The notes beneath the pieces were generated by a model, which searched no databases, was not told the origin of the DNA, and saw only the letters and a program-made list of their open reading frames with translations. Shown one piece after another: positions 1 to 41,861 of a stretch of DNA of 41,861 nt. How positions within the stretch are numbered: position 1 is the stretch's first letter; every line of letters starts with the position of its first letter. Position numbers and translations under genes: made by a program. The DNA is from a virus. Taxonomy: Duplodnaviria; Caudoviricetes. The stretch is from positions 1 to 41,861 of the IMG/VR virus record IMGVR_UViG_3300032213_001164; one strand, 5' to 3'.

Positions 1-546
1 AGCCTGACGGATCTGGATCAACATCTGCTCGAGCGAGGTCTGAGACAGGTTGGCGGCAGTGGTCAGCAAGTTGCTGGTGGTGCCGTTGACGATGGGGTGC
101 GAGGCGCTGTTCAAAGCCACGCCGTCGCCGCCAGGATACGAGGCATTGAAAGCGCGGTTCAGCACGTTGGCCGACAGCGTCTCTTTGGTCTCGATCAGCG
201 ACTGGGCGAGGTGACGAGCGTACACCTGACCGATACGGATATGGTCGCCGTCCTCGACAAGCACTTTGGTCAGCGCGAAGGCCAGACCATACACGTTGTA
301 AACGTATCGCTTGAGGAACAGCACACCACCCTGCTGGTAGCTGACGGGGGTGCCGTCAGGCAACTGCGGGGCAGCGCCAAAGCCGTACAGGACGGGCTCT
401 TCGTGGTAGTTGCGGGGGATGCCTTCCTGCTCGCGGAACACGCGGCTCCACTCGTCAGTGCGTTGATCGTATACACCATCAAAGCACTCGTTCAGGATAG
501 GTTCAACAATTGACCGAAAGTCGGTACTGCGCATCGGAGCGGCCAT
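1..546 (-). CDS. Major capsid protein, Mu gpT-like (5' part; truncated by the window edge)
   Basis: Not in the ORF track. Manual translation from ATG at 546 with AAGGAG RBS: MAAPMRSTDFRSIVEPILNECFDGVYDQRTDEWSRVF...EEPVLYGFGAAPQLPDG...YGLAFALTKVLVEDG...NVLNRAF...GGDGVALNSASHP. Open to base 1. Lies downstream of portal and scaffold genes. Confidence 0.85.
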   Translation of the reverse strand, partial: MAAPMRSTDFRSIVEPILNECFDGVYDQRTDEWSRVFREQEGIPRNYHEEPVLYGFGAAPQLPDGTPVSYQQGGVLFLKRYVYNVYGLAFALTKVLVEDGDHIRIGQVYARHLAQSLIETKETLSANVLNRAFNASYPGGDGVALNSASHPIVNGTTSNLLTTAANLSQTSLEQMLIQIRQA

Positions 547-558
547 GATTCACTCTCC

Positions 559-1131
559 TTAGATGGCGTTAACGGACGCATTGAACTGCGACTCGTTGAT
601 GGTTACGCGAACAATCGTGAACGCATCGCCCCAATCATTGTCGGGGTACGGGGCCAGATCACGGATCAGCATCTGTGCGCTATTGCCTGCGCCCACCAGG
701 GTGGTGGACAGAGTGCATTGCGACAGGCCGGTCACGTTGGAGCCAGCGGTGGTGTTGGACAGATCAGCCATGTCACCAATCGAGGTCTGAGCCAGCGAAC
801 CGGCAGCCTGGATTTCATAAACGATGTTGGGATCGTTGTAGAAGTAGGCGACGCACGAACCGGTCTGGTACGCCGTGTTGGCAGGCCAGTAGTTCGAGAC
901 GCGACGACGACCAGTGGTGTCAGTCCACTCAACGCCAGCGAAAGCGCCTTGGAAGGCCTCACCAGCAGCGGCAACAATCAGAACGCCACTCGAGTTGAGG
1001 CGAACCGGTTGGCCCTTCAAAATGTCGGTGTTGTAAGCCGACGCAATACCGTTAGCCAGCGCCTGAGCGCGATCCAAGCCGGAGGGATGGAACGCAGGAC
1101 GCAAGCCGAACGGAGCATTTGTAGCAGACAT
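559..1131 (-). CDS. Putative head decoration / minor capsid protein
   Basis: 190 aa, small-residue and beta-rich, directly upstream of the capsid gene, with AAGGAG RBS. Confidence 0.55.
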   Translation of the reverse strand: MSATNAPFGLRPAFHPSGLDRAQALANGIASAYNTDILKGQPVRLNSSGVLIVAAAGEAFQGAFAGVEWTDTTGRRRVSNYWPANTAYQTGSCVAYFYNDPNIVYEIQAAGSLAQTSIGDMADLSNTTAGSNVTGLSQCTLSTTLVGAGNSAQMLIRDLAPYPDNDWGDAFTIVRVTINESQFNASVNAI

Positions 1132-1146
1132 AGTCTTACTCCTTGG

Positions 1147-1689
1147 TTATCCCTGAAATACAGGGGTTTTCACAGTTCGGTCGATGTTGCCAAAACCCTC
1201 GCCTTCAACCGCACCCAAGGATTTCCCTGAGCTATCGCGTGCGCCCTGAAGATTCTCAGCCTGGACGCGGATCTTGTCCGCCTCCTCTTGAGGAGCCTCA
1301 TGGTGCATTTGCAGCATGACATCCTGATAAACATCCATCGGAAGTTTGTACAGGCGCATCTCGTTGCATGCGATAAAACCGATGTCTTCGCCAGCCTTTA
1401 CGCGGTAATTCTCGAAGTTTGGCAATTCATCTGCGCTAACAGGTATATAGCCAAGTCGCATCCGCTTATCAATGCTGTCGTATCCATTGGTGGTCGATAA
1501 CCAGCAAAGGTGCCAGCCCGGAATTTCCGGAACTTTTGGCAGCGCACTTTGTGTCCACTCATCGCTCCACATCTTTCGACGTTCCTGCGCTGACATGAAC
1601 TTCTCTTCGGGGGCGGCTCGGGTCTGATCTTGTGAAGATCGATTCTCGCGGCCACCAGCGTTGAGAGTTTTTTTGAGACGGGTATCCAT
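1147..1689 (-). CDS. Hypothetical head-module protein
   Basis: 180-aa ORF in operon context between scaffold and capsid genes. Confidence 0.6.
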   Translation of the reverse strand: MDTRLKKTLNAGGRENRSSQDQTRAAPEEKFMSAQERRKMWSDEWTQSALPKVPEIPGWHLCWLSTTNGYDSIDKRMRLGYIPVSADELPNFENYRVKAGEDIGFIACNEMRLYKLPMDVYQDVMLQMHHEAPQEEADKIRVQAENLQGARDSSGKSLGAVEGEGFGNIDRTVKTPVFQG

Positions 1690-1694
1690 AATGT

Positions 1695-2660
1695 TTAGCT
1701 CCTCTTGTTTCGTGCATCTTGGGCGTATCGTTTGATCATCCGGCTGCGCTTCTGGGGATCATCCCAGAAACCGGCTTCCTTCATTGCTCGGACCTGTTCA
1801 GGTTCCAAAACAAATTCGTTGCCGCTTCCGCGTCCGGCTGACTCACGACTCGACCCAGTCACAAAGCTACGAGGGCTCCTTCTGGACGGACTTTCGTCTT
1901 GTGATCGAGTATAACGGTGTGGCAATCGCTTTTGCAAGCGGTTGTCAAGCTCGTCCCAATAATCTTTTGTCTCGGGATTCCAACCCTCGGCAACCAGCCG
2001 CTGGTCGATGACCTTGGCAATGGCCGAATCTTCATCGCTGGAATCCGGGCTGTACCAAGAATTGCGCTCCATCCAATCATTGGCCAGCCTGACCAACTTG
2101 GGATTTGCCGGGGCAGTTTCCTGCGAGTCGGCTCGGGCTGCGCGTTCCTTGTAGTTCTGCATCGCCTCAAGTTTGCGGCGACTGTCGTACCACATCTCCT
2201 GCGCCTTGGTAAATGCAGCGCCGTCCGAGTTATCGGTGGCCTCCTGCATCTTGCGCTGCGCGTACTGGAATCGGTACTGCTCGTCCTCAATGGCCTTCTC
2301 AAAGCGGGCCAAGTCCGCGCCGTGGGTCTTTCGCTCCACAACGGACAGGCGCTCCATCAACTCCCGATTCTGGCGCTCAAGCAGTTGCAGCTTGGCATCC
2401 TTCTCCTCGTTGGTGCGCTTGATGTAGTCCTTCTTGGCCCGGCGACGGTTGCGTCTGGCCTCGCGGATGGCGTCAGTGTCGTCGGGGTGATCTTCGTCCC
2501 CGCCGTCATCATTGGCGTCCGACCGGGAGGTGAGGCCGGCGTCTTGATCCTGATCGTCACTCTCAGGATTTTGGAGATCCGCTGGAAGCTGAACGACGGC
2601 CGAGCCGTCCTTTTCCTCGACGACGGAAATCTCTTCGTTTTGCGTCTTGTCTGTAGTCAC
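1695..2660 (-). CDS. Putative capsid scaffolding protein
   Basis: 321 aa with acidic disordered N-terminus, long coiled-coil-like middle and basic C-terminal helix; lies between portal and capsid. Confidence 0.6.
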   Translation of the reverse strand: MTTDKTQNEEISVVEEKDGSAVVQLPADLQNPESDDQDQDAGLTSRSDANDDGGDEDHPDDTDAIREARRNRRRAKKDYIKRTNEEKDAKLQLLERQNRELMERLSVVERKTHGADLARFEKAIEDEQYRFQYAQRKMQEATDNSDGAAFTKAQEMWYDSRRKLEAMQNYKERAARADSQETAPANPKLVRLANDWMERNSWYSPDSSDEDSAIAKVIDQRLVAEGWNPETKDYWDELDNRLQKRLPHRYTRSQDESPSRRSPRSFVTGSSRESAGRGSGNEFVLEPEQVRAMKEAGFWDDPQKRSRMIKRYAQDARNKRS

Positions 2661-3097
2661 AGAAAGGCCCTCATTGCAAGTGGATCACCAGTGAGCTTCG
2701 CAATCACCTCGTGATCATTCAGAACCATGAACAGTGCCGGATCTTCAAAATCGTCATCGCCAGGGACTTTGACCTCCCAACGATCACCGCCCCACTTGGG
2801 GACGCGGATGTAGTCGCCTACAGAGCACCAAGACCCCTCTGGCCATGCCTGCATCGTGTCTCGATGCTTGAATGCCAGCGGACCGATCTCGACGACCTTG
2901 GCCACCATGTTCTGCCACTTCTCGGTTTCTTTGGTTTCTTCAACCAAAATAATCCCTGCGCTTGTTGCCTTCTTTTTGGTGCGGCGCAACTGTACAAGAA
3001 TGCGTCCGCCAAGAGGTTTAGCACCGGGGTCTACGCTCGGGAAAGCCCAAGCCAACTCAGCTTTGTCAAAAGCTACCGGCTCACTCATGTTCATCAT
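2657..3097 (-). CDS. GroES/Cpn10-like co-chaperonin
   Basis: Motifs KPLGGRILV, TSAGIIL (mobile loop), AKVVEIGP, VGDYI and LNDHEVIAK match the GroES pattern. The true start may be a few codons later. Confidence 0.85.
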   Translation of the reverse strand: MMNMSEPVAFDKAELAWAFPSVDPGAKPLGGRILVQLRRTKKKATSAGIILVEETKETEKWQNMVAKVVEIGPLAFKHRDTMQAWPEGSWCSVGDYIRVPKWGGDRWEVKVPGDDDFEDPALFMVLNDHEVIAKLTGDPLAMRAFL

Positions 3098-3266
3098 CTT
3101 CCTTCATCAAGTTGTTCAGGATATCAAGGGCCTCCTGTAAGCCCGCGTAATGTCCGACCATGCGGTGGTAAGTCTCCCAGTTCGCTGCATTACCAACAGC
3201 GAGGGACGCGGCTATTTCAGCCTGCCTAGACTTGACGCCACCAATCAGGTCGCCGATGGTTTTCAT
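3081..3266 (-). CDS. Hypothetical protein
   Basis: 61-aa helical ORF overlapping both neighbours. Confidence 0.6.
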   Translation of the reverse strand: MKTIGDLIGGVKSRQAEIAASLAVGNAANWETYHRMVGHYAGLQEALDILNNLMKEDDEHE

Positions 3267-3415
3267 TTTTTCTTCGCTTGGGCAAGGCCTCCTTTGGGTT
3301 GCGAGCCAGACTGGCCCTTGGGTTGCATGCTCGAGCCGTCAAGTTTCTCGCCCATTGCGATACGCTTGTGCTGGGGCACGTTGATGCTCTTCTGCTCTTG
3401 GTCACTCGTAGCCAT
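3263..3415 (-). CDS. Small basic hypothetical protein
   Basis: MATSDQEQKSINVPQHKRIAMGEK...KGGLAQAKKK. ATG at 3415 is preceded by AAGGAGG. Confidence 0.55.
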   Translation of the reverse strand: MATSDQEQKSINVPQHKRIAMGEKLDGSSMQPKGQSGSQPKGGLAQAKKK

Positions 3416-5939
3416 ATTGGCCTCCTTGGGGTTGTGCAGCCTTGACCTGCTCGAAATCGAGCTTGGCCGCATCTCGCGTTAGGCGGGCTGCTTCGATGCG
3501 TTCCTTCATCTCGTTGTCGCCCCTGGCAATCGCCAGTTTCAACTGCATCTCTTCCATCTCGCGCTCCTGGCGCTGCTGAAGCTCCTGCATGTCCATCTGG
3601 ATCTTGGCCGCCAACTCCTTGTCCTTGAGTTGCATCTCGGCCTGATCGCGGGCCTGCCGGCGTTGAGTCTCGGCCATGCTGGTGTCCAGCAAAACCTTTG
3701 CCTCTGGCGGCAGTTGGGGCTGCTGCTTGAACTGCTGCAAGTTCTGCATGAGTTGCTGGATGACCGGCAAGATTCCTTGGAGGGTCTGCTCCGCGTCCAT
3801 CTCAACGTGCTGCGATGCGGCACCGAACATGCGGTCAATGATCTTCGGATCGTTGTGCAACTCGTAGTCTGGCAGCTTGTCGCCTGCGGCCTTCTGGACG
3901 TAGCCGTTCATGCGGTTGAGATACCACAGCACGATGTGCTGCTTGATGTGCTCCACGGCCTTGGGCAGATATGCCGGCGCGATCATCGGGTTGGAGCCGA
4001 AGATTGGGCTCTTGGCGAAGTCCAAGTGGGTCTGGATGTGGCCCAGGTGATCCTGCTCGGGGTACGCGAAGGCCGCCTGCCCGATGGCCAGGGCGACGTT
4101 CTCGTTGGCAGCGTCCTGCTTGACCGGCGCAGGCACATCGATCATCAATTCGTTGATGCCGGGCACCTTGATCTGTTTGAGGAACCGCTGTATCACCGCC
4201 CTCTTGTTGAAAATGTCGGGGTTTTTGTCCATGATGGCCATAACCGCCTGGGTTTGGGCCATTCGCTGGGTTTCGCTGAAGATGTGCGGGTCGGACACCG
4301 GAATCACATCGGTGACCCGCATGAAATCCTCGCGCTTGATGTCCAAATCCTCGACAACCTCGCCGCGCTGCATGTCGTCCAGATACCAGCGATTGATTCG
4401 GCTCAGAACTTTGAGCACCCGGCCCTGAGACTCGTGCAATCTGGCGTGAATGGCCGAGAAAACCGCCGCGCCCTGCTCAATCAGCGCCTGAGTGGTGCCG
4501 ACAGGGGTGTTTTGGCCGACATCAGCGATCTTTTCCTCGGCTGTGGTCACCACGCCCTTGGCCGCGTTGGTCAGCCAGCCCAAAAGCTGGTACAGGACCG
4601 CAGAAGGCGGGTTGAATGGCATCGGCATGGCCAGCTTGCGCACATCATCGACGCCTGGGGCGCCCTCAATCTCCACAACCTGGGTGACTTCGACCTCCTG
4701 GGACTGACCGGAGATCTTGCCGCCCTTGAGCTTCAGGAGCGTCGCGGCATTGTTGATGTGGGCAGAGTCCAGCAAGGCCCTCAGAGAGCCTGTAAGGGCC
4801 GCTGAGAGGCCTCCAATAAGCTGCGGCAGGCCGACGGCGTAGGCGCCGCGCCAGGGAATGAACTTGAACTCAATGACCCAGTCCAATTTGGTCATCGTTT
4901 CGTCGCCCTCCTCCCAGTTCCGATACAAACCGATGACCTCGGTCGATAGATCGTCGATCATCAGGATGTACGGGGCGCTTTCACCCTTCGTAGTCGGGTC
5001 GTCGTCAAGATCCAGCCATGTGTAGATGTGATACACCCGGCGCAGACCGTCCTCGTTCTCGTTCTGGGACTTGCCCTCGATCTTGTTGGTCGCCTTTTGG
5101 GACGCGGTTGGCTCCGGGTCCATCGTTGCGCGGGTCAAAGCAGTGTCTTTGTACAGCCCGGAATTGATCCGGCGCTTGAACTCCCACTCGGAGATGTCAT
5201 CGACCTCGGTAAACCGCTGGGAGGTGTAGAAATTGGCCGACGCAAAAGGCAAAAGCACGTTGTCGATGGGCAGAAACTGCGCACAGGGGCGCTTTTTCTT
5301 CTCGTCGTACCAGAGCTTGAGGTACTGGGAGCCACCGAGAGGCAGTTGAGTGAGCAGTTGCTCCTGCTCATCGCGGAACTCTTCGATCTGCTCGGTCAAC
5401 TGCCAGTTCATGTAGTCGCGTTTGCGCTCTGCGGACGCGCTTTTCTCCTCGGTGACATCCCCCAAAATCTTGGTTTTGGTCGGGCCGTCGGGCGGGAACA
5501 TCTCCTTGATGGCCCTGGCGGCAAAATCAATGCACGCCTCGGCCATTACGGGGTGGACGACCTTCGATGCACCCTGGAAGTTGGCTCCCCCAGGCGCGTC
5601 ATTGCCCATGCCGGTGCGCTTGATGCCCTCTTCGTACTGCTTGTCGCGCTGCTTGCGGGCCTCCCTGTCCTTTTCGATCAGTTCGATGTAGCGCAAGGCC
5701 ATCTTGTCGAGTTCAAGCCCGCTGATGATGTCGCCATCGGCAAGGTTGGCGTAGAAGTCCTCGTCCTCCATCGGCCCCTTGGTGTCCATGCGGACGATGG
5801 CCGATCCGTCTGGAAGCTCCTCAATCTCGGCATCGTCCATCGGCATGTCAACGATGACGCCCTGCTCGTCGTCTTGATCCTGGGGCTCGCCTCCAATGAA
5901 GCGACCGAACTCGGGATCGATGGGAAATTCTGTAGCCAT
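3402..5939 (-). CDS. Portal protein
   Basis: 845 aa with P22-like portal organisation (VHPVMAEACIDF, MNWQLTEQIEE, TPVGTTQALIEQG) and a long Q-rich coiled-coil C-terminal barrel; lies between terminase and capsid genes. Confidence 0.85.
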   Translation of the reverse strand: MATEFPIDPEFGRFIGGEPQDQDDEQGVIVDMPMDDAEIEELPDGSAIVRMDTKGPMEDEDFYANLADGDIISGLELDKMALRYIELIEKDREARKQRDKQYEEGIKRTGMGNDAPGGANFQGASKVVHPVMAEACIDFAARAIKEMFPPDGPTKTKILGDVTEEKSASAERKRDYMNWQLTEQIEEFRDEQEQLLTQLPLGGSQYLKLWYDEKKKRPCAQFLPIDNVLLPFASANFYTSQRFTEVDDISEWEFKRRINSGLYKDTALTRATMDPEPTASQKATNKIEGKSQNENEDGLRRVYHIYTWLDLDDDPTTKGESAPYILMIDDLSTEVIGLYRNWEEGDETMTKLDWVIEFKFIPWRGAYAVGLPQLIGGLSAALTGSLRALLDSAHINNAATLLKLKGGKISGQSQEVEVTQVVEIEGAPGVDDVRKLAMPMPFNPPSAVLYQLLGWLTNAAKGVVTTAEEKIADVGQNTPVGTTQALIEQGAAVFSAIHARLHESQGRVLKVLSRINRWYLDDMQRGEVVEDLDIKREDFMRVTDVIPVSDPHIFSETQRMAQTQAVMAIMDKNPDIFNKRAVIQRFLKQIKVPGINELMIDVPAPVKQDAANENVALAIGQAAFAYPEQDHLGHIQTHLDFAKSPIFGSNPMIAPAYLPKAVEHIKQHIVLWYLNRMNGYVQKAAGDKLPDYELHNDPKIIDRMFGAASQHVEMDAEQTLQGILPVIQQLMQNLQQFKQQPQLPPEAKVLLDTSMAETQRRQARDQAEMQLKDKELAAKIQMDMQELQQRQEREMEEMQLKLAIARGDNEMKERIEAARLTRDAAKLDFEQVKAAQPQGGQYGYE

Positions 5940-5942
5940 AGG

Positions 5943-8900
5943 TCAAACCTTTTCAACTGCGGACAGGGGGCCAACTTTGCCGCCCTTTTTCTTGCCGGTG
6001 TATTTTTTCATGGCCTCTTCAAACATCATCAGTTCATCGATCATCTGCTGATCGTAGATCTGACGCGGGCCGACCATCTTCAAGGAGCCAAACTCTTGCC
6101 CCGCCTGCTTGGGATTTGCTCGAACAGACATCAGGGTGTCAGGAAAAGTCAACTCATATGGCGTCGGGTATTTCAGGCCGCCGATAAATCTTCCTGGGAT
6201 GTCGTGACTGTATGTCGGATGAGTGGACAAAGGCAACATTGATTTGGGAACATCGGGAGCAAGTTCACCCATTGAGTATCCCGTCACGCCCGTCTCCACG
6301 TTGCGCAAAGGCGCCTCAGTGATCGCGTACCGGATATCCTGGCCGCTTGGCAGATTGAACCTCTCCGTCACCGTTGGCATCTGCATCAGCTTGTTGAAGT
6401 GGCGGCGCAGATGTGGGTCCATTGAGAAGTGCAGGTAGGAGTCAACCTTATCCTCAATCCCAGGAAAGCCCGGGCGAGGACCGGACTTGTCATCGCCAAA
6501 GCGGATCATCTTGTTGAAGCCCTCGATTTGCTTTTTGCTCATCTTGGATAGATCAATCGCCTGAAGATTTGCATCGGCAAAGTGCTGGGCGTAATTGATG
6601 GAGTCCGGCCCCATCATGATGTACTGCCCAATCACTGGCGCATCGTAGGCTTGCGAAGCCTCTTTAGCCACGCGCTGAACGCCCCCTGCCGGGCCAATGC
6701 CAGAAGCCCAGAAGATGTCGTCATTGCGACCCATCCCATAAAGAGGGCCGCCATGCTGCGGAGATGGAAGCTCGAGCTTGATCTCACCAACTCTGACCAA
6801 GGATTTGCCGGTAACGGTTGGATCGCCAGGGATTCCGGTGACGACCTTGCCCTTCAACTCCTGCGGGCTGATGATCTTCTTAGGAGGCGCCTTCTTAACA
6901 TCAGTGAATTCAACGGGGAGATCTTTCTCGCGGGCAAACTGCTTTTGAGTTTTTTCCGCAACAGATGCAGTGCCCTTTGGCCCACGGACAAACTCGCCAG
7001 TTACCTGCGGGGCGATACGCCGAGCCACCTCTTCGATTTCCCCCTTGGATTTCGCCGGGGCTCGCAGCAAAGCTCTGAGGGTATTGATCGTGCCGCCACC
7101 GGCCATCTTCGGCTCGTCGTTGCAGCCGCAGCCTACTGCTCCACCAGCCTTCATGCCGGCTTCTGGCGACGCATCTGAACTGCGCTTGAACAACTCCTGA
7201 TATCGGGCGGTCTCTTCAGGGTTGATGTAGGGCTTGAGTTCAACCCCTTTGCTTCTCAGAAATGCCTGCTCAGTTTCGTTGAAGGCATCTGACGTAGGGC
7301 GCAGTCCAGTGTTGCGGATGTCGCCAACACCTGACCAGTTTCCGCTACGGACGAAGTCTTGCACGAAGGGCAGGTACTGCTCGTTGGGTGCGCGGTTCCC
7401 CTTGCCTTTGATCTGGAAGATGGATTCTGGCTCCGTCTCAAAAATGCTTTGGTACTTGGAGAAAGTTTCAGGATCGTTTTTCTTCAACCATTCCGGGTAT
7501 TGCAAGATGTAATTCTTGGGGCGGTCAACCCCTTTGGCTCTTGATTCCTCGGCAACCTGCTTTGAAAATTGCGCCCATGATGGCTCAAGCTCTGGGTTGT
7601 CATAAAAAATCCCGCTTCTTTCATTCCACTGACGTCCCGGCCTGACCTCCACCGTCACATGGGGCTCGCCCTTTGCATCACGCAGGCTGTAAACGCGCTT
7701 GCGACCAGCCAGAACATCAGGGCAGTAGCCGCCGACGCAGTGGCCCATCGTGTCGCCTTCGTACCTGAGGGCGTCTTTAAGGGCTTTATAGCGCGGGTCT
7801 TCTACAAGTTCACCAGCTTCGTTTCGCAGATACCGCTTATCAACAGTCTCTTTCATGCCTGCTGGCAATTCCTTGGGCTGCGTCAACTCAACCCACCGAT
7901 ACCCCTCCGGATACTCCCTGTAAACCGGCATGCCCTCGGTGGCCTTGATCTGCGCCTCGCGCATCTTCTTGGCCACCTCTTGGTCGAACTCGTAGGTGCG
8001 GCGTACTGCCTGCTCCATGCTGACCTTGTTCAACTGCTCCGGGCGAATGCGGCCAGCGTCGAGGTCTTGCTTGAGAACGTCGATGATGTGGTCGAAGCCC
8101 ATGCCCTCAGACAGCTTGCCTTCCATTGGCGCCCAAACTCTTTCTTTTGAATCAAGTTTGTCCATCCAAGGCTCGTATAGATGGCTGTATACGCCTTCTC
8201 TTGCTAGTTCTTTGCGTTTCCCAGCGGTTTGTCCTGCAATTGCGGTGTCGGCTGCGTCTTCCCATGCTTGCGCGGCTTCAGACTTTCCAAGCTGTTCAGT
8301 CCCCAGTCTGTCTCGGACATCTGGTGCGCGATAACGATTGATGCCAACTTGTTCGCTTGGGATGTGAACAACCCCCTCCTCTGCCAGCTTACGCACCGGA
8401 TCGTCCGGCGTCGCCATCTGCTTCTTGACGTAGTTGGTCAGGTTGCGGTCGATCCACTGATCAATCGCAGCCTCTTTTTTGGTTTCTCCCAACTGATAAA
8501 GAACCCTGTCAATTTGATCCTTGTTCAAGGATGGGTCTGACAACAAAGCCTCATGCCTTGGAATTCTTTGGGCCGGAGTTTCGCCCGCAATTGTTCGCGT
8601 CTTAAGCGGATCAAGCGCCCTCTCCACGCTGCCCGTCAGCCAGTTGCCGCCCACCGGCTTGATCGCCGCGCCGACAGGCAGGCCCCTGGTCAGCGGAGCA
8701 ACCGCTGGGGCCACGCCAAGGACGGTGCCGCCAACGAAGCCGCGCTCGCCGGCCTTCTGGATGCCCTTGTAGTCCGGGTGCATCACGCTGAAGCCAAGCT
8801 GGTCAGGGGCGCTTCCCAGCAGGCCCATTACGGCGGCGTAGGTGCGCGGATCGGGCAGCTTGTTGACATCAGCCTCCTTGGCCTGCTTGACCGCCTTCTG

Positions 8901-11120
8901 GTACTTCCTGCCGGTGGTGTAACGGCCAAAGGCTGCGCCGCCTTCAGCCATCTTGACCTCGCCGCCTTCCTTCTTGCGCTCAAGGATGGTCAGGGCATCC
9001 TCTTCGCCAGGGAAGACGACGAAGTTGCTGGTGCCCTTGCCTGCATCCCGGCTGCTCGCATCGAGGTATCTGATGCCTGGGATGCCGTAGCCCCTCAGAG
9101 CCTCGCTGGTGCCTATCTGATAGTTCTCTGGGTCGAACAGTTCAGGGCGATACCCCTCATCGCGCATGATCATGCGGTGCAGGTCTTTGCCGGTGATTTC
9201 GCTGTCGATGCTGCCGGACTCCTTGCGAACCTGATCAACGTACTTCTCCCAGTCAACGTTGTTGGAATAGTCAACCGGGTCACCTCCGGTCATATCTGCC
9301 CACTCATCGGCCTCTTGGCGCAGGCGCATATCGGCGACCTTCTCGGCTTCCCTCTGGCTCATGCCGACCTCGTAGTCAGTGCCCTTGAGCGCCTTGATAA
9401 CCTCGGGCTGCTGGCTCAGAGGCTTGTCCCAATCCAGCATCCTGGCGATCTTCTCGTCAGGGAGGTCTACGGTGTAACGATATCCGGGATCGCTTGCTAT
9501 GAGCTGGTTGTAAAGCGGGTCTTCCATCTCGGAAGCAGAACGTACTGGCCGATATTTTCCCTCTTCTGCAATCTCTGTGAGGATGGGCCTTTGATCTTTG
9601 GCAATTAATCCATTCTTTTTTGCGTAACGCAAGGCAGCAGCTACATTTGGAAATCGCCAATCAGTAATTCCTTGGGTGGCGTCTCTAGTTCTACCAGTTT
9701 GCTTTCCAACTTCGCTGGTTTTAGCAAGCCGCCATTTTCCATCTCCAGCCGGAGAAGGCTCAATGTACACGCCGCGATTTTCCATTACTCGATTACGAGG
9801 GCTTGCCAAAGTTTTTGCATAGTCCTCCGCAACTCCAGGCGCTTCAGCCAAATACAGCCCATGCCCGTAAGCCTGCGCCCCCTCGCCCGTGCCGATCTTG
9901 CTGGCATCGAACTCACCCAATCGGTTCTTCGGCGTCGGGGCAAACTTGTGCGGGGAGCCGTGGTACACGGTCAGCGGGGAGACGGTTTGGCCTGCCGACT
10001 GCACGAAGTCCTGACCAGCACGCCTGATCGCCCTGGGCACGGCCAAAGCGGCCCTGGCGCCCGACAGAGGCCCGGTGTATGCGCCACCGGCCAACTGGCC
10101 TGCCCCGGTGAACAACTGCCCAACGGGCGTCTGGCTCGCCCCACGGAAGGGGAGGCGCTTCTCAATGTCCTCGGATGTCGGCAGGAAGGTCTTGGACTCA
10201 TTGCCGGTGATCAGTTCGTAGGGCAGGCGGGCGAGGGACTCAATGTCCCCAGGCAGGCCCAAGGTGCCCGACACCAGACCACGGGCGACGGCCACCGGGA
10301 TGTTGGCAGCCGCTTCGCGGTCTTGCTGCGACTCCGGGCGGCGGCCAGCACTGCGGTAGCGAGGGGGGACGAACTGATCAAGCGGGTCACCACCAGCAGT
10401 GCGGAAGCGCGGATCAATCGGTTCGCCGCCCTTCTTCATGTGGACTTCGCCGCCCTTGGCCTTGTTCAACTCGGGGCTTCTGGTGTCGTATGTACCCTTG
10501 TTGCCGATGGCCGACTTGACCGCGTTGGGGTTGTAGGACACCACCTCGGCCAATTTTCCGTCGCGGTCGTACTCAATCAGGCCATCGTAGCCTTGAGCCT
10601 GCGCCCTGGTCTGCACTTCCTTGCCGATGTAGCCCTTGCCCTCGTAGGCCCGCTCCACCATACGGGCCGCCTTGGCTGAGTCCATACCGAGAAGCTCAAG
10701 CGCCTCGATCATGGGATCTTTGTACTTGTCCGGCACTCCGGAGCCGCGAAGAATCAACGGGTTTTTGAGTTGGGCGTACACCGGGAGCATACTGCTACCG
10801 ACCTGTTCGGCATACGATCCAGCAAATTTTGGGTCGGGGGTCAAGTAAACGCCGGAGCCGAGCGCACCTTCCTTGCTGGGCTTGAAGCGACGGATGGACT
10901 CAGTGCCTTTGCCGCCCTCAGAAGCGGTCGTGCCGTGGTACAGGCGCATCGGCGTCTTGCTCTCGGCCAGGAACTTCGCCTTGTTGGCCTCGCGCTCTGC
11001 TGCCGGCAGGGTCTCCTGGGTGCCCTTGAGTCGCTTGGCCAGCTTGGCAATGCCGCCACCAGCGTACTGGCGCTCCTTGGCCATCGCCGTCAGTTTCGCA
11101 ATCGCCCCGGTTTTAGCCAT
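5943..11120 (-). CDS. Large multidomain (polyvalent-type) protein with two ADP-ribosyltransferase-like domains and a PcfJ-like domain; probably virion-packaged
   Basis: 1725 aa. ART-like 1: LYHGT...GVYLT...GYDGL...EVVSY. ART-like 2: VYHGS...GHGLYLAE...GIPGIRY...NFVVF. PcfJ-like: EGDTMGHCVGGY...VYSLRD...PHVTVEV...QIKGKGN. Confidence 0.7.
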   Translation of the reverse strand: MAKTGAIAKLTAMAKERQYAGGGIAKLAKRLKGTQETLPAAEREANKAKFLAESKTPMRLYHGTTASEGGKGTESIRRFKPSKEGALGSGVYLTPDPKFAGSYAEQVGSSMLPVYAQLKNPLILRGSGVPDKYKDPMIEALELLGMDSAKAARMVERAYEGKGYIGKEVQTRAQAQGYDGLIEYDRDGKLAEVVSYNPNAVKSAIGNKGTYDTRSPELNKAKGGEVHMKKGGEPIDPRFRTAGGDPLDQFVPPRYRSAGRRPESQQDREAAANIPVAVARGLVSGTLGLPGDIESLARLPYELITGNESKTFLPTSEDIEKRLPFRGASQTPVGQLFTGAGQLAGGAYTGPLSGARAALAVPRAIRRAGQDFVQSAGQTVSPLTVYHGSPHKFAPTPKNRLGEFDASKIGTGEGAQAYGHGLYLAEAPGVAEDYAKTLASPRNRVMENRGVYIEPSPAGDGKWRLAKTSEVGKQTGRTRDATQGITDWRFPNVAAALRYAKKNGLIAKDQRPILTEIAEEGKYRPVRSASEMEDPLYNQLIASDPGYRYTVDLPDEKIARMLDWDKPLSQQPEVIKALKGTDYEVGMSQREAEKVADMRLRQEADEWADMTGGDPVDYSNNVDWEKYVDQVRKESGSIDSEITGKDLHRMIMRDEGYRPELFDPENYQIGTSEALRGYGIPGIRYLDASSRDAGKGTSNFVVFPGEEDALTILERKKEGGEVKMAEGGAAFGRYTTGRKYQKAVKQAKEADVNKLPDPRTYAAVMGLLGSAPDQLGFSVMHPDYKGIQKAGERGFVGGTVLGVAPAVAPLTRGLPVGAAIKPVGGNWLTGSVERALDPLKTRTIAGETPAQRIPRHEALLSDPSLNKDQIDRVLYQLGETKKEAAIDQWIDRNLTNYVKKQMATPDDPVRKLAEEGVVHIPSEQVGINRYRAPDVRDRLGTEQLGKSEAAQAWEDAADTAIAGQTAGKRKELAREGVYSHLYEPWMDKLDSKERVWAPMEGKLSEGMGFDHIIDVLKQDLDAGRIRPEQLNKVSMEQAVRRTYEFDQEVAKKMREAQIKATEGMPVYREYPEGYRWVELTQPKELPAGMKETVDKRYLRNEAGELVEDPRYKALKDALRYEGDTMGHCVGGYCPDVLAGRKRVYSLRDAKGEPHVTVEVRPGRQWNERSGIFYDNPELEPSWAQFSKQVAEESRAKGVDRPKNYILQYPEWLKKNDPETFSKYQSIFETEPESIFQIKGKGNRAPNEQYLPFVQDFVRSGNWSGVGDIRNTGLRPTSDAFNETEQAFLRSKGVELKPYINPEETARYQELFKRSSDASPEAGMKAGGAVGCGCNDEPKMAGGGTINTLRALLRAPAKSKGEIEEVARRIAPQVTGEFVRGPKGTASVAEKTQKQFAREKDLPVEFTDVKKAPPKKIISPQELKGKVVTGIPGDPTVTGKSLVRVGEIKLELPSPQHGGPLYGMGRNDDIFWASGIGPAGGVQRVAKEASQAYDAPVIGQYIMMGPDSINYAQHFADANLQAIDLSKMSKKQIEGFNKMIRFGDDKSGPRPGFPGIEDKVDSYLHFSMDPHLRRHFNKLMQMPTVTERFNLPSGQDIRYAITEAPLRNVETGVTGYSMGELAPDVPKSMLPLSTHPTYSHDIPGRFIGGLKYPTPYELTFPDTLMSVRANPKQAGQEFGSLKMVGPRQIYDQQMIDELMMFEEAMKKYTGKKKGGKVGPLSAVEKV

Positions 11121-11325
11121 GCTCGGACCCCTTCACAGTGCCGACATCATAAACGTCGGGGCTTGTCAAGTCCACCCTCGACTCAAGCCAGTGCTCAACC
11201 GCAGCGTGTGCCCACTTCTCAATCGTCTCCGACCGCATGCCCGGATCAACCAGCAACTCGAGCCGGTTCTCGCACTGGCTCACCCTGGCGAACTTCACGC
11301 CCTTGGTCGCAGACACGTTGATCAT
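11113..11325 (-). CDS. Hypothetical protein
   Basis: 70 aa from MINVSATKG; its start overlaps the upstream stop (ATGA coupling). Confidence 0.5.
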   Translation of the reverse strand: MINVSATKGVKFARVSQCENRLELLVDPGMRSETIEKWAHAAVEHWLESRVDLTSPDVYDVGTVKGSEHG

Positions 11326-11525
11326 TGGACATCCTTCCTGTGCTTGCAGCCCTGGCACCGCTCGTCGGCCTGCCCCAGGTCGGTTAGTGTGTACTGACAA
11401 TCCTCGGCCATCTTGAACGGAACGATGGTCAGCTTCGGTATGCGCTGCACCCCATCGACCCACCAGCCGTCCTGGGCAAAGTGGCTGCGCTTGAACGCCG
11501 GGCGGTTGTGGCAGCCGTAGGTCAT
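11322..11525 (-). CDS. Small Cys-rich hypothetical protein
   Basis: 67 aa, MTYGCHNR...CQY...CQGC, translationally coupled to neighbours. Confidence 0.55.
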   Translation of the reverse strand: MTYGCHNRPAFKRSHFAQDGWWVDGVQRIPKLTIVPFKMAEDCQYTLTDLGQADERCQGCKHRKDVQ

Positions 11526-11713
11526 GAAGGCTTCCTCGCGCCGCTCTCGAACGCCTCCCGGCCATCGGCGCTGTGGTGCGTGGCCACCCAATGCTCGTGG
11601 TCGAGGTACGGCTCGCACCAGCAATCGGACGAAAGCTCATGCTCGTGCGTATCGTCAATCGGCAAGACGTGAGTCACCAGACCGCCCGAGTCAGTCACGC
11701 CGGTGATTGACAT
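11522..11713 (-). CDS. Small His/Cys-rich hypothetical protein
   Basis: 63 aa, HVLPIDDTHEHELSSDCWCEP...HHSADGRE; possible metal binding. Confidence 0.55.
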   Translation of the reverse strand: MSITGVTDSGGLVTHVLPIDDTHEHELSSDCWCEPYLDHEHWVATHHSADGREAFESGARKPS

Positions 11714-11723
11714 CCATGACGCT

Positions 11724-13142
11724 TCAGACTGCATACGGGTTAACCCTACGCTGCCTGCCGGTGTCGGCGTAGTCCTCGTCGTCCCAGTCATCCCGAGGCG
11801 GCGGGTCGATTTCAAGCCAGCCGGCATCCCGCAGATACCGCAGGGCCTGGGTGCAGGCGTCCACGAAGTCGTCGTGGGTAGTCTCAGGGAACGAGCAGAT
11901 CTGACTGACGAACCCCTCGGCCCAGTCCTTGACGTAGCCTTTCCTGGCGTCCGACTCCGGTATCCAGACCCGGCCACGGGCGATGATGTTGGACACGATA
12001 TTCAGGCGCTGCATCTTGTCGGCGTTGCCTGGGTTGTAGGCGCGGACGGGCAAGTGCGCTCGCTGGAGGTCTTGGATCAGACTGATGCCGGCGCTCTTGT
12101 CCTCGATCAGCAGCAGATCCACCCGCTTGCGATCCTTGCCCTCGCCGAAGATCGTCTCGTACTCCTCGATCACCTTGGGCCGCAGGTCGGGGTACTGCAT
12201 GCGCTCCTGCCAGCAGTCGATCACCATCACCGACATCGGGCCGTCCAGAGGCTTGAACATGCCGAACGTGATGCATGCGGTCGGGTCGTTCTTAACCTTC
12301 TCGGACGTGGCCACATCGTAGCTCTGGAGGATGTACTCGAACCTGGGGAACTCACGCCCGGCAGGCCAGAGCTTGAACATGCCCCGGTTGACGATGCCGC
12401 CTTCCTCCGGGTCGATGATCTCGGCGTAGATCTCCTGGCGGCCCAGGGTCGTGCCCTCGTACTGAAGGATCTGCTTCCTGAAGTTGTCCGACAGGTTCGC
12501 AAGGTTGGCGTAGGTCGAGGCGGTCGTCAGGACAACGTCATCGCCCTCCCGGCCCACCAACTCGACGATCAGATCCTTCGGCTTAGGCGTGGTGGTGCAG
12601 ATGATCTTGGTGTGGGTGCCCAGGCGGACGCCGAACTGAATCTGGTCCCAGGCCTCTTGGAGATAGTCCCAGGCCGCCAATTCATCGCACCACGCCCCGT
12701 GGAACTGCGGCCCCCGGAACCGCTCGGGTTCCGATGCGGGGATGCCCTTGATCAGGCTGCCGTTGATCAGCTTGAGTTCGTGGAGGGCCTTGTTGTAGTC
12801 GGCGATCAAGGCCGACGGGATCACTGTCAGCAGGCCGGAGTCGCCCTCGAAGCAGGTGGAGCGGACATCGCTCGAAGTCGGAGCCGCCACCAGCCAGCGG
12901 GTGCCTGGGTTCTCCCAAGCCCACCAGCCGATCTGCTCTGCCGCTGTTCGGGTTTTCCCTGCCCCACGGCCGGCGAGCATCAGCCAGATCGACCACCAAT
13001 CCCCAGGGGGCAGCACCTGATGCTTGTGCTGGGCCTGGAACCACGACAGGCGCCATGCCCAGGCAAGCCTGACCTCGGGCTTGACCGCCTTGAGACTCGC
13101 CTGCACCTCTGGGTCGGCGAGGATCTCGGCCACGTCAGTCAT
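11724..13142 (-). CDS. terL: Terminase large subunit
   Basis: Walker A AGRGAGKT, Walker B AWCDE, TTTP coupling motif, RNase H-like nuclease residues (SYDVA, IEDK, HDDFVDA). Confidence 0.95.
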   Translation of the reverse strand: MTDVAEILADPEVQASLKAVKPEVRLAWAWRLSWFQAQHKHQVLPPGDWWSIWLMLAGRGAGKTRTAAEQIGWWAWENPGTRWLVAAPTSSDVRSTCFEGDSGLLTVIPSALIADYNKALHELKLINGSLIKGIPASEPERFRGPQFHGAWCDELAAWDYLQEAWDQIQFGVRLGTHTKIICTTTPKPKDLIVELVGREGDDVVLTTASTYANLANLSDNFRKQILQYEGTTLGRQEIYAEIIDPEEGGIVNRGMFKLWPAGREFPRFEYILQSYDVATSEKVKNDPTACITFGMFKPLDGPMSVMVIDCWQERMQYPDLRPKVIEEYETIFGEGKDRKRVDLLLIEDKSAGISLIQDLQRAHLPVRAYNPGNADKMQRLNIVSNIIARGRVWIPESDARKGYVKDWAEGFVSQICSFPETTHDDFVDACTQALRYLRDAGWLEIDPPPRDDWDDEDYADTGRQRRVNPYAV

Positions 13143-13752
13143 CAGCCTGCTTCTTCAACTCGACGTTCTTCAGCACCGCCGAGAGCAGGTTCTCTGCCTG
13201 CACCTCCGCCTCGATCTTGACCGGATTGTCTGCATCCCCGGCCAGGGCCACCCGCTCCCCGTACTTCTTGGGCTTGAGCTTCATGGCCGTCCACTTCCGG
13301 GCGTCGATACGGTTCTTCTGCCATTGCAGGAAGGCGTTATCCAGCTTGTGCTCGATCAACGCCCCGGTCTTCTTGTCCACCACCGCGATGATCTCGGGCT
13401 GCTCGTCGGCGATGGCGATGATCTCGTCAGCCAGGGTGTCGGCCTGTTCCTCCCGTGCGCGAGTGTACTGGTCAGCAAAATCGGGCTTCTTCAGCAACCA
13501 CTCGTAAATCGTAGCCCGCTCCGGCATCCCTTCCGTCTTTACGATCTCCCTGAGACTCTCCCCTTCTGCTATCCGTAAGCAGATGAGGTTTGCCATCTGT
13601 TGGGTGAACATCGTTGGCCTGCCCAACTTCTTCTTTGTGGGCTCCTGGGCGTTTTGCGGCGCGATGGCTATCTCACCCTTGGTTTCGGGCTTTGAAGCCT
13701 CCTGGGGCTGTTTTGGCGCCTTCCTGGCACCCTTCTTGGCGGTTTCTGGCAT
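13135..13752 (-). CDS. terS: Terminase small subunit
   Basis: GRPT...ICLRIAEGESLREI...TIYEWL HTH and RIDARKW...KLKPKKYG, directly upstream of terL. Confidence 0.9.
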   Translation of the reverse strand: MPETAKKGARKAPKQPQEASKPETKGEIAIAPQNAQEPTKKKLGRPTMFTQQMANLICLRIAEGESLREIVKTEGMPERATIYEWLLKKPDFADQYTRAREEQADTLADEIIAIADEQPEIIAVVDKKTGALIEHKLDNAFLQWQKNRIDARKWTAMKLKPKKYGERVALAGDADNPVKIEAEVQAENLLSAVLKNVELKKQADD

Positions 13753-13850
13753 GACCCGTATTCCTCGCTCAGTTGTTGGGGCCTACTTGCGGTCTCTGCG
13801 GTTCTGATTACTGTCGATACCCCGCATCATCCGCTTTCGGCTTTTCGGCT

Positions 13851-14066
13851 TCAAGACGCGGCAGACTCAATCAACTCCACTTGCTCAGGGGCGCGGTACT
13901 GCTCGATCTTCATGCCGGCCGTCAGAGCCTGGACGAGATCGTCCTGAGACGCAACCCGGATGTTGAACGTGCTGTTTGCGACGTGACTCAGCGCCTGCTG
14001 ACGCATGCCAGCTTTGACCAATCGAGCCCCCTGCGGGCCGTGGACGATGTAAATGCGATCTGCCAT
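13851..14066 (-). CDS. Hypothetical protein
   Basis: MADRIYIVHGPQGARLVKA...; ATG at 14066 with GGAGAG RBS. Confidence 0.6.
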   Translation of the reverse strand: MADRIYIVHGPQGARLVKAGMRQQALSHVANSTFNIRVASQDDLVQALTAGMKIEQYRAPEQVELIESAAS

Positions 14067-14110
14067 TTTGGCTCTCCATATTGATTTATGTACCCGCCAC
14101 ATTGACGGTC

Positions 14111-14127
14111 GAAACCGATTCGGTTTC
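14111..14127. promoter_or_regulatory. Palindromic site GAAACCGA-T-TCGGTTTC (copy of the AACCGATTCGGTT motif)
   Basis: The exact 13-mer also occurs at 24661-24673 and 25108-25120. Confidence 0.5.
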
Positions 14128-14160
14128 TCTTCGCTTTCGGTTCGCTGTTGATCCGCTTTG

Positions 14161-14240
14161 TGGCGTTGGTGGCTGGTTATGAGTCCAGCATCTACTGCGT
14201 CAATTCGCAGTCGTTTTCCACACTTCTAAACTACACCAAC
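14161..14240 (-). ncRNA. Degenerate tRNA-like cloverleaf A with encoded 3' G-CCA
   Basis: GTTGGTG TA GTTT-AGAAGTGTGGA-AAAC G ACTGCG-AATTGA-CGCAGT AGAT GCTGG-ACTCATAA-CCAGC CACCAAC G CCA. Four intact stems, but non-canonical anticodon and T loops. Confidence 0.65.
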
Positions 14241-14393
14241 ACGGCTGGGGACTCGTCGTGCGTCCTTCGATTGAGCGGCGACACCGGCCGCATCCCCATG
14301 CGTGTTAGCTGTTGGCGAGAGGATTCGCACCTCCGACATCCCCGACCCAGCAGGGCGCTCTCCTTCTGAGCTACACCAACACGGCTGGGGACT
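14231..14393. repeat. 23-nt exact direct repeat CTACACCAACACGGCTGGGGACT, two copies (14231-14253, 14371-14393)
   Basis: Read directly from the sequence; period 140 nt. Confidence 0.95.
14311..14380 (-). ncRNA. Degenerate tRNA-like cloverleaf B
   Basis: GTTGGTG TA GCTC-AGAAGGA-GAGC G CCCTG-CTGGGT-CGGGG ATGTC GGAGG-TGCGAAT-CCTCT CGCCAAC. 6-nt anticodon loop, TGC instead of TTC in the T loop, no encoded CCA. Confidence 0.7.
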
Positions 14394-14469
14394 GAAGCAC
14401 AAGATGCGGGTATCCCCCTGTGCCTCGCTCAACGATCAATCCCCATGCGTCTTGGTGCGGACTACTACC

Positions 14470-14694
14470 CTACTCGCGCTTTCGCTTTTGGAGCTTCGCC
14501 CGCGTTGCCATTTTACCCTTTTGCGGCTTTTTCTGAAAGTAAAAATTTTGCACATCCTCACCCATCCACTTTGCGAATTTACTCAGGTCTTCGGGGTCAA
14601 TGACGTACCAAGTCCTCCTGGCCACATCCCATTGGGCACCAAGCAGTTTCGCGGAATCTTTTTCGTCGAACGGAATCTGAAGATCAACTCGCAT
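14470..14694 (-). CDS. DUF5710-like small protein
   Basis: LQIPFDEKDSAKLLGAQWD...WYV pattern with a basic tail. Confidence 0.6.
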   Translation of the reverse strand: MRVDLQIPFDEKDSAKLLGAQWDVARRTWYVIDPEDLSKFAKWMGEDVQNFYFQKKPQKGKMATRAKLQKRKRE

Positions 14695-14988
14695 GGTCTT
14701 TTGGCATAGCTGCTCCGGGTGACCCTCTGCTGGTTCACTCTCCATCTATGGGGTTCATCTGCCCATCCATAAACCAAGTGCGCTTGACGGGTTGATTCAT
14801 CGGGATGATTGCTCAGGAGCCTGTCACATTCAATCATGCCTGCGCCAATCCCTCAACCAAGGCTGGCACGGGTCGGTTGGTCTTTCCGATCCGGTTTGCA
14901 CACTTGACCCTTTTCTTCCGCGCAGCCGGAAAGGCATATGCGCCCAATTGGCTCTTTCTTTCGTGCGGAGTACGGCTGCGTCGAAAAC

Positions 14989-15058
14989 AAAAAAGCCGTT
15001 ACTGCTGCACTGGGTCGAAACCCCCGTGTTACCGGAGGCCAGTGCATGAGTAACGGCT
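14989..15058 (-). terminator. Branched hairpin with U-tract (attenuator / small RNA)
   Basis: AGCCGTTACT-CAT-GCACTGG-[CCTCCG GTAACA CGGGGG TTTCGAC]-CCAGTGC-AGC-AGTAACGGCT followed by TTTTT. Confidence 0.7.
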
Positions 15059-15091
15059 CTCAATCTGTTGCTTTCGACGACAACGGAGCGG

Positions 15092-15119
15092 AGTATACGC
15101 CCGACACAACGAATGTCAA
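15092..15119 (-). promoter_or_regulatory. Sigma70-type promoter
   Basis: TTGACA (15119-15114), 16-nt spacer, TATACT (15097-15092). Confidence 0.7.
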
Positions 15120-16153
15120 CAGGTGCTACGAAGTATTTTTATAACCGATTCGCTTTCGATTGGGTTTTGATTCGGTTGATTGAACAGGTTCATCTCGGCG
15201 CTGATGCGCTCCTGCTGCAACGGGCCGTAGTCCGGGTTCAGTTCGCAACCCAGGTATTGCCTGTCGTGCTGGAGGGCTACCGCTGCCGTGGTGCCGCTTC
15301 CTATGAAGGGGTCGAGCACGATGTCGCCAGGACGGCTTCCGGCCAGGATGCAAGGCTCGATCAGGGCCGTTGGGAATGTGGCGAAGTGAGCGCCCTTGTA
15401 AGGCCGGGTGGCGACTGTCCAGACGCTGCGGCGGTTGCGGCCACTCGCAGTCGGATCGCCAAGCACTCCCATATTTCCTCCTGCTGTGAACGAGTGCGCA
15501 CCCCGGTTATTGCTCGTCTGCCCGTCCTGCTTTCGGTACTCCCAGCTTTGCGCTGACTGCTTCACACGGTCGTCTGCAAACGGCTCACGCACGGCATCAG
15601 CGTCATAAAAATACCGCTCCGACTTCGACAGCAGGAAGATGTACTCATGCGCCTTGGTGCAGCGGTCACGCACCGACTCAGGCATGGGGTTGGGCTTGTG
15701 CCAGATGATGTCCTGGCGCAGATACCAGCCATCGGCGCGAAGGGCGAAGGCCAGCATCCAGGGGATGCCGATCAGGTCTTTGGGCTTGCAGCCGCTTGGC
15801 ACTTTGGTGCCGCTTGTTGCCCCCCGCCATCGCCCTTCGGTTTTTGCTCCTACGCTTGGCTTTCCTAGTTCCTCCATCCTTGCCTCCCCGCGCCCGCCTT
15901 GCGTTGCATAACTGTCCCCGATGTTCAGCCACAGAGTCCCATCGTCAGCCAACACATCGCGCACACATCGGAACACCTCGACCATTGCCGTGATGTACTC
16001 CTCTGGCGTCTGCTCAAGGCCGATCTGCCCCTCATGGCCGTAGTCCCGCAGGCCGAAGTAAGGTGGGCTGGTGACGCACATCTGCGCCTTCACGCCCTCA
16101 CCTGCCCAGCGCCGCATCGTGTCGCGACAGTCACCAAATTCAATTTTGTTCAT
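15116..16153 (-). CDS. DNA methyltransferase, N4-C/N6-A, beta class
   Basis: Catalytic VTSPPY precedes the SAM-binding [10 protein letters not shown]; also [12 protein letters not shown] and HFATFP. Start MNKIEFGDC. Confidence 0.9.
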
Positions 16154-16434
16154 AGAAAACACGCCAGTAAGACCACACCGAAAAACGCAACGGCTGCCAG
16201 CACCTCCCAAACTAGCCCCTCCTCGCCCTGGATTGGGCATTCCCTCCCCTGCTCACACTTCTGGTTGCAGGGCGGGCAGTTCCAGTCGCTGAACAATGGC
16301 ATGGCATCCAATGCGTCGTCAACAGCTTCAAGCGCACGTTGCGTCTTCACCTCATCAATCGGAAAAGGCAGCGTAGCCATGTGCAGTGCTTCTTGAGCCA
16401 GCTTCAAGGCTTTGGTGACTTTTTCTTCTGTCAT
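16150..16434 (-). CDS. Hypothetical protein with [14 protein letters not shown] motif and C-terminal hydrophobic helix
   Basis: 94 aa, coupled start/stop overlaps. Confidence 0.55.
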
Positions 16435-16835
16435 GCTTGTCCCCTTGCTTCGATCAGGTTTGCAATGCACCCGCCGTAGTTTGAGCCTTGATGGTCAACG
16501 TCCCACTGCCTTGCGATGGCTGCACAGGCGTTGCGCTCGGACTCACGCACTTGCCACTCCAACTCTTTCAGCAGGTCTTCAACCGTGTCGCCGTGGCCGG
16601 TGGCGTAGCCCTGGGCCATCATCCATGATGCCACTTTGTTGCGCTCGGCTGCGATCTGCTGGCGCATGTATCCGACGGTGACGATGCCTTCTTCAAACAT
16701 TCGCTTTGCTTGCGCGTCTTCGGCAATGGTGACAAGGCGTTCTAGATTCTCGTGGTTCATCACCGCAATACCTTGAGTAAACCCAAGCGCCATTCCAGCC
16801 TCCCGCGCCATTGAAATAATGTCGTCGCGGGTCAT
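16431..16835 (-). CDS. Hypothetical early protein
   Basis: [14 protein letters not shown]...ERNACAAIA...IEARG style of small phage protein. Confidence 0.65.
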
Positions 16836-17044
16836 TTGTCCTCCTTGAGTGCGTCAATCTTTTTCTGCATGCTTGCCGCCATTCGCAGGCCCGATAGTTC
16901 GCAGATGAGGTCGTCACAGAACTTTGTCAGGCGCTCGATCTCCGCGTGTTGGCGGCGTAGTTCTGCGGCGGCTTGAGTGTGCCCTACTGTGTTAAATGTG
17001 TCGCACCAATTAGCCAGCCGCAGGGCCTTGGCTTGTTCAGCCAT
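16832..17044 (-). CDS. Hypothetical early protein
   Basis: ALRLA...AAAELRRQHAEIERL motif; AAGGAG RBS. Confidence 0.6.
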   Translation of the reverse strand: MAEQAKALRLANWCDTFNTVGHTQAAAELRRQHAEIERLTKFCDDLICELSGLRMAASMQKKIDALKEDK

Positions 17045-17696
17045 GATTCTTCTCCTTTATGCCGTGGGCGGCTTCGACGGCGCGGGCGAAGTCTCTCAAT
17101 CTCACCTCACCCGGCGCGTACTTAATGATTCCTTCCCATGTCTGCATGATCTGCTAATCCGTCAGCGGCTTGCGCTGCGCTGCCTGTGCTGCGGGTGGGG
17201 TGGCTTCGAATAGTGGCCACGCTGAAATAATTTTGTCGCCAACAAATTCGAACAGCGGACTGTCGTTTTCGTAGCGCGTCCATAAACCTTGATCGCTTAA
17301 TTTAGCAATGAGATATTCATGATTGCCTTCGCCGTCCCAGTTGTTCACGAATAACAATGCGTACAAACCGGCCGCCGGCTCCTGCTGTAACTGTGCTTCG
17401 GGTGCTGACTGTGCGGGTGGGGTCGCTTTCCTCCATGCCATCAAAGCCCATGCTTTGCAAAGCAACATTGAGTCATAAAACATGGGGTCGCCGGTACTGA
17501 CGAACCCGTTCTGTTTTGCAAATTCGGCGTCAAACCAGGCATCAAAGCCTATTACCGCCTCCTGCTTTTCAACATGCTCGATTGCTTCACTGAGGTCAGT
17601 GATGGCTTCATCGACCCACGCACGGTCGAGTTCATCCAAGGTGAGCGCCGCTTTCAGCGGCCACAGCGCCTGCTTTGCTGCTTCAATAAGTGTCAT
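17037..17696 (-). pseudogene. Mosaic early gene interrupted by an in-frame TAG at 17154-17156
   Basis: ...RKPLTD*QIMQTWEGIIKYAPGEVRLRDFARAVEAAHGIKEKNHG* continues in frame to a stop overlapping the next gene start. Confidence 0.55.
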
Positions 17697-17774
17697 TTGG
17701 TTTCTCCTGTTGCTTTGGCAAGATCGGTCAATTGCCTCGAACACTTTTTAAGTGCATTTGAAAACTTCAGGTTC

Positions 17775-18104
17775 TCACAATGCAGGCGGCGTAGTTCGGC
17801 CAGCATCTCGTAGATTCAGGTCGGCAATGATTTCCTCTGCCCACGCCAACGGCTGCACAGGTGCTGGCTGTGCTGCGGGTGGGGTGGTGTAAAGGCGTTG
17901 ATCGGTGCTTTTTATGTCACGGTTTCTCAACAATGTCGCCAACCCATCTCGAATCACCACACTGTCCACCGGCTCCTGCTTCTCAGCCGCCTCGATGGCG
18001 GCTTGTAGGGCGTCATGCAGGGAATCGCGCGACGCAATCTGCGACGGATGAACCTTCACGCTGGAGATGAACTCCAGCGCCTGTTTCATTGCAGCGATGA
18101 TCAT
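17775..18104 (-). CDS. Hypothetical early protein (probably frameshifted or chimeric at the 3' end)
   Basis: MKQALE...KQEPV...LYTTPPAAQPAPVQ motifs shared with the neighbouring gene. Confidence 0.5.
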   Translation of the reverse strand: MIIAAMKQALEFISSVKVHPSQIASRDSLHDALQAAIEAAEKQEPVDSVVIRDGLATLLRNRDIKSTDQRLYTTPPAAQPAPVQPLAWAEEIIADLNLRDAGRTTPPAL

Positions 18105-18310
18105 TCCGTCCTCCAAATTCTGTAAGAGCCCTCTGGCGTCTTGCGGGTTGCGAACTTCATCCCATGCCTGTCGCCAAATCGCTTTGCTGCGATGTACACG
18201 GACGTGCGCTTTGCATAGGCCGGCACAACAAAGCTGTCGCCCACCTCCATTTTGGAAAAAGGCCACAGGCTTTTCAACACGACATTCTTCTCAATAGGGG
18301 GCTGGCTCAT
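18101..18310 (-). CDS. Small putative DNA-binding protein
   Basis: WPFSKMEVGDSF...KFATRK...RIWR. Confidence 0.55.
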   Translation of the reverse strand: MSQPPIEKNVVLKSLWPFSKMEVGDSFVVPAYAKRTSVYIAAKRFGDRHGMKFATRKTPEGSYRIWRTE

Positions 18311-18398
18311 ATTCGTCCTCGGCAGGGTTGAACCGATCAGGCCCAGGCGGTTGCCCAGGCCGATCCAGGGGGTTTGGGAACGGCGGGAAAGGCCACAT
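18291..18398 (-). CDS. 35-aa Pro-rich peptide
   Basis: Manual translation MWPFPPFPNPLDRPGQPPGPDRFNPAEDEYEPAPY; start overlaps the upstream stop (TGATG). Confidence 0.45.
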   Translation of the reverse strand: MWPFPPFPNPLDRPGQPPGPDRFNPAEDEYEPAPY

Positions 18399-18577
18399 CA
18401 GTCGGCCTCAACAATGGCCGTCAGAGCCGCGATAAGCTCGCGTGCAGCCTCCTTGCTCATGGTGGTGTAGGCGCTGCCTCCACGCACGTTCATAGACAGC
18501 CACAGGCCGTCCTCGTGAGAGTCGGCGAAGATCCGCGACTCGTTGGCTGCGATGCTGAATTCCAGTTGCTCTTTCAT
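18398..18577 (-). CDS. Hypothetical protein (59 aa)
   Basis: Manual translation MKEQLEFSIAANESRIFADSHEDGLWLSM...ALTAIVEAD; AAGGAG RBS. Confidence 0.55.
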   Translation of the reverse strand: MKEQLEFSIAANESRIFADSHEDGLWLSMNVRGGSAYTTMSKEAARELIAALTAIVEAD

Positions 18578-18588
18578 GATGTCGCTCC

Positions 18589-18813
18589 TTAAACGATTTT
18601 GTCGAAATGAAGATGGCCGAAGACGGTGTGCTGCTTGCAGTCCAGGCAGCGGGCCAAATAGGTGTCAGGGCCGAGATCGTCGTAGGTCTGCGTGCATGCC
18701 GAGCAGAAGGCTAAACGATCATGGGCCAGATCGCTGGCGTAGTCCACCGTGGGACGGTAGCGATACTCGTCGCCCTCATCGCTGTAGAACCTTGTGTAGT
18801 GTTCGCTGTTCAC
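18589..18813 (-). CDS. Small Zn-ribbon-like protein
   Basis: Two CxxC pairs (CSAC, CLDC); GTG start with AAGGAG upstream. Confidence 0.55.
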   Translation of the reverse strand: MNSEHYTRFYSDEGDEYRYRPTVDYASDLAHDRLAFCSACTQTYDDLGPDTYLARCLDCKQHTVFGHLHFDKIV

Positions 18814-18844
18814 TTCGCTTCTCCTTCGCTGTTACCTGCTGATT

Positions 18845-18891
18845 GCAGTGGTGACATTGTAATGTCAGATTACAAGGCAATGCAATACCCC
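18845..18891 (-). promoter_or_regulatory. Repeated promoter/operator, copy 1
   Basis: TTGCAT-N18-TACAAT overlapped by the palindrome TGTAAT-N5-ATTACA (18858-18874). Confidence 0.7.
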
Positions 18892-18913
18892 ACTGTTTTG
18901 CGGGGTGATTGCC

Positions 18914-19720
18914 TCATGCCTGCTCGAGCACCTTGGGGCGCTGAATGACGGTCTGCTTGACGCCGTTATAGACGGTGTGCTCCTTGACGCTGGCCTTTAC
19001 CGTGGTGGTATCACCCTTGTTGCCGATGTCGGTGCGGCCCTTGTAGGTGACGGCGTTGCCGGCCTTGTCACGGGCGATGGTGATGTAGTTGGTGCCGAAC
19101 TGCGACTCGAGAACGATGATGCGCTCGACGGTGATGGTCAGGGTGACCTTGTCGCCCACTGCGCCGATGTGCTGGCTGTTGGCGCGAGCAGCCTCGAGGC
19201 GGTCGATCACCGCAAAGCAGGACTCCACCGCCTCAAGCTGGCGGTCGGTCAGGTTACCCCAGTGGGCCAGATTCTGGGCCATGCTGCGCAGGAAGTCGTT
19301 TGTACCCTCATAGGCCGTCAAACGGGCCACCACGGCGCTGTTGGCATCACGCCATGCCTGGGTAGCCTCGATGTGCTCTGCGGCCCTCTGGGCGCGTTCT
19401 GCGGCCACCTGAGCCTGACGCGCCTCACGGCGGGCCTTGGCGCCGGCCTGACGACGGGCACGAGAGTGATCGGCGCGGATCTTCTCAAAGCCCTCAATGC
19501 CCCAGCCGGTCTTGGCCACGCAGTCGCAGCCGACCTTGAACTGCTTTGCGCCGACCACGCTGCCCTTGATCCAGAACTCCCAGCGGATGCCGTGCCCGCA
19601 GTAGTCGCAGCATCCACCGGCTTTGGTGGTGCGGTCGGGCATCACGAAGACGTTCTCGGTCACATGGGTGCATTGGAAGGGCGCCTTGCCGAGTCCTGCT
19701 TTCTCAAAGGGGTGGGTCAT
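18914..19720 (-). CDS. Zn-finger plus putative C-terminal OB-fold protein
   Basis: CDYCG...VGCDC N-terminus; HIGAVGDKVTLTITV...VKASVKEHTVYNGVKQTVIQRPK beta-rich C-terminus. ATG at 19720 with AGGAG. Confidence 0.6.
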   Translation of the reverse strand: MTHPFEKAGLGKAPFQCTHVTENVFVMPDRTTKAGGCCDYCGHGIRWEFWIKGSVVGAKQFKVGCDCVAKTGWGIEGFEKIRADHSRARRQAGAKARREARQAQVAAERAQRAAEHIEATQAWRDANSAVVARLTAYEGTNDFLRSMAQNLAHWGNLTDRQLEAVESCFAVIDRLEAARANSQHIGAVGDKVTLTITVERIIVLESQFGTNYITIARDKAGNAVTYKGRTDIGNKGDTTTVKASVKEHTVYNGVKQTVIQRPKVLEQA

Positions 19721-19751
19721 GATTCGCTCCTGATTCGCTGTCCTGCACATC

Positions 19752-19798
19752 GCAGTGGTGACATTGTAATCTGAAGTTACAGGATGATGCAATACCCC
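19752..19798 (-). promoter_or_regulatory. Repeated promoter/operator, copy 2
   Basis: 19-nt identity with 18845-18863 and 12-nt identity with 18880-18891; palindrome at 19765-19781. Confidence 0.7.
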
Positions 19799-19819
19799 CC
19801 AACAACTGAGGGGATAAAT

Positions 19820-20017
19820 TTATTTCTCATCCCTAGCTTCCTGGCGGCCCCGCTCGATCATTCGGCGTGCATCCTCATGGTCGTTGATGGCCTCCGACTC
19901 GAGCATCACTCGGATGCCCTGCATGCGAGCAATGATGGCCGTGTTGGGCTTGCCATCGATGATGGCCTTCTCGAGCCGGTAGCCGGCGTTGATGTAGCTT
20001 GCTTCGGTGTTTTTCAT
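19820..20017 (-). CDS. Hypothetical protein
   Basis: 65-aa ORF in operon context. Confidence 0.55.
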   Translation of the reverse strand: MKNTEASYINAGYRLEKAIIDGKPNTAIIARMQGIRVMLESEAINDHEDARRMIERGRQEARDEK

Positions 20018-20019
20018 GA

Positions 20020-20412
20020 TCAGAAGTTGTAGTCGTAGAACTTGACGGGTTTGTCGCTCAGGCCGAACTTGCGGCCGTGCTTGTCTTTCCAGCCTTTTTT
20101 GCCCAGGCGGATGCGGATGATGCGGTTCTCAGGGTTGCTTGAGATGAACCACCGCTGATCGCGCTGATTGACGCAGTGCCCGGCAAAGCCACCGGCCACC
20201 CACTCGAGCTTGACCGACTCATCCTGCACCGCGTCCATCTCGCGGATCTCGATGGTCTTGTCGCTGATCCGGCGCACCACCTCGTAGGGCGTGACATCGC
20301 TCCAGCCGTAGTGGTTTGCGTAGCCCTCGTGGTCATCGCAGTGGCTGTACCCCTGGTCGCCGGGGCCGAACTCAGCACCGCATTGTGAGCAGCTTGTGTT
20401 ATCGAATTGCAT
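20020..20412 (-). CDS. Hypothetical protein with N-terminal CSQCG...HCDDH Zn motif
   Basis: ATG at 20412 with AGGAG; 130 aa ending FYDYNF. Confidence 0.6.
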   Translation of the reverse strand: MQFDNTSCSQCGAEFGPGDQGYSHCDDHEGYANHYGWSDVTPYEVVRRISDKTIEIREMDAVQDESVKLEWVAGGFAGHCVNQRDQRWFISSNPENRIIRIRLGKKGWKDKHGRKFGLSDKPVKFYDYNF

Positions 20413-20449
20413 GGTGTTCTCCTGTGGGGGCCGCAGCCCCCTGATTGGT

Positions 20450-20605
20450 TTAAATTGGCAGGCCCAACTCTGAGCCGTTGATGGGTTTGTTGAGTCGGTC
20501 GTATGCCGGGAGATCCTCCGGCCACTGGAGGGCTCTTTCAAGCCACTCAAGCGCCTCTTGCGGGAGGGGCACAACGACCGTTGGGGTAACGGTCTCTTCG
20601 TTCAT
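20450..20605 (-). CDS. Hypothetical protein (51 aa)
   Basis: Start overlaps the upstream stop (ATGA). Confidence 0.4.
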   Translation of the reverse strand: MNEETVTPTVVVPLPQEALEWLERALQWPEDLPAYDRLNKPINGSELGLPI

Positions 20606-20892
20606 TTGCTGGTGACCTTGACCGAGAACACAGCGGTGGTGTTGGTGTGCTGCGCGATCAAGTCGGCAGGAATGTTGAGGGCCTTGGCAATGGCCTTCCA
20701 ATCGACAGTCGAGCGGTTGGTCTCAACGTAGGTGGCCTTGAACAGATCGCCCTCGAAGGCCTTCTGGCCGGACATGCTGGCCTCGTCCTTGATGCTGTCC
20801 TTGATGGCGTCGGCCTGCTTGGTCAGGTCGGCAATCTGAGCCAGAAGAGCGCCGAGGGTGTCGATGTTGCTGATGGTGGTGGTGGTGATCAT
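20602..20892 (-). CDS. Hypothetical protein
   Basis: 96 aa, first gene after promoter copy 3. Confidence 0.65.
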   Translation of the reverse strand: MITTTTISNIDTLGALLAQIADLTKQADAIKDSIKDEASMSGQKAFEGDLFKATYVETNRSTVDWKAIAKALNIPADLIAQHTNTTAVFSVKVTSK

Positions 20893-20946
20893 GTTCGCTG
20901 TTCCTTCGCTGTTGGCTGTCTTGCACTATTGCTTGACAGTGATGTT

Positions 20947-20965
20947 AGTGTAACAGCAAATTACA
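20947..20965 (-). promoter_or_regulatory. Repeated operator/-10 element, copy 3
   Basis: Minus-strand TGTAAT-TTGCT-GTTACA overlapping TACACT. Confidence 0.55.
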
Positions 20966-20993
20966 ACGCACCAGAGGCAAACCCAATTATTTT

Positions 20994-21287
20994 CTAGGGA
21001 CTAACCCTAATCCCCAAAAGCTCCCTGGTGTCAGCCAGAAGATCCGCCTCGTCGTAGCCGTAGTGCTTGGGGAATCCCTTCGTGCCAAGCCCGTGCAGGC
21101 CCGTCTTGCCCCTGTGATGCTCCACGCACAACGGCAATACATCCCAGTGGCTTGCGCGTCTCCCAGCCCCCGTTCCGGCCCTTGGATGGTGTATCTCGGC
21201 AGGGGTACCCGGATACCCCATTCGCCGACACACAGCGCAGCCGAGGTCAGCTACTCTGGACAGGTGCTTTTTTTCGTCTTTTGTCAT
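20994..21287 (-). CDS. Ref/DUF968-like HNH-type nuclease
   Basis: LGCAVC...EIHH...LPLCVEHH...GLH motif. Confidence 0.75.
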   Translation of the reverse strand: MTKDEKKHLSRVADLGCAVCRRMGYPGTPAEIHHPRAGTGAGRRASHWDVLPLCVEHHRGKTGLHGLGTKGFPKHYGYDEADLLADTRELLGIRVSP

Positions 21288-21429
21288 CCTTGTGCCTTGG
21301 CTCAGTGATAGCCCGCTCCTCTGTTTGGAAGATGTGTTCGTTGTAGCAGAGGCGGCTGCGCACAATGACGCCATTGGGCTTTCGAGTTGCCTTTACATCG
21401 GATGGCGCACCGCATAGTGGGCACTTCAT
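21247..21429 (-). CDS. Zn-ribbon protein (NrdR-N/Ogr-like)
   Basis: MKCPLCG...VRSRLCYNEHIFQTEE. Confidence 0.55.
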   Translation of the reverse strand: MKCPLCGAPSDVKATRKPNGVIVRSRLCYNEHIFQTEERAITEPRHKDDKRRKKAPVQSS

Positions 21430-21779
21430 ATGGTCGCTTTGCCCTCTGCCCGGTTCGTTGCCTCAATTGAGCGCCAAACCTCGATGCGGGCCTGCGCAGC
21501 GATCAAGCGCCAGCGAAGCTCCTCCTCAATCTGCACAGCCTCTTGCAAGGCCCTGAGATGCTGGACGTACTCCGGGTCGGAGTAGGCCTCCCGCTCCTGC
21601 GCATTGACCGATGTCTCAAGGCTGCGCTTCATGATGATCGCCTTCAGGCTCTTTCGGTACTCCTCCATGTAGATCCGGTTTGCCTTGGCCTCTCCGAACT
21701 TCTTGCCGTACTTGAAGATGTACTCAATCGCAAGCTCTGGGTTCTTTACGTCGCTGTCACTCATCTTTGTCTCCAACAA
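21426..21779 (-). CDS. Helical hypothetical protein (possibly UvsY-like)
   Basis: AQEREAYSDPEY coiled-coil pattern; family assignment tentative. Confidence 0.55.
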   Translation of the reverse strand: MLETKMSDSDVKNPELAIEYIFKYGKKFGEAKANRIYMEEYRKSLKAIIMKRSLETSVNAQEREAYSDPEYVQHLRALQEAVQIEEELRWRLIAAQARIEVWRSIEATNRAEGKATI

Positions 21780-21936
21780 ATCTTTCTCTCATCTGCATCA
21801 TCTGGTCGGCCATGCGGTATGACCGCTCCGCGATCCGACGCCGGTACTCTTCGCTTCCCAAGAGTGACGAGTCGTTGATTTGGTTCATCATGGCGAACAT
21901 CGCAAACAGGTCGATCAGTTGCGGCTCTGGCTTCAT
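21757..21936 (-). CDS. Hypothetical protein (59 aa)
   Basis: Manual translation MKPEPQLIDLFAMFAM...IAERSYRMADQMMQMRE; resembles the protein at 24431-24640. Confidence 0.55.
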   Translation of the reverse strand: MKPEPQLIDLFAMFAMMNQINDSSLLGSEEYRRRIAERSYRMADQMMQMRERFVGDKDE

Positions 21937-22145
21937 GATTTCGCCTTGAATAGTGCCTGCCCAGCAGCGGCCGGGAAAACCGCTCCCCAGGCAACGATCT
22001 GCTGGACATCCATCTTCTCAAGGAACCCATCGACCGCGCTGATGCGGTACTCGATCTTGCCGCCATACGTCTTCACTTTTGCGATCCCCACAGTTCCCTT
22101 GGACGTGTTGAACCAAGTCCAATCCAATGCAGCACTTTCGTTCAT
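21933..22145 (-). CDS. Hypothetical protein
   Basis: 70 aa, coupled overlaps with neighbours. Confidence 0.55.
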   Translation of the reverse strand: MNESAALDWTWFNTSKGTVGIAKVKTYGGKIEYRISAVDGFLEKMDVQQIVAWGAVFPAAAGQALFKAKS

Positions 22146-22486
22146 TGTTCTCTCACTTTAATTTTTAACATTCCGCCGATGTGCTCGGCCCAGTAAATTC
22201 TCAGGTCAACGATGTTGCCATCGTCCTTCCAGACACCTGCGTGAGTGCAGCCGTCCAAGGCCGCCTTGAGCAGGTTGTCGAGATCGCGCCTGCGGTTGTC
22301 CGGCCTCCAGGCCTCAATCTCTACCACCAGCTTGCCGGCAAGGTTCTTGGCCCCTCGCTGGATCAGCACCTGATCGGCCACCGCCTTGCGGTACTCACGA
22401 CCCTTCGCGCTGATGATCATGCGGCCCTGGAAGGTTCTCCAGTAGGTGTTGACTGACGGAGGCCAGGGCAGGGTCAGTTCGATCAT
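22142..22486 (-). CDS. rusA: RusA Holliday junction resolvase
   Basis: LPWPPSVNTYWR, RRRDLDNLLKAALD, GVWKDD. Confidence 0.9.
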   Translation of the reverse strand: MIELTLPWPPSVNTYWRTFQGRMIISAKGREYRKAVADQVLIQRGAKNLAGKLVVEIEAWRPDNRRRDLDNLLKAALDGCTHAGVWKDDGNIVDLRIYWAEHIGGMLKIKVREQ

Positions 22487-22770
22487 TGCCGCTGGCTCGG
22501 GATGCGGTTCAGGATGGCCTCTGCCGCGTTCCTCAAGGCAGTTGAGGTCTCACCCTCATCTTCCTGATCCGCGAGCCCCATGACGAGTTCTGAGCAGGCC
22601 TGACGCTCGATCATGATGGCCTGCCTGCTGGTTTGGATGGCGATGGCCATGATCTCTGCCTTGGCCTGGGCCAGGGCCTCGTTGAACTCCTTCTCGGTGA
22701 ACAACGTCTGACCCGCACCCTGCCCGAGCAGGAATCGCTTCTGAAAATCACTCAACTCAACTTTGTTCAT
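22483..22770 (-). CDS. Hypothetical protein
   Basis: MNKVELSDF...ERQAC...ILNR; AGGAG RBS. Confidence 0.55.
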   Translation of the reverse strand: MNKVELSDFQKRFLLGQGAGQTLFTEKEFNEALAQAKAEIMAIAIQTSRQAIMIERQACSELVMGLADQEDEGETSTALRNAAEAILNRIPSQRQ

Positions 22771-23000
22771 TTCCATTCTCCTTCTTGGCCTCTGTTGCCT
22801 TTGTTCCATTGATCTCGCACATCTTGATCAAGTCTTGACTTGGGATGTATCTCATTCCATCCCTTGTGATACTTGCCAAGGTCGTCACGGTAACCGTAGA
22901 GGAATCGGTGTGCAGCCGCACGATCCTGTACCCTTCTTCGGATGACATCTCGAACGAGACAGCGATACCGATGCTGGTCGTCCCCCTCTCCTTCACTCAA
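22767..23000 (-). CDS. Hypothetical protein
   Basis: HRYRCLVR...DQWNKGNRG..GEWK; coupled to the helicase stop. Confidence 0.55.
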   Translation of the reverse strand: MSEGEGDDQHRYRCLVRDVIRRRVQDRAAAHRFLYGYRDDLGKYHKGWNEIHPKSRLDQDVRDQWNKGNRGQEGEWK

Positions 23001-24007
23001 AATGCCCCCCTGTCGTCAAACGACATCGTGAGGCATGAGTCAGACTCCAAGAACTGCTGGCTGTCCCTGTGATACCAGAGCGAGTACCAGTCCTCTGCCT
23101 CCCCGTTCCTTTGCTTCTCGCACATCAGGATCGCGTCGGGCTTGAGTGGATCGGGCGTGTTCCCGTTCTGCACCTCGTGCTCCTTCTTTTTGTTGCGCCA
23201 CATCAGCAGGACGTTGTCCACCTGATCTGCAATCGCCCCAGTTCCCTTGATGTCGGTCTTGCTGGGCATCTGCTCCTCGTTGCCGAGCTTGCGGATGTGA
23301 TGGATCAGATGGATGTGGATGTGATGATCCCTGGCCAGAGCCGTCAACTCATCGACGAAGGACTTCTGCGCGTTGTAGTCGTCCTCGCCGGGCACGCACT
23401 TCATCAGCGAGTCGATGAAGACATGCTGGATGCCAAGCTCCATCGCGCAGTAGCGGGCCATCGCAATAACCTGCTGGCTTGAGGTCGTGCCCTGCTGGTC
23501 GTACAGCCACAAGCCCTGGCGACTGAACTGCGTAAACCGCTCAAGCAGCCGACCGATGTAAGTGGCCTTCTCAACGTACTGCGGGAACTCAATGTTCTCC
23601 CCAGCGAACTGCCGCAGCATGCGGTAGATCGTGCGCTTGGGCTTCATCTCAAAGCTGGCAATGCACACCCGCTGCTTCTGCTTGATCAGCCCCATCGCCA
23701 CTTGCCCGGTGATCAAGGACTTGCCACCACCGTTGGAGCCAGCGTACAGGGTCACCTCGCCTGGGCGGTACTGGAACCCCGCATGGGTCTTCGGCCAGGG
23801 CATGGTCACGCTCTTGTCGCGCTCTGGAGGCTGGACAAGCTCCTGCTGCAACTCCTCAAGCCAGACAGAGGCCTCATGCACCTTGTGCGTCACATCGTTC
23901 GCCTTGAGGTACTTCTCAGTGTCGATGTCCTCGGAATTGATCATCCGGATCTTGCGGGCCTCGTCGAGTTGACGCGCCCTCTGCTCAATCATGCTCACGT
24001 TAGACAT
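22997..24007 (-). CDS. Replicative helicase, DnaB/T7 gp4-like (SF4)
   Basis: Walker A GSNGGGKS, SFEM, Walker B VFIDSL, HHIRK, IKGTGAIADQVD, KQRNG. Confidence 0.88.
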   Translation of the reverse strand: MSNVSMIEQRARQLDEARKIRMINSEDIDTEKYLKANDVTHKVHEASVWLEELQQELVQPPERDKSVTMPWPKTHAGFQYRPGEVTLYAGSNGGGKSLITGQVAMGLIKQKQRVCIASFEMKPKRTIYRMLRQFAGENIEFPQYVEKATYIGRLLERFTQFSRQGLWLYDQQGTTSSQQVIAMARYCAMELGIQHVFIDSLMKCVPGEDDYNAQKSFVDELTALARDHHIHIHLIHHIRKLGNEEQMPSKTDIKGTGAIADQVDNVLLMWRNKKKEHEVQNGNTPDPLKPDAILMCEKQRNGEAEDWYSLWYHRDSQQFLESDSCLTMSFDDRGAF

Positions 24008-24434
24008 GTGCGTACCTCATTGCTTCGTCGATTCGCTGGTAGGCCGTGAGCATGCGCTCGCGGGTTTCTTCGCTGATGGGTTTTCCGTTGCCGATGTCGA
24101 AGGCGACGATCTGCACCACCAGAGCCTCAAAGCCGATGATTCGCATCAGGTCGCTTGCGTAGAAGGCCGGCTTGATCGCAGGCTTGCCCTCGACCGGATA
24201 CTCCTTGCGTTTGCTGTCTGGAGGGAACAGATCGCCGATGTCCAGGCCGACCGCCCCGACCACCGAGTGAACGTCACAGCCGGCAAAGCAGTGCAGAAGC
24301 ACCCGACCATCCTCGGCAGCCTTGATGGCCAGGGATGGCCCCTTGTCGTCATGCGCCGGGCAGCGGGCAGTCCATGAGCCGTTGCGGCCCTTGACCTTCT
24401 CTAGGCGCTGAAGCAGGTTCTCGACCGGGTTCAT
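24000..24434 (-). CDS. Primase Zn-binding-domain protein (no TOPRIM domain evident)
   Basis: ARCPAHDDKGPSL...LLHCFAGC in 144 aa. Confidence 0.75.
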   Translation of the reverse strand: MNPVENLLQRLEKVKGRNGSWTARCPAHDDKGPSLAIKAAEDGRVLLHCFAGCDVHSVVGAVGLDIGDLFPPDSKRKEYPVEGKPAIKPAFYASDLMRIIGFEALVVQIVAFDIGNGKPISEETRERMLTAYQRIDEAMRYAHV

Positions 24435-24640
24435 AGCTCCCTCGCTTTCAGCATGGCGTCTGCCATTTTGTACGCATCCATTGCGACACCATCGCGCCAA
24501 TCCTGATCGGGGAAACAGTCGCACTGGTACAGGACGATTTGCATCGCCTTAGCCGCGAAGTAGTCCCGTAGGGTCGCGCCGTCATTTCGCAAATTGTGTG
24601 CTGGCGTTGGAAACGCTGGCCCGCCTGTTTTGTCACTCAT
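24431..24640 (-). CDS. Hypothetical phage protein
   Basis: GGPAFP...TLRDYFAAKAMQ...AYKMADAMLKAR, a common small phage protein pattern. Confidence 0.7.
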   Translation of the reverse strand: MSDKTGGPAFPTPAHNLRNDGATLRDYFAAKAMQIVLYQCDCFPDQDWRDGVAMDAYKMADAMLKAREL

Positions 24641-25290
24641 ATCATTCTCCTTCCAATCGAAACCGATTCGGTTACGGACTCGTCTTCCCACCGTTTTTGG
24701 TTGATGTACGTCATCGGGGCCGGCTCAAACCCCGACAACCACTGCTCAGAGGCCTTCAAACGGGTCACAGAGGCGATGATTTGATCCGCCAAGGGGTCAA
24801 GTGCCAGACGCTTCCACTTCGCCTCACAGGCCGCTTTTCCGACCTTGCGCTTGCTGCTTGGCCATGCTGACCAGAACTCGTTGAAGCGAGTCGCTTGCGA
24901 CGATATCTCTTTATTCTCTTTCTGTATCTTTATCTTCTTAGGGTTCGTGTTCGGTTCCGGTTCGGTTTCCGATTCGGTTTTCTTCGGCCTGCCGCCTCGC
25001 TTGCCGAGGGATCGGTTGGTCTCGACCTGACGTTGGTATTTGCCGATTTCGGCATCACAACGCACGTTCCGATAGCCCTCATCGGTCTTCTCAAAAAATT
25101 CACCCAAAACCGATTCGGTTATGTCAAGGTCAAGGCGGATCTTGCGCGAGACAAGGGCTGTGTCAAGTGGGATTGGGCGCTCGCTGATGTAGTACAAATC
25201 CAGCAGGCGGCGGTAAGCCAAGTCCTCTGCATCGCTCAGATGCGTGGTGTGGGTGATGTAGTCACCAAGGTGGAATTTGTACCAAATCAC
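24637..25290 (-). CDS. Replication initiator-like protein (YdaU/DUF1376-type N-terminus)
   Basis: GTG start WYKFHLGDYITHTTHLS...AYRRLLDLYY; GKRGGRP linker; FNEFWSAWP...KVGK...PMTYINQKRWED C-terminal domain. Confidence 0.8.
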   Translation of the reverse strand: MIWYKFHLGDYITHTTHLSDAEDLAYRRLLDLYYISERPIPLDTALVSRKIRLDLDITESVLGEFFEKTDEGYRNVRCDAEIGKYQRQVETNRSLGKRGGRPKKTESETEPEPNTNPKKIKIQKENKEISSQATRFNEFWSAWPSSKRKVGKAACEAKWKRLALDPLADQIIASVTRLKASEQWLSGFEPAPMTYINQKRWEDESVTESVSIGRRMI

Positions 25291-25496
25291 TTTATTGCTC
25301 CGAACATGTCCGGGCGAAGATCCTTGCGCCTGACCTTGCCGTGGGTGTAACGCTCGATGTCCAAACTGAGCCTGACGCTGGGCACGCGCTGACCGTTGAT
25401 GATCAGCGCCAGCCACGTTCGGCTGATCCCCAGCGCCTTGGCCATCTCAGTCTTGGCCCCCAGCTTCTTGGTTTCAAAAAAATCTTTGAGTGTCAT
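25287..25496 (-). CDS. Cro-like HTH regulator
   Basis: KTEMAKALGISRTWLALIINGQRVPS...DLRPD; AGGAG RBS. Confidence 0.8.
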   Translation of the reverse strand: MTLKDFFETKKLGAKTEMAKALGISRTWLALIINGQRVPSVRLSLDIERYTHGKVRRKDLRPDMFGAIK

Positions 25497-25523
25497 GCAG
25501 ACTCCTGTGGTTGTTGTAACGCC

Positions 25524-25586
25524 ATCATACAACCAAAAAAAAGTTTTGCAAAGGGGGTTGTATCGCCGCGTTAAAGTCGCTACACT
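25524..25586. promoter_or_regulatory. Divergent promoters
   Basis: Minus: TTGCAA (25551-25546)-N16-TATGAT (25529-25524). Plus: TTGTAT (25558-25563)-N17-TACACT (25581-25586). Located at the strand switch. Confidence 0.55.
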
Positions 25587-25615
25587 GCGATTCCCTCAAC
25601 AGCGAAGCAGGTGCC

Positions 25616-25813
25616 ATGAAAAGCGAAAAAGTAATTCCATACACAACCAAAGCCGGCGTGCAGATCGGATGCATGTACCAGCCCAAGAGGCACTACCCGA
25701 TGAGTCGGGACATGGAGCGGCTTCAGGCCAGTCTCTTGTCTGGGTCGCAAAAGCCTGGACTCCTTGACCGCATCGGCAGATACGTCAACAACATCGTGAG
25801 GACTGACGTATGA
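25616..25813 (+). CDS. Hypothetical protein
   Basis: PYTTKAGVQIGCMY; first gene of the plus-strand operon. Confidence 0.55.
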   Translation: MKSEKVIPYTTKAGVQIGCMYQPKRHYPMSRDMERLQASLLSGSQKPGLLDRIGRYVNNIVRTDV

Positions 25814-25956
25814 GCGAACACCACCAAGCCATGCTTGAAAGAATGCAAATGCTCGAGGAGGCCCTCGCAAGGGCCGAGGCGGGTGTTGCTACCAGTGAAG
25901 ACTGGAAAACCATCCGCTATGAATGCGGTCTACCATCAACCGGAGAGAAAAAATGA
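25810..25956 (+). CDS. Hypothetical protein (48 aa)
   Basis: Manual translation MSEHHQAMLERMQMLEEALARAEAG...ECGL; ATGA overlaps at both ends. Confidence 0.55.
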   Translation: MSEHHQAMLERMQMLEEALARAEAGVATSEDWKTIRYECGLPSTGEKK

Positions 25957-26597
25957 GTCTAGTAGCGAAAGACAGCGGCGGCGAAAGCAGCTTTACCCCA
26001 GTACCCCCAGGCATGCACCTCGCACGGTGCTACCGCATCGTTGACTTGGGCACGCAGAAGTCAGAGTGGCAGGGCGAAGTCAAGCACCTGCACAAAGTGA
26101 TGCTTCAGTTCGAGGTTCACGGCGAGGATGAGAACGGAAAGCCTTTGGTCACCAACAAGGGCGAGCCAATGACTATCTCGAAGAACTACACCCTCTCCCT
26201 GGGAGAGAAGGCAGCCTTGCGCAAGGACTTGCAGACTTGGCGCGGCAAGGACTTCACTCCGGACGAGCTTCGCGGCTTTGAACTCAAGAACATCCTCGGT
26301 CATTGGGCAATGCTCTCGGTGGCAAAGTCCGCCGGCAGCAATGGCAAGGAGTACACCAACATCATGACGGTGAACCCAGTGATGGCCGCGGTCAAGAAGG
26401 CTGGTCTGCCTGATGGCTTCAACAAGATCGGACTGTTCTACATCGACAGCCCCGACATGGATATGTTTGAAACCTTCGGCAAGAACCTGAAGGAAAAAAT
26501 CCAGTCAAGCCCTGAGTGGCAGTCGAGGTCGGCATATGCAGCAAAAACAAAGTCAAGCTCCGGGTTTGACGATCTGGCTGACGACGTCCCCTTCTGA
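25953..26597 (+). CDS. Putative single-stranded DNA-binding protein
   Basis: GMHLARCYRIVDLGTQ...; acidic-aromatic C-terminal tail DDLADDVPF typical of SSBs. Confidence 0.65.
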   Translation: MSLVAKDSGGESSFTPVPPGMHLARCYRIVDLGTQKSEWQGEVKHLHKVMLQFEVHGEDENGKPLVTNKGEPMTISKNYTLSLGEKAALRKDLQTWRGKDFTPDELRGFELKNILGHWAMLSVAKSAGSNGKEYTNIMTVNPVMAAVKKAGLPDGFNKIGLFYIDSPDMDMFETFGKNLKEKIQSSPEWQSRSAYAAKTKSSSGFDDLADDVPF

Positions 26598-26598
26598 C

Positions 26599-26955
26599 AT
26601 GAAGATACCAAGCGACGACTTGACAATCGACATGTTCGGTGGCCGACCGTTCACTGGCCTAGAGATCGGTCATGCGATGGCCAAGGTGGCAGCCGATCAC
26701 GCCGGGGAAAGCTGGAAGGAGGTGGCTTTCGAGTCCTTCCTCCAGTTCGCCCGCATGAACCTTGAGTTCACCACAGAGCAAGTTCGTGCAGCGAGTCTGC
26801 ACGTTCCACCGCCCCCTGACTCAAGGGCCTGGGGGCATATTGCGAAGAGAGCCTCGAAAGAGGGAATTGTCAGCGCCGTAGGTCCGGTCAGGGCCGAAAG
26901 CAAATCAGTTCACGGGATGTATGTCACCCTGTGGAGATCCAACGTCAACAAATAG
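26599..26955 (+). CDS. Hypothetical protein (possible winged helix)
   Basis: FTTEQVR...PPDSRAWG...LWRS. Confidence 0.55.
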   Translation: MKIPSDDLTIDMFGGRPFTGLEIGHAMAKVAADHAGESWKEVAFESFLQFARMNLEFTTEQVRAASLHVPPPPDSRAWGHIAKRASKEGIVSAVGPVRAESKSVHGMYVTLWRSNVNK

Positions 26956-26964
26956 GAGAGCGAC

Positions 26965-27210
26965 ATGTTTATTTCCAAGAGCGAAAAAGAGCAACTGCAA
27001 AACGACATCAAGAGCTTGGCCTCACTGGTGCAAGACATCAACGCCGAGGTGATCTACCTTCGTGCCCTCGTCAAGGTCGATAAGACCCCAAAGGAGGTCA
27101 AGAAGGAGCGCAAGAAGGCGGTGTGGTCACCGGAACTGAGAGCAAAGCAATCGGCTCGTATGAAGGCCCGGCACGAGAAGGCTCGCCAGGAAAAGCTTGC
27201 AGCAGCATGA
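26965..27210 (+). CDS. Basic coiled-coil hypothetical protein
   Basis: AGGAG RBS; WSPELRAKQSARMK. Confidence 0.55.
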   Translation: MFISKSEKEQLQNDIKSLASLVQDINAEVIYLRALVKVDKTPKEVKKERKKAVWSPELRAKQSARMKARHEKARQEKLAAA

Positions 27211-27374
27211 ACGAACTCATCCCACTGATCACGGTGGGCTGGGTCGTACTGGCTTGGCTCACCCACGTTGTCACCTGCCTCAAGACAGCTTCCTGGGGCT
27301 TCTTGATCGCAGTGGCTGTGTTCTTCCCCGTCGGGTGCGTTCACGGCACCGGCATATGGTTTGGAGTGTTTTGA
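27207..27374 (+). CDS. Small membrane protein
   Basis: 55 aa with two hydrophobic segments. Confidence 0.55.
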   Translation: MNELIPLITVGWVVLAWLTHVVTCLKTASWGFLIAVAVFFPVGCVHGTGIWFGVF

Positions 27375-28147
27375 TGATCGCAAAAGAACCACGCGCTCAA
27401 GAGGGCGGACACTGGTACACCCGAGACGGTGCGCCGATGTACACGGTCGAGGCGGCCAAGGGCGGAATGAGGAACACAACCCTCAGAGACGCCCGAAAGC
27501 TCAACCTCGTGCCGTCGGTCACCACCATCCTGAACGTGGCCGCCAAGCCCGCTCTGATGCAGTGGCTTCAAAAGCAAGTCCTCCTGGCCGCCCTGACGCT
27601 TCCCCGGCGCAAGGATGAGCCGGAGGACGACTGGATCGACCGGATCATGGATGACAGCAAGGAGCAGGGCCGCGCTGCGGCTGACGCCGGCACTGACATC
27701 CACGCATCGATCCAGGGCTTCTACGATGGCGATCCGAAGTTCAAGCACCACAACCACGTTATGGGCTGCACCAAGGTCATCAACAACCACTTTGGGCTGC
27801 ATGGATGGATCGCAGAGCGTTCGTTTGCCCATGAGATGGGGTTTGGTGGCAAGTGCGACCTCCACGCGCCTGCAAGGCTTGATTTCGAGGGCATCGTGGT
27901 GGACATAAAGACCAAGGACTTCAGCGACCCCGCAAAGGTCGAGGGGTACGACGAAAACCTGATGCAACTGTCGGCCTATCGGGTCGGCCTGGGCATCCCA
28001 AAGGCCCGGTGCGCGAACGTCTTTGTCTCTCGCAGCGTTGAGGGCCTCTCAGTCATGCGTGAGTGGAGCGCGGAAGATCTTGACCGTGGCTGGCTGATGT
28101 TCTGCTCCCTGCTCAAGTTCTGGCAACTCAAGAATCAACACCAGTGA
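27374..28147 (+). CDS. PD-(D/E)XK exonuclease
   Basis: PSVTTIL, GTDIH, E...GGKCD...VVDIKT, QLSAY. Confidence 0.85.
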   Translation: MIAKEPRAQEGGHWYTRDGAPMYTVEAAKGGMRNTTLRDARKLNLVPSVTTILNVAAKPALMQWLQKQVLLAALTLPRRKDEPEDDWIDRIMDDSKEQGRAAADAGTDIHASIQGFYDGDPKFKHHNHVMGCTKVINNHFGLHGWIAERSFAHEMGFGGKCDLHAPARLDFEGIVVDIKTKDFSDPAKVEGYDENLMQLSAYRVGLGIPKARCANVFVSRSVEGLSVMREWSAEDLDRGWLMFCSLLKFWQLKNQHQ

Positions 28148-28154
28148 GGAACCA

Positions 28155-28382
28155 ATGGAAAGCTGTATCACCGAAGAACTGGTCAAGCAGGTCTTCTTCT
28201 ACTCCGACGAGAAGCGCAATGACGCCCTGATCGCCGATGAGGTTGACATCGTGCAGTTCGCTCAGAAGCTCGAGGCGGTCATCAAGCCGATCATCGCAAG
28301 GCAGGAGCACCAGCGGTGCGTCAAGATCGTCAGTCACATGAACCGAGAGGTGGCCTGCGCCTTGGAAAACCAGAGGCCATAA
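28155..28382 (+). CDS. Hypothetical protein
   Basis: GAGGA RBS; last gene of the plus-strand operon. Confidence 0.55.
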   Translation: MESCITEELVKQVFFYSDEKRNDALIADEVDIVQFAQKLEAVIKPIIARQEHQRCVKIVSHMNREVACALENQRP

Positions 28383-28410
28383 AAAAACCCCCTCCCGCGA
28401 TGGGAGGGGG
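28381..28410 (-). terminator. Intrinsic terminator between convergent operons
   Basis: CCCCCTCCC-N5-GGGAGGGGG hairpin followed by a T-tract on the minus strand. Confidence 0.8.
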
Positions 28411-28466
28411 CAATGTGCCGCAGGCAACTGCAAAGCCACGGCAACTCGGGTGGGAGAACACCCGAA

Positions 28467-29993
28467 TCAGGGAGCAACCATCTGCTCTGGATTGTCAGAA
28501 GAGAAGATCCTTCTGCGCAGCTTGTTCAGGATGTCCGGATCTTCGCGGTAGGCCTGGATCGCGCTTGCGCCAAGAGAAAGCGGAACCCCGACAGCGGCCG
28601 TCGCCGGGATCATCGACAGACCCCCGCCTAGTGCGCTTGCGCCACGAAGGCCGATGGTCGTGTAATCTCGCTGCGGCTTGCCGTATTCGTGCGCAGCCTC
28701 CGCTATGTCAAGGCCGGCAGATAGCCCGGCAACAGGAGGCAAGGCGTACCGGGCTCCGGTGGCCACCGCACTGCCAATGGGACGCATCATCCGGCGAAAT
28801 CCCTCGGAAACCCTCTCAAGTGTCGATGGCGCAGGGGGCGCGGTCGAGATGGGGGCGGAAGGCGTCATTGCCCGAGGCCTCACTTCGCCGGGCTGGGAGC
28901 CTTGTGGAAAAAGATTCCTCGGATCATCCAACTCCGATGTCGGCGCCCCAAGCTGGGAAAACGACTGCCTCGGCGCTCTGGTGCTGGTTGGCGTCATCAG
29001 CCCACCATACATCGGGTTTTCAACGAACTGGCCCCCAGGGAAGGCCTGCTGAACCCTGGCCAAGCCCGCGTTCCTTTGCTTGATCAAGTCCCCGGCACCA
29101 CCGGGCTGGTTGCTCATGCTCGTTGCCTGGGCGGCTTCAATCGGGGTGAGACCAAAGGCCGTGCCGTAGTTGAAGTTGGCGCTACCCCGCCCAACCGCCC
29201 TGCCGCCCGGCTCCTGTCCAACAGGGATGGGCTGGCGCATGATGCTCGCTCCAGGCGGGAGCCCTGCGGCGGCGGCCTGACGGGCTGCGGCCTGTTGGGC
29301 GGCTATCCGGGCCTGCTCCCGTGCCGCCTCTTCAAGGCCCGCACGCTGGATCGCGGCGTTGGTACGCGCCCGAGAGACGCCCTGGGCACCAGTGGCCATC
29401 GTTCCAACGGCTGCACCAGCGCCACCAAGGAGAAAACGGTCAGCAGGGTCCGCTCCGGAGTCTGGGCTCGGTTCTGGAGGCGGCGGGACATCCACAAGCT
29501 GGTCATCTTCTACGGGGGCGGCCTGCTCCTGGCCTTGCGGGGCCTGCTGCTCCTGACCCTGTCCAAACGTGCCATAGGAGTCCAGGGAGCGCACATAGTT
29601 GATCACCCTGGGGTCAGGCTCCTTGCCGCTCTTGAGGGCTTCTACGGCCCCTGGACCGCCGTTGTAGTAGACGGCCGCCAGCCTGGGGTCGTTCTCTGTT
29701 GCGGCCAAGGCTCGCTTGAGGTACTGGATGCCGGCCTCAATGTTCTTCTGCGGGTCAGCCAGGGCCTTCTCATCAAAGCCCATCGCTTTCCCGGTGGTGG
29801 GCATCACTTGCATCATGCCGATCTCACCAGACGACCCCCTCGCGGGGTTCAGGTTCAGGCGGCTTTCCTGATAAGCAATGGCGACAGCCAGCCTTGGGTC
29901 AACGCCGGCATTGGCAGCAGCCGTGGCAACAAGCACGGCGTTCTCGCGCTGCTTCTCAGACAGCTTGTCCATCAAGTCCAGAAAGTCCATCAT
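28467..29993 (-). CDS. Virion-associated lytic transglycosylase (SLT domain) ejection protein
   Basis: AIAYQES, GMMQVMP, NIEAGIQYL and YYNGGPG motifs followed by an Ala/Gly/Pro-rich tail. Confidence 0.85.
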   Translation of the reverse strand: MMDFLDLMDKLSEKQRENAVLVATAAANAGVDPRLAVAIAYQESRLNLNPARGSSGEIGMMQVMPTTGKAMGFDEKALADPQKNIEAGIQYLKRALAATENDPRLAAVYYNGGPGAVEALKSGKEPDPRVINYVRSLDSYGTFGQGQEQQAPQGQEQAAPVEDDQLVDVPPPPEPSPDSGADPADRFLLGGAGAAVGTMATGAQGVSRARTNAAIQRAGLEEAAREQARIAAQQAAARQAAAAGLPPGASIMRQPIPVGQEPGGRAVGRGSANFNYGTAFGLTPIEAAQATSMSNQPGGAGDLIKQRNAGLARVQQAFPGGQFVENPMYGGLMTPTSTRAPRQSFSQLGAPTSELDDPRNLFPQGSQPGEVRPRAMTPSAPISTAPPAPSTLERVSEGFRRMMRPIGSAVATGARYALPPVAGLSAGLDIAEAAHEYGKPQRDYTTIGLRGASALGGGLSMIPATAAVGVPLSLGASAIQAYREDPDILNKLRRRIFSSDNPEQMVAP

Positions 29994-32062
29994 GGTCTCC
30001 GGTTCAAAAGTTCGTTGAGCTTGTCTCGAGCCCGGCCAATTCCACCCTGCGGGCCTGCTGCGGGCCTGTTCTGCTGCGACGCGCCGGGAAACATCTTCTC
30101 GCCGGCAGCAATTGATGTCAGCCTCTCAAGATAACTGGAGTACATCGTCTCATATGCCTCGGACCTGAAGAATTCCTTGGGCGTCATCTTCGCATCTTCA
30201 AATGCGTTCGCAACGCGCTTGTCGAACTGGGCCTTCAGGTTCAGGATGTCAGCTTTGACCCGAACAGTTTCTTTTGTGTCCTGTGGACTGATGGTTGCAT
30301 TGCCCAGAATCAACCGCTCGCGCTCAGTGGTAGAGCCCTTCATGGATTGCTCTGCCGCCAAATTCATCTGAGCGGTGTACATCAGAAACGTGCGGAATCT
30401 CGCCTGTTGCGCAGGGTTGAGGTCCGCATTTCTCATGACATCTTCAATTGCCGGGATGCCAATAGAGATGCTTCTCCCACCAATGCCGTCGCGCACGAGC
30501 ATGGCCAGACCGGAGGAAATCTTGTCGTTGTTCAAGATGCCGGTCATCTTTGAGAAGTCCGGAGCATCGGCCATACGGCGCAGCACGTTCGCCGTTGCGG
30601 TGATTTCCCTGGCCTTCTTCGCGTTCTCGGATATCTGGGATCGATTCTCAATCTCGCTTTTGACATCCGCCTCTGCGCGAGCCTTTGCCGTTGCTTGCTC
30701 AATCTCTATCCTGCGATTTTCCGCATCAATGTCTTCTTTTGATCTGAGGCCTGATGTCCTAGCGGAAGCTGCCGGTGGAACGGCAGCAGGGGCCACAGGC
30801 TGAACAATAGGTGCCGCAGACTGAACAGCAGCGGGCGCGGCTTGAGCAACTTGTGCAGGAGCCTCGGGCCGAGCAGCCGCTGCCTGAACGGGCCTCATGC
30901 CATATCTCTGATTCAGTCGCTCAATGGTTTGAGCGGCCTGTTCTCTTGCTTGCGCAATCGCTTCTGGCGGATAGGGCCTTTTTGAGAGTGCGGTGACCGC
31001 GTTTCCTGATGCGATATCAGCGTTGTACCGATAAAATTCAACAGCTTGTCGAATACCCTCTAGGTCATCTGCATTTTTGGTGGGAGGGCTGAACATTCCA
31101 CCCACAAGGTTTGCAGCCTGCGCAGGCGCTGCGCTTGTTGGTGGCGTGACCGGAGCAACGACCGGCGCAGCGATTGGAGGCTGAACAACCGGCGCGGCAG
31201 GCAGACTCGGTTGAGCCGCAGCCTGTGGGGCGGCAGCTTGAGGAGCGACGGGCTGCGGGGCAGCGGGTTGTCCAGACGGCGCAGCAGCGGGCTGCGGTGC
31301 AACGGGCGCACCCTGTTGAGCAGCAGCAGGTGGACTCCGGAAGTTTCTGATCGCCCTTTGAGACGCCTCTCTGAACGCAGGCTCGTTGCCACTTCTGGCG
31401 AGAAAGTCAAGCTCCAGGGCGGTTCCTTCTGGGAGGTTGTAGGTCTTGCCGTCGATCTGAAACGGAACCTCTTTGTACTGACTTGGATAGAACCGACCCT
31501 CTCGGATGTTGAACACCCCGGACTCCCTGGCCTGAATGTTCTCTCTGTCAATTTGCTCGGCCTTCTGCAAGGCCTCCGGAAAGGGAATGCCTTCGGCCAC
31601 GGCAAAAGCAAGATATTGCCTGCCGGTCAATCGTTTTGGATCGGGTGGTGCAATCTGAATACCACGCTGGACACCGGGCGCGGCTTCGCCACTCGCGGTT
31701 GATGCCGGCTCTTGCATATACCTATTGGCCATCGCCTGACGCGATTTCTGCCGCTGCAACTCAAGGCCGCGACCAGCAACATCCAACTCCATCTGAGCGA
31801 TGTCTCTGTTCTCCTTTGCCTGGGCCGTCTGAGCCTCGTTAACATTTTTGGCAACCCGACCAAGAGACTCAAAAAAGTCAGGAGTTCCAGGCGCAAGAAA
31901 CCCCTGCGCGGCAGCAAGCCACACAGGATCAAACATGCGATTCTTGCGGGTATCAAGTGACTGCGTCAGCTTGTTCAGGGCCTCTTGATACCTACGGTTT
32001 GCCTCAACGGCTTCTGGATCATCTCCAGGCAGAAAGCCTATCGTTTGTGCTTTTTGAGTCAT
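29990..32062 (-). CDS. Putative internal virion / DNA ejection protein
   Basis: 690 aa, helical with A/P/Q linkers; position among ejection genes. Confidence 0.55.
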   Translation of the reverse strand: MTQKAQTIGFLPGDDPEAVEANRRYQEALNKLTQSLDTRKNRMFDPVWLAAAQGFLAPGTPDFFESLGRVAKNVNEAQTAQAKENRDIAQMELDVAGRGLELQRQKSRQAMANRYMQEPASTASGEAAPGVQRGIQIAPPDPKRLTGRQYLAFAVAEGIPFPEALQKAEQIDRENIQARESGVFNIREGRFYPSQYKEVPFQIDGKTYNLPEGTALELDFLARSGNEPAFREASQRAIRNFRSPPAAAQQGAPVAPQPAAAPSGQPAAPQPVAPQAAAPQAAAQPSLPAAPVVQPPIAAPVVAPVTPPTSAAPAQAANLVGGMFSPPTKNADDLEGIRQAVEFYRYNADIASGNAVTALSKRPYPPEAIAQAREQAAQTIERLNQRYGMRPVQAAAARPEAPAQVAQAAPAAVQSAAPIVQPVAPAAVPPAASARTSGLRSKEDIDAENRRIEIEQATAKARAEADVKSEIENRSQISENAKKAREITATANVLRRMADAPDFSKMTGILNNDKISSGLAMLVRDGIGGRSISIGIPAIEDVMRNADLNPAQQARFRTFLMYTAQMNLAAEQSMKGSTTERERLILGNATISPQDTKETVRVKADILNLKAQFDKRVANAFEDAKMTPKEFFRSEAYETMYSSYLERLTSIAAGEKMFPGASQQNRPAAGPQGGIGRARDKLNELLNRRP

Positions 32063-32076
32063 GATGCGACCTGTTT

Positions 32077-33174
32077 TTAATCTACGCCTGCAACCGGAAC
32101 ATAAGGCACAAATTCATAAGAGGTATCACCACTGGCCGTCACGATTGGTGAAAATCCAAATGACGCCAGCAATTCGTCATTGCCAGGAGGTATGTAATCA
32201 GGGTTGCTAACCCCTCCACTCACGGTTGGAACACCTCTTGAGTCAAGACTGATGCTCAAGCCGCCGCCAATGTCAAGATAGTTGGACTTGCCACTGAGGA
32301 AACTTGAAAGACCGGGCACCTGTGATGGCAACATGTTGGAAAGAGCGGGAGCAGCGGCGCCAAGCAGAGACAGTATGCCCCCGGCTCGGGCCATGTCGGA
32401 GGTCTGGTAATAGTCTCGAGTCCTCGGGCCGACAAAAGTCTTGGTGGTCTCCAGCGGCACGGTGTATCCGCGCATCAGGTCAGATGCAGCCTTGGCCGTC
32501 TTCATTGGCGCGTCAAGAATGCTCTGCTCGTAGGCCTGACGTTCCGCGCCCGCCTTGGTCAAAGCCCCAGCCCCCGTCAGCGCAAGGTCTTGTTCGGTCT
32601 TCGCAAGATCTCCCTGAGTTCGCGCAGTCAGATTTTGAAGCTGCGCTTCATCCAAAGCGCCCTTCAAAGCCTCGCTGTAGCCCTTCGACAGCGCACCGTA
32701 CTGCTGACCCGTCAAACCGGCCTGGATGTCCGCCATAGACTGCCCAAGGGCGTTGGCATAGCGTTGGCTGCCCAGACCACCAGTGCCGACGAAACCGGCC
32801 TTCATGGTGGGCAGCAGATTCCTCTGGACGTTCTGCTGAGACAGTCGCGCCATCTCATCGACCACGTTGGTCGTGTATGGGTTCATGAGCGCCTGAATCC
32901 GCTCCGGGGTAATGCCCCTGGCCGCCGTGGCAGCGGTCTGCTGCGCAGCACTCAAGCCGGGCCGGTAAGAGGTGGCCGCAGCAGGAAGGGCGGCATAACC
33001 TTGATCTTGCAACGGATCGTAGCCCGCAACGCTTTCGGCCCCAGTACGACTCATTGCCGTTTGACCGGCCTGCTGTAGATTTTCTAACTGCGAGGTGTAG
33101 TAATCCGGCGCGACCTGTTTGTCGGTCGTCGTTTCCGTGACGTTCGGCAGTGGAGAGCCTTGGAAGAATGCCAT
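32077..33174 (-). CDS. Putative DNA transfer / ejection protein
   Basis: A/G/Q-rich, MNPYTTNVVD...GGLGSQR pattern of podovirus pilot-type proteins. Confidence 0.6.
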   Translation of the reverse strand: MAFFQGSPLPNVTETTTDKQVAPDYYTSQLENLQQAGQTAMSRTGAESVAGYDPLQDQGYAALPAAATSYRPGLSAAQQTAATAARGITPERIQALMNPYTTNVVDEMARLSQQNVQRNLLPTMKAGFVGTGGLGSQRYANALGQSMADIQAGLTGQQYGALSKGYSEALKGALDEAQLQNLTARTQGDLAKTEQDLALTGAGALTKAGAERQAYEQSILDAPMKTAKAASDLMRGYTVPLETTKTFVGPRTRDYYQTSDMARAGGILSLLGAAAPALSNMLPSQVPGLSSFLSGKSNYLDIGGGLSISLDSRGVPTVSGGVSNPDYIPPGNDELLASFGFSPIVTASGDTSYEFVPYVPVAGVD

Positions 33175-33176
33175 GT

Positions 33177-36100
33177 TTATCCCCTTGCTTTACGGGTCTT
33201 GAGATAGTCCAGCGGCGACTTCTTGGCCGGTGGCGGGAGGTCTTCTGGCTTGGCCGACCTGTGATGCGCCCTGATCGCGTGCATCATGTCGTAGAGTTTA
33301 TCGCTTCCGGCCTTGGTTGAGCCGTTTCCGAGGGCTGCAACGACATCGGCCGGGAAGACAAATTCGCCATCCGCGAGCATGGCCGGGATGTCGTCGGACT
33401 GACCATCACCCTCGCCGGTCACCGCAGCGCCCTCTCGGAAATCCAGTCGGTGCTTGCCAGAGTGCTCGACCACGTTCAGGCCGCCACCAGCATACCTGCC
33501 GTATCGCGTGGTGCCTCCTGCGGCCATCAGCGGCACCGCAAGACCACCGGCCTTGAATTGAGGCTGCTGACCGAGATAATTGGGCTGGGCAAGCGCCTGT
33601 GGGTTGTAGGTCTGATCGTATGAGGCCAGGGCGCTGTCAATGCTGGGCTCTTGCCCGTAATTGAAGTACCCAGGCTGCTGCGGCTGATCCAGTCGATCTG
33701 GTTGGTTTGGCATGTTCATGTTGCTTGCCTGCTGTGGCTGTTGAGCCGGTTTGTTGACATACGATCCCTCCGAAACCATTTTTAGAAAATCTTCCAAAGG
33801 CCCTTCAAATTTATCCATTTTTTCATACACCGGCAACCCAGATTTGCGCATCGGCTCGTCTGGAATTGCCCTGGCGATAGTGTCTGCCTGTGACCCCAAA
33901 AGCAGACTCATAAAGTCTGGCGTGCCGCCACGCCCACCGCCACCGCCACCGCCTCCGCCGCCACCCCCTCTACCCCCGGAAGAAGAAACAGGCTCACAAA
34001 CGCCAGTGTTCAGGTTTCGGACGTATCCCTCTGGGCACTCATCGTCTTCCTCCTTGTCGGTGTCCGCAATGCACATCTGACGGGCTTCGTCAAAGTGAAA
34101 GCCCTCTCCGCATCGGTCATCGCCACCTGGGGCGCTGCCACCTGGGGTATCACCCGTGCCGCCAGTTGCCGCAACGTAGCCAGATTCTGCGGTGTTCAGC
34201 AAGCCGCTGCCGACCATGTTCTCGACTTCGGACCCCGTCAGGGAATACGTCCTGCCGTTTTCGTTGATGCCAATGGCCGAGCCATCATCGCTGACAAAAA
34301 CGCGGTCACCATTGGCGCTCTGCCACTGGCTGGTGTACCCGCCAGAATCCATGATCCGCTGGAGGTTCTGGTTGTAGTCATCCCAATACTGCCCTGAATC
34401 AGTTGCTGATCCGGGGGCGCCAACATCTGACGGCTTTCTTCCAAGGCTATCAAGGTATGTGCGCCACTCTTGTATCGCGTCCTCTTGCGAAGATACCCCA
34501 GGCTCAGGGCTGGGACTTGAATCATCTGGCGAAGGAATAATGTCCACCAGATTGTTGTTCTCGTCGTAGATCAGTTGACTTCCGTCTTGATTCGTAACCG
34601 ATCTCGTTGATGGCTTGATTTCCTCTTCCAGCTTAAACTCTGGCGGAGGACTCCAGCCCTCCACCATTTTCATTCCTATGTTTCCTTCATCCGATTTTTC
34701 TGACCATCGATAGTAGGTCTGCCTAGAGCCCTTCCGCTCTGGGTCATAAAAAACCTCATAAGTAAAGGACTCCCCGTTTGGCCTGTTCTGCGTGATGGTG
34801 CGGGTATAACCTACTGTCCCATCGTCGTACTTGAACTCCTCTACTGGGCCGGCTGTTTCATTTGCCCGTGGCTGCATCTGAGGCATGGCCTCAACAATTC
34901 TTGACGAGAATCCAGCGGGACCGGCCACATCAACGCCGGGCGAGCCCATGATTTTTTCAAAATCTGCGGCGCTGGCAATCCTGACTCTTTCCGCGATGTC
35001 CGCGTCAACGGCAGACAATATATTCCCGCTGGAAATGTACTTGTTCAGCGTATCTGCCGATGGGTCTTCTCCGAACTGCGCCTTGTAGCGGTTGCTCGCA
35101 GTCGTAATCTCATCAAGCCTGTTTTTTGCAATCGCCGCGTTTTCGGCCTCTGCAACATTGAAGTCTTGAATCACCCTCGTGAGATTGTTCTTCTTCTCTT
35201 CAAAATTGGTTTGGGCAGCAGTTAAGCTGGGCTGCAAGCTATCAAGCTGCTGCTTCAATGGGGTAATTGAGCCGACAACAGTTTCCGTGTACGGAACCTG
35301 AACTTCTACAGGAACCGTAATCGTGCCGGCGTCCCAATGAGATTCTGTCCGAAATTGTGTCTCGGTGCGGTACTTCGTAACCTCACCGCCGAACAATTGC
35401 AGATGTTGATTTTTATAGTCGGCAGCCTCTCTATCAAGCCGACCGTTGAGGGCCATTGCTTGGTTATAAATTAACTGTTTTTCGGTAGCTGTATTGGCGC
35501 CAGCTCTCTGCCACTGATATTCACCGGGATATTCCCATGTAACGTATTGTCCATTGTCATCATACCCGCCTGCCTGTCTGGCTGGAACCCAAACCTGTTT
35601 TGCGTAGAAATCCCCCTCATAACTTCCATCTTCGTAATATCCACCGCCGATCAAGGTATAACCTTGACTCGTCATATGTGAATCATAATTATTATATTTG
35701 TTTGCTAAGTCATCGTACTGACTCGACAGATTTTGAATTTGAGCGTACTTGTCTTGCAGCGGCTGTATTTGTTGGTTGTAATCAGATACAAGCCTATCCT
35801 GCTCAGTCAGGATATTCGTGAACTGCGACTGCGCGGCCTTGTACTCGTCGTTCGCTGCATTTGCGGTCGAGCCAAGGTCGCGCATGCCAGAACCCGCAGC
35901 CTGAACGGCGGAGTTCATGAACGAATTTAAGACAACGGGGGCAATGCTCGATACATCGCCACCCGACATGATCGTTGTTGCCAGAGCGGCCTTGGCCGCT
36001 CGCTGTGCAGCCGCCTCCATTGCGTTGGCCGGCTGACCAAATCCAGGCACATCCTTGACGGCGTAGTTGATGGTCTCCATCACGCCGGAGGTCATGGCGC

Positions 36101-36527
36101 CGGTAAGACCGCCCTTGATCAGCGCATCAATCGGGTCTTTGTCGGTCAATACGGCCGCCGTGCCGGACACGATGCCGCCACTGACGGCCTGCCCGGCGAC
36201 CCGGCCCATAGCGTCCGCTACAGACTTGCTCACAAGGCTTTCGCTGCCGCCAGACAGTATTGACTCGGAAACGGATGAGGCAACAGATCCGGCAATCGAC
36301 GCGCCGGCATATGACGTAACGCCACCAAGCACGGCTGACTTCAAAACATCGCTGGCATCGCCGCCCTGGATCGCCGTAAGGCCACCGGAGACAACCCCTG
36401 CCCCGATTGCGGTGGCCGCAGCCGTGCCCACAAGGCTCGACGCGCCGATGCCCAGAGCAATCGAACCACCAATAGCGGTCAGTGCGCCGGAGGCGCCGAG
36501 TGCGACCATTACTACGGCTGCTGGCAT
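33177..36527 (-). CDS. Large putative ejection protein with hydrophobic Gly/Ala N-terminus
   Basis: 1116 aa; N-terminal Gly-zipper-like helices, coiled coil, Cys pairs, C-terminal GEGDGQSDDIPAMLADGEFV motif. Confidence 0.6.
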   Translation of the reverse strand: MPAAVVMVALGASGALTAIGGSIALGIGASSLVGTAAATAIGAGVVSGGLTAIQGGDASDVLKSAVLGGVTSYAGASIAGSVASSVSESILSGGSESLVSKSVADAMGRVAGQAVSGGIVSGTAAVLTDKDPIDALIKGGLTGAMTSGVMETINYAVKDVPGFGQPANAMEAAAQRAAKAALATTIMSGGDVSSIAPVVLNSFMNSAVQAAGSGMRDLGSTANAANDEYKAAQSQFTNILTEQDRLVSDYNQQIQPLQDKYAQIQNLSSQYDDLANKYNNYDSHMTSQGYTLIGGGYYEDGSYEGDFYAKQVWVPARQAGGYDDNGQYVTWEYPGEYQWQRAGANTATEKQLIYNQAMALNGRLDREAADYKNQHLQLFGGEVTKYRTETQFRTESHWDAGTITVPVEVQVPYTETVVGSITPLKQQLDSLQPSLTAAQTNFEEKKNNLTRVIQDFNVAEAENAAIAKNRLDEITTASNRYKAQFGEDPSADTLNKYISSGNILSAVDADIAERVRIASAADFEKIMGSPGVDVAGPAGFSSRIVEAMPQMQPRANETAGPVEEFKYDDGTVGYTRTITQNRPNGESFTYEVFYDPERKGSRQTYYRWSEKSDEGNIGMKMVEGWSPPPEFKLEEEIKPSTRSVTNQDGSQLIYDENNNLVDIIPSPDDSSPSPEPGVSSQEDAIQEWRTYLDSLGRKPSDVGAPGSATDSGQYWDDYNQNLQRIMDSGGYTSQWQSANGDRVFVSDDGSAIGINENGRTYSLTGSEVENMVGSGLLNTAESGYVAATGGTGDTPGGSAPGGDDRCGEGFHFDEARQMCIADTDKEEDDECPEGYVRNLNTGVCEPVSSSGGRGGGGGGGGGGGGRGGTPDFMSLLLGSQADTIARAIPDEPMRKSGLPVYEKMDKFEGPLEDFLKMVSEGSYVNKPAQQPQQASNMNMPNQPDRLDQPQQPGYFNYGQEPSIDSALASYDQTYNPQALAQPNYLGQQPQFKAGGLAVPLMAAGGTTRYGRYAGGGLNVVEHSGKHRLDFREGAAVTGEGDGQSDDIPAMLADGEFVFPADVVAALGNGSTKAGSDKLYDMMHAIRAHHRSAKPEDLPPPAKKSPLDYLKTRKARG

Positions 36528-36947
36528 TTATAGCTCCACCACAAACACGTTGAGTTTCCTGCCTTCGTAGTCGGCCTTGTACTGATTGATCGGCAGATCA
36601 ACCATCTTGGCCAACTTCTTGAACTTCTCGTCTTCGGCGTAGGTGTAGGCAGTCGTCACGCCGATGTTTTTCAGGTACTTGGACAATTCCAAAAAATTAT
36701 TGGCCATGTCCCTGGGCCTCTTCTCCTCTCCAATCGTGTGAACCTCAACCACACCCTTGCTCCTGACCAAAATCAAGAACAAGACATTGCCGAGATGAAT
36801 GACTTTTGAACCCTCGTCCTGTAGCACGCGGGCCAGTGCGACCATCATCCCCTGAGCCTCTTGCTCTGTCTTGGCAACCTTGCGGAAATAGTCAAGGGCG
36901 ATTCTGTTCGCCTCCTGAACTTCCTGATCCTCTGTTTGATATTCCAT
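36528..36947 (-). CDS. Hypothetical protein (possibly GNAT-like)
   Basis: 139 aa alpha/beta protein between nozzle and ejection genes, where T7 gp13-like proteins sit; function is a positional inference. Confidence 0.5.
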   Translation of the reverse strand: MEYQTEDQEVQEANRIALDYFRKVAKTEQEAQGMMVALARVLQDEGSKVIHLGNVLFLILVRSKGVVEVHTIGEEKRPRDMANNFLELSKYLKNIGVTTAYTYAEDEKFKKLAKMVDLPINQYKADYEGRKLNVFVVEL

Positions 36948-36954
36948 GTCAGTC

Positions 36955-37215
36955 TCAAGTTGTTTGAACCGCAGGATTAACCGCCGACACCAAGGCCTGA
37001 GCCCAGTCCATCCAGTTGTCGAACTCATCCGTCATGGGGATGGCCTCGTTGGTAAACACATCGATGGCGCCTAGGCCGTTGCCCCACTTCTTCCAATCGG
37101 TGCTCGCGTCGGGGATCGAAAGCTGCTGCGCCGCATACAACTCAACCATGAGGCAAGCCCACGACTCAAAGGTGTGATACCTGGGGTCATAGACCTGAGC
37201 CGGATTAAGGGCCAT
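36955..37215 (-). CDS. Hypothetical tail-module protein
   Basis: 86 aa, Trp-rich. Confidence 0.55.
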   Translation of the reverse strand: MALNPAQVYDPRYHTFESWACLMVELYAAQQLSIPDASTDWKKWGNGLGAIDVFTNEAIPMTDEFDNWMDWAQALVSAVNPAVQTT

Positions 37216-39418
37216 ACGGCCTCACATCGCCCACCTCGGCGTTCAGAAGCAGTCTGCCCAGTTGATAGTCGCCACCGGCCACATCAGAGATGAACCGCAG
37301 GCGCAATTCTCGGCGCTGCTCGCGCATGTCAATCTTGCCGGTGTTCGGCCCGAAGATGTACGGGTCGGAGTCCTTGTCCTCCCCCTGCGCGAAAGGCCGC
37401 CCGGTGACGATGACCGACATCTCGCCAGATTGCAAGAAGTCCGGCTCAATCCGCTCGATCCTGAGCCAACGATTCAAGCCATCAGGAGCGGCCTGAGAGG
37501 GACCTCCAGCGGTCAAGCTCAAGTCACTGGTTTCAAAGTAGCTGCGGATGGCCGACACATTTTGACCTTCAATGTCGTCAGTTCCAATCTCGTGCTGGTA
37601 CAAGCGAACCAATCCAGCGGGTGTCGAAAAAGTCAACGAAACCGCACCGCTACCCGTGGCCGCGTCAGACATCTCAACGCCCTGGGCATAAATGGCTGAC
37701 ACGGGGATCGCAAAGCCAGATCCAGACCCGCCCAAATTGGTGTTGCTGGCGCTCAGGCTGTCCCCAACCTCGTATCCGGCTCCACGGTCCGTCACAGTCA
37801 CTGACGTAATCTGACCCCCAACAACAGAAATCGTCGCCTTTGCGTTCGATCCAGAGCCTCCCGCTAGGGGGACATTGGTGTATGTTGCGTTCACATACCC
37901 AGACCCAGGCGTAATCGCCCCCAGGGTCTTGATGTTGCTTGAGGTGATGGCCACAACAGTCGTGCCCGTTGGGATATTCGATCCCGATATGACCTGATTG
38001 AGGGAAATCTGTACGTTGTAGGTGTCCAGATACAAGAACTCGCTGCCAGAGGTCGCGTTGAATGTGGCCACAAAAACGGCCTCGGCTTCGCTGGCATCCC
38101 AATTGGCCGCGACCGGAAAGGCAAAAACCTGGGAGAAGTACCCGGCAGACCGACGCGCACCCAGGGCCTGCCCGGCGTCATACCAGACGTTCTCGCGCAC
38201 GTTGTAGATGATGGCGTCGGTGCATTCAGTCGCATCCCCACGGGGATAGAACCACCAGATCTCGCCGTACCTGGGCACCTTGGTGACCCAGACCTTCTGA
38301 CGCTGAGAGTAGTTCAGGTTGTCGAAGAAGTAGTTCTGGTTCATGTTGTTCGGAATCTCCTTGACCACGCCGTTGTAAAGGAGAAAACGGTCAACACCGC
38401 ACCAGTAGTAGATCCCGTCGTACTCAATGGCCGACTGGGATGACAGGATTGAGGACTGACTGCTGATGATGTCGTAGCGCCAGAACTGAGGGGGCGTGCC
38501 GGTGCCGCCGATGAAAGACACGCGGATGAGGCTGTCAAGGCTCCAAAACAGCCCAGAAGGCGCGTTGGAGCCGCCCCTGACGGGTAACCCCTGGACGATC
38601 TTTCCGGTGGCCACATTGGTCGCATTTGCGTCCGCAGAAACCCAGTCTTGCAAGTTGCCGGCCGAGCAGTTTTGAATCAGGCCGTTGTTGCCATACACGA
38701 ACAGGTACGGGTGAAGGGACACCACCCCGCCAGAGACAGAGATGTTGTTGTCGAACGTGACAGTCACCGTGGCCGAGGCCGTGGCGTTGTTGGAGATCGT
38801 CACGCTGGTCGTCGAGACAGACACCACAGTGGTGTTGGCAGGAATGCCTGCGCCGGTCACCGTCTGGCCGGCGCCGACCAAGGGGTTTACCGCCGCCAGG
38901 GTGATGATGTTGTTGCCGTTTACGGTCGTCGCCGAGTCGGTGAAAACGCCGACCTTGGACATCGTTGATCCGTTGATGTTGCCGGCCAGGACAGGACTGT
39001 TAGCGGTGCTGTCAATCGCCGCAAGATTCCTTCCGGGGTGAGCAACAATCGTCTGCAATCCAGATCCGGAGACATCGTAAAAGCCATCAAATTGCCAAAG
39101 GTTCAAAGGAGATGCAGTGAAGTTGGACAGCGTGAAATTGGTGACGCCGGCACCAACTCCGTTGTCGTCAATCACAAGAACCTGCAAGCCGTCAGCGTAG
39201 CCGCTGAAGATTGAGTTGAAGGCGTCCTGAGAATTGACCCAAATGCCTCGAGAAGGTCCGCTCAGACCGTCAGAGATGACCCGATATCCACCGATCTTCC
39301 TTGGGCGGCCACGCTGAAATCGAACCCATTGCCCGTCGTTGTAGAACAGTTTGTCGTAAACGGTTCCATCGCGCTGGATTCCAGACTGCGTGTCAAGCGA
39401 GAAAACCTTCTGCGTCAT
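37205..39418 (-). CDS. Putative tail nozzle/hub protein (P22 gp10 / T7 gp12-like)
   Basis: 737 aa, beta-rich; WVRFQRGRPRKIGG, EIWWFYP; two Thr/Ser/Gly-rich insertions. Confidence 0.65.
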   Translation of the reverse strand: MTQKVFSLDTQSGIQRDGTVYDKLFYNDGQWVRFQRGRPRKIGGYRVISDGLSGPSRGIWVNSQDAFNSIFSGYADGLQVLVIDDNGVGAGVTNFTLSNFTASPLNLWQFDGFYDVSGSGLQTIVAHPGRNLAAIDSTANSPVLAGNINGSTMSKVGVFTDSATTVNGNNIITLAAVNPLVGAGQTVTGAGIPANTTVVSVSTTSVTISNNATASATVTVTFDNNISVSGGVVSLHPYLFVYGNNGLIQNCSAGNLQDWVSADANATNVATGKIVQGLPVRGGSNAPSGLFWSLDSLIRVSFIGGTGTPPQFWRYDIISSQSSILSSQSAIEYDGIYYWCGVDRFLLYNGVVKEIPNNMNQNYFFDNLNYSQRQKVWVTKVPRYGEIWWFYPRGDATECTDAIIYNVRENVWYDAGQALGARRSAGYFSQVFAFPVAANWDASEAEAVFVATFNATSGSEFLYLDTYNVQISLNQVISGSNIPTGTTVVAITSSNIKTLGAITPGSGYVNATYTNVPLAGGSGSNAKATISVVGGQITSVTVTDRGAGYEVGDSLSASNTNLGGSGSGFAIPVSAIYAQGVEMSDAATGSGAVSLTFSTPAGLVRLYQHEIGTDDIEGQNVSAIRSYFETSDLSLTAGGPSQAAPDGLNRWLRIERIEPDFLQSGEMSVIVTGRPFAQGEDKDSDPYIFGPNTGKIDMREQRRELRLRFISDVAGGDYQLGRLLLNAEVGDVRPYGP

Positions 39419-40654
39419 TTAGAACGCCCCACCTTGAACGCCGCTGCTGAACGTGCCAGTGCCGGTGATAGACAGGCCCGTGGTCGTCAGTCCAAAATAC
39501 TTTGCACCCAAAACGGCAATCCCAAACTCGCCAGACCCTGGACGATAAATGCCGGTTGACGTTTCATTTGCAAAATTGAGAGAAGGCGCCCCAGCAGTGC
39601 CGTCAACCAAAGATATGTTGGCGGCTCCAGCGGCAATCGTTGAGGCGTTGAGCAAATTGACAGAGTCGCACAGCAAGATAACCTGCTGACCAGCAGGAAC
39701 GATTGCCGTCGCGCCACCAGATCCAGTGGTAAACGTGATCTGATACCCAGGCCCGCCACCGTCAGTCTGATTGGTGATGTAGTACACCTGAACCGTTTGG
39801 GGCAGCGTAACCGTCACATTGCCGGACAGAGTGCCGGTGTACTTTTGCACCACGTTGGATGCCTCTGACGCCGTCAATGTGTACGAACCCGAAACAACCG
39901 CCTTGGTCAACTGCGTGAAGTTGAACTGCGTGCTGCGACCCAATCCAACCGTGAAGAAGGCAGCCCCAGAACACACCACAAAGGCAGAATCAGCAGGCTG
40001 CAAGGCAATGCTCGCGGCGCCGTTGATCAAGCCTCCAGCGGGGGTTACCGTCAGGGTTCCGGTGCCACCGTTGCGCACCATGAAGAACCAATCGTTGCCC
40101 AGGGTCGTTGCGGCAGTCAGGCCCAAAGTTCCAGAGCCGCCCGTCCAGACGTAGGAGGAGGCCCGGTCAGTGTCCAGGGCGGTGTAGTTGCTTGAGAACG
40201 TCTGAACCGGATGAGACTGATTGAGGGTCGTAGAGATGGCCTTCAGGCCATATCCGGCAAGGGTCGCAGCGTCTGCGCTCGAGCTTCCCACACCAAAGGA
40301 GATGATGCCCCAGGTGCCGGCCTCGGTCGCGTTGGTCGTGATGTAGATGTACTTGGCCTCGCCGGAGGCCACGGCGACGATGGTGTTGCCGTTGTAGTCA
40401 GCCACCGTGAAGGTGGTCGCTCCGACGTTGCGGATCAGCGCATCTTGACCGACAGAGGTCTGGTTGGCTGGCGGCATCTTTAGCAGCAAGCTGCCCGCCG
40501 TGGCCGTGACGTTCATGATCCTGGCGGCAGCGTTGTCCGTGTCGCTGCCGTTGATCGGCCAGGACAGGGTCGTGGTGACGCTCAGGGTGATGGCGCGGAA
40601 CGAAACGTCCGTCGGCTGGATCACCTGTCCGGTGAAAGGGCTGGTAAAGCTCAT
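39419..40654 (-). CDS. Tail fibre/spike-like structural protein
   Basis: 411 aa, T/G/S/A-rich; DGTAGAPSLNF...TGIYR motif common in tail fibres. Confidence 0.6.
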   Translation of the reverse strand: MSFTSPFTGQVIQPTDVSFRAITLSVTTTLSWPINGSDTDNAAARIMNVTATAGSLLLKMPPANQTSVGQDALIRNVGATTFTVADYNGNTIVAVASGEAKYIYITTNATEAGTWGIISFGVGSSSADAATLAGYGLKAISTTLNQSHPVQTFSSNYTALDTDRASSYVWTGGSGTLGLTAATTLGNDWFFMVRNGGTGTLTVTPAGGLINGAASIALQPADSAFVVCSGAAFFTVGLGRSTQFNFTQLTKAVVSGSYTLTASEASNVVQKYTGTLSGNVTVTLPQTVQVYYITNQTDGGGPGYQITFTTGSGGATAIVPAGQQVILLCDSVNLLNASTIAAGAANISLVDGTAGAPSLNFANETSTGIYRPGSGEFGIAVLGAKYFGLTTTGLSITGTGTFSSGVQGGAF

Positions 40655-41286
40655 GAATCCCTCACAATCGCCTGACGGTCAGCCACCCTGGTGATGTTTT
40701 CTTCCTTCAGGACTTGGATGATGCGGTCGTAGTTGCCCTGCCACATTGGCATGCGCTCGTCGTTCTTGAGGAACGGCATGGCCTGGAGCAGGGAGCCATA
40801 GAGCAGCGCCTGGGGGGCGTACTCCGTGAACCAGTTGGACTGATTGCTTGAGTCAAGCGGCTGCACGCGCTCGTAGTACAGCACCTCGTAGTTGTACGCG
40901 ACGTCTGGCGTCGGGCCAACGAGCCAGTGTTCGTAGTCGTAGTCGCAGAAGAACTTCGGGGCATCCTCCTGCGCCGGATCTGGCCAATACTCGCGGATGT
41001 ACTCGTAGCTGCGGATCAGCACCGGTTGACGCTTGCCCGCCACCGTGACGTTCATTGAAACCGTCTTGCGCCAACGCGCCGGCTTGGCGATCACGTTGGC
41101 ACCCTGAACCATCTGGCTGGTTACCACTTGGATGTTGCCCAGGAATTTCAGATCGGCGGCAATGATCTGTTCCGCCAGCATGATGAACTGGGGAATCTTG
41201 TCCAGGGTGGCTTGGTCGGTACGCTCCAGATACGTCTGGATGTCGTTGACCAAGCTGTCGTATGTCATGACTGCGGCTACGGTCAT
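40651..41286 (-). CDS. Putative head-tail adaptor
   Basis: TYDSLVNDIQTYLER...IPQFIMLAE...PTPD...ALLYGSLLQAMPFLKNDER. Confidence 0.65.
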   Translation of the reverse strand: MTVAAVMTYDSLVNDIQTYLERTDQATLDKIPQFIMLAEQIIAADLKFLGNIQVVTSQMVQGANVIAKPARWRKTVSMNVTVAGKRQPVLIRSYEYIREYWPDPAQEDAPKFFCDYDYEHWLVGPTPDVAYNYEVLYYERVQPLDSSNQSNWFTEYAPQALLYGSLLQAMPFLKNDERMPMWQGNYDRIIQVLKEENITRVADRQAIVRDS

Positions 41287-41678
41287 CACCACACCTTCTT
41301 CTTGATGGAGTCGGGCTGCGGGACAAATTGTTTGCCCTGGCGCATGCCCTCTCTCTTGGCTCGCGTTGTTGCCGCGTATTCAGAAGGTGTTAACTTCTCT
41401 CGTGCCTTTTTGGGCAGATACCGCTCGCCGGTTGCTTGGGAACCCTGTGTGGACGGCTTTCCAGACTTCGTGCCCCAGTCCTCTTTCGTCCACTGTGAGA
41501 GCGAATTATCCGCCTTCTTGGGGCCTTTGTAACCCCCCCCAGAAGATTTGTACTTCTGCGTGGCAAGCTGGGCCTTCCTGGCGCTCCACTGCCCAGGAGA
41601 GCCACCTTTCCCACTGGCCTTGACCTGGGAAACGATCCTGTCCCATTTTGCGGGGTCTGTCTTTTTTGCGGTGCTCAT
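41286..41678 (-). CDS. Highly basic protein (DUF5872-like, tentative)
   Basis: GQWSARKAQL...YK..GGGY...LSQWTKEDW...ERYLPK. Confidence 0.6.
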   Translation of the reverse strand: MSTAKKTDPAKWDRIVSQVKASGKGGSPGQWSARKAQLATQKYKSSGGGYKGPKKADNSLSQWTKEDWGTKSGKPSTQGSQATGERYLPKKAREKLTPSEYAATTRAKREGMRQGKQFVPQPDSIKKKVW

Positions 41679-41861
41679 GATAGGAAAAAGGCCCTCTCTT
41701 CCTTGCGCCGACGATCCAGCCCCGGCAGAACTTTACCCCCGCCCTTGTTCCAGAGCAATAAGGCGTCTGCTGCGGCCCCGAACTCCATGCGATTTGCCTT
41801 GATGCGGACGGTCGAACGCTGGAGATTGCCCAGCCCTACATTGAATGCAAAAGAGACCAGA
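41675..41861 (-). CDS. Phage lysozyme (GH24-like), 3' end only
   Basis: Manual translation LVSFAFNVGLGNLQRST...LLWNKGGGKVLPGLDRRRKEERALFLS*. Confidence 0.85.
   Translation of the reverse strand, partial: LVSFAFNVGLGNLQRSTVRIKANRMEFGAAADALLLWNKGGGKVLPGLDRRRKEERAFFLS

Follow-up and report, generated by a model that had tools for sequence, protein, structure and literature searches.

Organization of the locus

The window, by which we mean the whole stretch of DNA analyzed, is a complete-looking virus record of 41,861 bases (IMG/VR, Caudoviricetes). It carries the gene set of a tailed phage (terminase, portal, primase/helicase, RusA and methylase), and the nearest relative of its terminase comes from an uncultured spring phage (69%). 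No repressor or integrase was recognized among the 50 window ORFs scanned. The feature described here is on the minus strand, flanked on one side by a DUF5710 ORF (14745-14470) and on the other by a small ORF with terS and terL after it (Table 1). The fold of this region beats those of shuffled sequences (z = -3.38), 0/200 shuffles being as good.

Table 1. Features of the array and its flanks, in the order of minus-strand transcription (positions are those of the window)
Feature	Positions	Strand	Description
Separate upstream element	14990..15119	-	strong predicted promoter P1 (15119-15092, 11/12) and pseudoknot-like hairpin RNA of ~95 nt
Predicted sigma-70 promoter P2	14510..14537	-	TTCAGA-16-TAAAAT; 9/12 matches, consensus match only
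Lead RNA module	14457..14503	-	hairpin with GAA/AGUA-type internal loops and GNRA loop
R1 of unit 1	14437..14456	-	5' arm of clamp stem; predicted RNase III cut 14448/14447
Cargo X1 (42 nt)	14395..14436	-	unrelated insert instead in L392
R2 of unit 1	14374..14394	-	3' arm of clamp and shared acceptor 5' strand; predicted cut 14382/14381
Cargo Y1	14311..14380	-	70-nt tRNA mimic: D arm, T arm, 6-nt anticodon-like loop
7-nt linker and R1 of unit 2	14290..14310	-	distal box degenerate; predicted cut 14301/14300
Cargo X2 (35 nt)	14255..14289	-	
R2 of unit 2	14234..14254	-	predicted cut 14242/14241
Cargo Y2, tRNA-shaped	14161..14240	-	76-nt module (14240-14165) and G-CCA
Downstream genes	11724..14066	-	small conserved ORF 14066-13851; terS 13752-13135; terL 13142-11724

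The first-pass annotation had described two minus-strand units, in each of which a hairpin around a variable insert runs into a tRNA-like cloverleaf with a 6-nt anticodon-like loop. This description is confirmed: the R2 copies are 140 nt apart and the R1 copies 147 apart, the 23-nt repeat at the junction is exact while the inserts differ, and the two cloverleaf-like modules (14380-14311, 70 nt, and 14240-14165, 76 nt) both have the short loop. The internal loop of the hairpin, first read as 3x3, is actually 2x2 (CA/GC), since U-A pairs. The G-CCA said to end the last unit is present at 14164-14161, but it is absent from all three independent Y2 homologues, which end in AACC or AACT.

The locus also proved bigger than first described, since the units are preceded by a predicted promoter and by a lead RNA module (14537-14457). 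The predicted start site of P2, 14503, is the first base of the lead-module stem. In the related locus L392 both the P2 -10 box and the lead module are retained. The lead module is identical in 35/39 nt to X cargos of four other loci (L041, L069, L107 and L117); in the window it is unclamped.

A dual repeat with two cargo slots

The conserved part of the locus is the dual repeat R1/R2, and the tRNA mimics are its passengers. We found the R1/R2 family in roughly 600 IMG/VR stretches: an estimated ~490 contain the exact R2 core, and other stem variants account for 109 more. Using a parser that demanded R1, R2 and their pairing, full units were detected in 219 of the 229 viral loci fetched (118/120 plus 101/109), and 0 units in 539,904 shuffled bases. 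When a degenerate R2 pattern was run on genomes, 4 of the 120 loci retrieved, all MAG contigs, contained units and the other 116 were chance matches; four contigs are too weak a basis for naming a host. A blastn search for cultured phages with the array (array, R2 core and upstream element against 50,697 phage records) returned only tRNA or chance matches.

Units follow the order R1 - X - R2 - Y - 7-nt linker - R1. The stem provides two cargo slots, with X held within the hairpin and Y enclosed by an acceptor-like stem. Most of the 219 viral loci (168) have one unit, so that the 'array' is often a single cassette; two units are present in 45, three in 5 and four in 1. The linker is 7 nt long at 49 of 56 internal junctions, and Y is closed by 7/7 pairs in 193 of 268 cases. 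Conservation extends to the tail that follows Y (A 0.74, A 0.67, C 0.69), which most often reads AACC or AACT (125/254). Cargo lengths range from 24 to 140 nt for X and from 30 to 217 nt for Y. Among 167 first units, 19 have a -10 box whose end lies 12 nt ahead of R1, compared with 0-6 at other distances; the predicted start of transcription is then the first base of the lower stem.

Rfam searches (20 loci at gathering thresholds, 15 + 20 loci by E-value) found only tRNA inside the arrays. A sub-threshold int-alpA match and a true Betaproteobacteria-1 match lie beside the cassettes, not within them; the int-alpA RNA match (31.3 bits, gathering 35.8) is located just downstream of the array in L010 (1386-1318, minus strand). 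In L028, two normal tRNA genes stand directly after the array (1632-1783, plus strand), and some arrays would thus be co-transcribed with real tRNAs. A terL cluster recurs downstream on the same strand in 63/154 loci and a terS cluster in 37/154. No recurring partner protein was found besides these terminase subunits, the next same-strand family being present in only 17/154 loci. Some arrays sit among early recombination genes, with recombinase-like genes, recognized by eye, nearby.

Cargos are diverse and exchanged between units

We collected 266 distinct units, a set that includes extra loci fetched by tRNA-targeted queries. Their 240 X and 254 Y sequences fall into 260 blastn families, of which 175 are singletons; these counts depend on a crude blastn clustering, and the parser clipped some Ys too short. 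In a set not enriched for tRNA shapes, a T-loop occurs in at most 17 of 227 Y cargos. The tRNA-like slot is therefore usually filled by other RNAs, and the tRNA mimic is one cargo among many. Cargo interiors fold only slightly better than shuffled sequences (median z -0.61 for 102 X families and -0.36 for 82 Y families).

Cargos change partners readily. All 26 X families present in at least three units, and 21 of the 22 such Y families, are combined with two or more partner families. Even identical sequences (17 X and 8 Y) turn up beside partners of different families, and five families are found in both the X and the Y slots. The Y1 family of the window alone occurs behind seven different X families. 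A natural swap is seen in the close relative L392, whose sequence identity to the window across the terminase genes is 91-94%: lead module, unit 2 and repeats are all retained and the flanks are near-identical, but both X and Y of unit 1 are replaced by unrelated cargos; the leader next to the array is unchanged. We are highly confident that the locus of the window belongs to a widespread kind of phage repeat array, here with two units, that carries freely swapped small RNAs. Recombination through the short repeats would account for the shuffling.

A common Y family (L019, L022, L035) deserves mention: it is tRNA-shaped with a variable central arm, and its D-like and T-like loops are Watson-Crick complementary, which we read as a kissing-loop elbow.

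The tRNA mimics keep an elbow and an acceptor arm

The two Y modules of the window had been taken for tRNA mimics that are unlikely to decode, rather than normal tRNAs or members of a described family. ARAGORN indeed reports 0 tRNAs, and with relaxed settings gives inconsistent Ser, Thr or unknown calls. The expectation concerning Rfam stood for Y2, which folds as a cloverleaf but has no Rfam match (window at gathering threshold, locally at E 10), and not for Y1, which matches RF00005 at 49.1 bits (gathering 29), with a malformed anticodon loop. Of the features of a canonical tRNA, the 7-bp acceptor stem and the D and T arms are present, and a 7-nt loop with a conserved anticodon is not; the middle bases of the anticodon-like loop vary among homologues of the mimics. 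In six Y1 sequences the D arm, T arm and acceptor stem are unchanged and the 6-nt loop varies. Y2 has an 11-nt D loop, a 6-nt anticodon-like loop and a non-canonical T loop of 8 nt; across four Y2 homologues the anticodon-like loop measures 5-6 nt and the T loop 8 nt.

That stems are kept while sequences diverge, as had been proposed for both hairpin and cloverleaf, is borne out by covariation in the clamp stem (see below), but covariation is not significant in the window's own cargo families: Y1 shows 0 compensatory pairs in 6 sequences, and the single compensatory pair of Y2 in 4 sequences is equalled in 122/500 shuffles. Among tRNA-like Ys as a whole (n = 31), T-stem pairs 50 and 51 covary in 28 of the 31 scored, and large inserts (70-165 nt) occur in the anticodon and D regions. 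Judged from sequence, the elbow and acceptor arm of tRNA-like Ys are preserved and the decoding end is not.

Two further readings of the mimics were dropped. To read Y1 as Ser(GCU), one stem must be broken; the 72-nt subfamily does not have this reading, and a long variable arm is missing; a Met-like loop in the T arm of Y2 is not conserved.

The clamp stem folds as RNA and has features of an RNase III site

R1 pairs with R2 in a 19-bp stem that includes the 2x2 CA/GC loop. Stem pairs 11-14, 16 and 17 covary in a set of 128 non-redundant units, one per X family: 0/500 shuffles reach the observed mutual information, in a shuffling scheme that ignores relatedness, and the best partner of each position is the predicted one. 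At pairs 11-12, G.U occurs 28 times and A.C once (120 units), a bias that indicates folding on the sense (transcribed) strand.

Pertzev and Nicholson (PMC1540722) describe the E. coli RNase III element as 11 bp, with a distal box formed by UA and a stringently required U.G, a tolerant middle, and a proximal box (GC, A/U, AU, A/U) in which G-C at pb2 or pb4 is inhibitory; in the T7 R1.1 site, pb4 is a U.C pair. A review (PMC3867540) states that distal boxes lack conservation between species and that mismatches can restrict cutting to one strand. The clamp stem resembles such a substrate in several respects. With 11 positions on the upper side of the predicted cut and 8 on the lower, the helix fits an element of ~11 bp from cut to distal box and about two turns in all. 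In the distal box, U16-A is found in 114/120 units and U15.G in 112/120; the 5' base of the latter pair was left free in the search pattern, and C-G, the better pairing, occurs in only 6. G10-C (pb1) and U9-A (pb2) are invariant; this invariance, like that of the loop, is partly built in, because parts of R2 were fixed by the search patterns. Pairs 11-13 are variable yet paired, and the middle of the element varies. In the proximal box, pb1 and pb2 match and no antideterminant is present, while pb3 (A.G) and pb4 (C.C) are mismatched.

A scan of 11 registers singles out one, which scores 6.02 of 12 without antideterminant in either half (next best 4.10); scores refer to E. coli determinants, which may not be those of the host. 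The lower half-site of the R1/R2 family matches only 2.1 of 6 positions. The family of the upstream element, unrelated in sequence, fits the same register (7.34, next 4.17, 70 sequences), through its lower half, with the confound that the U's of its distal box also start a U-tract. In the window, the distal box of unit 2 has G.A where U-A is expected. An alternative pairing, between R2 of unit 1 and R1 of unit 2, gives the same predicted cut sites.

From this modelled fit we consider it likely that the clamp stem is cut by host RNase III to release the cargos. The mimics had been proposed as RNase P/Z processing tags through which small RNAs of variable insert are set free. The outline of that proposal is supported, except that the tag would be a hairpin stem fitting an RNase III site, not the tRNA mimic. 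RNase P could act second on the subset with 7+5 geometry: a T-arm-like hairpin is found in 30/112 Y families, compared with 9.8 expected.

Two overlapping folds

Hairpin and cloverleaf had been described as competing through an overlap of 7 nt in one unit and 3 nt in the other. Instead, the overlap amounts to 6/7 acceptor pairs in both units, G.U counted. Competition is confined to the bottom 6-7 bp, as the upper hairpin and the cloverleaf can form together. When the upper hairpin is held constant, the long helix of the precursor is more stable than the acceptor fold, by 4.0 and 5.9 kcal/mol in the two units of the window. Among 211 units it is favored in 73%, by a median of 2.3 kcal/mol, and the two folds are within 3 kcal/mol of each other in 50%. 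The predicted cut on the 3' strand falls one base before the acceptor G, and the predicted fragments fold alone into hairpin and cloverleaf; in Y1, the extra U pairs with the A after the stem. The strand freed by cutting would then pair with the end of Y, so that the two folds would represent precursor and product, not the two states of an on/off switch. In our folding models, the overlap reads best as this succession of a precursor (long helix) and a product (acceptor stem).

Proposed mechanism and alternative explanations

The model we favor, with somewhat better than even confidence, is one of swappable small RNAs cut out by RNase III, which might serve as stable decoys against host defences. 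Transcription would start at 14503 from the sigma-70 promoter. Each R1/R2 pair would first fold into the 19-bp helix, sequestering the acceptor 5' strand. RNase III would cut at G^CAUG and, with a two-base stagger, at CAGCCG^U (Table 1), although the CA/GC loop may limit the enzyme to one strand. Once cut, the short lower helix would fall apart and the freed strand pair with the end of Y. X and Y would leave with base-paired ends resisting exonucleases, tRNA-shaped Ys being perhaps trimmed by RNase P.

The released cargos may act in trans as structural mimics binding host proteins. tRNA-targeting defences are well documented, and mimics that keep an elbow and an acceptor arm with no readable anticodon would be suitable decoys for tRNA-binding or tRNA-cutting proteins. 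We propose a role in host conflict because small, end-protected, shape-conserving RNAs are exchanged rapidly in a variable phage region. Taken by itself, a decoy or sponge function of the cargos is put forward tentatively, as a possibility we would rate a little below even. With yet more reserve, we may hypothesize an integron-like RNA library, in which phages would trade hundreds of small structured RNAs, tRNA elbows included, through one RNase III-read, self-refolding chassis, each cargo being a mimic or sponge directed at a different host defence or RNA-binding protein.

Antisense regulation, in which cargos akin to P1 C4 or P4 CI would pair with leaders of their own or of rival phages and so determine lysis/lysogeny or superinfection immunity, is the foremost alternative, and in our judgment an unlikely one. 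C4 is ~77 nt long, has three stems and is cut from a precursor by RNase P (PMC5320573), and resembles many Ys in size and shape. The region holds two predicted promoters and a terminator-like RNA, specificity-driven diversification would account for the variety of cargos, and that no repressor or integrase is recognized among the 50 ORFs also speaks for this reading. However, matches of unpaired cargo segments (7-10 nt) to the flanks of their own loci show no excess in 120 loci (p 0.12-0.31), in a test that covered own flanks and the window and that could miss short split targets as well as those located in a host or another phage. A single excess appears, for 7-mers taken from the whole cargo (p 0.006), but the sense control shows it too (p 0.001). 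In the window, 4/5 modules have no above-chance match, and the exception, a 13-mer of Y2 (2/200 shuffles), points to a distant coding region and derives from a paired segment. Furthermore, L392 swaps its cargos next to an unchanged leader, and no C4 match is obtained in Rfam.

It is also quite unlikely, in our view, that a phage or host protein other than RNase III binds or cuts the stem by reading the CA/GC loop, or that RNase P/Z alone punctuates the transcript. In support of these alternatives, the 2x2 loop is near-invariant in two unrelated families, beyond any known need of RNase III; the T-arm-like hairpins on the acceptor stem (30/112 Y families) and the conserved tail after Y also count in their favor. 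Yet no non-terminase protein family recurs in more than 17/154 loci, and binding to the loop alone leaves the U.G at distal-box distance unexplained. As for RNase P/Z alone, 82/112 Y families lack T-arm geometry, and the precursor leader is paired right up to the acceptor stem, a configuration that disfavors RNase P.

Alternatively, the array may merely mature and protect the 5' end of a late terminase mRNA, in a T7-like manner, with cargos as incidental stabilizing structure. The frequent downstream terL (63/154 loci, same strand) would be consistent with such a role, as would the scarcity of terminators after terminal units (4/111) and the presence of a ribosome-binding site and ORF within 70 nt after 29/111 of them. 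A single stem would be enough for this purpose, yet 51/219 loci have two to four units; the sequence of a cargo family is maintained whichever slot it occupies and next to unrelated partners; and arrays also occur among early recombination genes. We regard this explanation as improbable.

A conformational switch controlling read-through into the terminase operon, as suggested in the first-pass annotation, appears very improbable. The array is located in the terS leader and half of the units have folds of near-equal energy, as noted above. However, there is no convincing terminator between the array and terS, the sole minus-strand terminator-like match being a 5-bp hairpin inside R2; neither fold forms or hides a terminator or ribosome-binding site, the same overlap exists in internal units far from any gene, and the cargos are unrelated, with no shared ligand-binding core. 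Finally, we give hardly any credence to a single-stranded DNA recombination site like integron attC, with cargos as DNA cassettes: attC sites have an AAC-N5...N5-GTT geometry with a variable loop, which the repeat resembles, and the cargos are shuffled, but the AAC triplet is not kept (CCAAG in 81/285 units), the wobble bias favors the transcribed strand, and an integrase is absent among neighbors and in the window.

Comparison with known systems

The clamp stem shares with T7 RNase III sites (R1.1 and the minimal substrate, PMC1540722) and with RNase III stalks around stable RNAs a length of about two turns, the distal UA and U.G, the proximal G-C and U-A (here partly fixed by the search), a free middle, a mismatch beside the cut and, as predicted here, phage use of the host enzyme. 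In contrast to T7 sites and stalks, the phage array is a repeated chassis around hundreds of unrelated non-coding inserts, and its stem, with predicted cuts, has a lower strand that serves a second time in the acceptor stem of the following RNA. P4 CI RNA is cut from its leader transcript by a host nuclease. Like P1/P7 C4 and P4 CI, the cargos are small multi-stem phage RNAs of 70-100 nt that would be nuclease-cut from a leader; unlike them, they have no C4 match in Rfam and no cis target that we could find, and many families occupy one scaffold instead of one RNA with variable loops.

In YrlA Y RNAs, one domain mimics a tRNA and carries both a D and a T arm; a 6-nt anticodon-like loop is present in Yrn1, and one YrlA is cut by RNase P (PMC4201824). 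Bacterial and phage Y RNAs share this domain and both arms with the mimics of the window, and Yrn1 also the 6-nt loop. However, we found no Ro60/Rsr gene in the window or among recurring neighbors and no Y RNA match in Rfam, and the mimics end in an acceptor stem of their own. Another likeness is with allo-tRNAs, tandem polycistrons of irregular tRNA-like RNAs for which PMC5389517 proposes non-translational roles; those have 8/4 or 9/3 geometry and are acidobacterial, near toxin-antitoxin genes. The window shows tandem irregular tRNA-like RNAs as well, but their geometry is 7/5 and their variable loops are short; the units are separated by a conserved hairpin, and most cargo in the family is not tRNA-like.

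Constant repeats alternate with variable, exchangeable inserts in CRISPR, TIGR and integron arrays, and this layout is common to the phage array. Here, however, the inserts are structured families (X 24-140 nt) rather than short guides, and no effector, Cas or integrase gene lies nearby. We found no published description of such an array in a literature search whose coverage excluded subscription journals. PMC5737381 reports 224 motifs, largely in Rfam, which may bear on single cargos. The architecture is real, widespread and apparently undescribed.

The release step, if true, would be of a known kind, namely RNase III stems; the apparently new part is the two-slot exchange of ~260 unannotated RNA families. 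A chassis that is cut once, refolds and leaves both ends paired would be a compact means of expressing several stable small RNAs from one promoter. The base-exact predicted RNA ends and the cargo list make it possible to test whether small RNAs other than CRISPR repeat mimics and genuine tRNAs serve phages as interchangeable means of counter-defence. Should the integron-like library exist, it would represent a large untapped class of RNA-only anti-defence factors.

The upstream element and other features of the window

The RNA of the upstream element (15058-14994) has the same CA/GC loop as the clamp and a U-tract, in a different outer sequence. Its first loop pairs with a side bulge of the terminator-like hairpin, and this pairing covaries: at least 6 complementary bases are found in 70/70 own pairs, compared with about 12 when partners are swapped. 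The element family is present in about 300 IMG/VR stretches, has no match in Rfam and stands as a family of its own, possibly a CI-like RNA. A Betaproteobacteria-1-like RNA (RF02932) lies near the same element in L461 (93 bits), L468 and L474; this sequence association may hint at betaproteobacterial hosts. Between the upstream element and P2, the stretch 14990-14745 is wholly different in L392 (137-343), which is without the DUF5710 ORF.

Other observations concern the surroundings of the array. In the record of L392 (G001, 2758-3584), the match to the terL of the window is interrupted by ~830 bases, possibly an intron or homing endonuclease. A 1725-aa protein with an ART-PolyVal ADP-ribosyltransferase domain is encoded between terL and portal in the window (11120-5943, minus strand), and a GroES-like co-chaperonin after the portal gene (3097-2657, minus strand). 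A recurring motif bearing a palindrome occurs at 14146-14107 (minus strand) and 15174-15143, and also after the arrays of L203, L017 and L116; it could be a protein-binding or packaging site. Just before terS, a short module (13825-13797, minus strand) matches Y-slot cargos of L034 and L036, here without a clamp.

Follow-up and report, generated by a model that had tools for sequence, protein, structure and literature searches.

An RNA stem-loop shared by a phage kissing leader and a tRNA-like array is a probable site for host RNase III

Plasmid antisense attenuators and pseudoknot switches, among them pT181/pIP501 and IncI repZ, depend on loop-loop contact with an RNA acting in trans, the loop setting the specificity; their antisense RNA is transcribed from the opposite strand and pairs in full. 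The phage leader described here differs from them in pairing over 7 nt only and within the same strand. In P4, the small CI RNA is cut from its own leader and pairs with an upstream box (seqA), which results in early termination (PMC4825925), and both CI and C4 are described as RNase P substrates (PMC5499578). RNase III, for its part, cuts the E. coli pre-16S RNA at positions mapped to -115/+33 (PMC8708148), and the T7 early transcript carries five RNase III signals (PMC3867540), likewise a case of cutting in a polycistronic phage RNA. Phage RNAs processed by RNase III are known, as are attenuators that derive an antisense RNA from their own transcript. The combination seen here matches nothing in Rfam or in the literature searched, and the same is true of an array alternating rRNA-like RNase III stems with acceptor-like stems around interchangeable cargo.

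The stretch of DNA that was analysed (the window, 41,861 nt) is a 41.9-kb tailed-phage record, 76% complete, whose gene set includes terminase, portal, primase, helicase and initiator. A leader (class B) and an array (class A) form a block on its minus strand, with a DNA methyltransferase gene on one side and the terminase genes on the other (Table 1). It was noted that a 32-nt imperfect repeat (78%) with a palindromic core, at 14113-14144 and 15143-15174, flanks the whole block, and that similar text follows the arrays of the close relatives L001, L006 and L138; this repeat is possibly a DNA binding site or a cassette boundary. After the terminase genes, positions 5943-11120 encode a polyvalent protein of 1725 aa in which an ADP-ribosyltransferase domain (PF18760) and, weakly, PcfJ are recognised, and several relatives carry a leader between the terminase and a large gene similar to this one.

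Table 1. Coordinates of the leader-array block and adjoining genes in the window, in the order of transcription
Feature	Positions	Strand	Remarks
Sigma-70-type promoter	15092..15119	-	11 of 12 consensus matches; points into the leader
5' hairpin H1	15067..15084	-	Loop heptamer 15078-15072 complementary to the bulge of the terminator hairpin
Class B leader hairpin, likely intrinsic terminator	14988..15058	-	Lower stem, 2x2 loop (15048-15047 with 15005-15004), inner helix, side hairpin, 7-nt bulge 15020-15014; U tract at end; fold z -7.8
Predicted 47-nt RNase III product carrying the bulge	15002..15048	-	Predicted cuts 15049/15048 and 15002/15001; matrix score -22.5
Non-coding stretch of ~240 nt behind the terminator	14746..14985	-	75% over 195 nt to locus L241
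DUF5710 ORF, 74 aa	14470..14694	-	DUF5710 match, E 5e-18
Class A stem 1, variable cargo	14374..14457	-	Predicted 66-nt product 14447-14382; matrix score -20.0
tRNA-like module T1	14310..14381	-	5' acceptor strand overlaps the 3' arm of stem 1
Class A stem 2, different cargo	14235..14309	-	Predicted 59-nt product 14300-14242; matrix score -28.7
Module T2	14165..14241	-	Acceptor-like closing stem around three hairpins
Terminase small and large subunit genes	11724..13752	-	Downstream of the block, same strand

A previous sequence-only reading of this DNA had described one CAU/AGC internal-loop motif occurring in three hairpins. All three hairpins were confirmed at the places it gave, on the minus strand, although the independent contexts number only two because both array hairpins repeat one module (repeat family D10). 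The loop does recur but is smaller than had been proposed: it is a 2x2 loop (C·C and A·G), closed in the window by U-A and G-C pairs, and the U and A of the supposed loop pair with each other. A descriptor requiring CAUG/CAGC with at least three outer and at least four inner pairs matched three times in the 41,861 bases on both strands, each time within 14235-15061. Whole-window shuffles averaged 0.33 matches and reached three in 1 of 100, and shuffles of 14001-15200 gave one match in 10 of 2000 and two in none, placing the motif far above background. The minus-strand preference was also borne out by the fold z-scores (-7.8, -5.1 and -2.5, against -5.6, -2.7 and -1.8 on the plus strand) and by the wobbles: G-C pairs of the array stems drift to G·U and not to A·C, as expected of an RNA read from the minus strand.

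Pattern scans of IMG/VR returned at least 120 stretches for each hairpin type (estimates of 210 and 340), and the metagenome abundance was estimated at ~1300 stretches. Both the leader and the array RNA class are widespread, occurring in well over a hundred other phage records. The scans were rerun with the loop left unspecified, by which circularity was avoided. The loop-free leader scan found CAUG in 72 of the 77 distinct matches listed, 71 of them with CAGY, and the remaining matches were four reverse reads of the same hairpins and one unrelated sequence. In the corresponding array scan, 96 of the 110 listed matches possessed the outer arm, and among these 83 carried CAU and 76 the full CAU/AGY, the rest of the scan including reverse reads and chance matches. 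The family consensus is a 2x2 mismatch (C·Y, A·G) in ACN-CA-UG / CA-GY-N'GU. The loop bases had been called identical, which holds in the window but not in relatives, where the 3' side reads CAGY (U in 63 and C in 8 of 71 listed leaders); CA and G are invariant in the listed leaders, and the loop G is altered in 7 of 83 listed array-stem copies. The switch of the flanking pair that had been remarked upon extends to the family, since the closing pair covaries among the listed leaders (U-A in 46, A-U in 23, unpaired in 3).

Variants of the leader were also encountered. A third leader family (L099, L108, L664, L669) has the same CAUG/CAGC loop on a different lower stem, and two of its members (L664, L669) show an additional 9-nt complementarity between the 5' end and the hairpin. 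In sister kissing leaders (L087, L129, L135, L153, L156, L648-L654), the stem is either fully paired or interrupted by a 1x1 mismatch, and two side hairpins are frequent.

The class B leader is built in a constant order of promoter, short 5' hairpin, linker, long hairpin with the 2x2 loop, a side hairpin and a 7-nt bulge, and U tract. A -10 box precedes 133 of the 146 listed leaders and both boxes precede 103, compared to 32.7 and 5.7 in shuffles. The most strongly covarying feature of the leader, which was absent from the earlier finding, is a 7-nt pairing of the 5' loop with the bulge. Complementarity of at least 7 nt was present in 146 of 149 listed viral copies versus 246 of 2980 mismatched pairings (8%), and a separate metagenome scan (120 loci listed, 111 distinct matches, 89 hairpin-forming) found kissing in 88 of the 89 hairpin-forming copies. 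The pairing is exactly 7 nt and both stems are preserved. Within a 59-sequence alignment, the named leader structure beats all slid controls and six of the seven kissing pairs change on both sides; the changes are almost only double Watson-Crick swaps (97 two-sided versus 5 one-sided cells). Altogether 41 different kissing 7-mers occur among the listed viral copies and 36 in the metagenome scan, and the 41 do not exceed the 46 types of a plain helix 5-mer, so this diversity gives no sign of diversifying selection.

Among 17 genomes chosen for having either class, exactly one leader was present in 15 and none in the other two, while array stems occurred in nine and both classes in seven. The ORF that follows 95 listed leaders encodes an HNH nuclease (12), terminase (7), RecE-like protein (5), Tgt-like protein (4), methyltransferase (4), major capsid protein (3), initiator (3) or primase (2), and the remainder are mostly unnamed. 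In L230, L254 and L264 this ORF matches only the C-terminal half of replication initiator families. A reading of the leader as a replication origin would fit both the single leader per genome and the initiator C-terminal halves behind 3 of 95 leaders, but in the window the initiator gene stands apart, ~9.6 kb off. A leader peptide from the AUG within the stem was rejected (frames 60/53/36; ORF lengths 2-117 aa).

Behind the terminator, conserved non-coding families of ~250 nt begin directly in several loci (e.g. L001, L036, L205, L451, L465). The stretch at this place in the window has a fold of its own that is not above shuffles (z -0.9), and a promoter scan of the window region behind the terminator found a weak one only. 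A hidden ORF in the downstream RNA was not consistent on either strand. One of these families is Rfam Betaproteobacteria-1 (RF02932), located in L451 and L453/L098 either directly behind the class B terminator or at a distance of ~350 nt; it makes up only part of the downstream RNA, includes neither leader nor array, and is absent from the window. Its conservation behind leaders seems to extend past the 120-nt model. No second target for the bulge turned up in the 30 nt past the U tract, which pair instead with the 5' loop (at least 6 nt in 33 of 143 versus 370 of 7150), and the box behind the terminator carries the bulge sense.

Class A stems consist of constant arms around variable cargo, and their 3' arm overlaps the 5' strand of the next module, which has an acceptor-like stem. 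The listed class A cargos comprise 152 distinct sequences in 92 clusters and the listed acceptor-module cargos 108 in 61 clusters, the cassettes being clearly shuffled. Rfam recognised occasional tRNAs only among the array cargos and, in the window block, only the tRNA-like module between the array hairpins. This module, T1, reaches 49.1 bits with the Rfam tRNA model and has an aberrant anticodon arm (ARAGORN, 0 genes); T2, with no Rfam match, has a CAU-centred loop in the last of its three hairpins. We also observed CAU-anticodon tRNA genes beside arrays or leaders (L122 2330-2401, L135 2702-2773, L452 1345-1416, L467 1008-1080), with the first position unpaired as in initiator tRNA. A role of the array cargo as leader antisense was rejected: a known bulge 7-mer was found in 19 of 152 cargos compared to 13.7 in shuffles (maximum 26), and with 7-, 8- and 9-mers alike the loops of both cargo types matched leaders, hairpins and downstream RNAs no better than controls did. 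In L085, the array cargo just upstream of the leader has a loop with 10-nt complementarity to the 3' arm of the terminator next to it; this stretch differs in the relatives, and a global test was without enrichment.

Recognition by an RNase III-type enzyme had been suggested for the motif. We scored every register of every hairpin with in-vivo pair counts from 85 E. coli RNase III substrates (PMC6212723, its Table S4), with a strict cut-off of -25.5 from the same paper and a matrix re-implementation that ignores gap columns. The helix spans ~20 bp in the leader and 17-20 bp in the array stems, with one 2x2 loop. The best register lies just below the loop (ACN^CAUG, CAGYN'G^U) in 143 of 146 leaders and 129 of 150 array stems listed. 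The strict cut-off is passed by 145 of 146 leaders and 109 of 150 array stems on a matrix that is permissive and derived from E. coli, its reverse-strand pass rate being 101 of 146 and 20 of 150. In the window, the leader (the best of its 12 registers) and stem 1 pass, and stem 2 does not; for stem 2 another register scores slightly higher, at -27.8.

The pairs conserved in the below-loop register are those that RNase III reads, namely U-A at D, A-U/U-A at D' and B', and C-G at A', and the mismatches fall at B and C, positions at which the in-vivo table tolerates them. The frequencies are 1.00 for U-A at D, 0.99 and 0.93 at D', and 1.00 and 0.98 for C-G at A', with the D pair fixed by the descriptor and several other scored columns fixed by the search patterns. 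In four of five related kissing leaders whose loop is instead a single (1x1) U·U or C·A mismatch, that mismatch occupies B in the same register. Permutation of the stem pairs, a control resting on perhaps two or three lineages because the copies are kin, matched the real median in only 2.3% and 1.6% of trials for the two classes. Random loops, under the same kinship, equalled the real median in 31% and 21% of trials, the real loop ranking 27th and 32nd of 100 mismatch pairs, and the rules therefore explain the stem and the place of the loop, not the exact CA/GY letters. Cuts straddling the internal loop were rejected: their mean scores are -28.6 and -29.1, and none of the 85 substrates has A·G at position A. 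The suggested RNase III-type site is supported by the matrix, the permuted stems and the rRNA stems described below, with its predicted cuts lying below the loop rather than across it. In 116 of 121 cases, the 3' cut is predicted exactly where the helix of the next module starts or one base ahead of it, and the cut predicted in stem 1 would free the 5' acceptor strand of T1.

We then compared the phage stems with those of candidate hosts. A scan of genome contigs gave 42 matches of which two were real, both on ~2-kb contigs in MAGs, including an array copy on a 1.8-kb contig of a MAG named uncultured Burkholderiales. The 401 genomes of the order of this MAG returned three matches, none a hairpin by eye, compared to 10 for a reversed control pattern, and cultured phages gave tRNA-level matches only. 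Because of the Burkholderiales MAG copy and the Betaproteobacteria-1 RNAs beside leaders, 16S loci were fetched from the order and family of that MAG (28 loci, 26 with usable flanks); E. coli was the other taxon compared. The same scoring script recovers the E. coli -115/+33 cuts unaided and picks the homologous site in 20 of the 26 host-group stems. When these stems are anchored by homology alone, the cut is followed by CGUG or UGUG, and position B holds C·A in 16 of the 26 and a different mismatch in three; one row was mispaired by the script and shows U·U in a separate comparison. The phage CAUG/CAGY is one step away from this host sequence.

Array stems share a median of 23 of 32 bases with the host stems, at shift 0 only (other shifts 10-12; permuted controls 1 in 10,000). 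Leader stems share a median of 14 of 32, which is not significant (control 0.07), and many of them are one pair longer. The window copies share 20 (leader), 22 (stem 1) and 24 (stem 2) of 32 bases with the host-group stems. The host assignment is weak, since the short MAG contig may be misbinned and the taxa compared were that group and E. coli. Like the pre-16S sites, the phage motif has the helix, A-U/U-A pairs at D and D', a weak pair at B and the register with a 2-nt overhang. Unlike the rRNA and T7 sites, it adds an A·G at C, and its predicted products, from cuts that are predicted only, would be small non-coding RNAs rather than rRNA or mRNA. From these comparisons, the shared element is quite probably a host RNase III site resembling a Burkholderiales pre-16S stem.

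The leader resembles P4 CI (seqA/seqC) and P1/P7 C4 (RF01695, c4-a1b1, c4-2) in its short complementarity to an upstream box of its own, a likeness drawn from PMC4825925, PMC5499578, PMC2864571 and PMC5737381. It differs from them in that its stem is of RNase III type and in that only the upstream target was found, with no equivalent of seqC or a2/b2 found nearby. The Rfam models C4, c4-2 and isrK had no match in the window and 60 loci. Tyrosine integrase and an S24 (CI-type) repressor were each found in 1 of 51 records. With no Rfam match, no nearby downstream target and no temperate sign, the leader is not a C4/CI member. The literature searched holds no description of the leader and array family, though unnamed candidates may sit in the supplements of PMC10690425 and PMC5737381; the motif strings are absent from the searched files of Fremin et al. 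(PMC10690425). Leader and array are a real, widespread and uncatalogued RNA element.

A small ORF between leader and array had been put forward as a DUF5710-like protein and a candidate partner of the motif. The domain assignment was confirmed (Table 1); as a partner it failed, since only one of the 50 motif-bearing records encodes the protein, with none among the 24 near-complete ones, and, among 600 loci, the gene lies near the motif in its own genome and L511 only. The DUF5710 ORF is a passenger and not a conserved partner. Across the 17 genomes compared, seven of which were covered partly, no protein cluster was common to all; the best, at 13 of 17, is a small basic protein encoded at 41286-41678 in the window and unnamed in PHROGs. 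The view that leader and array belong to one system holds with respect to a shared enzyme site but not as an obligate unit: an array lies within 1.4 kb downstream, the arrangement seen in the window, in only 4 of 99 listed leaders, and a leader within 1.4 kb on either side of 16 of 60 listed array modules.

The phage likely borrows host RNase III to cut small RNAs from leader and array, and an RNase III site releasing such RNAs, taken together with the leader and array steps that follow, is the best explanation overall and one we consider fairly probable. In the array, each stem would form first during transcription and then be cut. This would free a capped cargo hairpin of ~45-110 nt and also the 5' strand of the next acceptor-like module, which could then close on its own 3' end. 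The products released from the window would be RNAs of 47, 66 and 59 nt plus the acceptor modules. In the leader, the 5' loop would kiss the nascent 7-nt bulge in cis, and a prefix fold ending just past the bulge indeed pairs the bulge with the 5' box. The ~20-bp terminator helix could not wind through the loop so closed, and polymerase would therefore read through. Every leader transcript would eventually refold and be cut to give a 47-nt RNA with a free bulge; as it accumulates, this RNA would bind the 5' loops of newly made transcripts, so that termination resumes. Promoter firing would in this way be subject to negative feedback by RNA alone, confined to a single 7-mer type, a scheme that we propose tentatively and with somewhat less than even confidence. 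The terminase (7 of 95) and major capsid (3 of 95) genes behind leaders fit a late shut-off poorly.

The site could also be cut in a leader that works in reverse, as IsrK does, with an accumulating short RNA switching on late-gene read-through or translation and so serving as a timer. The leader is like Gifsy-1 IsrK, the precedent for this (described in PMC4825925), in its promoter, short RNA, leaky intrinsic terminator and a short form that would act on the long one. Packaging or capsid genes follow in the window and nine other records, and 50 of 51 records are without integrase and CI-type repressor, so that repression for lysogeny is not needed. However, IsrK activates orf45-anrP translation, whereas the phage leader has neither a conserved ORF nor an Rfam match. 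None of the predicted products shows complementarity to the terminator's 5' arm, and no frame from the in-stem AUG is conserved, which leaves the timer unlikely.

Another possibility is that the loop binds a specific protein, either a host factor or an RNase III that does not cut, and that the hairpins stay intact. The invariance of CA and G in the leaders exceeds what the matrix needs, the same loop recurs on a different base in the third stem family (L099, L108, L664, L669), and cleavage-resistant RNase III binding sites are described (PMC1540722, PMC3867540). Yet no phage protein travels with the motif, the sister leaders do without the loop and use U·U or full pairing, and the loop G is changed in 7 of 83 listed array stems; we regard uncut protein-binding hairpins as distinctly unlikely.

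Quite unlikely, too, is a kiss that acts purely in cis, as a tertiary contact within a free-standing RNA of ~100 nt whose mismatch tunes or limits RNase III by a single nick or by protection. The promoter and terminator do bound a discrete RNA, the pairing of exactly 7 nt keeps both stems, internal loops can limit RNase III to one strand, and the 7-mer diversity is not above that of the helix. Against this, changes in the kissing pairs are nearly always double Watson-Crick swaps (97 versus 5), and conserved RNAs and genes lie behind the terminator, where the scan shows only a weak promoter in the window. A DNA element (an operator, a methylation site at CATG, or a recombination hairpin for cassette shuffling) is very improbable: CATG is palindromic, the block lies directly downstream of a methyltransferase gene and the array shows clear cassette shuffling, but the arm spacing ranges from ~35 to 130 nt, G-C is replaced by G·U on one strand only, the RNA folds are stronger on the transcribed strand, and ordinary recombination on the constant arms could shuffle the cassettes.

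Returning to the RNase III site as the preferred reading, its furthest extension, which we hold with low confidence, would be an RNA-only control layer built on host RNase III in apparently non-integrating phages, comprising a transcript-counting attenuator and shuffled small-RNA arrays. In this joint reading, the leaders would provide dozens of 7-nt exclusion codes between co-infecting phages, and the arrays would mass-produce dozens of small RNAs from two alternating constant stems, by analogy to microRNA clusters, aimed at targets in the host or in rival phages. The model makes exact predictions, namely six cut sites and a 7-nt code, and resemblance to rRNA stems may prove useful for linking uncultured phages to their hosts.
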